NCBI RefSeq assembly: GCF_013122565.1
Contig: NZ_CP053258.1
DNA: 64,000 nucleotides
Source of the DNA: Escherichia coli
Lineage (GTDB): Bacteria; Pseudomonadota; Gammaproteobacteria; Enterobacterales; Enterobacteriaceae
Strand: one strand, 5' to 3'
Part shown: positions 1 to 64,000 of the stretch, piece by piece
How the letters are laid out: the number at the start of each line of letters is the position of its first letter
How positions within the stretch are numbered: the first letter of the stretch is position 1
Program-made: the position numbers and the translations under genes
Notes under the pieces: generated by a model
What the model was told of the DNA's origin: nothing
The model's input: the letters and a program-made list of their open reading frames with translations, nothing else
The model's database searches: none

Positions 1-3766
<3,766 letters not shown>

Positions 3767-4079
3767 GCTTACCTTCCCTGAACGAGCTAACATAAATGCG
3801 CCCTTTCTAGCACAGCGAAAAAATGTAAATCCTGATAGCAATATGATTGAAAATTAATAACTTTTCGTTAGGCAGTTTTGGGTGTGAGTTGCAAGAGGGG
3901 AGACTACTGAATTACTCAAGTTTTATAATCGAGGGGAAAATGGTGATGGCGTCCATAGCAAAACGCCCTCAACCATTAAGGTCGAAGGCGCTTAAGATGT
4001 CAAAAACCCGCTATCCGTTAAAAAGCAATGCTCAACTAAGGTCAGTGACATTGCGCTAAAAAAGCGAATTTTTAGAATT

Positions 4080-4155
4080 TGGCTCCTCTGACTGGACTCG
4101 AACCAGTGACATACGGATTAACAGTCCGCCGTTCTACCGACTGAACTACAGAGGA
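4080..4155 (-). tRNA. asnT: tRNA-Asn (GUU)
   Basis: Reverse complement of 4080..4155 is a 76-nt tRNA-Asn sequence ending in CCA, matching the recalled E. coli tRNA-Asn. Confidence 0.93.
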
Positions 4156-4255
4156 ATCGTGTGAACGGGGCGCATATTACTTAGCGGTACCTTGTCTGTC
4201 AACACTAAATTTCATAAGTCATTTCAATTGGTTAATTAATCTGCAAAGTTGTTAA

Positions 4256-5053
4256 TTAATGAACATTCGTCGCCGAAAACGAGTCTGTATCATTAGCGTG
4301 ATGCAGTCTCTGCAAAGGATCTTGTTGATAAAATTGGCAGAAACGTTGCCACAATGAAGGGAAACGAGGAGCAAAAAGTTCTGGGGCGCTAAAGAAATAT
4401 TCAGAAAGTACGGCAAAACATTCAGCAGGATCACTGGCAGCATAAGCATCAATGCTCGCCGCATTCTCGCCAACCAATTCGATTTCTTCCTGAATGTTGT
4501 TCATTGCAGCATGAAGATCGTGTTCCCAGCCAGCAACCTCACGCAACGGAATAAAGGGAACTCCGCTGGCGCGATCGCCGTTACGGGTGTCCAGCTTATG
4601 AGCGACTTCATGAATAATCAGGTTAAAACCAGAAGCATCAAAAGAATCTTGTATATCCAACCAGTTCAAAACGATAGGCCCTTGCTGCCAGCTCTGACCT
4701 GACTGAACAATACGTTGGTTATGCACCAGACCGATATCGTCTTCCCATTCATCATCGACCACAAATGGCGCAGGATAAATTAAGACTTCATGAAAACCAT
4801 CCAGCCATTCCAGTCCTAACTCCAGAACGGGTAGGGAAAATAGAAGTGCTATCCGGCAGCTTCTTAATGAATCCAGTTCAAAGCCCTGTAAAGGAACAAG
4901 CCGCTTTTGCTGTAAAAAACGTTCGGCAAGAGTGACTAATTTGCTTTGTTCCTGTTCCGTCAGACACGTTAAAAGGGGGATCGATAGTGCTTCCTGCCAG
5001 GGAAGGGCAGTTTGATGTGCTGATTCTTGTACTTTCCAGGGCCACTTAATCAT
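4256..5053 (-). CDS. mtfA: Mlc titration factor A (265 aa)
   Basis: ORF 4256..5092 (-) contains [14 protein letters not shown]...; start set at internal ATG 5053 to give the recalled 265-aa protein. Confidence 0.88.
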
Positions 5054-5146
5054 CGTTTTGCTCGCAAACTCGTCACTTGAACAAAATTGCACGGACAGGG
5101 ACTGTTAAAATGCCAAATTTCCTGGCATCATGGCAACCATCTGAAC

Positions 5147-5236
5147 GGAGAGATGCCGGAGCGGCTGAACGGACCGGTCTCGAAAACCGGAGTAGGGGCA
5201 ACTCTACCGGGGGTTCAAATCCCCCTCTCTCCGCCA
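5147..5236 (+). tRNA. serU: tRNA-Ser (CGA)
   Basis: 90-nt sequence GGAGAGATGCCGGAGCGGCTGAACGGACCGGTCTCGAAAACCGG...TCTCCGCCA read directly; long variable arm, CCA end. Confidence 0.93.
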
Positions 5237-5805
5237 CTTTATCAATGACTTATCTCCCGACTTCCCGCCTTGCTTTTCCTAAACAGAACAATCGTAGAAT
5301 ATTCTTGAAGGGTTAGATCGTCACTGTTTTCTGTTCGATACTGTGACATTCAGCACTTGATTCGCTATGGATCTGACAGGAAGGTTTCGAGCGAAAATGT
5401 GCAGTTATTCAGTCGTTTTCTTATCGCTCACCATTCTTCTTTTAGACATTCATCCTATGAAACTGCCGCAAAGTTGGTGGTGGGAACTGAAGTTGCGTAG
5501 AGAAGGGGTCAATAATTGAGCCAAAAAAGGAACGCGGCCGTCAGATTAAAGCCGCGGGACAAAGTCCATAATTTCCAAGAGTTGTTGAATTTCCCAGCTT
5601 TTTTGAAAGCCTTTGTATCATACTAACAAGTAAAAAAGGTTTAAATACCAAAATTAACCTGTATTTTTGATAAGTCTTACCATTGTACGATTTACACAGT
5701 TTCTGCTCCTCCTTGTTGATAGTGGAAAGAGTGCATTATGCACTTGCGTAAACATTTATGATGCGTTGATGTCCAGGGTTCACATTTCCTTGTCAGGGGA
5801 TCGAC

Positions 5806-6336
5806 TTATTTGCGGCGAGGCATCATTCGTAACAGAGTATTATCTTTCTGAATGTAGTGATGAAAGAGTGCTGCGCCAGCGTGAGCTGCGATTAAAAAGT
5901 AACCTATATTTGCCCAGGTTTCGTGAATATTTTTTATCAGTGCTTTAATTTCGCTGTTTGGGGTAACAAAGGGAGACACATTGAAACCAAGGAAACTCCA
6001 CGATTTTCCACTGTAAGCCATTAAAGCAATCCCCAGCAGAGGAAGCGCAAGGAAGGTTATATAAAGCATGATGTGCATTAGCGAAGCCGCTTTCATTTGC
6101 CAGGCAGGTGGCGGTGGCACAATAGAAGGATCACTATAACGGTGTTTTATAATCAGGCGTGAAAACATTAACACCCAAACGAATATACCCGCATTGTAAT
6201 GTGTTTCTCGCATCAGCAGATAAGTATTACTACCTTTAGGAAACCAGCCACGGAGTTCCATCGCGGCATAGGTTATTGCAACGAAAAGCAGCGTTATCCA
6301 ATGTAAATAAATTTGAGTTTTTGAGAATCGGTTCAT
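5806..6336 (-). CDS. yodB: Cytochrome b561 family membrane protein YodB (176 aa)
   Basis: ORF 5806..6366 (-) contains MNRFSKTQIYLHWITLLFV...; start set at ATG 6336. Confidence 0.85.
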   Translation of the reverse strand: MNRFSKTQIYLHWITLLFVAITYAAMELRGWFPKGSNTYLLMRETHYNAGIFVWVLMFSRLIIKHRYSDPSIVPPPPAWQMKAASLMHIMLYITFLALPLLGIALMAYSGKSWSFLGFNVSPFVTPNSEIKALIKNIHETWANIGYFLIAAHAGAALFHHYIQKDNTLLRMMPRRK

Positions 6337-6678
6337 TTTTGTAGCTCCTGTAATTTTCACAGTCAAGCTATCCCACGAACCTTAAAAATTCCTTATACAG
6401 ATGTGGTTTTAAGAATTTGTTATTTAAAAAATTGATAGTGCACATTGTAACCAGCCAATATAAGCAATGGCGAGAGCACAGGTATCTAACTCTGTTGGCC
6501 GTATTGTGTATGGAATCCGTTATTGGTTAACTCAATGCGGGTTAGCTTATTAATATACAGACACGTCATAGTGATGAGCGTGTCTGTAGCTAGCTTGCGT
6601 TCAGTGGCGTTTATGGATGCACCAGTGGCAGTTATGATGACTTACTAAAGCGGCATCGAGACGTTATCATGAGAATAC

Positions 6679-7329
6679 TCAATGAGACATCATTTCCTCG
6701 ACCACTTCTTCGCTACTCAACTGATATGGATAATACGTTGGCCAGTTTTCCATTTCATTCAATAAAGATTGCTGTGAATCATTACCCATAAAAATGTGAA
6801 AATGAGATGATTTTCGTGGTGCAATTATATGATCGCTAAATTGTATATATTTAGGGGCTTTGCTTTTAGGATCTTTACATTCGAATAAGTAACGAACGCC
6901 TTTCTTGCCTGATTTATAGGTGAGTATTTTGTATCCATCGTAATCATATTTACAGGATGTTGTTTCATTATTTCTATGGAATTCAACAATGCCGTCCTCA
7001 ATGCCAATCATCTCGATATCTGTCGCATAACCTTTGTGATAATAATCTTTAATTTCAGCAAATATTTTAGTTTTATCTGCATCCGCTTTTTTCTGAAAGA
7101 CGGGGTCAAGTTTGCCACTTTGCAGTAAAGGATAAACGGATTGCCAGACTCCATCCCAGTCACTTAGCGTTCGGTTTTTTACATTGGCATCATCAAAAAC
7201 ACCATTAGCAGCTTTTTGTTCGATCTCTGTTAAAGGTTTACCGTGTGAGTGATGACCATGCGAAAAGGCAGGAGCGCTAACAATAAAGACACCTAAAGCA
7301 ATAGCCAGTTTATGAAGACGAATCGCCAA
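6679..7329 (-). CDS. zinT: Periplasmic zinc/cadmium-binding protein ZinT
   Basis: 216-aa ORF with HGHHSHGK motif; first codon is TTG, preceded by GGAGGA at about 9 nt. Confidence 0.88.
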
Positions 7330-7362
7330 AACAGTTTCCTCCAGAGTTAATGTATATGATGT

Positions 7363-7385
7363 GTAATGTTATATTGTAACATATA
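7363..7385. promoter_or_regulatory. Zur-box-like palindrome upstream of zinT
   Basis: ATGTTATATTGTAACAT palindrome (7366..7382) about 40 bp upstream of the zinT start; resembles the recalled Zur box consensus. Confidence 0.5.
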
Positions 7386-7522
7386 ACAAAATGCAACAAC
7401 TCTTAGGAGACAAGAGAATAGTTCTCTCAGGTGTGCTTATCTATCTTATTGAAATAAAATAAATTATGTTGGTAATTTGAGGTTGATGACAAACGAAACA
7501 TAACCTGATGCGATCTGTGTAT

Positions 7523-7552
7523 GCCGGATAGGGCGCTCGCGCCGCATCCGGC
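7523..7552. repeat. REP (repetitive extragenic palindrome) element
   Basis: GCCGGATAGGGCGCTCGCGCCGCATCCGGC-type palindrome between zinT and msrQ; approximate coordinates. Confidence 0.5.
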
Positions 7553-7585
7553 AGGGATAACGCGTACTTTGTCGGCAATATGAAA

Positions 7586-8221
7586 TTATACAGATAATTT
7601 GTTGTGAACCTGCTTGCGTAACCGGTTAAAAAGGGAACGCAACTTCTTATACCGTAAGGCTAAAAGCAGTACAGCCAGCCCAGCGTAGATGAGCGGCTGC
7701 GGTGAAATAATCTTCACTGACCACAGATAATGTATTGGGGCCAGGATCGCGACAAGATAGACGAAATTATGCAACTGTTGCCAGTGCTTGCCGAGTTTTC
7801 GCTGCATCGCCTGGGTTGAAGTAAACGCTAAAGCAAGCAAAATAACCCAGCTGATAATTCCTAACGTTAAATAAGGCCGGGTAATTAACTCCTTGCCTAA
7901 TAACGCCAGATTATTCACGCCCAGCTCCAGCAATGCGTAACTGGTTAAATGCAGTGTCGCCCAGGCAAAGCACCATAAGCCTAACAGGCGGCGAGTGCGT
8001 ATCAATAACGGCTGTTTTGCGTAGCGTGCCAGAGGTGTGATTAACAAGGTCGCCAGCAAAAATTTCAGTGCAGTGCGACCGGTAAAATGCTGAATATCTT
8101 TCACCGGATCGGCACCCAGTCCACCGTGATTGATCGCCCAGACCAGCCAGAGAAACGGCAACAATCCGGCAAGATGCAGGCAAACTTTCAGCCATGTCAC
8201 CTGTTTTGCTGTCAGACGCAT
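7586..8221 (-). CDS. msrQ: Methionine sulfoxide reductase heme-binding membrane subunit MsrQ
   Basis: 211-aa [26 protein letters not shown]...; ATG at 8221; directly downstream of msrP. Confidence 0.9.
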
Positions 8222-9232
<1,011 letters not shown>

Positions 9233-9334
9233 TCACACTTTTTTGTCGTTAGCCAGCAAGAGCCGTTTACTGTTAATCTGTCAGGGAGTGTCCTCCCTAA
9301 CAGTAGCAGAGATCTGCTTTTACATATTTATGCA

Positions 9335-9748
9335 TTAACTGCCACGATAGGTTGAATACCCATATTGGCTAAGTAATAAAGGCACATGATAATGCTCGTT
9401 CACTTTATTAATATGAAATTCAACGGGGATCTCAGGGAAGAAACTTTCAAGATTTTGTTTCTTGAAATAGTCCCCGGTTTTAAATACGACACGGTAATCG
9501 CCAGTAGTCGCAGTTTGCTCGGGCCACAGTGCCTTAATTCGTCCATCCTTATCTGTTTTGGCGGTATTAAGTTGTAACCAGCCGTTATCCGCCTTCTTTT
9601 CAAGAGTGACTGTCACGTCAGCAGCGGGTTTTCCTGTTTGCTGGTTCAAAATGTGCACGCTAAGAATGTTTTGTTGTGCAGCATAGACCAAAGAAGGTAA
9701 TGAAAATGCAGCCGTTACTACGGAGAGTACTAAATAACGCTTTAACAT
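9335..9748 (-). CDS. hiuH: 5-hydroxyisourate hydrolase (transthyretin-like)
   Basis: 137-aa ORF ending YRGS, with signal peptide; divergent from hprR. Confidence 0.88.
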
Positions 9749-9880
9749 GTTTATATCCTTGTCATGTGAATGAGTTTTGAGGATAGCGAAAAAGCGTCCA
9801 GGGTAACCTTACAGCAGCATTACAATTTTGTAATGAACCAGGCTGTTTCTATAACATATGATTTATGGCATATTATTTTC

Positions 9881-10552
9881 ATGAAGATTTTACTTATTGA
9901 AGATAATCAAAGGACCCAGGAATGGGTAACGCAGGGGCTTTCCGAAGCGGGTTATGTCATTGATGCCGTTTCTGATGGCAGAGATGGGCTTTATCTTGCG
10001 CTGAAGGATGATTATGCATTGATCATTCTGGATATTATGCTTCCGGGTATGGATGGCTGGCAGATCTTACAAACGTTAAGAACAGCAAAGCAAACCCCTG
10101 TTATTTGCCTTACTGCAAGGGATTCTGTCGATGACAGAGTCAGAGGGCTGGACAGTGGAGCAAATGATTATCTGGTAAAACCTTTTTCATTTTCTGAGTT
10201 GCTGGCAAGGGTTCGGGCACAATTAAGGCAACATCACGCTCTGAATTCAACATTAGAAATCAGTGGCTTAAGAATGGACTCTGTTAGTCAAAGTGTGAGC
10301 AGGGACAATATCAGTATTACACTGACGCGCAAGGAGTTTCAGTTACTTTGGCTACTGGCCTCCAGAGCTGGCGAAATTATCCCCAGAACGGTTATTGCGA
10401 GTGAAATTTGGGGAATCAACTTTGATAGTGATACCAATACGGTGGACGTCGCCATTCGCAGGCTCCGCGCAAAAGTTGATGATCCTTTTCCTGAAAAGCT
10501 AATTGCCACAATCCGTGGGATGGGATATTCATTCGTAGCGGTAAAAAAATAA
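9881..10552 (+). CDS. hprR: Two-component response regulator HprR (OmpR family, 223 aa)
   Basis: ORF 9770..10552 contains MKILLIEDNQRTQEW...; start set at ATG 9881; stop overlaps hprS start (TAATG). Confidence 0.88.
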   Translation: MKILLIEDNQRTQEWVTQGLSEAGYVIDAVSDGRDGLYLALKDDYALIILDIMLPGMDGWQILQTLRTAKQTPVICLTARDSVDDRVRGLDSGANDYLVKPFSFSELLARVRAQLRQHHALNSTLEISGLRMDSVSQSVSRDNISITLTRKEFQLLWLLASRAGEIIPRTVIASEIWGINFDSDTNTVDVAIRRLRAKVDDPFPEKLIATIRGMGYSFVAVKK

Positions 10553-11910
10553 TGAAAAGATTGTCTATTACCGTCCGTTTAACCTTGCTTTTTATATTGC
10601 TGCTGTCTGTTGCTGGCGCTGGAATTGTCTGGACTCTCTATAATGGCCTCGCAAGTGAGTTGAAATGGCGCGATGATACAACACTCATTAACCGGACTGC
10701 GCAGATCAAGCAGTTGTTAATTGATGGGGTAAATCCAGATACGTTACCTGTATACTTTAACCGGATGATGGATGTTAGTCAGGATATCTTGATCATTCAT
10801 GGTGATGGCATCAATAAAATTGTTAACCGGACAAATGTCAGTGATGACATGTTAAATAACATACCTGCGACTGAAACAATCAGCGCAGCTGGCATTTACA
10901 GAAGCATTATTAATGACACAGAGATAGATGCTTTACGAATTAATATTGATGAAGTTTCGCCATCATTAACGGTTACTGTGGCTAAATTGGCTTCAGCCAG
11001 ACATAACATGCTTGAACAGTATAAAATCAATAGCATTATAATTTGCATTGTCGCCATTATACTGTGCTCAGTATTAAGTCCGCTGTTAATCAGAACGGGG
11101 TTACGAGAGATCAAAAAGTTGAGTGGTGTAACGGAAGCGCTGAATTATAACGATAGCCGGGAGCCTGTTGAGGTTAGCGCATTACCGAGAGAACTAAAAC
11201 CTCTTGGGCAGGCGTTGAATAAAATGCATCATGCTTTAGTCAAAGATTTCGAGCGTCTAAGTCAGTTTGCTGACGATCTCGCTCATGAACTTAGAACGCC
11301 AATTAATGCATTACTGGGTCAGAATCAGGTTACGCTCAGTCAAACCAGAAGTATCGCTGAATATCAAAAAACAATTGCCGGAAACATTGAAGAGCTGGAA
11401 AATATTTCGCGGTTAACAGAGAACATACTGTTTCTTGCCAGGGCAGATAAAAACAATGTTTTGGTGAAACTGGACTCGCTTTCTCTCAATAAGGAAGTCA
11501 AAAATTTGTTGGACTATCTTGAATACCTTTCAGACGAGAAAGAGATTTGCTTTAAGGTCGAGTGCAATCAGCAAATCTTTGCGGATAAAATTTTACTGCA
11601 ACGAATGTTATCGAATCTTATTGTTAACGCTATTCGATATTCGCCAGAAAAATCGCGCATTCAGATAACCAGTTTTCTTGATACCAACGGATCTCTTAAT
11701 ATTGATATCGCCAGCCCCGGAACGAAAATTCATGAGCCTGAAAAACTCTTCCGTAGATTTTGGCGGGGAGATAATTCGCGTCATTCCGTAGGTCAGGGAC
11801 TTGGCCTTTCTTTAGTCAAAGCGATTGCCGAATTACATGGGGGAAGTGCTACGTATCACTATCTCAATAAGCATAATGTGTTCCGGATTACGTTGCCGCA
11901 AAGAAATTAA
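10552..11910 (+). CDS. hprS: Sensor histidine kinase HprS
   Basis: 452-aa ORF with HELRTP H-box and ATPase motifs; coupled to hprR. Confidence 0.88.
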   Translation: MKRLSITVRLTLLFILLLSVAGAGIVWTLYNGLASELKWRDDTTLINRTAQIKQLLIDGVNPDTLPVYFNRMMDVSQDILIIHGDGINKIVNRTNVSDDMLNNIPATETISAAGIYRSIINDTEIDALRINIDEVSPSLTVTVAKLASARHNMLEQYKINSIIICIVAIILCSVLSPLLIRTGLREIKKLSGVTEALNYNDSREPVEVSALPRELKPLGQALNKMHHALVKDFERLSQFADDLAHELRTPINALLGQNQVTLSQTRSIAEYQKTIAGNIEELENISRLTENILFLARADKNNVLVKLDSLSLNKEVKNLLDYLEYLSDEKEICFKVECNQQIFADKILLQRMLSNLIVNAIRYSPEKSRIQITSFLDTNGSLNIDIASPGTKIHEPEKLFRRFWRGDNSRHSVGQGLGLSLVKAIAELHGGSATYHYLNKHNVFRITLPQRN

Positions 11911-12016
11911 CATAGGCTTCAGTACGCCATAAATTAACCGTGAAAAAACGCAGCCACGTCGTGAGTACTAACGCAGCTGCGATTGATTATGCGCTTACAT
12001 TCAAACGTAACAGGGA

Positions 12017-12868
12017 TTAACCCGCGTAAGCTGCCAGCATTTCCTGCGCCGCCAGTTTACCCAACGCATTCGCTGCGAAAGGACTGTCGCCGGTGAGAAC
12101 TTTACGGTCCTTATGTACTCGCCCGGTGATGTCGTCATTAATAATGTTCATGCCCATTTTCTTCAGCTCTTCGCCGAAGTACCAGGTGAGATGACCCGGC
12201 ATATAGCCTATCTCTGGCGTTTGTTTGTCTGCGGCGTCTGGGAATGCGCAAATGGAATAACCATTCAGTGGGTTATCGCCGTGGCGAAGCGCCAGAAAAG
12301 CCGCCGGGCCGTGGCAAAGGGAGATAACAAAACGGTCATTTTTGATTGCCCACTGTAAAGCGGCAGCTACGTCCTGGCTTTCAGGTAAACCAATAAGTGC
12401 GCCATGACCACCAGGAACAAAGATTGCTGCATATTCGCTGTCTGCGTTGAGGCTGGCGACAACATCCGCGAGTTTCTTCGGATTGCGGAACAACGATTTA
12501 TGCTGCTCAAAGAATGGCATTACTTTTTCATCTTTGTGCGGCATAGCCCAGTATTCAAACTTGGTCATCAGACCGGAAATGGTCGCCACTTCGAATTCGA
12601 AACCTGCAGCATGGAGATGATACAACGGCAGCAACGTTTCAATCGGATGGTTACCGGTCGAGAACAGTTTTCCGTTATCGGTCGGCAAATAACGTTCGTC
12701 CGCGGCGATCACCAGAATTTTATGTTTACCGCGATACGGTTTTGGATAGTCCACGCCATCAAGATCAGAGACAGGACTGGTATATTGGCTAAGCGAATAT
12801 TCTGAAGGGAAGAATGCATTATCTTCAGCAATATCGACCTGCGGGTTTTTACTTGTTTGAACAGTCAT
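12017..12868 (-). CDS. hchA: Hsp31 glyoxalase / protein deglycase HchA
   Basis: 283-aa ORF MTVQTSKNPQVDIAEDNAFFPSEYSLSQYTSP...; DJ-1/PfpI-type catalytic Cys context (ISLCHGP). Confidence 0.9.
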   Translation of the reverse strand: MTVQTSKNPQVDIAEDNAFFPSEYSLSQYTSPVSDLDGVDYPKPYRGKHKILVIAADERYLPTDNGKLFSTGNHPIETLLPLYHLHAAGFEFEVATISGLMTKFEYWAMPHKDEKVMPFFEQHKSLFRNPKKLADVVASLNADSEYAAIFVPGGHGALIGLPESQDVAAALQWAIKNDRFVISLCHGPAAFLALRHGDNPLNGYSICAFPDAADKQTPEIGYMPGHLTWYFGEELKKMGMNIINDDITGRVHKDRKVLTGDSPFAANALGKLAAQEMLAAYAG

Positions 12869-13380
12869 AGTGTATTCCTTATTGTTGCTTAGTTAGGGTA
12901 GTCACTATATTTGCGACTGAGCTGGTCGCTATTTTTAACCAGGCTGGAAAATTGAGTCAATATATCGAAAGCGGTAGTCGGCGGGTGTAAGTATGTAATG
13001 ATGATGCTGCACTGGTGTTGAATATTATTCACGCCAAATTTTCCTTATTGAGCTACGTCGTCGCAAGTGGCCTCAATGATTTTAGACCATTATCAGAGGT
13101 ACGGGGCGGCGGGGAGAGATTTAGTGCTGTGGAATATTGTGGTGCTGATGAATATTTATATCCTGGATTGGCAGAGAAAAAGCTTATTTCATGCACTATT
13201 TTTGCAAATATTTCTATATGGGAGGCGGTTTTGTTGCAGATTAATTCATAAAGAAATGCATTTGGGTCTTGGCTTTAAGAGTAGCTGGTTGATGTTATTA
13301 TGCCAGGAGGGGCAGGGTAATGTGCCGTAACGATATGCTTTGGCAATTGCGTGCGCCGCAGATGGAAATGAAATGCCAAT

Positions 13381-13416
13381 AAAAAAGCCTGAGTTCGATG
13401 AGGGACGAACTCAGGC
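13381..13416 (-). terminator. Rho-independent terminator downstream of yedS
   Basis: Hairpin GCCTGAGTTCG...CGAACTCAGGC (13387..13416) followed on the minus strand by a U-run (A-run 13381..13386 on plus). Confidence 0.55.
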
Positions 13417-13459
13417 TAGTGTTAAGTTTTACAGTAACACGCCGCAGCGAGTTGGCTGA

Positions 13460-14647
13460 TTAGAACTGGTAGACTAAGCCCACAGCAACGATATCATCGG
13501 TAGCGATGCCGTTTTCTTTGTAGAAGTCGTCGTCGTTGTCCAGCAGGTTGATTTTGTAATCAACATAGGTGGACATGTTTTTGTTGAAGTAGTAGGTCAT
13601 ACCAATATCAACATATTTAACCAGATCTTTGTTGGTGTAGTGATGATTACCCTGGCTGTCGAAGTTATCACTATTTACACCGCCTAAATCCTTACCTTTA
13701 GATTGCAGGTAAGCGATGGACGGGCGCAGGCCGAAGTCGAACTGATACTGAGCAACAACTTCAAAGTTTTGGGTTTTGTTAGCAATGGCATCAGCATCAC
13801 CGTAACCAGTCATGTTACGGGTTTCAGCATACATAGCTGCTAAGTAAACGTTATTAGCGTCGTATTTAGCACCAACGGTCCATGCTTCTGCTGTTTCACC
13901 GCCAGCAGTTGCATCGAAGCGATCTCCATAACGGGTGTTATGAGTATCTTTGTGAACCTGGTTATCGGTACGGTCAGAGTTAGAATAAGCAGCCCCCAGA
14001 CTTAAACCGAAGTCGAAGTCATAGGAAGTGGACATACCGAAGCCGTCACCGTTCTCTTTAGCTAACTTACGTCCATTACCGTTACCAGATCCTTCCTGAC
14101 CGAACGCTCCACTACCTTCATTATTACCCTGATATTGCAGAGCAAAGTTCAGGCCATCAACCTGACCGAAGAAGCCATTGTTACGGTAGGTTGCAACACC
14201 ATTGGTACGACCGTTCATGAAGTTGTCAGCACCAGCATAGGTATCGCCACCAAATTCTGGCAGCATATCGGTCCATGCTTCTACGTCATATACGACACCG
14301 TAGTTACGACCATAGTCGAAAGTACCATTCTGGCCAAAGCCTAAACCTGCAAATGCCAGACGCGTTGCGGTATTACCTTTGTCACTTTCAGGACCGTTTG
14401 CGCCAATGTTAAATTCCCACTGACCGTAACCAGTGAATTGGTCAGCGATCTGAGTTTCACCTTTGAAACCGATACGGGCATATGACATGTCGCCATCGCT
14501 GCCAGAATCATCAGAGAAGTAGTGCAGGCCCGCTACTTTTCCGTACAAATCCAGTTTATTACCATCTTTATTATAGACTTCAGCCGCATTTGCTGCGCCA
14601 GCAACTAATAACGCCGGGACCAGCATTGCCAGAACTTTTCTTTTCAT
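13460..14647 (-). CDS. yedS: Outer membrane porin YedS (OmpC/OmpF family), apparently intact
   Basis: Uninterrupted ORF 13460..14677; start set at ATG 14647 ([21 protein letters not shown] signal peptide); C-terminal ...VGLVYQF porin signature. Confidence 0.85.
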
Positions 14648-14958
14648 TATGTATTCCCTTGTGATTATAATCTTCATGAATATATCAATAAGTGCCGTTA
14701 TCCAAAAAAAAGCACATTTGGATACTATTCTATGAAGTTCATTTTATTTTAAGAATTACATGTAACAAATGTATTTAAAAGATTTCAAAATGTTTCCAAT
14801 CTATTTAATATAATTCAGAATTATGAATTCTAAATATAAGCATTCATGAAAATTATAGCTGTATATCAATAATTTATGAGTTAACCGGAAAAATAGGTAT
14901 TGTCAATGATTGTTGCGCCAAACGGCAGGTGTGATCACGCGCACATTAATGAAGACAT

Positions 14959-15050
14959 AAAAAAAAGCCGGCATCATGCCGGCCCAAAAAATATAAACAA
15001 GACGATAAAAGGCTAATAACAGGGTTATCATGACATAGAAATCAAAAAAG
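14959..15050 (-). ncRNA. rseX: Candidate small RNA, possibly RseX
   Basis: Minus-strand terminator: GCCGGC-ATCAT-GCCGGC hairpin (14967..14983) followed by an 8-10 nt U-run. RseX is recalled to lie between yedR and yedS. The 5' end is estimated from the recalled ~91 nt length, not seen. Confidence 0.3.
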
Positions 15051-15213
15051 GTATAATTGTATTCAGTGCTAATATATTGTTTAGGTGAATTAATAAAACC
15101 ATTACCAAAGATATAAATAAATCTTTATTGCTGATTTTCCGGTAATTATTGCAGTTGCGCAAAATTTATCTATTTGTTCAAAAAATGATTGAGTCTTGAC
15201 TGGCTCATCCAAT

Positions 15214-15579
15214 GTGGAAAAATGTGACTTTTATCACATAATAGTACTAAGTCTGAATTTTCCGGGTTATCTCAAAATGGAATACGGTTCGACAAAGATG
15301 GAAGAGAGACTCTCTCGCAGCCCTGGCGGCAAATTGGCTTTGTGGGCTTTCTATACATGGTGTGGCTATTTCGTCTGGGCAATGGCGCGTTACATCTGGG
15401 TGATGAGCCGGATCCCCGATGCCCCGGTGTCGGGATTTGAAAGCGATTTAGGATCTACCGCGGGAAAGTGGTTAGGGGCACTGGTCGGATTTTTATTTAT
15501 GGCTCTGGTCGGGGCATTGTTAGGCAGCATTGCCTGGTACACCCGACCTCGTCCCGCACGTAGCAGACGCTATGAATAA
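15214..15579 (+). CDS. yedR: Inner membrane protein YedR
   Basis: ORF 15196..15579; a GTG at 15214 gives the 121 aa I recall. Alternative ATG starts at 15277 (MEYGSTK) and 15298 (MEERL) lie downstream of the CRP palindrome and may be the true start. Confidence 0.65.
   Translation: MEKCDFYHIIVLSLNFPGYLKMEYGSTKMEERLSRSPGGKLALWAFYTWCGYFVWAMARYIWVMSRIPDAPVSGFESDLGSTAGKWLGALVGFLFMALVGALLGSIAWYTRPRPARSRRYE
15223..15238. promoter_or_regulatory. CRP-type palindrome TGTGA-N6-TCACA
   Basis: TGTGACTTTTATCACA read directly; perfect match to both CRP half-sites. Confidence 0.45.
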
Positions 15580-15618
15580 AAACTGCTAAGGTTGCGACTC
15601 TTTGGCAACGGAGCGCGT

Positions 15619-16314
15619 ATGGACTTACAACACTGGCAGGCAGAGTTCGAAAACTGGTTGAAAAACCATCATCAGCACCAGGACGCGGCCCATGACGTGT
15701 GTCATTTTCGCCGCGTCTGGGCTACGGCACAGAAGCTGGCGGCAGATGATGATGTCGATATGCTGGTGATTTTAACCGCCTGTTATTTTCACGATATTGT
15801 GAGCCTGGCGAAAAATCATCCGCAGCGGCAGCGTTCTTCAATCCTGGCGGCAGAAGAGACGCGTCGCCTGCTCCGTGAAGAGTTCGTGCAATTTCCGGCG
15901 GAGAAAATTGAGGCCGTTTGTCATGCCATTGCCGCTCACAGTTTCAGCGCGCAAATCGCCCCCTTAACCACGGAAGCTAAAATTGTCCAGGATGCGGATC
16001 GGCTGGAAGCCCTGGGGGCGATTGGCCTGGTGCGCGTGTTTGCCGTTTCAGGGGCATTGGGCGTGGCGCTGTTTGATGGCGAAGATCCGTTCGCACAGTA
16101 TCGCCCGCTTGATGATAAACGCTACGCGCTGGATCATTTCCAGACTAAGTTGCTGAAGCTACCGCAAACCATGCAAACCGTAAGAGGCAAGCAGCTGGCG
16201 CAGCACAACGCGCAATTTTTAGTCGAGTTTATGGCGAAGCTCAGTGCCGAACTGGCGGGGGAGAATGAAGGTGTCGATCACAAGGTGATAGATGCGTTTT
16301 CACCCGCGGGCTGA
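15619..16314 (+). CDS. yedJ: HD-domain phosphohydrolase YedJ (231 aa)
   Basis: ORF 15592..16314 contains [22 protein letters not shown]...; start set at ATG 15619. Confidence 0.85.
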
Positions 16315-16380
16315 GCGCGTGGCCCTAAATGGCTGTAATTATGTTAACCTGTCGACCATCTCAGATGGCCGGTTAAATCT

Positions 16381-17799
16381 ATGCAGGAAAATATATCAGT
16401 AACCGATTCATACAGCACCGGGAATGCCGCACAGGCAATGCTGGAGAAACTGCTGCAAATTTATGATGTTAAAACGCTGGTGGCGCAGCTTAATGGTGTG
16501 GGTGAGAATCACTGGAGCGCGGCAATTTTAAAACGTGCACTGGCGAATGACTCGGCATGGCACCGTTTAAGTGAGAAAGAGTTCGCCCATCTGCAAACGT
16601 TATTACCCAAACCACCGGCACATCATCCGCATTATGCGTTTCGCTTTATCGATCTATTCGCCGGAATTGGCGGCATCCGTCGCGGTTTTGAATCGATTGG
16701 CGGACAGTGCGTGTTTACCAGCGAATGGAACAAACATGCGGTACGCACTTATAAAGCCAACCATTATTGCGACCCGGCGACGCATCATTTTAATGAAGAT
16801 ATCCGCGACATCACCCTCAGCCATAAAGAAGGCGTGAGTGATGAGGCGGCGGTGGAACATATTCGTCAACACATTCCTGAACACGATGTTTTACTGGCCG
16901 GTTTCCCTTGTCAGCCATTTTCGCTGGCTGGCGTATCGAAAAAGAACTCGCTCGGGCGGGCGCACGGTTTTGCCTGCGATACTCAGGGCACGTTGTTCTT
17001 TGATGTGGTGCGCATTATCGACGCGCGTCGTCCGGCGATGTTTGTGCTCGAAAACGTCAAAAACCTGAAAAGCCACGACCAGGGTAAAACGTTCCGCATC
17101 ATCATGCAGACGCTGGACGAACTGGGCTATGACGTGGCTGATGCAGAAGATAACGGGCCGGACGATCCGAAAATCATCGACGGCAAACATTTCCTGCCGC
17201 AGCACCGTGAACGCATCGTGCTGGTGGGTTTTCGTCGCGATCTGAATCTGAAAGCCGATTTTACTCTGCGTGATATCAACGGATGTTTCCCTGCGCAGCG
17301 AGTGACGCTGGCGCAGCTGTTGGACCCGATGGTCGAGGCGAAATATATCCTGACGCCGGTACTGTGGAAGTACCTCTATCGATATGCGAAAAAACATCAG
17401 GCGCGCGGTAACGGCTTCGGTTATGGAATGGTTTATCCGAACAATCCGCAAAGCGTCACCCGTACGCTGTCTGCGCGTTATTACAAAGATGGCGCGGAAA
17501 TTTTAATCGATCGCGGATGGGATATGGCCACGGGTGAAAAAGACTTTGACGATCCGCTGAATCAGCAACATCGTCCACGTCGGTTAACGCCTCGAGAATG
17601 CGCGCGCTTAATGGGTTTTGAAGCGCCGGGAGAAGCGAAATTCCGCATTCCGGTTTCGGACACTCAGGCCTATCGCCAGTTCGGTAACTCGGTGGTCGTG
17701 CCGGTCTTTGCCGCGGTGGCAAAACTGCTTGAGCCAAAAATCAAACAGGCGGTGGCGTTGCGTCAGCAAGAGGCACAACATGGTCGACGTTCACGATAA
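16381..17799 (+). CDS. dcm: DNA-cytosine methyltransferase Dcm
   Basis: 472-aa ORF with C5-MTase motifs [14 protein letters not shown] and ENV. Confidence 0.93.
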
Positions 17800-18250
17800 G
17801 GCCACCCGCAGCAAAAATATGCGCGCGATTGCCACGCGTGATACGGCGATTGAGAAGCGCCTCGCCAGTATGTTAACCGGGCAGGGCCTGGCGTTTCGCG
17901 TTCAGGACGCCAGTCTGCCCGGACGCCCGGATTTTGTCGTTGATGAATATCGCTGCGTGATATTTACCCACGGCTGCTTCTGGCACCATCATCACTGCTA
18001 TCTGTTTAAAGTGCCTGCGACTCGAACCGAGTTCTGGCTGGAGAAGATAGGTAAAAATGTTGAGCGAGATCGCCGCGATATCAGTCGCTTGCAGGAACTC
18101 GGCTGGCGCGTATTGATTGTCTGGGAGTGTGCATTACGTGGGCGCGAGAAGCTGACGGATGAAGCGCTTAGCGAGCGTCTGGAAGAGTGGATCTGCGGCG
18201 AAGGTGCCAGCGCGCAGATCGACACGCAGGGGATTCATTTACTCGCTTGA
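17780..18250 (+). CDS. vsr: Very-short-patch repair endonuclease Vsr (156 aa)
   Basis: ATG at 17780 inside the dcm 3' end, different frame; [28 protein letters not shown]... Confidence 0.9.
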
Positions 18251-19159
18251 TGCGTCCTGAATAACTGGCGCAACTACGGGTTTTGCCGGGAAGAGATATT
18301 TTCCCAACGTGACCAGTACCACCGCGAAGACAATTACGCCGAGCGCCAGCCATTCAATCTTCGACAGCGTTTCTCCGCCCAGTCCCGTACCCAGCAAGAC
18401 CGCGACCACCGGGTTAACGTAGGCGTAGCTGGTGGCGAGAGCCGGACTGACGTTGCGGATTAAATACATATAAGCGTTGATGGCGATAATCGAACCAAAC
18501 AGCGCCAGATAGCCGACCGCAAGGAAGCCTGAAAGGGAAGGGAGCGCCGTCAGTTTTTCACCCGCAATCATCGACGCGATCATTAACACCATGCCTGCCG
18601 CCAGCATCTCAATCGCACCCGCCATCATCCCTACAGGTAAGGTAATGCGCGAGCCATAAACCGAGCCAAACGCCCAGCTAATCGAGCCGATTAAAATCAG
18701 AATCGCGCCCCACGGATTGCCGCTTAAATTTCCACCGCTATTGAGCATGATGATTCCGGCAAGCCCAATGGCGATACCCACCCATTCCAGTTTGCGCGTT
18801 TTAATGCCAAACAGGCGGCTGAAGCACAGGGTAAAGAGGGGCACGGTTGCAACCACAACGGCGGCGATGCCGGAAGGAACATTTTGATGTTCGGCAACCG
18901 TCACCATGCCATTACCGACAGCCAGCAATAACAGGCCAATCAGCGCGGCATTGAGCAGCGGACGTAGCGGGGGGAGCTTGTGTCCGCGTAGTAGCAAAAA
19001 TGCCAGCAATAAAATACCGGCTGCCAGGAATCGAACGCCCGCCATCATTAACGGAGGCCAGCTTTCCACGCCAATCCGAATGACAAAATAGGTTGAGCCC
19101 CAAATGATATACAACGCAAACAGCGCGCCAAAAAGCGGTAACAACTGGCGGAAACGCAT
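18239..19159 (-). CDS. yedA: EamA/DMT-family transporter YedA
   Basis: 306-aa hydrophobic ORF MRFRQLLPLFGALFALYIIWGSTYF... Confidence 0.88.
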   Translation of the reverse strand: MRFRQLLPLFGALFALYIIWGSTYFVIRIGVESWPPLMMAGVRFLAAGILLLAFLLLRGHKLPPLRPLLNAALIGLLLLAVGNGMVTVAEHQNVPSGIAAVVVATVPLFTLCFSRLFGIKTRKLEWVGIAIGLAGIIMLNSGGNLSGNPWGAILILIGSISWAFGSVYGSRITLPVGMMAGAIEMLAAGMVLMIASMIAGEKLTALPSLSGFLAVGYLALFGSIIAINAYMYLIRNVSPALATSYAYVNPVVAVLLGTGLGGETLSKIEWLALGVIVFAVVLVTLGKYLFPAKPVVAPVIQDASSE

Positions 19160-19331
19160 AATCCCTCACGGTGGAAATAAAAAGGTGGTTCATAGTAAAC
19201 GTGAAAATCATTCTGCTGGCGAGAGATATAATTGCACTTGATTGTTAAAAAAATGTTGACCTGTGAAGCAAGTATCAGAGCTGCCGTTTTTGCTTCATAC
19301 TTACACCCTTCAACAATAAAAATGAGAGGGA

Positions 19332-20249
19332 ATGCTTTTGGCCGGGAGTAGTTTACTGACGTTGCTCGATGATATCGCCACACTGCTGGACGATATCTCC
19401 GTGATGGGCAAACTGGCGGCGAAGAAAACCGCCGGTGTATTAGGGGATGACTTATCGCTCAATGCGCAACAAGTTTCAGGCGTGCGGGCCAACCGGGAAC
19501 TTCCCGTGGTCTGGGGCGTGGCGAAAGGATCGCTGATTAATAAAGTGATTCTGGTGCCGCTGGCGCTGATCATCAGTGCGTTTATCCCGTGGGCGATTAC
19601 GCCTCTGTTGATGATTGGTGGCGCGTTTCTCTGCTTTGAAGGGGTAGAGAAAGTGCTGCATATGCTGGAGGCGCGTAAACATAAAGAAGATCCGGCGCAG
19701 AGTCAGCAGCGTCTTGAGAAGCTGGCGGCGCAGGATCCGCTGAAGTTTGAAAAGGACAAAATAAAAGGGGCGATTCGTACCGATTTTATATTGTCTGCGG
19801 AAATCGTCGCCATCACGCTGGGGATTGTGGCCGAAGCGCCGTTGCTTAATCAGGTGCTGGTGCTTTCAGGCATCGCGCTGGTAGTGACCGTAGGCGTCTA
19901 CGGTCTGGTAGGGGTTATCGTTAAGATTGATGACCTGGGGTATTGGCTGGCGGAAAAATCCAGCACGCTGATGCAGGCATTAGGTAAAGGGTTATTGATC
20001 ATTGCGCCCTGGCTGATGAAAGCGTTATCGATTGTCGGCACGCTGGCGATGTTCCTCGTCGGCGGCGGGATTGTGGTACATGGTATTGCGCCGCTGCATC
20101 ACGCCATTGAACATTTCGCCGGGCAGCAAAGTGCAGTAGTGGCGATGATATTACCGACTGTTTTAAATCTGATTCTTGGATTTATCATCGGCGGCATTGT
20201 GGTGCTGGGAGTGAAAGCCGTAGCGAAAATACGCGGTCAGGCACATTAA
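19332..20249 (+). CDS. yedI: Inner membrane protein YedI (DUF808)
   Basis: 305-aa [36 protein letters not shown]... Confidence 0.88.
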
Positions 20250-20327
20250 TACTCGCACAGGCTATTATGCAAAATTCGCCATCTTCAACTAAGGTGAACA
20301 AGTTTCACTCGAAAAAAGGAGGCGAGT

Positions 20328-20510
20328 ATGAGCTTTATGGTTAGTGAGGAAGTTACGGTTAAAGAGGGCGGCCCGCGGATGATTGTCACTGGATACTCCA
20401 GCGGTATGGTTGAGTGTCGTTGGTATGACGGTTACGGGGTCAAGCGGGAAGCTTTTCATGAAACCGAGCTTGTTCCGGGGGAGGGGAGTCGTTCTGCGGA
20501 AGAAGTTTGA
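20328..20510 (+). CDS. yodC: Small protein YodC (60 aa)
   Basis: ORF with GGAGG RBS about 8 nt upstream of ATG; MSFMVSEEVTVKEGGPRMIVTGYSSGMVECRWYDGYG... Confidence 0.8.
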   Translation: MSFMVSEEVTVKEGGPRMIVTGYSSGMVECRWYDGYGVKREAFHETELVPGEGSRSAEEV

Positions 20511-20526
20511 AAGGGTATCATAAACA

Positions 20527-20715
20527 CCCGACCGGATGTGGTGCTCACGTCGCATCCGGTCGGGTGTGCCAGTGTTTGCACTGAATTGCCTGATGCGACG
20601 CTATCGCGTCTTATCATGCCTACGTTATAAAACTATCGAAGTCTGTCGCGTCTTATCATGCCACCATTATAAAATTATCGCTGTTTTGCGGTACGCTATC
20701 GCCAGGTTATGCCAG
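20527..20715. repeat. REP/BIME-like palindromic repeat cluster
   Basis: CCCGACCGGATG...CATCCGGTCGGG palindrome, then two degenerate copies of GCCTGATGCGACGC...CGCGTCTTATCATGCC; extragenic, between yodC and dgcQ. Confidence 0.5.
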
Positions 20716-20747
20716 AATCATAAAAAAGCAGGTGGGGAGTCGTCAGG

Positions 20748-23272
<2,525 letters not shown>

Positions 23273-23451
23273 TTACCAGGATGATTCTCAAAACAGCACA
23301 AATTATCAAAGATGATTTTTTCGGGAGCGATCCCGCTGACGCCAGAGCCACCAAGGGGTGACGTGCGTCACATTTCTATTCATAAGTAGCGTTAATCATT
23401 CATATAGCGAATATTTTCTTGTCAGCGAAAAAAATTGCGGATAAGGTGATG

Positions 23452-23538
23452 AACACATCAGATTTCCTGGTGTAACGAATTTTTTAAGTGCTTCTTGCTT
23501 AAGCAAGTTTCATCCCGACCTCCTCAGGGTCGGGATTT
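23452..23538 (+). ncRNA. dsrA: DsrA small regulatory RNA
   Basis: 87-nt AACACATCAGATTTCCTGGTGTAACGAATTTTTTAAGTGCTTCTTGCTTAAGCAAGTTTCATCCCGACC(T)CCTCAGGGTCGGGATTT, with terminal hairpin and U-run. Confidence 0.9.
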
Positions 23539-23551
23539 TTTTATTGTGCAT

Positions 23552-23779
23552 TCAACGATTCACTTCAGAGACGCTGAAGTCATGAATATCCAGTTCGAAG
23601 GCATCCGCCAATTCACGCCATGTATGATATTCACGTCCATCGACGCTAACGTGTTCAGAATCATTCTGGCTGCGATGAACTTCGCTTTCGCTAATTTCAT
23701 TGATCGCCGCCAGCAGGGCATCGACATCGACGCTGACCTCACGTTTTGCGGTATCGCTGTACTCTTTTGCGGTTTTCAT
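23552..23779 (-). CDS. yodD: Stress-induced small protein YodD (75 aa)
   Basis: ORF 23552..23794 contains MKTAKEYSDTAKREVSVDVDALL...; start set at ATG 23779. Confidence 0.8.
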   Translation of the reverse strand: MKTAKEYSDTAKREVSVDVDALLAAINEISESEVHRSQNDSEHVSVDGREYHTWRELADAFELDIHDFSVSEVNR

Positions 23780-23851
23780 CATCTTTCCTCGCAACCGTTA
23801 CTCTGTTGTTGCCGCCAGTCGTTAAGTCCGCCTGGTATCTCTTAAGTATAG

Positions 23852-24130
<279 letters not shown>

Positions 24131-24173
24131 TCTTATTCAGCCTGACTGGTGGGAAACCACCAGTCAGAATGTG

Positions 24174-24797
24174 TTAGCGCATGTTGACAAAAATACCATT
24201 AGTCACATTATCCGTCAGTCGGACGACATGGTAGATAACCTGTTTATTATGCGTTTTGATCTTACGTTTAATATTACCTTTATGCGATGAAACGGTCTTG
24301 GCTTTGATATTCATTTGGTCAGAGATTTGAATCGTTCCCTGACCTGCCATCCACATTCGCAACATACTCGATTCGGTTCGGCTCAATGATAACGTCGGCA
24401 TATTTAAAAACGAGGTTATCGTTGTCTCTTTTTTCAGAATATCGCCAAGGATATCGTCGAGAGATTCCGGTTTAATCGATTTAGAACTGATCAATAAATT
24501 TTTTCTGACCAATAGATATTCATCAAAATGAACATTGGCAATTGCCATAAAAACGATAAATAACGTATTGGGATGTTGATTAATGATGTGCTTGATGCGC
24601 TGACTGTTAGAAGCATCATGGATGAAACAGTCCTCATTAATAAACACCACTGAAGGGCGCTGTGAATCACAAGCTATGGCAAGGTCATCAACGGTTTCAA
24701 TGTCGTTGATTTCTCTTTTTTTAACCCCTCTACTCAACAGATACCCGGTTAAACCTAGTCGGGTGTAACTACATAAATCCATAATAATCGTTGACAT
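24174..24797 (-). CDS. rcsA: Colanic acid capsule transcriptional co-activator RcsA (LuxR family)
   Basis: 207-aa [35 protein letters not shown]...; C-terminal LuxR-type HTH. Confidence 0.9.
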
Positions 24798-25044
24798 GGC
24801 ATACCCTCACTCAATGCGTAACGATAATTCCCCTTACCTGAATATTTCATCATGACTAAACGGAACAACATGGGTCACCTAATGCGCCACTCTCGCGATT
24901 TTTCAGGCGGACTTACTATCCCGTAAAGTGTTGTATAATTTGCCTGGAATTGTCTTAAAGTAAAGTAAATGTTGCGATATGTGAGTGAGCTTAAAACAAA
25001 TATTTCGCCGCAGGAGTATCCTGGAAGATGTTCGCAGGTATTAT

Positions 25045-25061
25045 TTTTCGGATAATCCTTA
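25045..25061 (-). promoter_or_regulatory. RcsAB-box-like site upstream of rcsA
   Basis: Minus strand reads TAAGGATTATCCGAAAA, resembling the recalled RcsAB box; about 250 bp upstream of the rcsA start. Confidence 0.4.
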
Positions 25062-25086
25062 GGATAACATGATAAACGTTACGGAA

Positions 25087-25872
25087 TTATATTAATGGCA
25101 ATTCACTAATAATATCAGCCAGCAAATTAAAAATTTCACTGAATAAATGTTCGCAAAAAGGCGCAATTAACGGCATTAATGCCGCCATTAAAGAGATGCC
25201 GACAGTCAGAGTTAATGGAAATCCAATAACAAAAATGGATAATTGCGGGGCCATACGATTCAGTAAACCTAATGCCAGATTCAGGGTCAGCAGCAGAGTA
25301 ATGAGCGGTAACGCCAGCATCAGCCCGTTAAGGAAAATCAAACTCCCTGCTTTGGTGAGTGCCAGAAACGCATTGCTGTTCAACGGTTCGCCACCAATTG
25401 GCAGGGTGTGAAAGGTATCGACCAGCAGTGAAATCAACCATAAATGACCGTTAAATGTCAGGAACAGCAATAACGCCAGCATATCCATGATACGCGCTAG
25501 AACGGGCATATTGAGATGGCTGGCCGGATCGACAAACGTCGCAAATGACAGCCCCATTTGCAGACCGATAATTTCGCCAGCGGTTCGCACAGCGGCAAAG
25601 GCAAATTGCATGGTGAAACCAAGCGCAATGCCGATCAGGATCTGCTGCACGGCCAGCCACAGAGCAAAGAACGAAAAAACAGGAACATCGTTGGCAGGTA
25701 ATGATGGGGCAATAGCGAACGTGATCATCATTGCCAGACCCAGTTTTACCCGTTTCGGCACGCTGCGTTCGCTCAGAATTGGCGCGGTAGAAATGAGCGC
25801 CAGCACGCGCAGTAACGGCCAGAAGTACAGACTTAGCCAGGAAAGCCATTGATCGCTTGTCACCTGCATCAT
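25087..25872 (-). CDS. fliR: Flagellar export apparatus protein FliR
   Basis: 261-aa hydrophobic ORF, last gene of the fliL-R run. Confidence 0.9.
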
Positions 25873-25880
25873 TGTACGGG

Positions 25881-26150
25881 CTACCCGATGATATACGGCA
25901 GGTTAGTGAACAAGGTGCGGACGTAATCCAGCAACAGATTGAGCATCCACGGTCCGGCAATAATAATGGCAATAAATACGGCGATGATTTTTGGAATAAA
26001 CGACAGCGTCATTTCGTTAATCTGCGTGGCGGCCTGCAAAATACTGATGATAAGACCCGTGACCAGCGCCACCAGCAACAGCGGGGCAGCCAGTGCCAGC
26101 GCGACTTTCATCGCTTCAGTCCCCATCATCATGACCGATTCAGGTGTCAT
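25881..26150 (-). CDS. fliQ: Flagellar export apparatus protein FliQ
   Basis: 89-aa [33 protein letters not shown]... Confidence 0.9.
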
Positions 26151-26159
26151 TTTGCCTCT

Positions 26160-26897
26160 CTAGCTGTAAAAGCTCTGCGCCAGCGAACCGACCAGCAATT
26201 GCCAACCATCCACCAGTACAAACAGCATCAGTTTAAAGGGCAGAGCAATGGTGGCTGGGGGAACCATCATCATCCCCAATGCCATCAACACGCTGGCAAT
26301 CACCAGGTCGATAATCAAAAAAGGAATGAAAATCGTGAAGCCTATCTGAAATGCGGTTTTCAACTCGCTGGTCACGTAGGCCGGGAGCAAAATGCGCATC
26401 GGCACGGCTTCAGGTCCCTGCAACGGGCCGGTATTCGCCAGTCTGGCAAACAACCCTAAATCTGCCTCACGGGTCTGACGCAGCATAAACTCACGCAGCG
26501 GCTGCGCCCCTTTTTCCAGCGCCTCCTGCATTGATATTTTCTCTTCACTGAATGGCTGGTACGCATCGACATAAATTTTGTCGATCACTGGCGACATAAT
26601 AAAAAAGGTCAAAAACAGTGCCAGCCCCAGCAATACCTGGTTAGGTGGCGCGGAGGGTGTTCCCAGTGCGTTACGCAATAAACCAAAAACAATGATGATG
26701 CGGGTGAAACTGGTCATCATCAGTAAAATTGCCGGAATAAACGTCAACGAGGTGATGAACACCAGCGTCTGCACCGGGAGCGACCAGCTTTGTCCACCGC
26801 CAAGCAGCGGCTGGCTGGTGATACCCGGCAGTTGCGCGAAGGCGAGGGGCGTAATCAGCCAGAGAAGGACAGGTGCGACAGACAATAAACGACGCAT
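26160..26897 (-). CDS. fliP: Flagellar export apparatus protein FliP
   Basis: 245-aa ORF; start overlaps fliO stop (ATGA). Confidence 0.9.
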
Positions 26898-27262
26898 CAG
26901 GATCTCCCACTACGCTTAAGCAAATTTTTCATGACCGACTGAAAATCGGTCTGCGGTATCTCTTCTGTTGGTGCTGAAGGGGGAAGTTTATGCAGCAGAT
27001 TGATTTGCCCTGCGGTAACGCCGAGCACCAGCCGTGCATCTTCCACATCGACCACCACGACCCGTTCACGCGCGCCCAGCGAAGTACTGGCACTAATTTT
27101 CAGACCGTTAACGCCAGTGCGTTTAGGGGCAAATCCCAGCCGTTTTACCAGCCAGGCAGCAGCGAGGATCAGGGCAATAATGGCGATGAGTGCGCCGCTC
27201 ACCTGCAGCAGTGGCGCAGCAGAAACCGGCGCGGAAGATTGCACAGTAGCGTGGTTATTCAT
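26897..27262 (-). CDS. fliO: Flagellar export apparatus protein FliO (121 aa)
   Basis: ORF 26897..27265 begins with GTG then ATG; ATG at 27262 gives [20 protein letters not shown]... Confidence 0.85.
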
Positions 27263-27264
27263 CA

Positions 27265-27678
27265 CTAACGGCTCAGGCGGCGCATTCGCTCAGACGGAGT
27301 AATGATATCGGTGATCCGCACGCCATATTTATCGGCAACGACCACCACTTCGCCCTGGGCGATTAAATAACCGTTGATCAGAATATCCAGTGGTTCGCCC
27401 GCCAGACCGTCCAGCGCCACGACGGACCCTTGCGTCAGACGCAACAGCTCTTTGATGGTCATCCGCGTACGGCCCAGTTCGACGGTCAGCTTGACCGGAA
27501 TATCCATAATCAGGTCGATATCCTGCAACGTTCCGCTGACATCACCACCGCCAAATTGCTGGAACACCGCGTCGGCAGCGCTTTTGCTACTGGTTGATTT
27601 TTGTTCGCTCAACGCTTCAGCCCACAGATCGTCCATTGCGCCGTTGTTGTCATCGGCCGGATTATTCATGTCACTCAT
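27265..27678 (-). CDS. fliN: Flagellar motor switch protein FliN
   Basis: 137-aa ORF MSDMNNPADDNNGAMDDLWAEAL... Confidence 0.9.
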   Translation of the reverse strand: MSDMNNPADDNNGAMDDLWAEALSEQKSTSSKSAADAVFQQFGGGDVSGTLQDIDLIMDIPVKLTVELGRTRMTIKELLRLTQGSVVALDGLAGEPLDILINGYLIAQGEVVVVADKYGVRITDIITPSERMRRLSR

Positions 27679-28679
27679 TTGGGCTGTTCCTCGTTCAGAG
27701 AATTTAAAATCGGGTTAATCAAATGTTCTATCCGTAACGCATACTGACCGTTGAGGGTGCCGTACTGACTGGTCAGTACCGGAACGCCGTCAACATGAGC
27801 GATGATGCGATCGGGTTTTTCTATCGGCAGGACGTCACCGGGTTTCAGTTTTAAAATCTGCGACAGGCGTAGCGAGATATCGGCAAAGTTGGCGACCAGC
27901 TCCAGCTGTGAATGCTGCACCTGGCGCACCAGGTTATCGCGCCAGTTCTGATCTTCATTACGCGAGTTTTCCAGCGGCGGGTTAACCAACAATTCCCGTA
28001 GCGGCTCGATCATGCTGAAAGGCAGGCAGATATTAAATTCGCCGGTCAGGTTGCCAATCTCCACATGGAACGGCGTGTTAACCACAATGTCGTTCGGCGA
28101 GGTGGTGATATTGGTAAATTTCACCTGCATTTCCGAACGCACGTACTCAACTTCCAGCGGATTAATCGCCTTCCAGGCGTCGCTATAGCCTTCAAGCGCC
28201 AGCTTTAACATGCGGTTGATGACGCGCTGTTCGGTATGGGTAAACTCGCGACCTTCCACTTTGGTCGGGAAGCGTCCATCGCCGCCAAACAGGTTATCCA
28301 CGGCGATAAACACCAGACTCGGCGAGAATACCACCAGCCCTGTGCCGCGCAGCGGTTTCAGATGGATAAGGTTCAGGTTGGTCGGCACCGGCAGGTTGCG
28401 GGCAAATTCATGGTACGGCTGAATGCGGATGGCCCCGACGGTTATATCCGGGCTACGACGCAGCAGGTTGAACAGCCCCATACGAAAATGGCGGGCAAAG
28501 CGCTCATTAATGATTTCCAGCGCCTGCAAACGTTCGCGCACAACCCGTCGTTGGGTATTCGGATCGTACGGACGAATGTCACTTTCGCCGCTAACACTGG
28601 CTGTCGGTTCGTCTTTGACTTCGCTGTCACCATTCAACAGCGCATCAATTTCAGCTTGAGAAAGAATACTATCGCCCAT
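27675..28679 (-). CDS. fliM: Flagellar motor switch protein FliM (334 aa)
   Basis: ORF 27675..28781 contains MGDSILSQAEIDALLNGDSEVKDE...; start set at ATG 28679. Confidence 0.9.
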   Translation of the reverse strand: MGDSILSQAEIDALLNGDSEVKDEPTASVSGESDIRPYDPNTQRRVVRERLQALEIINERFARHFRMGLFNLLRRSPDITVGAIRIQPYHEFARNLPVPTNLNLIHLKPLRGTGLVVFSPSLVFIAVDNLFGGDGRFPTKVEGREFTHTEQRVINRMLKLALEGYSDAWKAINPLEVEYVRSEMQVKFTNITTSPNDIVVNTPFHVEIGNLTGEFNICLPFSMIEPLRELLVNPPLENSRNEDQNWRDNLVRQVQHSQLELVANFADISLRLSQILKLKPGDVLPIEKPDRIIAHVDGVPVLTSQYGTLNGQYALRIEHLINPILNSLNEEQPK

Positions 28680-28683
28680 GTCG

Positions 28684-29148
28684 TTATCGCAGAATAAAAG
28701 CGGTATACAGCACGTCGGTGACATCCTGTTTCGGTTGCCCGGCAACAAGCGGGGTGGAAAGCGTGGTTTTAATCTCGGCAATCAGGTTTTTCTTGCCTTC
28801 TTCTGTCGCCAGTACGGCAGCATCCTGACGCGAAAACAGTAACAGCAAACGGCTACGGACTTCCGGCAAATACTCACTCAGCCGCGAGCGGGTAGCTTCA
28901 TCTTTCAGGCGCAGGGTTATGCCGATATAAAGCACGCGATCCGCATCGCCCAAATTGACCGTGAAGGTATCCAGCGCATAGAAGACCGGTGAGGGCACGA
29001 CGCGTTGCTGCGCTTTGTCGTCAGCGGCAACCTGATGCGAATGCCAGTAGCTGTAACCTGCGCTGGCACAGGCCGCGAGGGTAATGAATACCAGAATCGG
29101 GATCCAAAGCGATCGCTTGCTTTTCTTGCTTATCGCGTAATCAGTCAT
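28684..29148 (-). CDS. fliL: Flagellar basal-body-associated protein FliL
   Basis: 154-aa [34 protein letters not shown]... Confidence 0.9.
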
Positions 29149-29252
29149 GTGTTGCGGTCTTCCTGTGTCGCTACTGCTTATCGGCTAATTATCCTGCGTC
29201 TTGAGCGCAACAAAGCGGGGAAAAGACGCGGATTACGGTGCTACCTCTGACG
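29149..29252 (-). promoter_or_regulatory. fliL operon promoter region (class 2, FlhDC-dependent by homology)
   Basis: Intergenic region between fliK stop and fliL start; promoter presence is from established knowledge of the fliLMNOPQR operon, no motif was scored. Confidence 0.35.
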
Positions 29253-30380
29253 TTAGGCGAAAATATCAACGCCGCTGTTGCCTGTTACACGCCCTTGTAA
29301 AGAGACGGGAACCGGAAGCGTATCGTCGTCTTCCCCCGCCAGAGGTTCATGGTTTGCTGTGCGTTGGCTTTGCTGTTGCTGGGAAGCGGCCTGCTGCTGA
29401 CCACTAAAGCTTTCGCCACTGATGTTGCTTTGCCCTAACTGAATGCCACTTTCGGCCAGCTGCGTACGCAGTACCGGCAGCGCTGCTTCCAGGGCGGCGC
29501 GTACGTGCTGATGTGGTGAAACCATCTGGATTTGCGCCTGGTTATCATCCACTTTGAGGGAGATTTGCACTTCACCTAAATCCTGCGGGTGCAGACGCAA
29601 CTCTGCACTTTGTTGCCCCTGGCGGGTAAACAGCAAAATATGCTGGCTTAATGATTGTTGCCATTCGTGAGAACCCAGCGGTGCACTCAAAACAGGCGCG
29701 GCGGCGGTGGGCAGTGGCTGTGTCTGGTGTGGAGTGATTAGCGGGCTGGCGGCAGCGGTCACCGACGAAGGCGTGCTGATGACTTCCGCTTTACTCTGGG
29801 CTTCTGCTATCAGCGGTGTTAATGGCTGAGCTGGCGTGCCGGGGGCGTCATCAGGCTGTGCTGTTGTGAGTTGCGCAGAAGTCAGTTTTGTGAAAAGCGT
29901 TGGTTTCTCTGTCGGTAACACGGTTGACGGTGCATCAGTCACTTTGGGCGTATTGTCAAAACCCGGCAACATCGCAAAAAGGGCACTCAGGCTGGCGGTG
30001 ACGTCTTCATTCAGATCATCCGCTTTTTCGTCTTTTGCCGTATTGTTGTCAGCCGCCGCAGCCAACGTTATCGTCTGAGCGGTGGTTAACGGTGTCGATG
30101 TGGATTGTTCGTCGTTGATGACAGGCGGTGTTTCATCCACAGGGATCAGTAAATCCGCTTGTTGCGCGTCGGAAACAATATCGCTGACCAGCGGCTCGCC
30201 TTTTGTCGTGGGCTTATCTGTTGCCACCAGCAACTGGGGAGTCGCTTTGTCGGTTGTTGCCTCGCCTGTTAATGCTTCGCTCAACAACGCGAGAAAATCT
30301 TGTGCAGCATCGCTGGCTTTGCCGCCAGACAATGTGGTGTTATCAACGTCAGCGGTAATCAAGGGCGCTATGCGAATCAT
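29253..30380 (-). CDS. fliK: Flagellar hook-length control protein FliK
   Basis: 375-aa ORF, Pro/Thr/Gln-rich central region, conserved C-terminal domain. Confidence 0.9.
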
Positions 30381-30820
30381 TCAGGTTTCCTCATGGCGGC
30401 GCGCTGGGCGAACTCATCCATCTTTTTCTGATCGAGGCGGTTTTCTGCAAGCAGTGCCGCCGTGGATTGCCGTTCCTGCAGTGTCTGCCAGGCCTGCAAA
30501 CGTTGTTTCTTTTCTCGCCAGCTGTTCAGGGCAATGTCAACTTTCTGCGTCCACTGATTAAGTTGCTGGCGATGCTGAGTAATGGCTTTTTCCAGCGTCT
30601 GGATAAACTGCTGATAGTTGATCCAGCGGTTGCTGGTCATCCCGGCACTCATATCGCTGTTGAGGTTATTGCGATATTCATTCTGATAATCGATCAGCAT
30701 TTTGAGCTGTTCTTCCGCCTGCTGACATCCGCGACGCATTTCACCCAGCAGGCGCGCGGCATCCTCTACCTCTTTTTCTGCCAGATCTTTCAGGGTCGCC
30801 AGCGCGCCATGTTCTGTCAT
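30377..30820 (-). CDS. fliJ: Flagellar export chaperone/stalk protein FliJ
   Basis: 147-aa [34 protein letters not shown]... Confidence 0.9.
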
Positions 30821-30838
30821 CTGCCGTTATCTCCTGGG

Positions 30839-32211
30839 TTATGACACTGTCGGGAAAATACGCTCCAGCCCCTGGAGAGACGCTTCCCAGTCCGCGCGTT
30901 CAAAAATGCCTTGTTGCAAATAGCCCTCCAGCTGCGGCCACAGGGCGATGGCTTTGTCGAGCATCGGATCGCTGCCTTTGGCATACGCGCCGACGCTAAC
31001 CAGATCGCGGTTACGCTGAAAACTCGACAACAGCTGTTTGAAGGTGCGCACTCGCGCGTAATGTTGCTCGCTGATCAACGCCGTCATTGCGCGGCTGATC
31101 GACGCTTCAATATCGATAGCCGGATAGTGCCCGGCTTCCGCCAGTCGGCGAGACAGCACAATGTGACCGTCGAGGATCGCCCGCGCGGAGTCTGCAATGG
31201 GGTCCTGCTGGTCATCGCCTTCAGTAAGCACGGTATAAAACGCGGTAATCGAGCCGCCGCCGCTAATGCCATTTCCGGCACGCTCGACCAGTGCCGGTAA
31301 TTTGGCAAACACCGACGGTGGATAACCTTTGGTGGCGGGTGGTTCGCCAATCGCCAGCGCAATTTCACGCTGGGCCATCGCGTAGCGGGTGAGGGAGTCC
31401 ATAATCAGCAACACATGCTGACCACGATCGCGAAAATCTTCGGCAATGCGCGTGGCATAGGCGGCACCTTGCATTCGCAGGAGCGGAGACACATCCGCCG
31501 GAGCGGCAATCACCACTGATCGTGCACGCCCTTCGGCACCGAGGATATTCTCAATAAAATCTTTTACTTCGCGCCCACGTTCACCAATCAAACCCACGAC
31601 AATGACATCGGCGCGGGTGTAACGTGCCATCATCCCCAGCAGCACACTTTTACCAACGCCGGACCCGGCAAACAGCCCCATACGCTGCCCACGCCCAACG
31701 GTAAGCAGGGCATTGATTGGGCGCACGCCGGTGTCCAGCACATGTTCAATCGGTGTACGTTGCAACGGGTTAAATGGCGGGGTAATCAGCGCACCGGTTT
31801 CCGTCGTATCGGGGGAGGGCAGGCCATCGAGCGGTTTACCGCTGCCGTCCAGAACGCGACCTAATAACGCCGGACCGAGCGGCAACTGCTTGCCGCTTTG
31901 CAGCCCTTCTGTCGAAATGTTTTTGGCATAAACACGCGCGCCGGGCAGGACACCTTCCACTTCCTCCAGCGGCATTAAAAACAGCCGTTGACCGTTAAAG
32001 CCAACGACTTCGCTTTCTACTTCGTGCGTTTCGCTGCCGTTCTGGCGCTCAATGACACAGGTTGCGCCGAGCGGCAATTGTAATCCGGTGGCTTCCAGCA
32101 CCAGCCCGGTAGCGCGAGTTAATCGCCCGTAGCGACGTACCGCAGGCAACTGCGCCATTTTGGCTTCAAAGTTATCCAGCGTGGTTAGCCAGCGAGTCAG
32201 GCGCGTGGTCA

Positions 32212-32212
<1 letters not shown>
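30839..32212 (-). CDS. fliI: Flagellum-specific ATPase FliI
   Basis: 457-aa ORF with Walker A GSGVGKS and Walker B; stop overlaps fliH region. Confidence 0.92.
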
Positions 32213-35537
<3,325 letters not shown>

Positions 35538-35751
35538 CGCGCACCTCGTGGCTGATTATGGACGGCGTTATTGGCAAAGTGGAACAAGACTCACTCCCGG
35601 GTCAGCAAACTCGAAAAATTGACGCTCCCATTATTTGTGCTTTCGTTTTTTTCTATCCGCCAATAAACCCGTTTTTTTGTTGCTATTTAGCGCCTTTGTC
35701 TTATTGACTTACTGGTAGGCTTTGCTACCAGAAATTATCCGGGAGATGAAA
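35538..35751. promoter_or_regulatory. Divergent fliF / fliE promoter region (class 2, FlhDC-dependent by homology)
   Basis: 214-bp intergenic region between divergently transcribed fliF and fliE; promoter assignment from established flagellar regulon knowledge. Confidence 0.4.
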
Positions 35752-36066
35752 ATGTCAGCGATACAGGGGATTGAAGGGGTTATCAGCCAGTTACAGGCTA
35801 CGGCGATGAGTGCGCGTGCACAGGAGTCCCTGCCACAACCGACCATTAGTTTTGCCGGGCAGCTGCACGCCGCGCTCGATCGCATAAGCGATACACAAAC
35901 AGCCGCCCGCACGCAGGCAGAAAAATTCACTCTCGGTGAACCCGGCGTGGCGTTAAACGATGTGATGACCGATATGCAAAAAGCCTCAGTTTCTATGCAA
36001 ATGGGGATTCAGGTGCGTAATAAGCTGGTGGCGGCGTATCAGGAAGTGATGAGCATGCAGGTATAG
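35752..36066 (+). CDS. fliE: Flagellar hook-basal body protein FliE (104 aa)
   Basis: ORF 35722..36066 contains [24 protein letters not shown]...; start set at ATG 35752. Confidence 0.9.
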
Positions 36067-36456
36067 GTTGTGTAACCTGTTGTTAATTACATCCGATCTC
36101 ACAGCGTGGGGCATGGATGGGGCAAACTCACTCTATTTCTGGTTTAAAATGGATACCTGATCATGAACGTTTTCTGCCATCCACGCTCCGTAACGCGATA
36201 ACCCCCTGAATATCAGAGTGTCTCATTTGACACATCACCACGTCGGATGTTGTTACGACCACAGACGCAACAGTAACCTCTGGATAATTTAATCTTTGTT
36301 GATGTTTTTATTCATATTCCGGGCTAGGGAAATAATCAGGCATAATTGTGTCACTGGAATAGAGGTTTCTTGTGGCGCATGTGGAAGGAGCGTCTACTAT
36401 TGTCTAATAGAGATTTCTTATTACGCAGTTTTGTTCATCACTAATCTCCAGGTTTA

Positions 36457-37125
36457 TCAAACAGGTTGAATTAACTCCGCGCCCTGGTTTTTAACATTAC
36501 CCACCGCGCGCGATACCGGGTGCCAGGTGAACTGGTTTGCTGACACACAACCACTGGTAGCGATTTCTGAGGCTTCTTTACCGCCAATATCTTGCCGCAT
36601 CCATTCCCGCGCAGCTTCTGGCGACAGAACCAGAGGGCGGCGGTCATGAATATCTACCAGACCCTGGTCTGCTGCTGCAGTGACGATCAAAAATCCTTCG
36701 GCTTCGTCACCACGCTCGAACGGTGTGCTACCTATCGCGGCCATAAAAATAGGTTGTCCATCAGCACGATAGATAAAAAAAGGCTGTTTTTTGTCGCCTT
36801 CTTTTTTCCACTCAAACCAGCCATCGGCAAAACAGATTGCCCGACCATGTTGCCAGAGCGGCTTAAACATGCGACTGGTTGCGGCAGTTTCTACGCGGGC
36901 GTTAATCAGCGGCGGTTTATCCCACCATCCGGGAGCATATCCCCAGAAAACCGGATCCAGATGAAGGTGTTCGTCACGTTCACTGAGCAGAAGGACTTTG
37001 GTTCCCGGCGCGACGTTGTATCTGCCAATGGGTTCGGGATCATAGGGAATATCGCGTTCAATATCTTCCGCGAGAAGCGCAAGGTAATCTTCACGCGTTT
37101 GGGATTGGGCAAAGCGTCCACACAT
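36457..37125 (-). CDS. yedK: SOS-response-associated peptidase (SRAP) YedK, abasic-site processing protein (222 aa)
   Basis: ORF 36457..37218 contains MCGRFAQSQTREDYLALL... with the SRAP N-terminal Cys2; start set at ATG 37125. Confidence 0.88.
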   Translation of the reverse strand: MCGRFAQSQTREDYLALLAEDIERDIPYDPEPIGRYNVAPGTKVLLLSERDEHLHLDPVFWGYAPGWWDKPPLINARVETAATSRMFKPLWQHGRAICFADGWFEWKKEGDKKQPFFIYRADGQPIFMAAIGSTPFERGDEAEGFLIVTAAADQGLVDIHDRRPLVLSPEAAREWMRQDIGGKEASEIATSGCVSANQFTWHPVSRAVGNVKNQGAELIQPV

Positions 37126-37233
37126 AGAAACCTCCTGAGAGCACACTGAAAAGAATAGGAGAGGGGGCGGGTAAAATCTATGTGGTACAGAGGCAACGAT
37201 ATTCCCGCTGTGGGCCACAGCGGGAATGAGGGA

Positions 37234-37467
37234 TTACTTCTGAATTAAATAACGAATGGTCGGCCCGTCTTGCTGAATATCCAGCACCGTATAGCCGTGA
37301 TTACGCGCATCCAGTGGAATATTATTGATCGACTGCGGACAGTCGCTCACCACTTCCAGGATTTCCCCTTTTTTTAACTGCGGCATCGCCTCAAGAGTTG
37401 CGACTGCCGGATAAGGGCAGGGTTCACCCACCATATCAAGGCGGTAATCAGGAACGATATTTTTCAT
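37234..37467 (-). CDS. yedF: TusA-like sulfur-carrier protein YedF
   Basis: 77-aa ORF with CPYP motif (MVGEPCPYPAVATLEAM); start overlaps yedE stop. Confidence 0.88.
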   Translation of the reverse strand: MKNIVPDYRLDMVGEPCPYPAVATLEAMPQLKKGEILEVVSDCPQSINNIPLDARNHGYTVLDIQQDGPTIRYLIQK

Positions 37468-38669
37468 GCGATCTCCTTAGCAGTCTGCGGTGCCGCACGG
37501 CGGAAGAAGCGTTTTTCCCAGCCGATAATCAACATCAGCGCAGCAAACAACAGCAAATATGTCACCAGCAGGCCACCCATCGGGCCAAAGGTTTTCAGCA
37601 GGTTAATTTTGTCCCAGTCGGTGGCCAGCGCCGGAGCGAAATCATCCCAGTAATACGCCAGAATCGTTGAGCCGATCACGTTGCCCAGACCGACCCACCA
37701 GTAGTGCACCTGGCCTTCTACCGCGCGGTACATCCAGCCGGTTTCGCAGCCGCCTGCCAGCACGATGCCAAAACCAAACAGTAAACCACCAATTACCGCG
37801 TTTGGTCCTGCCCACATGATTTTGGGTTCAACACCTAACTGTACGTAACTGAAGATCCCGATGGCACTCACCGCCATACCGATAATGATTGCTTTCGCCA
37901 TATGGGTACGTCCGGTGATCCACATATCGCGGAACGCCGAAGTAAAGCAGATTTGCGCACGTTCAATCAGTAAACCAAAGCCGACGCCAAACAGCATTGC
38001 CAGCCCCAGTTTTGGTTGGTTCATCGCCGTGAGCAGCGCCCAGCCCTGCATACCGAAAAAGACCAGCATCCCGAGACGAAAACGACGCCGCGCCTGATCC
38101 GGTTTTTGCGTCAGCGGTGAGGCGGCAGAAACTTTCTGCATTTTCACGGGAATACGGAAGATGGGCAGCAGGGTAAAGCGCGCGCCAAACCATGAACCAA
38201 TGGCAGTGGCGATGGCAAAGAACCAGGCATGCAGCGAGAACTGAGGAATACCGGTAAAGAACGCCGCCAGGTTACAGCCCATTGCCAGACGCGCGCCAAA
38301 ACCAGCGATAATACCGCCAATGATGGCCTGCATAATGCGGATACGGCTGCGTGGCATGCGCAGTTTGACATTGTTGGCCCACAGCGCTGCGGCAAAGCAG
38401 CCGCCAAACATACCGAGGATCATCATCCCGTCGATGCGGGTTAATGGCGATCCTTCCAGATGGATAATTTTAAAGTAACCCCACTCTTCAGCATGGACGC
38501 CGAACAGCTGCAGGAGCTGGCCGCCCCAACGGGTAAATTCACCCGTGACAGCCCAAAAGGTGCCAGTGATGCCAAAATAGTAAGTGGAGAGAATACCCGC
38601 CGCGATGACCGCGGGGATGGGCGCCCAGAATTTAATCAACCAGGCGTGTTTGAATTGCTGCCATGACAT
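37464..38669 (-). CDS. yedE: YedE family inner membrane transporter (putative selenium/thiosulfate uptake)
   Basis: 401-aa polytopic membrane ORF MSWQQFKHAWLIKFWAPIPAVIAAGILSTYYFG... Confidence 0.88.
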   Translation of the reverse strand: MSWQQFKHAWLIKFWAPIPAVIAAGILSTYYFGITGTFWAVTGEFTRWGGQLLQLFGVHAEEWGYFKIIHLEGSPLTRIDGMMILGMFGGCFAAALWANNVKLRMPRSRIRIMQAIIGGIIAGFGARLAMGCNLAAFFTGIPQFSLHAWFFAIATAIGSWFGARFTLLPIFRIPVKMQKVSAASPLTQKPDQARRRFRLGMLVFFGMQGWALLTAMNQPKLGLAMLFGVGFGLLIERAQICFTSAFRDMWITGRTHMAKAIIIGMAVSAIGIFSYVQLGVEPKIMWAGPNAVIGGLLFGFGIVLAGGCETGWMYRAVEGQVHYWWVGLGNVIGSTILAYYWDDFAPALATDWDKINLLKTFGPMGGLLVTYLLLFAALMLIIGWEKRFFRRAAPQTAKEIA

Positions 38670-38855
38670 GAATGTAGCCTCTGAACTCAGAAGGTTTGAA
38701 ACAAGAGTCGCGAATCATACATCAAGCAAATTTATTTTCGGGGTAATAATTCACAAAAATAATAGTTAGATCAAATTTCTCGCTGAACCTGGAAAGGCTG
38801 GCGACATCAGGGCTTTAATGCCACAATCCTCTTTTCTTCTCATGCAGGACGAATG

Positions 38856-39269
38856 ATGAAAAAACTCGCAATTGCAGGCGCGCTCATGTTGCTGGCGGGC
38901 TGTGCCGAAGTCGAAAACTATAACAATGTCGTGAAAACCCCCGCGCCGGACTGGCTGGCGGGCTACTGGCAGACCAAAGGGCCGCAACGTGCGCTGGTCA
39001 GTCCGGAAGCGATAGGCAGCCTGATTGTCACTAAAGCGGGCGATACCCTGGATTGCCGTCAGTGGCAGCGGGTGATTGCCGTGCCGGGTAAGTTGACATT
39101 GATGTCTGATGATCTCACTAACGTTACCGTAAAACGTGAGCTGTACGAGGTTGAGCGTGACGGTAACACCATTGAGTACGATGGTATGACGATGGAGCGT
39201 GTGGATCGCCCGACAGCAGAGTGTGCCGCCGCGCTGGATAAAGCGCCGTTACCGACGCCACTGCCGTAA
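38856..39269 (+). CDS. yedD: Lipoprotein YedD (137 aa)
   Basis: ORF 38853..39269 begins MMKKLAIAGALMLLAGC (lipobox LAGC); second ATG chosen. Confidence 0.85.
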   Translation: MKKLAIAGALMLLAGCAEVENYNNVVKTPAPDWLAGYWQTKGPQRALVSPEAIGSLIVTKAGDTLDCRQWQRVIAVPGKLTLMSDDLTNVTVKRELYEVERDGNTIEYDGMTMERVDRPTAECAAALDKAPLPTPLP

Positions 39270-39302
39270 TGAAATCTCCCCGGCTTGCTGCCGGGGATGA
39301 AT

Positions 39303-40790
39303 TTAAATCACCTCTTCGATAACCCACACGCTAACGCTGCCGCCGTTGCAAAAGAAGGTCGCTTCGCCGTTTTCGTCGGTTACTACACTCTCTTGCCGGT
39401 TCCCAAGAAAATCACGCCAGGTTTTATTGCCGTAATTCTCTCCTAAATGAATGGTTTTTTCGCCATCATCTCCGTTCGACATGACCACCACGCAGCCGGG
39501 ATATTCGTCGGTGCCACTGCGGCTAAAGGCAATGCAGTTCGGATGGTCGAAAAATAACGTCTGTACACCGTGGGCGAAACGCTGACGGGCGAGAATTAAC
39601 TCATCAAGTTGTTCGATTATTGGCATATCTATCGGATAGGTTTGCCCGTCACCGCCGACATCTTCGTAATGTGCACCGTAGAGATCCGGATAGAACACCG
39701 AAGGAACGCCATTTTCCCGCAACAAAATTAAGGCATATGCCAGCGGTTTAAACCACGGTTCGACCGGCGCTTCGAGGGCTTGCAACGGTTGGGTGTCGTG
39801 GTTGGCAACGAGCGTCACGGCGTGGAAAGGATCGGCTTCCACTAATGTACCCGTGAAAATCTGCGTCATGTCGTAGTCGCGCCCCATGCGCGATGCTTCA
39901 TGGAATTTCATCTGCAGCGGTGCATCGAACAGCATGGTTTTGCCTTCCACCTGATCAATATACGTTTGCAGTTTATCGACTTCATGCGACCAGTACTCTG
40001 CCACAATAAACAGCGGCTTTGGCGCAACTTCCTGTACGTGTTCGATCCACTCTTTATAAAACCACGCCGGTATATGTTTGACCGCATCAAGACGAAAACC
40101 GTCGCATTGTGTTTGTTCCATCACCCAGCGCGCCCAGTATTTAATCTCTTCCGTCACGGCATGATTGCGGAAATCGATATTCTCACCCATCAGATAATCG
40201 AAATTACCGAGTTCATCATCAACCTGATCGTTCCAGCCTTCGCCGGTGTAGTCGTTAACAATTTTAAATATGCCATCTTCATCAGGATTTTCGATATGGT
40301 CGATACCGCTAAAACATTTGAAATCCCAGATAAACTGCGAGTATTGCCCGGCACGAGCGGGGAAGGTGTAACGCGTCCAGCCTTCGCACTCAATGATTTC
40401 TTCGTCAATTTGCGTACGGTCATCAGCATTTACACGCTGCACGCGAATAGCTTCTTTTTCATCCGCGCCCATTTTGTGGTTGACTACCACATCCAACAGC
40501 ACCGCAATGTCATTACGTTTCAGAGCGTCAATGGCGGCCAGCAGTTGTGCTTTATCGCCATATTTAGTAGGGATGCTGCCTTTCTGATCAAACTCGCCTA
40601 AATCAAATAAATCATAGGAGTCGTAGCCGACCGAATACCCGCCCGATGCGCCTTTATAGGCGGGCGGCAACCAGACCATATTGATACCAATATCATTAAA
40701 ACCGTCGGCGCGCTCGGCCAGTTCAGGCCAGAGCTTACCGCCTTCCGGGTAATACCAGTGAAAACATTGTAACAGCGTGGGATTACGCAT
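39303..40790 (-). CDS. amyA: Cytoplasmic alpha-amylase AmyA
   Basis: 495-aa [50 protein letters not shown]...; GH13 motifs. Confidence 0.92.
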
Positions 40791-40867
40791 TCTTCGACTC
40801 CATTCAAGGGGAACATTAGAAGCGTAGCCGTAATCAGATTATTCGCGAGCCATTAGCTCGTTAAGAT

Positions 40868-41233
40868 TCACGAGAAGTTATCTTGCGGAGCCAGCACAAA
40901 GCCGCCCTGATCGCCATAGGCACTTAACACCGATTTTTGCACCGATGACTGACCGACCAGTTTCGCCAGTTCATTCATCCGAATCTGTAATAACTGCTTT
41001 ACCTTGCTTTCGTTATCGAGAATCAGGCGCAGCATCGGGCGGAGCTGCTCCTGCATCGTGGTGGACGGGTCAATCTCATCAGTCAGATGTGCAATCTCCT
41101 GCACCGCATTCACATACGCCATTTCGCTGGCGATGAGTTCGTCCCATTGTTCTTCCGTTGCCAGGCGTAACATGAGCTGGCTTTTTTCGACGAGTTGTTG
41201 CCAGGCGAAATACAAATGCGGTGCGTGGTTCAT
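40868..41233 (-). CDS. fliT: Flagellar export chaperone FliT
   Basis: 121-aa [36 protein letters not shown]... Confidence 0.9.
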
Positions 41234-41643
41234 CAGACTGGGTCCTGAATCAAAGAAGGGGAGAGTAACGACTCTTTCCAGGCATCGGCAATATTGCGCA
41301 TTAATGCTTCCACTTCTTCGACTGCGGAGACATCGTTGCGTAAATTGGCTTGCAGCAAACGCCTGACCATATAGCTATAAAGAGCAATCAAGTTTTGGGT
41401 TAATTCGTCTTTGCTCTCTTCATCAAGACTCACCCGAAGTCCGTTCTCAATGATGTTGATCGCTTTTGACAAAGAGACGCCTTTGCCTTGCTGATTGTTG
41501 TCCTGCATAAACAGGCGCGCTCTAACCAGTGCGCTCAGCACTCCATCAAATAGCATGGTGACCAGCTGCTGCTGGCTGGCGCTCATTACGGCGCTTTCGA
41601 CGCCAATTTGTGCATAGGCCTGGGTGCCTTTTGCCGCGTACAT
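41233..41643 (-). CDS. fliS: Flagellin-specific export chaperone FliS
   Basis: 136-aa [37 protein letters not shown]... Confidence 0.9.
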
Positions 41644-41658
41644 AGTTTCTCCTGAAGA

Positions 41659-43074
41659 TTATTTCGAGTTGCTATTTGAGGTGTCGAACTGCTGTGTCAG
41701 ATAGCTACTGGTGGAGTTAAGCGAGTTCATTAACACATCTAATTGGGTGAACTGGGCTTTATAGCGCGTCATTAAGGTATCGATACGCTCACTGGCTGCG
41801 TTGTACTGGTCGGTCAAATTATTAAGCGTTTTGCTGACGCCATCTTTTGCGGCCTGGATTATCCCGGTGGAAGAGAGCCAACTGGTCAGGTTGCTACTAA
41901 TGCCGGTGGTTACCCCTGTACTTTTACCGTCACCTATAAACATTTCACCGATGCCAGCGGCATCTTTTTTTAGCGCCGTTTGCAGTTTGTCAGTCGCGAT
42001 TTCCAGCTTGCCGGTACTGGCATCGCTGGTAATGCCAATCTGTGCCAGCGTTTTATAGTTTGAACTGCTGTGAGTATTGGCGAGCAAGGTTTTAAGCTGA
42101 GTCTGGATGGTACGCAGTGTGGAGTCACCGAGTAATGCGCCATTACTGGAGTCCTGACTTTCTGCTCCGGCATCGACAGCGGTGTATTTGGTTAAGCTAC
42201 TGAATGTATCCTGCAATGTGTTATAGGCATCCACCCATGCTTTGACCGCATTTTCAGCTTTGGATGTGTCTTTATTGATGGTCAGTGTCTGATTACCGGT
42301 GGTGACGTCATTCAGGTTGAGTGTGATATCTTCCAGCGCGTCGCTGATAGTGTTACTGCTGTTTTCAATCTCAACGTTATTGACTGTCAGTTTGGCGTTT
42401 TGCGCGGTGACGCTTTCAATCATGCCATTGCTGCTATCACCCGACGTTCCGTTGTAACCCATAAAACTTTCCAGGGCGCTGTCGCCGCTGACGCTAAGTT
42501 TCATAGCGTTATCGTTGCCCGTATCGTTAGCGGTGATGGACAGACGATATTCGCCGTTTCTCACATTGATGATACTGGCGCTGACACCAGCTTTGGCGTT
42601 GTTAATGGCATCGCGAATGCCGGAAAGTGACGAGTTAGCTGCGCTGATATCAATCGTGACCGGATCTTTACCGCCGCCTTGCTGGATGGTCAGTACGCTA
42701 TCGCTGGTGGCGATGGCAGCTTTACTGTCTTTTTGACTAATTTTTGTGGTCAGCGTTTGTGCCTGCGCCAGTTGGCTAACGCTAATGGTGTATTTCCCGG
42801 CAATCGCGCTGCCCGTGGTGGTGGCGCTGAAAGCCGATGAACTGCTGGTGGTTGAAGTGGCGGTAAATAAATCGGCTTTATTCAGTGCTGTGTTGGCTGT
42901 CTGGAAACTCTCTAGTGCACTTTTCAGCGTCCCGTAGGCGCTCAGTTTCGCGGTGTAAGAGCTTTGCTGTTTTGATATCGGCGTCAGGGTAGATTTTTCT
43001 GCCGCCTCCAGACTGTCAAGGATGCTGCTTAAATCCAGCCCCGACCCAACCCCAAGCGTTGAAATACTAGCCAT
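41659..43074 (-). CDS. fliD: Flagellar filament cap protein FliD
   Basis: 471-aa ORF MASISTLGVGSGLDLSSILDSLEAAEKS...; conserved termini, variable centre. Confidence 0.9.
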   Translation of the reverse strand: MASISTLGVGSGLDLSSILDSLEAAEKSTLTPISKQQSSYTAKLSAYGTLKSALESFQTANTALNKADLFTATSTTSSSSAFSATTTGSAIAGKYTISVSQLAQAQTLTTKISQKDSKAAIATSDSVLTIQQGGGKDPVTIDISAANSSLSGIRDAINNAKAGVSASIINVRNGEYRLSITANDTGNDNAMKLSVSGDSALESFMGYNGTSGDSSNGMIESVTAQNAKLTVNNVEIENSSNTISDALEDITLNLNDVTTGNQTLTINKDTSKAENAVKAWVDAYNTLQDTFSSLTKYTAVDAGAESQDSSNGALLGDSTLRTIQTQLKTLLANTHSSSNYKTLAQIGITSDASTGKLEIATDKLQTALKKDAAGIGEMFIGDGKSTGVTTGISSNLTSWLSSTGIIQAAKDGVSKTLNNLTDQYNAASERIDTLMTRYKAQFTQLDVLMNSLNSTSSYLTQQFDTSNSNSK

Positions 43075-43116
43075 ATAAATTCCTTAATCATGCGACGTAT
43101 AGAACGAATACCGGGG

Positions 43117-43143
43117 TTATCGGCGTAAGCGGGGCAAAGTTTA
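43117..43143 (-). promoter_or_regulatory. Sigma-28 (FliA) class 3 promoter for fliDST
   Basis: Minus strand reads TAAACTTT-N11-GCCGATAA, matching the sigma-28 consensus TAAAGTTT-N11-GCCGATAA. Confidence 0.55.
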
Positions 43144-43216
43144 CGATTTATTTTTTGGCTTAATGACACGAACAGCAACGAGGAAGGGGAGTATTTCGAC
43201 CGCTAGAAAAAAATTC

Positions 43217-43243
43217 TAAAGGTTGTGAGTGACCAGACGATAA
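43217..43243 (+). promoter_or_regulatory. Sigma-28 (FliA) class 3 promoter for fliC
   Basis: TAAAGGTT-N11-GACGATAA on the plus strand, about 75 bp upstream of the fliC ATG. Confidence 0.55.
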
Positions 43244-43319
43244 CAGGGTTGACGGCGACGAAGCCGAAGGGTGGAAGCCCAATACTTAAACCGTAGACTT
43301 GAAAACAGGAAAATGAATC

Positions 43320-44663
43320 ATGGCACAAGTCATTAATACCAACAGCCTCTCGCTGATCACTCAGAACAACATCAACAAAAACCAGTCTGCGCTGTCGACT
43401 TCTATCGAGCGCCTCTCTTCTGGTCTGCGCATTAACAGCGCTAAAGATGACGCTGCGGGCCAGGCGATTGCTAACCGCTTCACTTCTAACATCAAAGGTC
43501 TGACTCAGGCCGCACGTAACGCCAACGACGGTATCTCTCTGGCGCAGACCACTGAAGGCGCACTGTCTGAAATCAACAACAACTTGCAGCGTGTTCGTGA
43601 ACTGACCGTTCAGGCCACTACCGGTACTAACTCTGATTCTGACCTGTCTTCAATCCAGGACGAAATCAAATCCCGTCTCGATGAAATTGACCGCGTATCC
43701 GGTCAGACTCAGTTCAACGGCGTGAACGTACTGGCAAAAGATGGCTCGATGAAAATTCAGGTCGGTGCAAATGATGGTCAGACAATCAGCATTGATTTGC
43801 AGAAGATTGATTCTTCTACTTTAGGGTTAAATGGTTTTTCTGTTTCCAAAAATGCAGTATCTGTTGGTGATGCTATTACTCAATTGCCTGGCGAGACGGC
43901 AGCCGATGCACCAGTAACCATCAAGTTTGATGATTCAGTAAAAACTGATTTAAAACTGACCGATGCTTCAGGGTTAAGTCTGCATAACCTCAAAGATGAA
44001 AATGGTAATTTAACTAACCAGTATGTTGTACAGAATGGCGGAAAATCTTACGCTGCTACAGTCGCTGCCAATGGTAATGTTACGCTGAACAAAGCAAATG
44101 TAACCTACAGCGATGTCGCAAACGGTATTGATACCGCAACGCAGTCAGGCCAGTTAGTTCAGGTTGGTGCAGATTCTACCGGTACGCCAAAAGCATTCGT
44201 GTCTGTCCAAGGTAAAAGCTTTGGCATTGATGACGCCGCCTTGAAGAATAACACTGGTGATGCTACCGCTACTCCACCGGGAGCATCTGGGACAACAGTT
44301 GTCGCAGCGTCAATTCATCTGAGTACGGGCAAAAACTCTGTAGACGCTGATGTAACGGCTTCCACTGAATTCACAGGTGCTTCAACCAACGATCCACTGA
44401 CTCTGCTGGACAAAGCTATCGCATCTGTTGATAAATTCCGTTCTTCTTTGGGGGCGGTACAGAACCGTCTGAGCTCCGCTGTAACCAACCTGAACAACAC
44501 CACCACCAACCTGTCTGAAGCGCAGTCCCGTATTCAGGACGCCGACTATGCGACCGAAGTGTCCAACATGTCGAAAGCGCAGATTATCCAGCAGGCAGGT
44601 AACTCCGTGCTGTCCAAAGCTAACCAGGTACCGCAGCAGGTTCTGTCTCTGCTGCAGGGTTAA
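43320..44663 (+). CDS. fliC: Flagellin FliC (447 aa; H-antigen type not determined)
   Basis: MAQVINTNSLSLITQNNINKNQSALSTSIERLSSGLRINSAKDDAAGQAIANRF... conserved N- and C-termini (ends ...QVLSLLQG) flanking a divergent central domain. Confidence 0.93.
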   Translation: MAQVINTNSLSLITQNNINKNQSALSTSIERLSSGLRINSAKDDAAGQAIANRFTSNIKGLTQAARNANDGISLAQTTEGALSEINNNLQRVRELTVQATTGTNSDSDLSSIQDEIKSRLDEIDRVSGQTQFNGVNVLAKDGSMKIQVGANDGQTISIDLQKIDSSTLGLNGFSVSKNAVSVGDAITQLPGETAADAPVTIKFDDSVKTDLKLTDASGLSLHNLKDENGNLTNQYVVQNGGKSYAATVAANGNVTLNKANVTYSDVANGIDTATQSGQLVQVGADSTGTPKAFVSVQGKSFGIDDAALKNNTGDATATPPGASGTTVVAASIHLSTGKNSVDADVTASTEFTGASTNDPLTLLDKAIASVDKFRSSLGAVQNRLSSAVTNLNNTTTNLSEAQSRIQDADYATEVSNMSKAQIIQQAGNSVLSKANQVPQQVLSLLQG

Positions 44664-44707
44664 TCGTCGTAACCTGATTAACTGAGACTGACGGCAACGC
44701 CAAATTG

Positions 44708-44813
<106 letters not shown>

Positions 44814-44836
44814 GCGCAATTTGTCAGCAACGTGCT

Positions 44837-44860
44837 CCCCCGCCACCGGCGGGGTTTTTT
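44837..44860 (+). terminator. Rho-independent terminator after fliC
   Basis: CCCCGCC-ACC-GGCGGGG hairpin followed by TTTTTT. Confidence 0.6.
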
Positions 44861-44949
44861 CTGTCCGCAATTTACCGGTAACCCCCAAATAACCCCTCAT
44901 TTCACCCACTAATCGTCCGATTAAAAACCCTGCAGAAACGGATAATCAT

Positions 44950-44957
44950 GCCGATAA
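44950..44957 (+). promoter_or_regulatory. Sigma-28-type -10 element (GCCGATAA) upstream of fliA
   Basis: Exact GCCGATAA 26 bp upstream of the fliA GTG; no canonical -35 at 11-bp spacing, so promoter assignment is tentative. Confidence 0.35.
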
Positions 44958-44982
44958 CTCATATAACGCAGGGCTGTTTATC

Positions 44983-45702
44983 GTGAATTCACTCTATACC
45001 GCTGAAGGTGTAATGGATAAACACTCGCTGTGGCAGCGTTATGTCCCGCTGGTGCGTCACGAAGCATTGCGCCTGCAGGTTCGACTGCCCGCGAGCGTGG
45101 AACTTGACGATCTGCTACAGGCGGGCGGCATTGGGTTACTTAATGCCGTCGAACGCTATGACGCCCTACAAGGAACGGCATTTACAACTTACGCAGTGCA
45201 GCGTATCCGTGGCGCTATGTTGGATGAACTTCGCAGCCGTGACTGGGTGCCGCGCAGCGTGCGACGCAACGCGCGTGAAGTGGCACAGGCAATAGGGCAA
45301 CTGGAGCAGGAACTTGGCCGCAACGCCACGGAAACTGAGGTAGCGGAACGTTTAGGGATCGATATTGCCGATTATCGCCAAATGTTGCTCGACACCAATA
45401 ACAGCCAGCTCTTCTCCTACGATGAGTGGCGCGAAGAGCACGGCGATAGCATCGAACTGGTTACTGATGATCATCAGCGAGAAAACCCGCTACAACAACT
45501 GCTGGACAGTAATCTGCGTCAGCGGGTGATGGAAGCCATCGAAACGTTGCCGGAGCGCGAAAAACTGGTATTAACCCTCTATTACCAGGAAGAGCTGAAT
45601 CTCAAAGAGATTGGCGCGGTGCTGGAGGTCGGGGAATCGCGGGTCAGTCAGTTACACAGCCAGGCTATTAAACGGTTACGCACTAAACTGGGTAAGTTAT
45701 AA
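44983..45702 (+). CDS. fliA: Flagellar sigma factor sigma-28 (FliA)
   Basis: 239-aa ORF, GTG start, MNSLYTAEGVMDKHSLWQRYVPLVRHEALRL...; sigma-70 family regions 2-4. Confidence 0.92.
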   Translation: MNSLYTAEGVMDKHSLWQRYVPLVRHEALRLQVRLPASVELDDLLQAGGIGLLNAVERYDALQGTAFTTYAVQRIRGAMLDELRSRDWVPRSVRRNAREVAQAIGQLEQELGRNATETEVAERLGIDIADYRQMLLDTNNSQLFSYDEWREEHGDSIELVTDDHQRENPLQQLLDSNLRQRVMEAIETLPEREKLVLTLYYQEELNLKEIGAVLEVGESRVSQLHSQAIKRLRTKLGKL

Positions 45703-45747
45703 CGTCAGTAAATGCCGCACTTTAACTTTGACTACCAGGAGTTCTTA

Positions 45748-46299
45748 ATGATGGTGCAGCACCTGAAAAGACGGCCATTAAGCCGCTATCTTAAAGACTT
45801 TAAACACAGCCAGACCCATTGCGCGCATTGCCGTAAATTACTCGATCGCATTACCTTAGTTCGCGACGGCAAAATAGTGAATAAAATCGAGATTTCCCGC
45901 CTGGACACGCTGCTTGATGAAAATGGCTGGCAAACGGAACAAAAATCATGGGCGGCATTGTGCCGATTTTGCGGTGATTTACATTGCAAAACGCAGAGTG
46001 ATTTTTTCGATATTATCGGCTTTAAGCAATTTCTTTTTGAGCAAACTGAAATGAGCCCTGGTACGGTGCGTGAATATGTCGTTCGTCTGCGCCGTTTGGG
46101 GAATCATCTACATGAGCAAAATATTTCCCTCGATCAGCTGCAGGACGGTTTCCTTGATGAAATCCTCGCCCCGTGGCTGCCCACCACCAGCACCAACAAT
46201 TACCGCATCGCATTACGGAAGTATCAACACTATCAGCGTCAAACGTGTACCGGACTTGTGCAGAAATCCTCCAGCCTGCCTGCTTCTGATATATATTAA
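45748..46299 (+). CDS. fliZ: Flagellar regulator FliZ (183 aa)
   Basis: ORF 45712..46299 contains MMVQHLKRRPLSRYLKDFKHSQTHCAHCRKLL...; start set at ATG 45748. Confidence 0.88.
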   Translation: MMVQHLKRRPLSRYLKDFKHSQTHCAHCRKLLDRITLVRDGKIVNKIEISRLDTLLDENGWQTEQKSWAALCRFCGDLHCKTQSDFFDIIGFKQFLFEQTEMSPGTVREYVVRLRRLGNHLHEQNISLDQLQDGFLDEILAPWLPTTSTNNYRIALRKYQHYQRQTCTGLVQKSSSLPASDIY

Positions 46300-46386
46300 A
46301 TAAGAATAAGATGTAGCGGAGTTGTTTTTGTGTTTACAAACAATGGCTCTACACTGCAAACAGACATAACAACATTCGGGGTGAAT

Positions 46387-48278
<1,892 letters not shown>

Positions 48279-48292
48279 CTCCGGAAACGCTC

Positions 48293-48961
48293 ATGCAAGA
48301 AAGTATACAACTGGTTATTGATTCCTTGCCGTTCCTGCTGAAAGGGGCTGGGTATACGCTGCAACTCAGTATCGGCGGCATGTTTTTTGGCTTACTGCTA
48401 GGGTTTATTCTCGCGCTGATGCGCCTGTCGCCAATCTGGCCCGTGCGCTGGCTGGCGCGTTTTTATATCTCTATTTTTCGTGGTACACCGCTCATCGCAC
48501 AACTGTTTATGATCTATTACGGCTTGCCGCAGTTTGGCATCGAATTAGATCCCATTCCGTCAGCAATGATTGGTCTGTCGCTGAACACTGCCGCCTATGC
48601 CGCCGAAACACTGCGCGCCGCCATTTCTTCTATTGATAAAGGTCAGTGGGAAGCGGCAGCCAGTATTGGTATGACGCCGTGGCAGACCATGCGTCGCGCG
48701 ATTTTGCCACAGGCGGCGCGTGTGGCGTTGCCGCCGCTGTCGAACAGCTTTATCAGCCTGGTAAAAGATACGTCGCTGGCCGCGACAATCCAGGTGCCGG
48801 AGCTGTTCCGTCAGGCACAGTTGATTACCTCGCGTACGCTGGAGGTGTTCACCATGTATCTGGCGGCTTCGCTCATCTACTGGATCATGGCGACTGTGTT
48901 ATCGACGTTGCAGAACCATTTTGAGAATCAACTTAATCGCCAGGAGAGAGAACCAAAATGA
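48293..48961 (+). CDS. tcyL: L-cystine ABC transporter permease TcyL (YecS)
   Basis: 222-aa membrane ORF MQESIQLVIDSLPFLLKGAGYTLQLSIGGMFFG... Confidence 0.88.
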   Translation: MQESIQLVIDSLPFLLKGAGYTLQLSIGGMFFGLLLGFILALMRLSPIWPVRWLARFYISIFRGTPLIAQLFMIYYGLPQFGIELDPIPSAMIGLSLNTAAYAAETLRAAISSIDKGQWEAAASIGMTPWQTMRRAILPQAARVALPPLSNSFISLVKDTSLAATIQVPELFRQAQLITSRTLEVFTMYLAASLIYWIMATVLSTLQNHFENQLNRQEREPK

Positions 48962-49710
48962 GTGCCATTGAAGTTAAGAACCTGGTGAAAAAATTCCACG
49001 GTCAGACGGTGCTGCACGGTATCGACCTCGAGGTAAAGCCTGGCGAAGTGGTGGCAATTATCGGTCCGAGTGGTTCCGGCAAAACCACGTTGCTACGCAG
49101 CATAAATCTGCTGGAACAACCGGAAGCGGGAACCATCACCGTTGGCGATATCACTATTGATACTGCACGTTCATTAAGTCAGCAAAAATCGCTGATTCGC
49201 CAGTTGCGTCAGCACGTCGGGTTTGTCTTCCAGAACTTTAATTTGTTTCCGCATCGTACGGTGCTGGAGAACATTATTGAAGGGCCGGTGATCGTCAAAG
49301 GCGAACCGAAAGAAGAGGCCACGGCGCGCGCTCGCGAGCTGTTGGCGAAAGTTGGGCTGGCCGGTAAAGAAACCAGCTATCCACGTCGTTTGTCTGGCGG
49401 TCAACAGCAGCGTGTTGCGATCGCGCGTGCGCTGGCAATGCGTCCTGAGGTGATTTTGTTTGACGAGCCAACGTCGGCGCTGGATCCAGAGCTGGTGGGC
49501 GAAGTCCTGAACACCATCCGTCAGCTGGCGCAGGAAAAGCGCACGATGGTGATTGTGACGCACGAAATGAGCTTTGCGCGGGATGTTGCGGACCGGGCGA
49601 TCTTTATGGACCAGGGGCGGATAGTCGAGCAGGGGGCCGCAAAAGCGTTATTTGCCGATCCCGAGCAGCCTCGCACCCGCCAGTTCCTCGAGAAGTTTCT
49701 GCTGCAATAA
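48958..49710 (+). CDS. tcyN: L-cystine ABC transporter ATP-binding protein TcyN (YecC)
   Basis: 250-aa ORF with Walker A GPSGSGKTT and ABC signature LSGGQQQR; start overlaps tcyL stop. Confidence 0.9.
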   Translation: MSAIEVKNLVKKFHGQTVLHGIDLEVKPGEVVAIIGPSGSGKTTLLRSINLLEQPEAGTITVGDITIDTARSLSQQKSLIRQLRQHVGFVFQNFNLFPHRTVLENIIEGPVIVKGEPKEEATARARELLAKVGLAGKETSYPRRLSGGQQQRVAIARALAMRPEVILFDEPTSALDPELVGEVLNTIRQLAQEKRTMVIVTHEMSFARDVADRAIFMDQGRIVEQGAAKALFADPEQPRTRQFLEKFLLQ

Positions 49711-49939
49711 TAAGAAAAAATCCGCCCCGACGATTCGACAGTCGGGGCGGAACGCCATTTCAAGCGTGATAAAACTGTTTAACAAATCAGCATAACTCAT
49801 TAATAACATAAGAGAATGCGATGGCTTGCAAAAGTAATTCATTGTCTGAATAATATAAATTATATATAAATCTTATTTATGTGATAGTTTGAATTATCAT
49901 TATAAATGATACTCACTCTCAGGGGCGTTGCGGTTTACT

Positions 49940-50662
49940 ATGCAGGATACGGATTTTTTCAGCTGGCGTCGCACGATGCTGTTGCATTTTCAGAGGATGG
50001 AGGCCGCAGAAGAGGTCTACCATGAAATAGAGCTTCAGGCTCAGCTGCTGGAGTACGATTACTATTCGTTATGTGTTCGCCACCCGGTACCATTCACGCG
50101 ACCTAAAGTGGCTTTCTACACCAATTACCCTGAGGCGTGGGTTAGTTATTATCAGGCAAAAAACTTTCTCGCAATTGATCCGGTGCTGAACCCTGAAAAC
50201 TTTAGTCAGGGCCATTTAATGTGGAATGATGACTTATTCAGCGAAGCACAGCCGTTATGGGAAGCCGCGCGCGCACATGGTTTACGCCGCGGTGTCACTC
50301 AGTATTTAATGCTGCCAAACCGGGCGCTGGGCTTTTTGTCCTTTTCCCGTTGCAGCGCGCGCGAAATACCCATTCTTAGTGATGAACTGCAATTAAAAAT
50401 GCAGTTACTGGTGCGCGAAAGTCTGATGGCTCTGATGCGTTTAAATGATGAAATAGTGATGACGCCAGAGATGAATTTCAGCAAGCGCGAAAAAGAAATT
50501 CTGAGGTGGACGGCGGAAGGGAAGACATCAGCAGAGATAGCGATGATTTTGTCAATCTCTGAGAATACGGTCAATTTCCACCAGAAAAACATGCAGAAAA
50601 AAATTAATGCACCAAATAAGACCCAGGTTGCCTGTTACGCGGCCGCTACTGGCTTAATTTGA
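49940..50662 (+). CDS. sdiA: LuxR-family quorum-sensing regulator SdiA (240 aa)
   Basis: ORF 49928..50662 (TTG in track) contains MQDTDFFSWRRTMLL...; start set at ATG 49940; C-terminal LuxR HTH. Confidence 0.9.
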   Translation: MQDTDFFSWRRTMLLHFQRMEAAEEVYHEIELQAQLLEYDYYSLCVRHPVPFTRPKVAFYTNYPEAWVSYYQAKNFLAIDPVLNPENFSQGHLMWNDDLFSEAQPLWEAARAHGLRRGVTQYLMLPNRALGFLSFSRCSAREIPILSDELQLKMQLLVRESLMALMRLNDEIVMTPEMNFSKREKEILRWTAEGKTSAEIAMILSISENTVNFHQKNMQKKINAPNKTQVACYAAATGLI

Positions 50663-50729
50663 TCTCTTTTCTGTCCTGCGTGCCAGATGCAAAAACCGGC
50701 TGAAAGGCACGCTATCAGCCGGTTTTATA

Positions 50730-50954
50730 TTACTGACGGTAGGCTTGTTTAATTTGCTTAACCGTTTTGGAAAATACTGCAGCCTGGGTTTCGTCTTCGA
50801 TCAGCGCAAGCTGTTTTTCCATCTTTAACATCACGCGGCCCGCGTCAGCTTGTCCCATCGCCTGCAGCATCAGCGTCAGCATCGCTTTCAGGCAGGAGAC
50901 TTCATTTGCCAGTTCTTGATTATTCTCGGCAGTAGAAAAATCAGGCGTACTCAT
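50730..50954 (-). CDS. yecF: Small protein YecF (74 aa)
   Basis: [38 protein letters not shown]... Confidence 0.8.
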
Positions 50955-51411
50955 TTATTTTCCTCGTCATGTTGCAATGAAAATTTGCGGTGAAAAATGT
51001 TAAGGCGGCGGAGTATACCATAAGCTTTGCTAAAAATAGCAGTGGTTGTTTTTTGAGCGTGCCGTCAACGGTGCTATTAAATGCGTTAATATAATGACCA
51101 ATAAATATTTTTATCATGAATGTTTTTGCCCGTATTGTTCGGGTTAATTAATGTTACATATTCAGCGGGCTGATTTTCATTTTTGCTGAATAAAGGTAAT
51201 TTTTGTCACATTTCGTCGCAGGGCTTACTGTGAAACGATCCGGTAAGCCGTTGGTGACGGGCGTGACCATAACTGTGGACAATCGAATTGACAAAAACGA
51301 GAGAAAAATCGAATACCCACCATTTTTAACGTTTCAAAGTTGCAATAAAAACCGCTAATATACGAATGACTAACTATCAGTAGCGTTATCCCTATTTCTG
51401 GAGATATTCCT

Positions 51412-52068
51412 TTGATCAACGTTCTACTTGTTGATGACCACGAACTGGTGCGCGCAGGGATACGACGCATTCTGGAAGATATAAAGGGTATAAAAGTCGT
51501 CGGTGAGGCATCGTGCGGTGAAGACGCCGTTAAGTGGTGCCGGGCAAATGCCGTTGACGTGGTGCTAATGGACATGAGTATGCCGGGCATTGGCGGTCTT
51601 GAGGCGACGCGTAAAATCGCGCGTTCCACAGCTGATGTAAAAATCATCATGCTTACCGTCCATACAGAAAACCCTTTACCAGCGAAAGTCATGCAGGCCG
51701 GTGCTGCGGGCTACCTCAGCAAAGGCGCGGCTCCGCAGGAAGTCGTGAGTGCGATTCGTTCTGTCTATTCTGGGCAGCGTTACATTGCTTCTGACATCGC
51801 TCAACAAATGGCATTAAGCCAGATCGAACCAGAAAAAACAGAAAGCCCATTTGCCAGTTTGTCTGAACGTGAATTGCAGATTATGCTGATGATCACTAAG
51901 GGCCAGAAGGTCAATGAGATCTCAGAACAGCTCAATCTCAGTCCGAAAACGGTGAACAGCTACCGCTATCGAATGTTCAGTAAACTAAACATTCATGGCG
52001 ATGTTGAGCTGACTCACCTGGCAATTCGCCATGGTCTGTGTAATGCGGAGACATTATCAAGTCAGTGA
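51412..52068 (+). CDS. uvrY: Response regulator UvrY (BarA partner, LuxR/FixJ family)
   Basis: 218-aa ORF, TTG start, [39 protein letters not shown]... Confidence 0.9.
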
Positions 52069-53897
52069 GTGATCAGTTTGACGCAAAAGCGTTTTTAAAA
52101 ACCGTAACCAGCCAGCCAGGCGTTTATCGCATGTACGATGCTGGTGGTACGGTTATCTATGTCGGCAAAGCGAAAGACCTGAAAAAACGGCTTTCCAGCT
52201 ATTTCCGTAGCAACCTCGCTTCGCGCAAAACCGAAGCGCTGGTCGCCCAGATCCAGCAAATTGATGTAACGGTTACTCATACAGAAACCGAAGCGCTGTT
52301 GCTGGAACACAACTACATCAAACTCTATCAGCCGCGTTACAACGTTTTGCTACGCGATGATAAATCATATCCTTTTATCTTCCTGAGTGGTGATACCCAC
52401 CCGCGTCTGGCGATGCATCGTGGTGCAAAGCATGCCAAAGGTGAATATTTCGGCCCGTTCCCGAATGGCTATGCCGTACGTGAAACACTGGCGCTACTGC
52501 AAAAGATTTTCCCCATTCGCCAGTGCGAAAACAGTGTTTATCGCAATCGCTCGCGTCCGTGTCTGCAATATCAGATAGGGCGCTGTCTGGGGCCGTGCGT
52601 TGAAGGACTGGTGAGTGAAGAAGAATACGCTCAGCAGGTCGAGTATGTGCGCCTGTTTTTGTCTGGCAAAGATGATCAGGTGCTTACGCAACTGATTAGC
52701 CGTATGGAAACTGCCAGCCAGAATCTGGAGTTTGAAGAAGCGGCACGTATTCGCGACCAAATTCAGGCGGTGCGACGCGTCACCGAAAAACAGTTTGTTT
52801 CCAATACCGGCGACGACCTTGACGTTATTGGTGTGGCGTTCGATGCGGGCATGGCTTGTGTCCACGTATTGTTCATTCGTCAGGGCAAAGTGCTCGGCAG
52901 CCGCAGCTATTTCCCGAAAGTGCCTGGCGGTACGGAACTGAGCGAGGTGGTGGAAACCTTCGTAGGTCAGTTCTATTTACAAGGCAGCCAGATGCGCACC
53001 TTACCGGGTGAGATCCTGCTCGATTTTAATCTTAGCGATAAAACGCTGCTCGCCGATTCCCTTTCAGAACTGGCGGGACGCAAGATTAATGTTCAAACCA
53101 AACCTCGCGGCGATCGGGCGCGTTATCTGAAACTCGCGCGCACCAATGCGGCGACGGCCTTAACCAGCAAACTTTCGCAGCAATCTACCGTTCACCAGCG
53201 GCTGACAGCGCTTGCCAGCGTGTTAAAATTGCCGGAAGTGAAGCGGATGGAGTGCTTTGACATCAGCCATACCATGGGGGAACAAACCGTCGCTTCCTGT
53301 GTGGTGTTTGATGCTAACGGCCCGCTGCGTGCGGAGTATCGGCGCTATAACATTACTGGCATCACGCCGGGCGATGATTATGCGGCGATGAATCAGGTGC
53401 TGCGTCGGCGTTATGGTAAAGCCATCGACGACAGTAAGATGCCGGATGTGATCCTTATCGACGGCGGCAAAGGCCAGCTTGCGCAGGCGAAAAATGTCTT
53501 CGCCGAACTGGATGTCTCATGGGATAAAAATCATCCGCTGCTACTTGGCGTTGCCAAAGGAGCAGATCGTAAGGCTGGGCTGGAAACGCTGTTCTTTGAG
53601 CCGGAAGGTGAGGGATTCAGTTTGCCGCCAGATTCTCCCGCGCTGCATGTTATCCAGCATATTCGCGATGAATCACATGATCACGCGATTGGCGGGCACC
53701 GTAAAAAACGGGCGAAGGTCAAAAATACCAGTTCCCTGGAAACCATTGAAGGCGTCGGGCCAAAACGCCGGCAAATGTTGTTGAAATATATGGGTGGTTT
53801 GCAAGGTTTACGTAACGCCAGCGTCGAGGAAATTGCAAAAGTGCCGGGTATTTCGCAAGGTCTGGCAGAAAAGATCTTCTGGTCGTTGAAACATTGA
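52065..53897 (+). CDS. uvrC: Excinuclease ABC subunit C (UvrC)
   Basis: 610-aa ORF, GTG start overlapping uvrY stop; [43 protein letters not shown] (GIY-YIG). Confidence 0.92.
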
Positions 53898-53953
53898 TGT
53901 CTCTGTAGCAACATAGGGGTAATCTTACTGACAACAGATAGTTACCCGTCATT

Positions 53954-54502
53954 ATGCAATTTAATATCCCTACGTTGCTTACACTGTTCCGTGTCATCCT
54001 TATCCCATTCTTTGTATTGGTCTTTTATCTGCCTGTCACCTGGTCGCCGTTTGCCGCCGCGCTCATTTTCTGCGTCGCGGCGGTGACTGACTGGTTCGAT
54101 GGTTTTCTGGCACGCCGCTGGAACCAGAGTACCCGGTTTGGTGCTTTCCTTGACCCTGTCGCAGATAAAGTTCTCGTGGCTATCGCCATGGTGCTGGTAA
54201 CCGAGCATTATCACAGCTGGTGGGTGACCTTACCGGCGGCAACGATGATCGCCCGTGAGATTATTATTTCTGCGCTACGCGAATGGATGGCGGAGTTGGG
54301 TAAACGCAGTAGCGTGGCTGTCTCCTGGATTGGGAAAGTGAAAACTACTGCCCAGATGGTGGCGTTGGCCTGGCTGCTGTGGCGTCCGAACATTTGGGTT
54401 GAGTACGCCGGTATTGCACTTTTCTTTGTGGCTGCGGTACTGACTCTGTGGTCAATGTTGCAATATTTGAGCGCTGCGCGTGCAGATTTGCTTGATCAGT
54501 GA
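53954..54502 (+). CDS. pgsA: CDP-diacylglycerol--glycerol-3-phosphate 3-phosphatidyltransferase PgsA
   Basis: 182-aa [30 protein letters not shown]...; CDP-alcohol phosphatidyltransferase motif DWFDGFLAR. Confidence 0.9.
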
Positions 54503-54653
54503 TCGTTTCGACGCAATTTTCAGCAAACGATCAAAAGTGGTGAAAAATATCGTTGACTCATCGCGCCAGGTAAGTAGAATGCAACGCATCGAACGGCGGC
54601 ACTGATTGCCAGACGATAATAAAATCAAGTGATTAACTGATTGCTTGATGAAT

Positions 54654-54729
<76 letters not shown>

Positions 54730-54782
54730 GTTTAAAAGACATCGGCGTCAGCGGATGTCTGGCTGAAAGGCCTGAAGAATTT

Positions 54783-54856
54783 GGCGCGTTAACAAAGCGG
54801 TTATGTAGCGGATTGCAAATCCGTCTAGTCCGGTTCGACTCCGGAACGCGCCTCCA
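54783..54856 (+). tRNA. cysT: tRNA-Cys (GCA)
   Basis: 74-nt GGCGCGTTAACAAAGCGGTTATGTAGCGGATTGCAAATCCGTCTAGTCCGGTTCGACTCCGGAACGCGCCTCCA. Confidence 0.93.
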
Positions 54857-54868
54857 CTTTCTTCCCGA

Positions 54869-54955
54869 GCCCGGATGGTGGAATCGGTAGACACAAGGGA
54901 TTTAAAATCCCTCGGCGTTCGCGCTGTGCGGGTTCAAGTCCCGCTCCGGGTACCA
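54869..54955 (+). tRNA. leuZ: tRNA-Leu (UAA)
   Basis: 87-nt GCCCGGATGGTGGAATCGGTAGACACAAGGGATTTAAAATCCCTCGGCGTTCGCGCTGTGCGGGTTCAAGTCCCGCTCCGGGTACCA. Confidence 0.93.
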
Positions 54956-54997
54956 TGGGAAAGATAAGAATAAAATCAAAGCAATAAGCAGTGTCGT

Positions 54998-55024
54998 GAA
55001 ACCACCTTCGGGTGGTTTTTTTGT
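54998..55024 (+). terminator. Rho-independent terminator after the glyW-cysT-leuZ operon
   Basis: AAACCACC-TTCG-GGTGGTTT hairpin followed by TTTTTTGT. Confidence 0.6.
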
Positions 55025-55150
55025 GCCTGCAACTTGTCGTTACACCCTCCTTAATTTTTAATCACCGGCAAAGCCACTCAAAAAGTATCTCTGATACGGA
55101 CCGACATGTAAGATAGGTGCTGGCGAGTTGAGATCCACAAGGAAAAGCGT

Positions 55151-55816
55151 ATGAAAACGGGACCGTTAAACGAAAGTGAGTTGGAATGGCTGGACGATAT
55201 TCTGACCAAATACAACACTGACCACGCCATTCTTGATGTGGCGGAGCTGGACGGTTTATTGACGGCGGTGTTGAGTTCTCCGCAAGAGATTGAACCGGCA
55301 CAGTGGCTGGTTGCCGTATGGGGTGGGGCTGACTATGTGCCACGCTGGGCGTCAGAGAAAGAGATGACGCGCTTTATGAACCTGGCTTTTCAGCATATGG
55401 CCGATACCGCAGAGCGTCTGAACGAATTCCCGGAGCAGTTTGAGCCGTTATTCGGCTTGCGAGAAGTCGATGGCAGCGAGCTGACGATTGTTGAGGAGTG
55501 GTGCTTTGGCTATATGCGGGGCGTGGCACTTTCTGACTGGTCAACGTTGCCCGATTCGTTAAAACCAGCGCTGGAGGCGATTGCGCTGCACGGTACTGAG
55601 GAAAACTTCGAGCGGGTAGAGAAGATGTCGCCAGAAGCGTTTGAAGAGAGCGTAGATGCCATTCGACTGGCGGCGCTTGATTTACATGCGTACTGGATGG
55701 CCCATCCGCAGGAAAAAGCTGTTCAGCAACCGATCAAAGCAGAAGAGAAACCTGGGCGCAACGATCCTTGTCCGTGCGGCAGTGGTAAGAAATTTAAGCA
55801 GTGCTGCCTGCATTAA
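55151..55816 (+). CDS. yecA: UPF0149 protein YecA with C-terminal SEC-C metal-binding motif
   Basis: 221-aa ORF ending ...[19 protein letters not shown]. Confidence 0.88.
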
Positions 55817-55877
55817 GAGGTCACATTGGGTGTCAGCGTTAATTCTGGCACCCAATAAGGAATTTGAGGCTATCTGA

Positions 55878-57089
55878 TCACCCCACTTCTGGTAACAACC
55901 CTGCCGCAATCAAAAATTGCACGCTAATCACAGCAATACCACAGAGAAACACCACCACCAGCGCCGGACGACCACCTTTGACCCGGTAACCCGCCTGAGG
56001 ATTGTGCTTTCTGCTTTGCCAGGTCAACAGCGAAGGGATAATCAATGCCAGTACCGCCAGCGCCACACCGGCGTAACCCAGCGCCATCACAAATCCTCGT
56101 GGATAAAACAGTGCAAACGCCAACGGCGGCAGAAAGGTAATTGCACCAGTTTGCAATCGTCCACCAACGGTATTTGAACGCTGAAACAAATCAGCCAGAT
56201 AATCAAATAAGCCTAACGCAACGCCGAGAAATGACGTGGCGAGCGCTAAATCAGCAAATAAATGCACTGCCAGCTCAACATGCGGAGAGGCCACCATTTC
56301 GCGTAACGCCTGTAACAGCCCGTTTAATCCAGCATGATTAGCCAGCAATCCCATAAAGGTTGTTGAATCAATGCTGCCAAGCGTCGCCACCTGCCAGAAA
56401 ATATATGCCACCAGGGGGATCGCACTACCAGTTATAAACACCCAGCGTAGCTTACGAATGTTGCCATCCATATAACTGACAATGCTCGGCACGCTGCCGT
56501 GAAAACCAAACGACGTAAAAATCACCGGGATTGCAGACAGTGCCAGCCCCTGTTGCAATGGCAGGGTTAAAAGATTCACCTTGTGAATATGTGGAAGCAG
56601 CAGTACCAGCATTACCACCAGAAAAATAATTTTGGCGCTGAACAGAAAACGGTTAAATAAATCGACCAGCGAAGTTCCAACACAAACCACGCCACCGGCA
56701 ACAAAAGTGAACAACAGCACGCCAGCGGTTGCCGACATTGAAATACCTGTCCAGTCGCTGATGCTGGAGGCCAACAATTCACCGGCACCGCTGATGTATG
56801 CCGCAGTCAGAGCATACATTAAGAACATCATACTGAAGCCCGTCAGCCACTGACCGTAGCGTCCCAGATAGCGTTTTGCCAGCGTGCCCAAGCCGGTATC
56901 TGCCGGGACATGCTGGTACACCTCCAGCAGTAATAGCGCCGTGTAGCACATCAACGCCCAAAGCCCAATCAACAATATTAACGTGACGCTAAAACCAACA
57001 CCTGCCGCAGCCAGCGGCATTGCCAGCATACCTGCGCCAATTGTGGTTCCCGCCACGATAAAAACACTTCCCAGAGTTCTGTTTTTCAC
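55878..57089 (-). CDS. tyrP: Tyrosine-specific transporter TyrP
   Basis: 403-aa polytopic ORF, GTG start, [30 protein letters not shown]... Confidence 0.9.
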
Positions 57090-57277
57090 GCTTTCTTCTG
57101 TCCTGACGATCTTTATGAGTGATATCTGCGGCGCAGGTTAAGGCATTACGTCTGATTCGTCAAACCGACGTTACATATGATGTAAAGATAAATGTACAAT
57201 AAAAACATTCAGTCCTGCGCTGGCGCAAAGTCTTCATAAGCGGCAATCGGTACGCTAGGCTTTTTTGAGGAGGAACG

Positions 57278-57517
57278 ATGGACTCTATTCACGGTCACGA
57301 AGTGTTAAATATGATGATTGAATCAGGCGAGCAATATACGCATGCGAGTCTGGAAGCAGCGATTAAAGCGCGTTTCGGTGAACAGGCACGTTTTCACACC
57401 TGCTCGGCAGAAGGGATGACAGCGGGAGAGCTGGTAGCGTTTCTGGCAGCAAAAGGCAAATTTATACCTTCAGAAGAAGGTTTTTCGACCGATCAGAGTA
57501 AGATTTGCCGTCACTGA
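57278..57517 (+). CDS. yecH: Small protein YecH (79 aa)
   Basis: ORF MDSIHGHEVLNMMIESGEQYTHASLEAAIKARFGEQARFHTCSAEGM... Confidence 0.8.
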   Translation: MDSIHGHEVLNMMIESGEQYTHASLEAAIKARFGEQARFHTCSAEGMTAGELVAFLAAKGKFIPSEEGFSTDQSKICRH

Positions 57518-57553
57518 TTTGAAACGGCGGCAGAAACCTGCCGCCGGAGAGCA

Positions 57554-58051
57554 TTAGTTTTGTGTGTCGAGGGTAGAGAGTTCTTTGTCGATAAAATACA
57601 GACCTTCGCCGCTTTTGCCTGCCAGGCTTAATTTATCAATAATCGATTTGAACAGTTTCTCTTCTTCGTGCTGCTCAGAAACATACCATTGCAAGAAATT
57701 AAATGTTGGATAGTCCTGATTGGTCATTGCAGCATGAGCCAGTTCGTTAATTTTCTGCGTGATTAATTGTTCGTGTTTATAGGTTTCCTGGAATAATTCA
57801 TCAAGTGAGGAATATTCAGCAAACGGAGATTCAACGGTATTAATACGCGGTAAATTGCCGGTATCAGTCAGGTAATCAAACAGACGCTGCATATGTGTCA
57901 TCTCTTCCTGGGCGTGGCGGCGCAGGAACGCGGCAGCACCTTCGAAGGTATGATAGCTGCACCAGGCGCTCATTTGCTGATAAAGCAGTGAAGAGTACAG
58001 TTCCAGGTTCATCTGCTCATTAAGTTTTTCAATCATTTCTGGTTTCAGCAT
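57554..58051 (-). CDS. ftnA: Ferritin FtnA (165 aa)
   Basis: ORF 57554..58066 contains [31 protein letters not shown]...; start set at ATG 58051. Confidence 0.9.
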
Positions 58052-58222
58052 GATAGTGCTCCACAAAGGTTATATTTGTTGCTGTGGCGTCACTATAATT
58101 TGTTATTTTATTATTTGCAAAAGGTAAAATATAAACTTCAATTATTAAAAATACGAATGGGAATAAAACGCATTACCGCTATTTATTTAATCAGCGAAGA
58201 TCCCCCTCGCTGATTAAAACAT

Positions 58223-58546
58223 TTAGAGAAAGACAGGGAAGGCGGAATGATGGCACTGATATGACAAAGTGAATTCCGTATTCAAACATAAGGAACCCGC
58301 AAAGAGGCTACAGTTGCCTACTGGCTGACCAAAGGGGATAGCGTGGGTATAGCCTTCCTGCTGGCATGCGCGATCGGCGATCCCGCGACTGACATAACGA
58401 TCGGTATGGGCATGCTGCAAAAAAGCCTGGTCATAAACCAACCGTACAATACCTGTTGCCGCGTCAACTTCGCTCACATGGGCCTGGCGAGTAACCGTAC
58501 ACCCCGCCAGCGTTATTAATGAAAGAGTCAGAATCAGAAGTCTCAT
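58223..58546 (-). CDS. yecR: Lipoprotein YecR
   Basis: 107-aa ORF MRLLILTLSLITLAGCTVTRQ... (lipobox LAGC). Confidence 0.8.
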   Translation of the reverse strand: MRLLILTLSLITLAGCTVTRQAHVSEVDAATGIVRLVYDQAFLQHAHTDRYVSRGIADRACQQEGYTHAIPFGQPVGNCSLFAGSLCLNTEFTLSYQCHHSAFPVFL

Positions 58547-58711
58547 GGTCCAGCCAGAAGAGTAAGAGAAAGCACTATTTTACGCGTTACAGCGCTGCGA
58601 CAATGGCCGGAAAAGACGCCTGGCAGGCGCTATTTCTTGCCATCTGTAGGTGTCAGAAATAGGGGGGCTGTTTTTTTGATTATCATTTTTATAACATTAA
58701 AGGGGTATTTA

Positions 58712-58727
58712 TGTGATTTGTATCACA
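58712..58727. promoter_or_regulatory. CRP-type palindrome TGTGA-N6-TCACA upstream of azuC
   Basis: TGTGATTTGTATCACA read directly, about 80 bp upstream of the azuC ATG. Confidence 0.45.
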
Positions 58728-58809
58728 TAAAGATTGATTTTTGTGATGGTTGTCATATTATAAGCGCAAAGACAATAACACCTGTATAACAAATGGTCGG
58801 AGTGCCGCG

Positions 58810-58896
58810 ATGAAACTGCGCAAGATCCTGAAAAGTATGTTCAATAACTATTGCAAGACGTTCAAAGACGTACCGCCTGGCAATATGTTCCGATAA
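58810..58896 (+). CDS. azuC: Small protein AzuC (28 aa), encoded on the dual-function AzuCR RNA
   Basis: Hand-translated ATG..TAA: MKLRKILKSMFNNYCKTFKDVPPGNMFR; immediately followed by a terminator. Confidence 0.8.
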   Translation: MKLRKILKSMFNNYCKTFKDVPPGNMFR

Positions 58897-58897
58897 C

Positions 58898-58926
58898 AAA
58901 AAACCTGCTCCGGCAGGTTTTTTTGT
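58898..58926 (+). terminator. Rho-independent terminator of the azuC transcript
   Basis: AAAACCTGC-TCCG-GCAGGTTTTTTTGT hairpin plus U-run directly after the azuC stop. Confidence 0.6.
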
Positions 58927-59010
58927 GTCCTGATGATGGTGGATGTGACTATCGCTGAAGATGTGAAGCCGCTACTATAACGGCTTTCAAAATGCTATCA
59001 GGAGTTTACG

Positions 59011-59262
59011 ATGTCCCAGCCGCTGAATGCCGATCAGGAACTGGTTTCTGATGTGGTTGCTTGCCAGTTGGTTATCAAACAAATTCTGGATGTTCTCGAT
59101 GTAATCGCGCCCGTTGAAGTTCGCGAAAAAATGTCCAGCCAGCTGAAGAATATCGACTTTACTCACCATCCCGCCGCCGCAGACCCGGTCACCATGCGGG
59201 CAATCCAAAAAGCCATCGCGCTGATTGAACTCAAGTTTACCCCACAGGGCGAATCCCATTAA
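59011..59262 (+). CDS. yecJ: Small protein YecJ (83 aa, DUF2766)
   Basis: [44 protein letters not shown]... Confidence 0.8.
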
Positions 59263-59340
59263 AAAACCGCTGCTTCAAAAAGATGAGGCAGCGGTTTCTC
59301 AAAAACTTCATCGGCGCAATGCATTAGCGCCGATGTATGA

Positions 59341-59844
59341 TCAATGCAGCTGATGCGACACGACATTCAGAACATGTTGGTCGGTCTGCACAGGGCACAT
59401 ACCCGCAAGTTTCGCACTGCGCACCTCTTCAAGAATGGTTTGCAGCAACAGGCCATCATGCTGCTGTTCTTTTTCCAGATCGCGCAGGAAATTGACGGTT
59501 GAATCATCATTCAGTTCTTTCGCTTCATCGGCTAACTGCGCCAGCGTGCTTGAACGTTGCTCGTATTCTTCCATCGTTTTTTGGAACAGTTCTTCCAGAG
59601 AGTTCAGTTTTTCACCGGGAACATCAATGGCTTTAACGATGGGGGTAGCGCCGACACTCTTCATAAAGTTAAACATGCGCATCATTTGGGTCACATTACT
59701 CTGTGCCTGGGCGCGTAGGAAAGTGGCGGTGCCGTTCAGACTCTGTTCAGAACACCAGTTACTCAGGTGAAGGTAGAGATTGGATGCGTAAAACTCGCGG
59801 TTCATTTGAGAGTTGAGTTTGAGAAGCATTCCAGCGGTTGCCAT
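59341..59844 (-). CDS. ftnB: Ferritin-like protein FtnB
   Basis: 167-aa [51 protein letters not shown]... Confidence 0.88.
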
Positions 59845-60640
59845 ACCTAATATCCTTATATCCAGAAGTGGAGAGGTGCAAGATAAATCAAAGCACCATA
59901 ATTACTGTTTGCAGAATAATTCCTTTCTGCCGGTCCGAAATGTGATCGTGGAGTCAATTCTGACGATGATCTGAAATAAGAATAACGTGTGTACGGGTAT
60001 AAGAAAATCCTTAAATCATCAAGTTTATATTTTTTTACATTTCATTGATGAAATCAATGTAACTGCAATGAATTTTAATGATAGTGCTTTTTGTATCTTG
60101 TTGATATCAATCGATAGATTTAAATTCATGATGAAGCAATGATTTTATAAAACGTTTTTTCATTTTTGCGAGATGGCTCGCATTATATGTGTTCTGTTAA
60201 TTAATGAGCCCAGTGATAATTAATGGCGAAATGAATGACGCGCATTTCCCACATCTTTGAGTTGCGGTTATTACGCCATTTCAAAAGCTCAACGTCAGGT
60301 AATGCGGCCTATTGACTGGTTAAAAAGAAGACATCCCGCATGGGTACCAAAGACAACAAGGACTTCCAGGCTAATCTTATGGATTAATCTGCTGTGCACT
60401 CGACAATTTGTCTGACAAATAAGTATTTCCTTATGTCTTTTCCCGCTAAATTTATGCACGTTCTCACTGTAATTCTGCGATGTGATATTGCTCTCCTATG
60501 GAGAATTAATTTCTCGCTAAAACTATGTCAACACGGTCACTTATCTTTTAGTTAAAAGGTAATGCTTTGTTTTCCGATTAATTTAACGAAAGTCATTCGT
60601 TTTTGCCCTACACAAAACGACACTAAAGCTGGAGAGAACC

Positions 60641-61630
60641 ATGCACAAATTTACTAAAGCCCTGGCAGCCATTGGTCTGGCAGCCGTTATGTCACAATCC
60701 GCTATGGCGGAGAACCTGAAGCTCGGTTTCCTGGTGAAGCAACCGGAAGAGCCGTGGTTCCAGACCGAATGGAAGTTTGCCGATAAAGCCGGGAAGGATA
60801 TAGGGTTTGAGGTTATTAAGATTGCCGTGCCGGATGGCGAAAAAACATTGAACGCGATCGACAGCCTGGCTGCCAGTGGCGCAAAAGGTTTCGTTATTTG
60901 TACTCCGGACCCGAAACTCGGCTCTGCCATCGTGGCGAAAGCGCGTGGCTACGATATGAAAGTCATTGCCGTGGATGACCAGTTTGTTAACGCCAAAGGT
61001 AAGCCAATGGATACCGTTCCGTTGGTGATGATGGCTGCGACCAAAATTGGCGAACGTCAGGGCCAGGAACTGTATAAAGAGATGCAGAAACGGGGCTGGG
61101 ATGTCAAAGAAAGCGCGGTGATGGCGATTACCTCCAACGAACTGGATACGGCTCGTCGCCGTACTACGGGGTCTATGGATGCGCTGAAAGCTGCCGGATT
61201 CCCGGAAAAACAAATTTATCAGGTACCTACCAAATCTAACGACATCCCGGGGGCATTTGACGCTGCCAACTCAATGCTGGTTCAACATCCGGAAGTTAAA
61301 CATTGGCTGATCGTCGGTATGAACGACAGCACCGTACTGGGCGGCGTACGTGCAACCGAAGGTCAGGGCTTTAAAGCGGCCGATATCATCGGTATCGGTA
61401 TTAACGGTGTGGACGCAGTAAGCGAACTGTCTAAGGCACAGGCAACCGGCTTCTACGGTTCCCTGCTGCCAAGCCCGGATGTACATGGTTATAAGTCCAG
61501 CGAAATGCTTTACAACTGGGTAGCAAAAGGTGTTGAACCGACCAAATTCACCGAAGTTACCGACGTGGTGCTGATCACGCGTGACAACTTTAAAGAAGAA
61601 CTGGAGAAAAAAGGTTTAGGCGGTAAGTAA
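60641..61630 (+). CDS. araF: L-arabinose ABC transporter periplasmic binding protein AraF
   Basis: 329-aa ORF MHKFTKALAAIGLAAVMSQSAMAENLKLGFLVKQPEEPWFQTEWKFADKAG... Confidence 0.92.
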   Translation: MHKFTKALAAIGLAAVMSQSAMAENLKLGFLVKQPEEPWFQTEWKFADKAGKDIGFEVIKIAVPDGEKTLNAIDSLAASGAKGFVICTPDPKLGSAIVAKARGYDMKVIAVDDQFVNAKGKPMDTVPLVMMAATKIGERQGQELYKEMQKRGWDVKESAVMAITSNELDTARRRTTGSMDALKAAGFPEKQIYQVPTKSNDIPGAFDAANSMLVQHPEVKHWLIVGMNDSTVLGGVRATEGQGFKAADIIGIGINGVDAVSELSKAQATGFYGSLLPSPDVHGYKSSEMLYNWVAKGVEPTKFTEVTDVVLITRDNFKEELEKKGLGGK

Positions 61631-61645
61631 TTTGCCGGAAAAATT

Positions 61646-61668
61646 CCCCTCTGCATGATGCAGAGGGG
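61646..61668 (+). other. Intra-operon perfect stem-loop between araF and araG
   Basis: CCCCTCTGCAT-G-ATGCAGAGGGG perfect 11-bp inverted repeat 16 nt after the araF stop; no U-run follows, so not a classic terminator. Confidence 0.5.
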
Positions 61669-61699
61669 GTGTGAACGACCAGTGATTCACGGAGACGTT

Positions 61700-63214
61700 A
61701 TGCAACAGTCTACCCCGTATCTCTCATTTCGCGGCATCGGTAAAACGTTTCCCGGCGTTAAGGCGCTGACGGATATTAGTTTTGACTGCTATGCCGGTCA
61801 GGTTCATGCGTTGATGGGTGAAAATGGCGCAGGAAAATCAACTCTCTTAAAAATCCTCAGCGGCAACTATGCGCCAACCACGGGTTCTGTAGTGATTAAT
61901 GGGCAGGAAATGTCCTTTTCCGACACGACCGCAGCACTTAACGCGGGCGTGGCGATTATTTACCAGGAACTGCATCTCGTGCCGGAAATGACCGTCGCGG
62001 AAAACATCTATCTCGGCCAGCTGCCGCATAAAGGCGGCATTGTGAATCGCTCATTGCTGAATTATGAGGCGGGTTTACAACTTAAACATCTTGGTATGGA
62101 TATTGACCCGGACACGCCGCTGAAATATCTCTCCATTGGTCAGTGGCAGATGGTTGAAATCGCCAAAGCGCTGGCGCGTAACGCCAAAATTATCGCCTTT
62201 GATGAGCCAACCAGCTCCCTCTCTGCCCGTGAAATCGACAATCTTTTCCGCGTTATTCGTGAACTGCGAAAAGAGGGGCGGGTGATCTTATACGTTTCTC
62301 ACCGTATGGAAGAAATATTTGCCCTCAGCGATGCCATCACTGTCTTTAAAGATGGACGTTATGTCAAAACCTTTACCGATATGCAGCAGGTTGACCACGA
62401 CGCGCTGGTGCAGGCGATGGTCGGGCGCGACATTGGCGATATCTACGGCTGGCAACCGCGTAGTTATGGCGAGGAGCGCCTGCGTCTTGATGCTGTGAAA
62501 GCACCAGGCGTGCGTACGCCAATAAGTCTGGCGGTTCGCAGTGGTGAAATTGTTGGGCTGTTTGGTCTGGTAGGGGCGGGGCGTAGCGAATTAATGAAAG
62601 GCATGTTTGGCGGGACGCAAATAACCGCCGGTCAGGTTTATATCGACCAACAGCCGATCGATATTCGTAAACCGAGCCACGCCATTGCCGCAGGCATGAT
62701 GCTCTGCCCGGAAGATCGCAAAGCGGAAGGCATTATTCCCGTGCACTCCGTTCGCGACAATATCAACATCAGTGCCAGACGTAAACATGTGCTCGGCGGT
62801 TGTGTAATCAACAACGGTTGGGAAGAAAACAATGCCGATCACCACATTCGTTCTCTCAACATCAAAACGCCGGGCGCTGAGCAACTGATCATGAATCTCT
62901 CAGGCGGAAATCAGCAAAAAGCCATTCTGGGCCGCTGGTTATCGGAAGAGATGAAGGTCATTTTGCTGGATGAACCTACGCGCGGCATTGATGTTGGTGC
63001 TAAGCATGAAATTTACAACGTGATTTATGCGCTGGCGGCGCAGGGTGTGGCGGTGCTGTTTGCCTCCAGCGACTTACCTGAAGTCCTCGGCGTTGCCGAC
63101 CGGATTGTGGTGATGCGGGAAGGTGAAATCGCCGGTGAATTGTTACACGAGCAGGCAGATGAGCGTCAGGCACTGAGCCTTGCGATGCCTAAAGTCAGCC
63201 AGGCAGTTGCCTGA
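61700..63214 (+). CDS. araG: L-arabinose ABC transporter ATP-binding protein AraG (504 aa)
   Basis: ORF 61655..63214 contains [23 protein letters not shown]...; start set at ATG 61700; duplicated ABC cassette with Walker [10 protein letters not shown]. Confidence 0.9.
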
Positions 63215-63225
63215 GTAAGGAGAGT

Positions 63226-64000
63226 ATGATGTCTTCTGTTTCTACATCGGGGTCTGGCGCACCTAAGTCGTCATTCAGCTTCGGGCGTATCTGGGATCAG
63301 TACGGCATGCTGGTGGTGTTTGCGGTGCTTTTTATCGCCTGTGCCATTTTTGTCCCGAACTTTGCCACCTTCATTAATATGAAAGGGTTGGGCCTGGCAA
63401 TTTCCATGTCAGGGATGGTGGCGTGTGGCATGTTGTTCTGCCTTGCTTCCGGTGACTTTGACCTTTCTGTCGCCTCCGTAATTGCCTGTGCGGGTGTCAC
63501 CACGGCGGTGGTTATTAACCTGACTGAAAGCCTGTGGATTGGCGTGGCAGCGGGGTTGCTGCTGGGCGTTCTCTGTGGCCTGGTCAATGGCTTTGTTATC
63601 GCCAAACTGAAAATAAATGCTCTGATCACGACACTGGCAACGATGCAGATTGTTCGAGGTCTGGCGTACATCATTTCAGACGGTAAAGCGGTCGGTATCG
63701 AAGATGAAAGCTTCTTTGCCCTTGGTTACGCCAACTGGTTCGGTCTGCCTGCGCCAATCTGGCTCACCGTCGCGTGTCTGATTATCTTTGGTTTGTTGCT
63801 GAATAAAACCACCTTTGGTCGTAACACCCTGGCGATTGGCGGAAACGAAGAGGCTGCGCGTCTGGCGGGTGTACCGGTTGTTCGCACCAAAATTATTATC
63901 TTTGTTCTCTCTGGCCTGGTATCAGCGATAGCCGGAATTATTCTGGCTTCACGTATGACCAGTGGGCAGCCAATGACGTCGATTGGTTATGAGCTGATTG
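63226..64000 (+). CDS. araH: L-arabinose ABC transporter permease AraH, N-terminal part; the 3' end lies beyond the window end
   Basis: ATG at 63226 after GGAGAG RBS; hand translation M(M)SSVSTSGSGAPKSSFSFGRIWDQYGMLVVFAVLFIAC...; frame open to 64000. Confidence 0.85.
   Translation, partial: MMSSVSTSGSGAPKSSFSFGRIWDQYGMLVVFAVLFIACAIFVPNFATFINMKGLGLAISMSGMVACGMLFCLASGDFDLSVASVIACAGVTTAVVINLTESLWIGVAAGLLLGVLCGLVNGFVIAKLKINALITTLATMQIVRGLAYIISDGKAVGIEDESFFALGYANWFGLPAPIWLTVACLIIFGLLLNKTTFGRNTLAIGGNEEAARLAGVPVVRTKIIIFVLSGLVSAIAGIILASRMTSGQPMTSIGYELI

Follow-up and report, generated by a model that had tools for sequence, protein, structure and literature searches.

The stretch of DNA analyzed here, hereafter the window, comprises 64,000 nucleotides of Escherichia coli contig NZ_CP053258.1 (assembly GCF_013122565.1). 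On its plus strand, at positions 35752-36066, it carries fliE, identified by its open reading frame (ORF), its translation and the RefSeq annotation of homologous E. coli loci. The next gene, yedK, lies on the minus strand at 36457-37125 and was identified by its ORF; it encodes an SRAP (SOS-response-associated peptidase) protein. The two genes are therefore convergent and are separated by a spacer of 390 bp (36067-36456) with a G+C content of 42%. The surroundings are E. coli-like, with identities to complete E. coli genomes of up to 99.2% on the fli side and up to 98.6% on the yedK-amyA side.

An earlier note on this DNA, made from the sequence alone, had described the fliE-yedK gap as a 390-bp stretch free of ORFs, and this description stands. 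The ORF list contains no ORF of at least 60 aa within 36067-36456, and the longest stop-free stretch inside the spacer spans only 54 aa. The largest ORF that touches the spacer at all (57 aa, positions 36296-36469) has a TTG start and extends into yedK. The absence of ORFs is in itself unremarkable, since a stop-free stretch of at least 60 aa was likewise missing in 42% of 2,000 shuffles of the 390-bp spacer.

The same note had stated that K-12 carries extra genes at this position. According to the annotation of MG1655, the order there is yedK-yedL-yedN-intG-fliE, where yedN is a pseudogene and intG is a pseudogene assigned to 'cryptic prophage PR-G'. The K-12 spacer is indeed longer, measuring 2,210 bp in the K-12 strain J53 versus 390 bp in the window. 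A blastn comparison of the window with K-12, which the note had proposed, resolved this difference into three collinear blocks with clean breakpoints. The first block (window 35700-36333) corresponds to K-12 fliE and the adjoining 269 bp, unbroken and at 96.5% identity. The second (36330-36396) corresponds to a 67-bp piece located between yedN and yedL in K-12 (92.5%), and the third (36400-37300) to yedK and its 3' flank (96.2%). What the window lacks are two cassettes. One of them, 1,212 bp in length, contains a DUF5503/EspR-like LRR gene, which is the yedN pseudogene in K-12; the other, of 605 bp, holds yedL, encoding a GNAT acetyltransferase. The DUF5503 gene is intact elsewhere, and its product is a 379-aa LRR protein that RefSeq names EspR3/EspR4 T3SS effector. 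The note had counted intG among the K-12 extras as well, which needs correction: the same integrase relic is present in the window as part of the first block.

The breakpoints of the blastn alignment place junction 1, the site of the 1,212-bp cassette, at 36317-36333. This junction is identical in short alleles and in the yedL-only allele, and in K-12 the DUF5503/yedN gene begins 80 bp past it. Junction 2, the site of the 605-bp yedL cassette, was placed at 36396-36400 in the same way, and the edges of this cassette are the same in the yedL-only strain MLI114. The cassette edges are situated beyond the gene ends, at distances from a few to about 80 bp, and the window retains no coding sequence from either cassette. 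The earlier note had suggested looking for short direct repeats at the junction, and the outcome was mixed. There is a 22-nt imperfect direct repeat at the yedL site, formed by two plus-strand copies with 82% identity, D2a (36358-36379, AATAGAGGTTTCTTGTGGCGCA) and D2b (36406-36427, AATAGAGATTTCTTATTACGCA). On the other hand, the cassette edges display no target-site duplication, and neither inverted repeats nor a mobility gene were found there. D2a and D2b bracket the yedL site, and alleles that have only the DUF5503 gene hold a single hybrid copy of the repeat, which indicates that these LRR-only alleles arose by recombination between the D2 repeats.

The junctions delimit three non-coding segments that make up the right half of the spacer. 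Segment A (36245-36329), defined by the K-12 comparison, is AT-rich and, in other strains, continuous with the 80 bp that flank the EspR-like/yedN gene on its 5' side. When 84 nt of this segment were compared with K-12, the first 79 (36246-36324) matched at 100% identity, and the match ended about 5 nt before the right edge of the segment, near junction 1. Segment B (36330-36396) is the 67-bp inter-cassette piece, which aligns with positions 6482-6548 of the K-12 locus (L001). Its identity is 98.5% with alleles that lack DUF5503, compared with 88-94% for those that have it. Segment C (36400-36456) flanks yedK on its 3' side, and no break separates it from this gene in any K-12-type or short allele.

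The left half of the spacer is of a different nature. Homology to the phage IdasGreatGrand (PP925829) defines a relic at 36082-36244, on the minus strand, that corresponds to the last ~55 codons of a tyrosine integrase (intG of K-12). In the window, the relic has one frameshift and one in-frame stop, and 11 nt are missing around the original int stop codon. A Pfam search with the 92-aa intG translation gave nothing useful. The link to integrases emerged only from a tblastn search of phage genomes, in which the translation of K-12 intG matched 172 phage records, among them IdasGreatGrand, where it aligned with the C-terminal 54 aa of the integrase (77.8%, E = 4e-20). At the DNA level, window positions 36229-36047 align with IdasGreatGrand at 85%, and the alignment crosses the int stop and continues into the last 20 nt of fliE. 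The phage thus carries a copy of the fliE 3' end beside int, which is the signature of an attP site. The relic is present in 5,159 of 5,426 complete E. coli genomes, and in other E. coli, PGAP annotates the corresponding stretch as 'integrase, incomplete'. Eight of the 5,426 genomes contain at least 80% of the int-attP query. The view of the earlier note that the content of the spacer could not be decided from sequence was thus too pessimistic, as comparison with phage genomes settles most of it.

The attachment core occupies positions 36047-36066 (TGATGAGCATGCAGGTATAG), i.e., the last six fliE codons and the stop codon; it represents attB, which in the window is the core of attL. The same 20-nt fliE end is also found in the attP of both IdasGreatGrand and vB_EclS_CobraSix (NC_071003; hereafter CobraSix), where it adjoins int. 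The window core differs from the IdasGreatGrand attP at four of the 20 positions, and the CobraSix attP core is TGATGGGCATGCAAGTTTAG. The pattern TGATG...ATGCAGGT.TAG is shared by phage attP, attL and attR of lysogens, and naive sites. In Enterobacter, the 20-nt core is the sole block common to the naive site, the attL of the lysogen and the phage attP, indicating that the original attB is the fliE end itself. We also considered an identity block that reaches 36081 as attB, but the same Enterobacter comparison limits attB to the fliE part. The 15 nt that follow the fliE stop codon (36067-36081, GGTTGTGTAACCTGT) align with the attP of IdasGreatGrand and represent phage P'-side DNA rather than original chromosome; naive sites in Salmonella bongori, Enterobacter and a Citrobacter-like genome (L122) diverge straight after the fliE stop codon. 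An AGC/TCC difference in a serine codon and the TAG stop of fliE were examined as possible footprints of a phage-supplied 3' end. They were rejected, as the naive L122 site has both TCC and TAG.

The site exists in both states. It is unoccupied in Enterobacter (L110), S. bongori (L107) and L122, and occupied in E. coli UTAK-1, in an Enterobacter lysogen (L117) and by a 48-kb prophage (L188). In UTAK-1, an intact prophage (int at 98.4%, xis ... tailspike) lies between fliE and an older int relic, which is followed by the LRR gene and then by yedK. The attL and attR of this prophage have the core in common with the phage attP. The Enterobacter lysogen L117 has a CobraSix-type int (97% aa identity) 26 bp after fliE. 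In both UTAK-1 and L117, a full-length int thus stands in the position of the relic. An attR was found in UTAK-1 and L188. The 64-kb window contains a single core-like match and no second copy of the core, nor is there any P-arm homology beside yedK. With one core and no attR, the window fits a decayed relic rather than an excisable element. The core may still be able to accept phages in the source strain.

Within the relic, positions 36106-36126 on the minus strand contain a tandem TGCCCCA(Y) motif (TTTGCCCCATCCATGCCCCAC). There is a near copy of it in the P arm of IdasGreatGrand, and the attP regions of CobraSix and phage PHB10 contain repeats resembling it. Moreover, the right end of Gifsy-2 matches the motif exactly over 21 nt. 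Its recurrence in phage arms, coupled with the exact Gifsy-2 match, suggests that it is probably an arm-type integrase-binding site. A different repeat, the 22-nt similarity D3 between 36072-36093 and 36273-36294, was tried as a remnant of attR and dismissed: it is poorly conserved in other strains and sits in DNA unrelated to phage arms.

We compared the locus with six outgroups, for which the sites of non-coli Escherichia were located via FliE homologs, as the scan of GTDB genomes for YedK gave no Escherichia. The three naive sites have neither an integrase relic nor yedK. In the Citrobacter-like genome (82% identity), fliE and yedF are separated by a 63-bp gap with a REP-like hairpin. In S. 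bongori, the gap is 838 bp long, with fliE being followed by a terminator, one unannotated 117-aa ORF and yedF. In Enterobacter L110, the arrangement is fliE, 74 bp, yedD. The three non-coli Escherichia have parts of the relic followed by unlike DNA, and yedK is missing from their fliE sites, too. In Escherichia fergusonii, the relic extends up to window position 36149 and is succeeded by umuDC homologous to CobraSix cargo, with no yedF beside the fliE site. In Escherichia albertii, it extends up to 36160 and gives way to a PerC-like gene and then yedF. In an Escherichia of ~91% identity, it extends up to 36184, followed by PPC-DUF1398-ZinT and then yedF.

On the other side, similarity to the window resumes at 37198 in E. 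albertii and at 37203 in the ~91%-identical Escherichia, that is, at the hairpin that follows yedF. The naive sites of S. bongori and the Citrobacter-like genome become similar to the window again no earlier than the yedF stop (37232-37234). The hairpin itself (37203-37226, minus strand) was detected as a self-complementary blast match, is perfect (CCCGCTGTGG-GCC-CACAGCGGG) and is likely the yedF terminator. On the right, the variable interval ends at this hairpin; the last stretch of the interval is the E. coli-specific 5' region of yedK (37126-37197, minus strand), delimited by the same outgroup breakpoints. Taken together, the breakpoints define the segment from the fliE core to the yedF hairpin as variable and phage-visited, and in E. 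coli this segment includes yedK.

These data bear directly on the proposal of the earlier note that the window shows an empty or ancestral state of the locus. In its strongest form, the fliE-yedK junction would never have been occupied, and yedL, yedN and intG would all be later arrivals in K-12. Although the window spacer is far shorter than that of K-12 (390 versus 2,210 bp), as such a history would predict, we give it hardly any credence. It is refuted by the alignment of window positions 36047-36229 with the phage int-attP region, and the naive outgroup sites possess neither the relic nor yedK. Nor is the site empty, as attL and a 3' fragment of the integrase gene remain in it, in contrast to the naive outgroup sites, which lack phage DNA of this kind after fliE.

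Variability of the locus, also suspected in the earlier note, is evident within E. coli, and the window represents its shortest form, with both cassettes absent. When a 151-nt sequence covering both junctions was used as the query, an uninterrupted match was obtained in 1,014 of 5,426 complete E. coli genomes (19%). The form with no cassette is exemplified, besides the window, by strains DETEC-P61 and RM9088. MLI114 has yedL only; strain 48, UTAK-1 and others have only the LRR gene (DUF5503); K-12 and O145 have both cassettes. Strains of the O157 type have a tandem arrangement, in which an int'-espR4-yedL' block is followed by an int''-espR3-yedL block. In yet another allele, a DLP12-like emrE-ybcL-ybcM block is present, and an IS200/IS605 element abuts yedK. 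In B2 strains, this emrE-type allele additionally features IS2 and a shortened yedK. An IS609 fragment within yedK has been noted previously (PMC6963479). Segments A-C are entirely absent from emrE-type alleles.

The flanks of the window do not share a common history. The yedK gene is 100% identical at the nucleotide level to that of a strain with both cassettes, and fliE without its 20-nt core (35752-36046) matches an LRR-only strain at 100%. As judged from these matches, the flanks are a recombinant mosaic, the pieces of which have been shuffled by recombination. Since all four cassette combinations exist and the flanks are mosaic, the direction of cassette change cannot be read from the window. 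An ancestral status of the short form is not supported either; the naive outgroup sites are of another kind, lacking both the relic and yedK.

Could the spacer be maintained for a function of its own? The earlier note had advised a search of 36067-36456 for small-RNA and small-protein signals, and this search returned nothing. An Rfam scan with a permissive threshold gave no match above the threshold, the best being to a snoRNA model with E = 4.7. RNA folding of both spacer strands was not better than that of shuffled sequences (z from -0.7 to 0.05). Scans of the spacer detected no tRNA, no sigma-70-like promoter and no intrinsic terminator, and an NCBIfam search with its seven small ORFs yielded no family match. 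In other strains, these small ORFs are interrupted by the cassettes. We nevertheless weighed the idea that a small RNA, a small protein or terminators of fliE or yedK keep the spacer in place, with 36290-36430, which short alleles share in nearly identical form, under selection. Two observations could be taken in this sense. Columns 250-400 of a three-strain alignment are almost invariant, whereas the relic part differs by about 10%. In addition, comparison with S. bongori suggests that fliE lost its original terminator to phage insertion, and a replacement may be needed. However, neither the Rfam, promoter, terminator and folding analyses nor the ORF-family search provided any signal of this kind, and emrE-type alleles do without segments A-C altogether. 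Moreover, a single origin of the short allele, with subsequent spread by recombination, would produce high identity across the junctions just as well. We therefore regard selection on the spacer as improbable. Apart from providing the 3' end of fliE and the 3' flank of yedK, it most likely has no independent function.

Instead, we are fairly confident that the spacer is what the interior of an old prophage has collapsed to, in the relic annotated in K-12 as intG/PR-G, which resides in the attachment site at the fliE end. Phages of the IdasGreatGrand/CobraSix type would recombine through their 20-nt copy of the fliE end, which would place int directly after fliE and reading towards it. The window retains the attL core, P' DNA, the end of int and the non-coding pieces A, B and C. 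In other alleles these pieces flank two optional single-gene cassettes, and the window, having neither, represents the minimal form of the relic.

How this minimal form came about is a separate question. We consider it more likely that the cassettes were once there and were then lost or replaced than that they were never there. Our preferred reading is that they were lost, to which we assign roughly even chances; exchange by recombination with a divergent allele is a further possibility, next to loss and a cassette-free past. It is also conceivable, if rather less likely than loss, that the short A-B-C form is older within E. coli, and that the EspR-like gene and yedL were inserted later, for example in K-12 lineages. 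Such late insertion is consistent with the clean indels, whose edges lie outside the genes and which left no coding remnants, as well as with independent variation of the cassettes in four known combinations. It would also fit the high frequency of the short allele (19%), and the 6-12% difference in segment B between alleles with and without DUF5503 suggests an old polymorphism over a recent deletion. Against this, the cassette edges, having no duplication, inverted repeats or mobility gene, offer no evident insertion mechanism. Segment A, kept in the window, corresponds to what flanks the effector gene upstream elsewhere, and int'-A-espR-B-yedL behaves as one duplicated block in O157-type strains. 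A nucleotide sequence of yedK identical to that of the window occurs together with both cassettes. Furthermore, by analogy, right ends of prophages may carry an effector gene along with an SRAP gene, as Gifsy-2 does with sseI and SRAP. On balance, we favor the loss of the cassettes. Neither the EspR-like nor the yedL cassette has a DNA homolog in the phage collection, in which only the int relic was matched, and no close relative was found in IMG/VR. Phage origin of these cassettes is thus suggested by analogy only.

The location of yedK inside the variable interval raises the possibility that it, too, came with a phage. Temperate phages and prophages have homologs of yedK with 82-90% identity as their terminal genes; copies with 82-85% identity are found in temperate phages. 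Among 80 yedK loci from other Enterobacteriaceae, 37 have umuDC of the phage type no more than a few kb away, with aa identities to CobraSix that reach 94%. In phage PHB10, the order is int-attP-SRAP...umuC-umuD-tail fibre, and at the right end of Gifsy-2, a truncated SRAP gene adjoins sseI. A Salmonella prophage remnant carrying both UmuC and YedK has been described (PMC8049487). YedK relatives are encoded by 443 viral contigs in IMG/VR. In the best 80 of these 443 contigs, yedK starts at most 3.3 kb from the contig end in 70 cases and is at the very end in 24, and umuC is convergent with yedK in 57. The most direct link to the fliE site is provided by the 48-kb prophage L188, in which yedD is followed by the core TGATGGGGATGCAGGTTTAA, a CobraSix P arm (92%), yedK, umuC and umuD. 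In this prophage, which is integrated at fliE, the terminal gene on the inner side of attR is yedK. Another candidate, Enterobacter vonholyi (L025), with the arrangement yedE-yedF...yedK...umuCD, was checked for attR, and nothing clear was found.

Several findings do not point the same way. Neither IdasGreatGrand nor CobraSix, the phages with a fliE-type attP in the phage collection, carries yedK, and the PHB10 integrase is only 44% identical to that of IdasGreatGrand. No attR was found next to yedK in E. coli, so that the right end of the relic is set by outgroup comparison. The region upstream of yedK (37126-37197) has only the ribosome-binding site and the start in common with phage SRAP genes and contains no P arm. 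The yedK-amyA stretch is matched in 5,377 of 5,426 E. coli genomes, and the base composition of yedK is ordinary, as in a long-resident gene.

It is therefore possible, though in our view not the likelier case, that yedK is an old chromosomal gene of Escherichia/Salmonella that happens to lie by the att site, was lost elsewhere and was secondarily acquired by phages. Its near-universal presence in E. coli, normal composition and the lack of an adjacent attR agree with this, and SRAP genes are widespread in bacteria. However, this history needs independent losses in E. albertii, E. fergusonii, the ~91%-identical Escherichia, S. bongori, Enterobacter and L122; in E. albertii and the ~91%-identical Escherichia, moreover, the right boundary is the same, namely the yedF terminator. 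It also has to accommodate other genera, where yedK is found beside phage-type umuDC or at prophage ends and, in L188, inside an attR. We conclude that yedK is probably the right-end cargo gene of the relic, which would then span approximately 36047-37197. The order fliE, int relic (minus strand), ..., yedK (minus strand), yedF is what would be expected to remain after deletion of the middle of a prophage. The wider proposal that the whole fliE-yedF interval is a single decayed prophage, its left end still a working landing site and yedK its domesticated terminal cargo, we hold to be about evenly balanced between true and false.

The finding itself amounts to a presence/absence polymorphism that is common and affects a locus already known to vary, and the spacer conceals no gene. 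The locus and the intG relic are already known from K-12 annotation. Literature searches on integration at fliE and on intG retrieved no relevant paper; the identity of the att core, the phages that use the site and the likely phage origin of yedK, which we did not find in the searchable literature, are modest additions. They nonetheless turn the last 20 nt of fliE into a concrete attachment site for a group of sequenced temperate phages. Repeated phage visits, each leaving different cargo, offer an explanation for the variability of this junction across Escherichia. The protein encoded by yedK is the standard bacterial model for HMCES/SRAP proteins, which crosslink to abasic sites. If yedK indeed originated as cargo of fliE-integrating, umuDC-carrying temperate phages, it would not be an ancestral housekeeping gene, and its link to phage umuDC would bear on how its role in DNA damage tolerance is read. 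The same origin would also explain why yedK is shortened or displaced in some lineages.

Among known systems, the closest is K-12 intG/PR-G itself (b1936, with neighbors yedN and yedL), which is the same locus and homologous DNA (96.5% over 35700-36333). Compared with it, the window relic has an extra frameshift and stop and is without the 1,212-bp and 605-bp cassettes. The PR-G annotation covers the int fragment only and names neither the att core in fliE nor yedK. In its logic, the site resembles that of e14 and phage 21, which integrate in the 3' end of icd and supply a replacement 3' end. Here, too, attP copies the last codons and the stop of the target, the gene stays intact and int faces the core. 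The differences are that the target is fliE instead of icd, and that the window retains only an integrase relic of ~160 bp and no attR. The living counterparts are IdasGreatGrand and CobraSix, whose integrase C-terminus and attP match the relic and the fliE end. Unlike the window interval, these are complete phages, and they lack yedK, the EspR-like gene and yedL. Finally, the right ends of Gifsy-2 and PHB10 parallel the E. coli interval in gene order, with SRAP as the last gene before the att site and effector or SOS genes inward of it. Their integrases and att sites are different, however, and their similarity to the window is confined to the SRAP coding sequence, at 75% nucleotide identity.

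The integrase relic downstream of fliE (minus strand; K-12 intG) is variable within E. coli. When window positions 36047–36245 were compared with the corresponding stretches of other strains (loci L001–L003, L085, L088 and L093–L100), the relic was only 86–95% identical, while fliE and yedK are 96–100% identical. Versions of the relic with and without 11 nt around the integrase stop codon coexist among E. coli strains. The relic might be refreshed by recurrent phage integration and recombination with the resident copy.

Outside E. coli, the relic is followed by umuDC in E. fergusonii (L102, 8316–10260), by a PerC-like gene in E. albertii (L103, 8316–10395) and by PPC-DUF1398-ZinT in a ~91%-identical Escherichia (L121, 7316–9860). 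In each of the three it is truncated at a separate point. Since both the cut points and the cargo differ, these loci suggest that one site decayed separately, or received phages separately, in each species. E. albertii and this third Escherichia both become similar to the window again at a perfect hairpin with a 10-bp stem (37203–37226), which lies just 3′ of the yedF stop codon and is likely the yedF terminator.

A yedK homolog is the terminal gene of many 40–60-kb Enterobacteriaceae prophages (IMG/VR contigs L124–L203), where it is usually convergent with umuC across a 2-bp gap. In the viral contig L188 (IMGVR_UViG_2872112595_000001, 1–2800), yedK has umuC on one side and, on the other, a fliE-site attR represented by its P arm and its core, the core corresponding to the last 20 nt of fliE. 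Another viral contig, L198, encodes both yedK and an umuC fragment. It also encodes, 1.3 kb from yedK, a distant LRR protein (8964–9644) with 25% identity to the DUF5503/EspR-like protein. This pairing weakly suggests that yedK can be transferred along with LRR effectors. Enterobacteriaceae-type yedK (71–96% amino acid identity) was also found on contigs L005, L008, L056 and L075, from assemblies labeled Lachnospiraceae MAG, Chryseobacterium sp., Streptococcus infantis and Streptomyces morookaense; these cases probably represent contamination of public assemblies.

In the fliE–yedK interval of the O157-type E. coli strain 139 (L093, 4063–8880), [int relic-espR4-truncated yedL] and [int relic-espR3-yedL] stand in tandem before yedK. 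At the junction (about 5990–6000), the first yedL copy, ending ...CCCATACTGACC, is fused to TGTTGACCTGGCTTGTTTAATGAC, the phage P′ DNA immediately right of the fliE stop, with an overlap of only 3 nt (ACC). Because truncated yedL joins P′ DNA, the relic, effector gene and yedL were duplicated as a single block. In the window, a 22-nt imperfect direct repeat (36358–36379 and 36406–36427) flanks the yedL site on both sides. Alleles with the LRR gene and without yedL (L100, L088) carry a single hybrid copy, demonstrating repeat-mediated deletion of the 48-bp or 653-bp interval. Finally, strains EcPF16 (L094, 3381–8012) and DA33133 (L095, 3490–8022) carry a DLP12-like emrE-ybcL-ybcM block together with IS200/IS605 at this locus, a combination present in many E. 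coli strains, B2 included; in B2 strains, yedK is truncated by this IS. The block matches K-12 DLP12 at 89–92% and lacks ybcK.

Follow-up and report, generated by a model that had tools for sequence, protein, structure and literature searches.

The region from 58700 to 58926 of the window, by which we mean the whole 64-kb stretch of Escherichia coli DNA that was analysed, is the already published E. coli azuC/azuR gene (AzuCR, IsrB, IS092; b4663/b4434 in K-12). On its plus strand, an open reading frame (ORF) of 28 codons followed by TAA (58810–58896) was identified by translation, alignment with K-12 and a protein family match. Translation of the frame that opens with ATG at 58810 and closes with TAA at 58894–58896 gives MKLRKILKSMFNNYCKTFKDVPPGNMFR (28 aa), which was 100% identical to AzuC in an alignment with K-12 MG1655 and matched the NCBIfam equivalog NF033642 'stress_AzuC' over model positions 1–26 of 26 with 75.9 bits against a cut-off of 30 (E = 1.3e-21), so the first-pass annotation of this DNA was right to recognize a 28-codon ORF matching AzuC. 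The K-12 azuC/azuR gene is like that of the window in protein, promoter and flanking genes and unlike it at two synonymous positions of the ORF (AAA to AAG, CCA to CCT); the other differences from K-12 were a few substitutions and one single-base indel, all outside the functional elements. A 461-bp stretch with azuC was matched in 5419 of 5426 complete E. coli genomes, and the RefSeq annotation beneath the match reads 'azuC: stress response protein AzuC'. The gene order in RefSeq is ftnA-yecR-azuC-yecJ-ftnB for both E. coli XJ34 and K-12, where azuC sits between yecR and yecJ, and its orthologous position immediately upstream of yecJ was confirmed in both genomes.

It had also been stated that an ORF track would miss azuC for being shorter than 60 aa, which was the case; when the threshold was lowered to 20 aa, the frame appeared as a 48-aa TTG-started ORF (58750–58896) containing AzuC in frame. 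Because the TTG at 58750 lies upstream of the transcript start, the ATG at 58810 was taken as the real start. By direct reading of the plus strand, a Shine-Dalgarno sequence GGAG is found 7 nt before this ATG (58799–58802), and the surrounding CGGAGT was invariant across the aligned Escherichia species.

For the comparison between species, loci were gathered by anchoring on the neighbouring YecJ in a species-representative genome collection, and azuC was then searched for by tblastn. It was found in 58 of 80 yecJ loci, mostly around 110 bp upstream of yecJ, and the resulting comparison set comprised 59 sequences, namely the window and 58 species genomes from 11 named genera: Escherichia, part of Citrobacter, Enterobacter, Lelliottia, Leclercia, Kosakonia, Pseudescherichia, Silvania, Huaxiibacter, Pseudocitrobacter and Pseudenterobacter. 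This presence in 11 named genera of Enterobacteriaceae is wider than the 'limited number of enteric bacteria' of the literature. Upstream of yecJ in Salmonella, C. koseri, the C. freundii group and Buttiauxella, all of which keep yecJ, azuC was not found. The reading frame was unbroken in all 59 sequences, with 27–28 codons, and the mean column information at codon positions 1, 2 and 3 was 1.84, 1.76 and 1.20 bits, respectively, a pattern that fits selection on the protein.

Several variants were seen among these loci. Outside Escherichia, AzuC is usually 27 aa long; a GTG start codon was found in seven loci (six Enterobacter and one Lelliottia), and azuC of Pseudocitrobacter appears to start two codons later. 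Escherichia sp. MOD1-EC7003 carries a clean deletion (L003 1386/1387, equivalent to 58207–58895 of the window) of yecR, the azuC promoter and the ORF up to the stop codon, and keeps the azuC terminator and a 100% identical yecJ.

The AzuCR transcript and its terminator

The AzuCR (AzuR, IsrB, IS092) transcript of 159 nt was placed at 58768–58926 on the plus strand by transfer of the K-12 azuR annotation, in which the ncRNA azuR occupies 1987843–1988001 and the azuC CDS 1987873–1987959, so that azuR starts 42 nt before the ATG and ends 30 nt past the stop codon. The alignment of the window with K-12 contained zero indels in the transcript region. Raina 2022 (PMC8915982) gives the same start, K-12 1988001, yet reports an RNA of 164 nt in which the ORF runs from +40 to +126, whereas RefSeq numbering puts the coding region at +43 to +129 in a 159-nt RNA, a discrepancy of 3–5 nt. 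Because of this inconsistency in start numbering, the distances from the start to the centres of the operators described below may be some 3 bp greater than those given here.

A terminator directly after the AzuC ORF had been proposed in the first-pass annotation, and an intrinsic terminator (58898–58924, plus strand) was indeed supported there by folding and conservation. It begins two bases past the azuC stop codon and consists of an A-tract (58898–58903), a stem-loop CCTGC-TCCG-GCAGG with a 5-bp GC-rich stem and a 4-nt loop (58904–58917), and seven T residues (58918–58924), read as seven U in the RNA. The 41-nt terminator stretch folded at -18 kcal/mol (z = -6.05), and none of 200 shuffled sequences folded equally well, while the fold of the whole RNA was unremarkable (z = -1.47). 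A hairpin and a T-run follow the stop codon in 59 of 59 sequences, with about 12 extra bases in between in three of them. The azuC terminator was not listed by a scan with a consensus terminator; our guess is that the A and T runs perhaps pair, lengthening the stem and consuming the T-run. The locus has the features of a gene for a dual-function RNA: a promoter of its own, a transcript start some 40 nt ahead of the ATG and, immediately past the stop codon, an intrinsic terminator.

A scan of Rfam 15 returned no family matching the AzuCR RNA as a whole and only weak matches driven by the terminator, and Rfam appears to be without a model for this RNA. One of the weak matches was to STnc370 (58892–58956, minus strand, 34 bits against a threshold of 54), to which the terminator hairpin was the main contributor. 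STnc370 is an enterobacterial sRNA family, and a match was sought at two syntenic Salmonella loci and six other loci with none seen; being driven by the terminator and missing from the syntenic Salmonella loci despite the enterobacterial distribution of the family, the match was judged to be due to chance. The same holds for a far sub-threshold match to rsmX (23 bits against 56), in which the terminator hairpin was again the best aligned part.

Two observations concern the opposite strand. With its A-run, hairpin and T-run, the azuC terminator is symmetric, and a promoter-like site on the minus strand, CTGATA-16-TATAGT (58974–59001), lies inside the yecJ leader and faces it. In a sigma-S run-off study from 2011, a transcript antisense to azuC was noted, which carries the annotation c2317 in CFT073.

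Two CRP-type operators in the azuCR promoter

A promoter scan of the plus strand identified a -35 hexamer TTGATT (58734–58739, -34 to -29) and a -10 hexamer TATTAT (58756–58761, -12 to -7), which are separated by a 16-bp spacer, with the -10 hexamer ending seven bases before the mapped start. Upstream of these, the first-pass annotation had noticed a perfect TGTGA-N6-TCACA about 80 bp before azuC, which is found at 58712–58727, 82 nt before the ATG. This palindrome, TGTGATTTGTATCACA, hereafter operator 1, matches all 10 half-site bases of the CRP regulon consensus, has its centre at -48.5 (spanning -56 to -41) and abuts the -35 hexamer. A second CRP-type site, operator 2 (TGTGATGGTTGTCATA, 58742–58757), was absent from that annotation; found as a one-mismatch match with 9 of 10 half-site bases, it is centred at -18.5 (-26 to -11) and fills the promoter spacer and reaches two bases into the -10 hexamer, which makes it the more obviously repressive element of the two. 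Neither site was assigned to a strand, and the two are exactly 30 bp apart. From the palindrome through the ATG, the window and K-12 MG1655 were identical and free of indels, so that the promoter is the same base for base.

Perfect TGTGA-N6-TCACA sites occur twice in the 64-kb window against an expected 0.07, and this excess, together with conservation, rules out a chance origin of the palindrome. A full-text literature search with the two operator sequences gave no match, and the palindrome is not among the novel sites with a Kd below 10 nM tabulated in a Footprint-seq preprint from 2026, an absence that says little, as it may count as known or bind more weakly.

The two operators were then followed through the 59 sequences. 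Operator 2 was present in all of them. Operator 1 was kept with at least 8 of 10 half-site bases in 58, in each of which it starts exactly 30 bp upstream of operator 2, and in the one remaining locus (L081) its core columns are still kept at the 30-bp offset. The G, T, G, A and T, C, C columns of operator 1 were invariant (2.0 bits) around a central spacer of 0.2–0.5 bits, and the TGTGA and TCATA columns of operator 2 had 1.7–2.0 bits around a central spacer of 0.1–0.7 bits. As for the core promoter, TTG of the -35 hexamer was invariant and its ATT kept in at least 92% of the sequences, and each column of the -10 hexamer was kept in at least 93%, while most of the upstream flank was poorly conserved across genera (0.1–0.7 bits). 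Within E. coli, polymorphism of the promoter was likewise concentrated in the N6 of operator 1, which reads TTTGTA, TTCACA, TTTACA, TATGTG or TTTGCA. Fixed half-sites, free spacers and fixed phasing are the trace that a pair of dimeric operators would leave.

A further element lies just upstream of the palindrome. The sequence GATTATCATTTTTATAACATTAAAGGGGTATTTA (58678–58711) is near-invariant in Escherichia including E. albertii, but not across genera, and holds a NarP heptamer (TACCCCT, minus strand) and part of a PhoP motif, both proposed in 2025.

Regulation of azuCR by CRP and a possible role of FNR

The sign of CRP control at azuCR is known from published genetics. Raina 2022 (PMC8915982, citing Hemm 2010) reports that AzuC-SPA rises in a delta-crp mutant, that the RNA is plentiful in no condition other than exponential growth on glucose, and that both AzuC-SPA and the RNA are high on glucose and low on glycerol or galactose. 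The same paper draws two 'Predicted CRP binding sites' in the promoter, from which its authors inferred CRP-mediated repression of transcription, and describes base-pairing of AzuCR with the cadA and galE mRNAs and binding of AzuC to GlpD; the bioRxiv version of that paper and a review (PMC12612679) likewise describe CRP-mediated repression of azuCR. A comparison with published AzuCR regulation, as advised in the first-pass annotation, already answers its question: cAMP-CRP represses. Its suggestion of direct cAMP-CRP control of a dual-function RNA holds insofar as control by CRP is published and the half-site and spacer footprint in the 59 sequences supports a direct action, and the sign, which it had left open, is that of repression.

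We estimate a probability of roughly 85% that the locus is an azuCR gene with a sigma-70 promoter and two CRP operators at which transcription is repressed by promoter occlusion when glucose is absent. The sigma-70 promoter (TTGATT/TATTAT) starts an RNA of about 159 nt at around 58768, ending at the terminator around 58926, and this RNA is translated into the 28-aa AzuC. Without glucose, cAMP-CRP most likely would occupy both operators and keep RNA polymerase off the core promoter, which would be occluded by two cAMP-CRP dimers about three helical turns apart; with both operators occupied in this way, azuCR RNA would be made mainly in growth on glucose. We infer that CRP occupies both operators and that these act through promoter occlusion, and the same applies to a possible cooperativity of the dimers. 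The positions of the operators are consistent with repression, as operator 2 overlaps the -10 hexamer and operator 1 abuts the -35 hexamer. The gene, its RNA, its protein partner, its targets and its repression by CRP are all published, and the observation is correct and ordinary; the small additions made here are the conservation of the 30-bp two-operator architecture in many more genera than the literature implies and the discriminator bases of the palindrome, which are invariably of the CRP type.

These discriminator bases are relevant to FNR, to which the palindrome has recently been reassigned. CRP sites (GTGA...TCAC) and FNR sites (TTGA...TCAA) are discriminated by two positions. Ekdahl 2025 (PMC12266141) placed FNR motifs at K-12 1988039–55 and 1988042–58, a PhoP motif at 1988046–63 and NarP motifs at 1988060–76, with support from promoter mutants and knockout strains, and reported that occupancy changes were 'not at those [CRP] sites, but further upstream', the annotated CRP sites being closer to the start. 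The FNR motifs map to 58711–58730 of the window, and that at K-12 1988042–1988058 is the perfect palindrome itself. The palindrome could accordingly be mainly or additionally an FNR operator for an anaerobic shut-off of azuCR, with CRP then acting only through the promoter-proximal site or sites. This reading draws on the derepression seen in the motif mutant and in the FNR knockout strain as well as on an earlier FNR ChIP-seq signal near the promoter, cited in the same paper, and the core GTGAT-N4-ATCAC does share 8 of 10 bases with TTGAT-N4-ATCAA. However, G and C stand at the discriminator positions 58713 and 58726 in 59 of 59 sequences, and never the T and A of an FNR operator, the 'FNR motif' mutation also wrecks the CRP palindrome, and the assays were made in stationary phase in glucose medium, when cAMP-CRP would probably be active. 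The NarP/PhoP motif region, for its part, is conserved within Escherichia but not across genera. Taking both sides together, we consider an FNR operator at the palindrome unlikely, but serious enough to be kept in view.

Given that G and C are invariant at 58713 and 58726, the palindrome appears to evolve as a CRP operator. We tentatively propose, at somewhat less than even odds and from the evolutionary record of the sequences, that the palindrome assigned to FNR in 2025 is a CRP operator working in tandem with the -18.5 site at a fixed distance of 30 bp. If this is true, the derepression in the 'FNR-site' mutant would at least partly reflect lost CRP repression, and azuCR would serve as an exceptionally clean natural model for repression through a pair of CRP dimers. 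FNR may still bind the palindrome, and the CRP and FNR readings are mutually compatible.

Two other roles for the palindrome are much harder to sustain than repression of azuCR by CRP. CRP activates transcription from -41.5 and -61.5, and -48.5 lies between these positions. The first-pass annotation had made its proposal depend on the palindrome lying where CRP can act relative to the start; a centre of -48.5 is not a classical activating position, and the operator positions fit repression instead. A perfect-consensus site upstream of a promoter is, to be sure, what is found at many activated promoters, and CRP at the palindrome might then be a class I or class II activator of azuCR. Published genetics are nevertheless opposite in sign, with AzuC rising in delta-crp (PMC8915982), and the centre remains between the productive positions at about -51.5 on the numbering of that paper as well. 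A class II arrangement would moreover need a -10 hexamer at around 58749–58754, which reads GTTGTC and has its first three columns among the least conserved. Because of its position and the published sign of regulation, we rejected class I or class II activation as very improbable.

Service of the palindrome to the divergent yecR promoter rather than to azuC seems equally far-fetched: transcription is divergent, the yecR ATG is 173.5 bp from the palindrome centre and a TGnTATAAA-like stretch is present at around 58688–58696 on the minus strand, but of the 58 species loci with azuC only 13 were found to have yecR nearby (two of them at a distance of about 1 kb) and conservation across genera is poor in the columns upstream of the palindrome, so that this role was rejected because most genera keeping the palindrome, which is retained in all 58 azuC loci, were not found to have yecR nearby.

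Related RNAs and other sites in the window

Among known systems, SgrS/SgrT of E. coli is like AzuCR in being a dual-function RNA in carbon metabolism (PMC8915982, PMC12612679), but is activated by SgrR whereas AzuCR is repressed by CRP, and its coding and base-pairing regions are separate whereas those of AzuCR overlap (PMC8915982). Spot 42 (spf/SpfP) of E. coli is, according to PMC8916003 and PMC12612679, a small RNA that, like AzuCR, is repressed by CRP, codes for a very small protein and has a role in carbon metabolism; its sequence, protein and targets are unrelated to those of AzuCR, and it is not in this window. VcdRP of Vibrio cholerae differs from AzuCR in being a 306-nt RNA of another genus, the VcdRP protein of which acts on citrate synthase and not on GlpD.

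In the yecR-azuC intergenic region, a GC-rich hairpin, CGCCTGGCAGGCG (58617–58629), was found 70–83 nt upstream of the yecR start codon. It was flagged as terminator-like on the plus strand; on the minus strand, it might be part of the yecR leader instead.

Apart from the palindrome, the window has one more perfect TGTGA-N6-TCACA, TGTGACTTTTATCACA (15223–15238), which is located some 60 bp upstream of drpB (yedR), in an intergenic region adjoining a porin pseudogene. The Footprint-seq preprint from 2026 lists TGTGACTTTTATCACA as a novel high-affinity CRP site with a Kd of ∼1.9 nM at K-12 2033477, '(yedR)'. CRP-like sites with one mismatch were also seen at 14930–14945 (TGTGATCACGCGCACA) and 23357–23372 (GGTGACGTGCGTCACA), and these resemble the CRP ChIP-seq targets CGTGATCTCGCGCACA (yedR) and GGTGACGCGCGTCACA (yedP) of ETEC H10407. 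Divergence of the window from other E. coli genomes was uneven between the two regions: the azuC stretch (58550–59010) had 95–99% identity to most complete E. coli genomes and 99.3% to the best, and the drpB/yedJ stretch (14700–15800) had 90–95% identity to most complete E. coli genomes and 98.3% to the matches listed.

Follow-up and report, generated by a model that had tools for sequence, protein, structure and literature searches.

What does the palindrome that separates araF from araG in the L-arabinose importer operon of Escherichia coli do, and on which of the two strands is it at work? We have addressed this question in a stretch of 64,000 nucleotides of E. coli DNA (hereafter the window, always meant at its full length), combining predicted folds, orthologous spacers and published maps of RNA 3' ends. 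The elements around the spacer are the following, with positions counted in the window:

60641–61630, + strand: araF, encoding the periplasmic L-arabinose-binding protein (329 aa), with its TAA stop at 61628–61630; placed by its open reading frame and by the RefSeq annotation of identical or near-identical E. coli loci.
61638, − strand: 3' end of an antisense RNA in published Term-seq data (K-12 NC_000913.3 1985131, + strand); the RNA ends in ...GGGGAAUUUUUC, 8 nt past the stem.
61639–61645, + strand: the run AAAAATT, which adjoins the stem on its 5' side and whose − strand reading, AAUUUUU, is the U-tract of an antisense terminator-like site.
61645–61669, + strand: the hairpin, with its left arm at 61646–61655, loop at 61656–61658 (UGA), right arm at 61659–61668 and a U61645·G61669 pair at the base; placed by its fold, covariation, G·U bias and excess over chance.
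61674–61699, + strand: a weak predicted helix, AACG (61674–61677) with CGUU (61696–61699), which encloses the araG Shine-Dalgarno GGAG (61691–61694) and belongs to the minimum-energy fold only.
61700–63214, + strand: araG, the ATP-binding subunit, with its true start at ATG 61700 (MQQSTPYL...); placed by its open reading frame, the RefSeq starts and tblastn of the N-terminus across 82 loci.

The locus has the gene order of K-12, ftnB-araF-araG-araH-otsB, and its araF and araG reading frames match RefSeq araF and araG in 5416 of 5426 complete E. coli genomes. Across the araF–araG spacer, 111 nt are 100% identical to K-12 MG1655, where the operon lies on the minus strand; coordinates were converted as window x = NC_000913.3 1981999 + (64770 − x). 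Of the 5416 E. coli genomes, 5390 share the spacer at 99% identity or more; this agreement within the species is uninformative because the window equals K-12 throughout 61600–62200 as part of a mosaic pattern. From 60000 to 64000 there are 86 mismatches to K-12, clustered mainly in the 3' half of araF (61000–61599) and upstream of the gene (60100–60299), with none within 61600–62199, and this clustering looks like a recombination mosaic; in the C-terminus of AraF, 2 of 79 residues differ from K-12. Two breakpoints in other genomes fall close to the hairpin. In E. coli ECSC054 (NZ_AP024112.1) homology to the window begins exactly at the A-run that precedes the hairpin (61639), and upstream of the junction comes a tnpA of the IS200/IS605 family, together with another hairpin that has a T-run (CCCCCAGCCTAGCTGGGGGTTTTC), araF not being adjacent; in NZ_AP022171.1 the breakpoint is at about 61589 of the window. 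As for the start of araG, two ATGs that lie in the hairpin's loop and right arm (61655–61660) share the frame of the gene, and a mechanical reading frame taken from 61655 would encode 519 aa against the annotated 504 aa from 61700. We have rejected them as an alternative start: they have no Shine-Dalgarno, they lie inside the hairpin and the loop sequence is variable even within Escherichia.

Positions 61646–61668 read CCCCTCTGCAT-G-ATGCAGAGGGG, that is, two 11-nt arms with 100% complementarity and a single nucleotide between them. The initial annotation had described a perfect inverted repeat directly behind the binding-protein gene, forming an 11-bp stem-loop that lacks a U-run. The repeat is indeed perfect over both arms, far above chance, and it is indeed next to araF, beginning 14–15 nt past the TAA stop and ending 30–31 nt ahead of the araG ATG. 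The 11 + 11-nt palindrome stands as well, but an 11-bp stem with a 1-nt loop is physically impossible, and the RNA is predicted to fold into 10 Watson-Crick pairs (61646–61655 with 61659–61668) closed by a 3-nt loop, UGA; the wobble U61645·G61669 at the stem base brings the minimum-energy fold to 11 pairs. The remark on the U-run is correct for the + strand, on which the stem is followed by GUGUGAAC, but not for the − strand, on which it is followed by AATTTTTCC.

The 23-mer folds with −18.2 kcal/mol, or −19.8 kcal/mol when its flanks are included, with a z of about −5, and not one of 200 shuffles folded equally well. Six perfect stems of at least 10 bp are present in the 64-kb window against 0.23 expected from dinucleotide shuffles, and the araF–araG hairpin motif is found there in one copy (0.00 expected), still the only one when up to three mismatches are allowed; per E. 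coli genome the motif has a median of one place. No Rfam covariance model gave a match overlapping 61600–61700 at E-values up to 10. Other perfect stems of 9–12 bp in the window are located at 13386–13417, 23512–23536, 24142–24167, 37201–37227, 57525–57546, 58708–58731 and 58898–58923. The last of these (AAAAAACCTGC...GCAGGTTTTTT) resembles a bidirectional terminator, the stem at 23512–23536 is followed by a T-run, and that at 13386–13417 is preceded by an A-run, like the araF hairpin.

How far the structure extends beyond E. coli was examined by scanning species-representative genomes for AraF, which gave 80 loci in Enterobacteriaceae and Pantoea; the spacer was defined from the araF stop to the araG ATG. 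Three loci yielded none, and the set comprises 77 distinct usable spacers. Nearly all of them contain a strong GC-rich hairpin (median −19 kcal/mol, at a median of 14 nt after the stop), a few low values in the table of 77 being parsing artefacts of nested folds. It is evident how the sequence of this hairpin varies from clade to clade while its position after the araF stop is kept. Within Escherichia the stem CCCCTCTGC...GCAGAGGGG is invariant and encloses five different loops of 3–9 nt; the Citrobacter group of sp. R56, NCU1 and Awk 4 has the stem CCCTCTGTCGC...GCGGCAGAGGG, and Enterobacter, Leclercia, Lelliottia and Silvania have GCCCCTCAC...GTGAGGGGC. In Citrobacter amalonaticus, C. koseri, C. 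gillenii and Buttiauxella the same slot is taken by REP-like palindromes (GCCGGATAAGGC...), elements that are classical stabilisers of upstream mRNA. Such palindromes, in one or two copies, were seen at eight Citrobacter loci and at four loci of Buttiauxella and others. The REP core TAGGCCGGATAAGGC also occurs in E. coli, at 44773 of the window; the araF–araG hairpin of E. coli is itself single-copy, as opposed to the multi-copy REP/BIME elements with their REP consensus.

For a closer look at what has been kept, the 39 spacers with recognisable shared flanks were aligned and the 10-pair helix was scored. Of all cells, 93.2% are paired, compared with 45–61% when the partner columns are slid by 1–3 positions. 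The paired percentage is inflated in comparison with those controls, as the sequences counted are also those from which the structure was derived. Double-sided changes are unaffected by this, and they occur in eight of the ten pairs (64 cells). The covariation score reaches 0.482, while no slid control exceeds 0.162 and none of 500 shuffles attained the observed values. Thus it is the pairing rather than the sequence that is kept in the relatives, as expected of a protective element on the mRNA.

A perfect helix is symmetric between the strands, and for that reason the wobbles were also counted. With the innermost pair left out, the sense strand has a G·U in 21 cells, which come from roughly 10 or more separate lineages, against a single A·C cell, which corresponds to a G·U on the antisense strand. 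Strand-neutral mutation would predict equal numbers of both, and about 10 against 1 independent events give a one-sided binomial p of about 0.006. Variation inside the species goes in the same direction: E. coli AUSMDU00002545 and O157:H7 Z1825 carry a C-to-T change at 61651 in the left arm (CCCCTTTGCA), by which a C:G pair becomes U·G in the sense RNA and an A·C mismatch in the antisense RNA. The wobble asymmetry and the O157:H7-lineage variant together argue that the fold under selection is that of the araFGH sense-strand mRNA, not a DNA cruciform, an operator or an antisense RNA. A further variant, in isolate 624, has one additional G in the 3' G-run.

We consider it reasonably probable (roughly 0.6), by analogy with other operons, that the hairpin is an intercistronic 3' protective structure on the araF end of the araFGH mRNA. 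It is a stable stem-loop (−18 to −20 kcal/mol) directly 3' of araF within a polycistronic transcript, and it matches the classical protective structure because of its position, the lack of a U-tract, the conservation of structure and not of sequence, and its replaceability by REP elements. The palindrome is transcribed within the araFGH mRNA and folds as a stable GC-rich stem-loop 3' of the araF stop; as it starts about 14 nt past that stop, a terminating ribosome would probably leave the stem folded. The araGH portion would then be cut by RNase E, or the transcript would be ended early by Rho, and PNPase and RNase II, degrading from 3' to 5', would stall at the stem. A translatable araF-only mRNA that outlives the araGH portion would remain, and the result would be more binding protein than ATPase or permease. 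That exonucleases are held up on the sense mRNA, and that protein ratios are affected, is what we infer.

There is a precedent for this in E. coli itself. Dar & Sorek 2018 (PMC5927463) found that malEFG and four other E. coli ABC operons all have their binding-protein segment stabilised, and they describe protective 3' structures that are conserved in Salmonella and Enterobacter. Neither araF nor araG appears in the differential-decay tables of that study. In K-12 Term-seq data from LB and M63 glucose, conditions in which araFGH is off, a sense-strand 3' end at the hairpin is not listed, as expected because the operon is uninduced in LB and glucose media. The initial annotation had also proposed an intra-operon element that stabilises the upstream mRNA and raises binding-protein expression relative to the membrane components. 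This proposal is supported in part, since the sense-mRNA fold is under selection, adjoins araF in essentially every orthologous operon, has no U-tract, can be replaced in its slot by REP elements and has a precedent among E. coli ABC operons; the stabilisation of araF as such would follow by analogy.

Some other roles were considered for the hairpin and discarded. The stem is far too short for an RNase III site, an enzyme that usually needs a stem of roughly 20 bp. A riboswitch or attenuator was rejected as there is neither an alternative fold nor an Rfam match. We also rejected the idea that the main hairpin sequesters the araG ribosome-binding site, the stem ending 22 nt before the Shine-Dalgarno. 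The separate AACG/CGUU helix around that Shine-Dalgarno reaches right up to the araG AUG and does not appear in the centroid structure; many genera conserve the motif CACGGAGACGTTATG.

Among the other explanations, the one that survives best is a leaky internal terminator on the sense strand, by which a fraction of the RNA polymerases would stop after araF and the araF:araGH ratio would be set transcriptionally; we regard it as unlikely, albeit worth serious weighing. It has a model in Ruminiclostridium, where the amount of binding protein relative to translocator is set by internal intrinsic terminators downstream of the binding-protein genes (Wu et al. 2022; PMC9045158), and the stem-loops that act there as leaky terminators in ABC operons have long GC stems and U-poor tails. 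A few orthologous spacers even have U-rich tails, as in Atlantibacter (GCGCTCGCCTTTTTGG) and Mangrovibacter (CGCCCGTTTACC); at the two Atlantibacter loci a different stem is followed by TTTTTGG or GTTTGG, and this stem with its T-rich tail looks like a sense-strand terminator. The E. coli hairpin, however, is without the U-rich tract immediately 3' of a GC-rich stem by which sense intrinsic terminators are recognised. Of the 8 positions in its tail (GUGUGAAC), 2 are U, nothing is called on the + strand by the terminator scan, and a sense-strand U-run after the hairpin passes the scan rule in just 1 of the 77 spacers, while intrinsic termination by E. coli RNA polymerase generally requires a U-tract. 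The comparative data on their own fit an exonuclease barrier and leaky termination alike and cannot separate the two.

The terminator scan does call the hairpin on the − strand, and on that strand only, with the stem followed by AATTTTTCC, the complement of AAAAATT at 61639–61645. Read in this direction (CCCCTCTGCATCATGCAGAGGGG AATTTTTCCG), the site has a stem of 10 pairs, seven of them GC, and at least 5 U in 8 positions within 0–2 nt of it, as intrinsic terminators do, so that in Escherichia the palindrome together with the A5 run upstream looks additionally like a terminator-like site for antisense transcripts. An RNA end has in fact been mapped there. Among the about 1000 dominant 3' ends listed for three conditions by Adams et al. 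2021 (PMC7815308, supplementary file 1), K-12 position 1985131 (+) is given as "antisense araF" in LB at OD 0.4, LB at OD 2.0 and M63 glucose, and it sits at the end of the − strand run AAUUUUUC. Since this end is 8 nt past the stem, an RNA capped by the hairpin stem accumulates and is stable in cells. The same study reports a bicyclomycin-sensitive (Rho) region antisense to araF at 1985454 (window about 61315), some 320 nt further on, and, in one condition, a 3' end antisense to araG at 1984165 (window 62604). Weak promoter-like matches on the − strand inside araG were noted at 61801 to 61773, 62760 to 62732 and 62785 to 62757.

It is in this light that the main role of the palindrome might be thought to be antisense, as an intrinsic terminator for transcripts that would start inside araG; it would protect araF and its promoter from antisense transcription, or would define the 3' end of a cis-antisense RNA overlapping the start region of araG. 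We find this doubtful, in spite of the − strand stem that passed the scan, the 3' end 8 nt past it in all three conditions, the weak promoter-like sites within araG and the A-run itself, which is kept as A4–A5 in all six Escherichia spacers amid varying neighbouring bases. While the hairpin is nearly universal, just 9 of the 77 spacers, most of them from Escherichia and the related Citrobacter group, have the upstream A-run that would give an antisense U-tract; the Enterobacter-type homologues lack this run. The G·U wobbles and the O157 variant moreover favour the sense fold and weaken the antisense stem, and the +8 end, which would fit intrinsic termination, would fit equally an exonuclease stalled at the stem after Rho termination at the bicyclomycin-sensitive region downstream.

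Both faces could also be combined in Escherichia, the palindrome capping the araF mRNA and at the same time, with the A5 run, terminating a short cis-antisense RNA that would start inside araG, possibly near 61766, and overlap the araG ribosome-binding region. We give this little chance; were it true, the antisense RNA would help to uncouple araGH from araF expression or would shield araF from antisense transcription.

An even slimmer chance is left to a papBA-type model in which the hairpin shields the downstream araGH and not araF, RNase E cutting AAAAAUU 5' of the stem and the stem becoming a 5'-terminal structure. The bases AAAUU at 61641–61645, directly upstream of the stem, match the RNase E motif RN↓WUU, and 5' protective structures are described by Dar & Sorek 2018 (PMC5927463). 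This motif, however, is so loose that about 1 match per 64 positions is expected by chance, its conservation does not extend to the Enterobacter-type spacers (GUGAUUGCG), and according to that paper the stabilised portion of the ABC operons is the binding-protein segment. Finally, a feature of the DNA with no role as RNA (a palindrome that binds a protein, is left over from a REP or mobile element, or is neutral) is extremely improbable, because for all the perfection of the palindrome, the REP elements at the same place in other genera and the IS200/IS605-family insertion that abuts the hairpin in one E. coli strain, the Escherichia loop varies from 3 to 9 nt around an invariant stem and would break any half-site spacing, compensatory changes swap the stem sequences between genera, the G·U bias is strand-specific, and the hairpin is single-copy both in the window and in E. 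coli genomes.

The protective 3' stem-loop, which we prefer, would not be a novelty. A dyad symmetry in the araF–araG spacer was reportedly noted when the operon was sequenced (Scripture et al., J Mol Biol 1987, 197:37), and Horazdovsky & Hogg (J Mol Biol 1987, 197:27) are said to have seen, besides the full-length transcript, a more abundant araF-specific one that ends in that spacer. Most likely, the hairpin is a long-known, ordinary member of a well-described class in the best-studied bacterium, and what we add here is small, namely the explicit test of covariation and strand asymmetry and the connection made between the antisense Term-seq peak, which stands uncommented in the published supplementary table (PMC7815308), and the palindrome. 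Its importance beyond annotation is little: it provides one more, cleanly covarying, case of the fold that enterobacterial ABC importers carry after the binding-protein gene, a stable RNA structure that probably yields more binding protein than membrane components. Regarding method, an asymmetry in the numbers of G·U and A·C pairs shows which strand of a perfect palindrome is under selection, and such a palindrome can yield a stable 3' end on the "wrong" strand, which in 3'-end maps may be taken for a terminator or an antisense RNA gene.

Compared with known systems, the antisense face is like a canonical Rho-independent terminator in having a GC-rich 10-bp stem, then five U, and an in vivo 3' end at +8 nt. 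It departs from one in the two A between the stem and the U-run, in its location inside an operon and opposite to the genes, in being specific to the Escherichia lineage, and in a 3' end that may reflect exonuclease trimming. With the Ruminiclostridium terminators the sense hairpin shares a long GC-rich stem after a binding-protein gene and a U-poor tail; it differs in that its tail is even poorer in U and that it is known from sequence, while termination has been demonstrated for those Gram-positive elements. The closest parallel is the intercistronic protective structure (REP/BIME) between malE and malF, reportedly described by Newbury et al. 1987. Unlike that structure, the araF hairpin is simple, lone and single-copy, and is not a member of a dispersed family. 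Like it, it is a stable stem-loop immediately 3' of the first gene, which encodes the binding protein, of an ABC importer operon; as in malE–malF and other 3' protective hairpins, there is no functional U-tract and structure prevails over sequence in enterobacteria, and the role proposed for both is that of a barrier to 3'-5' exonucleases after downstream cleavage.
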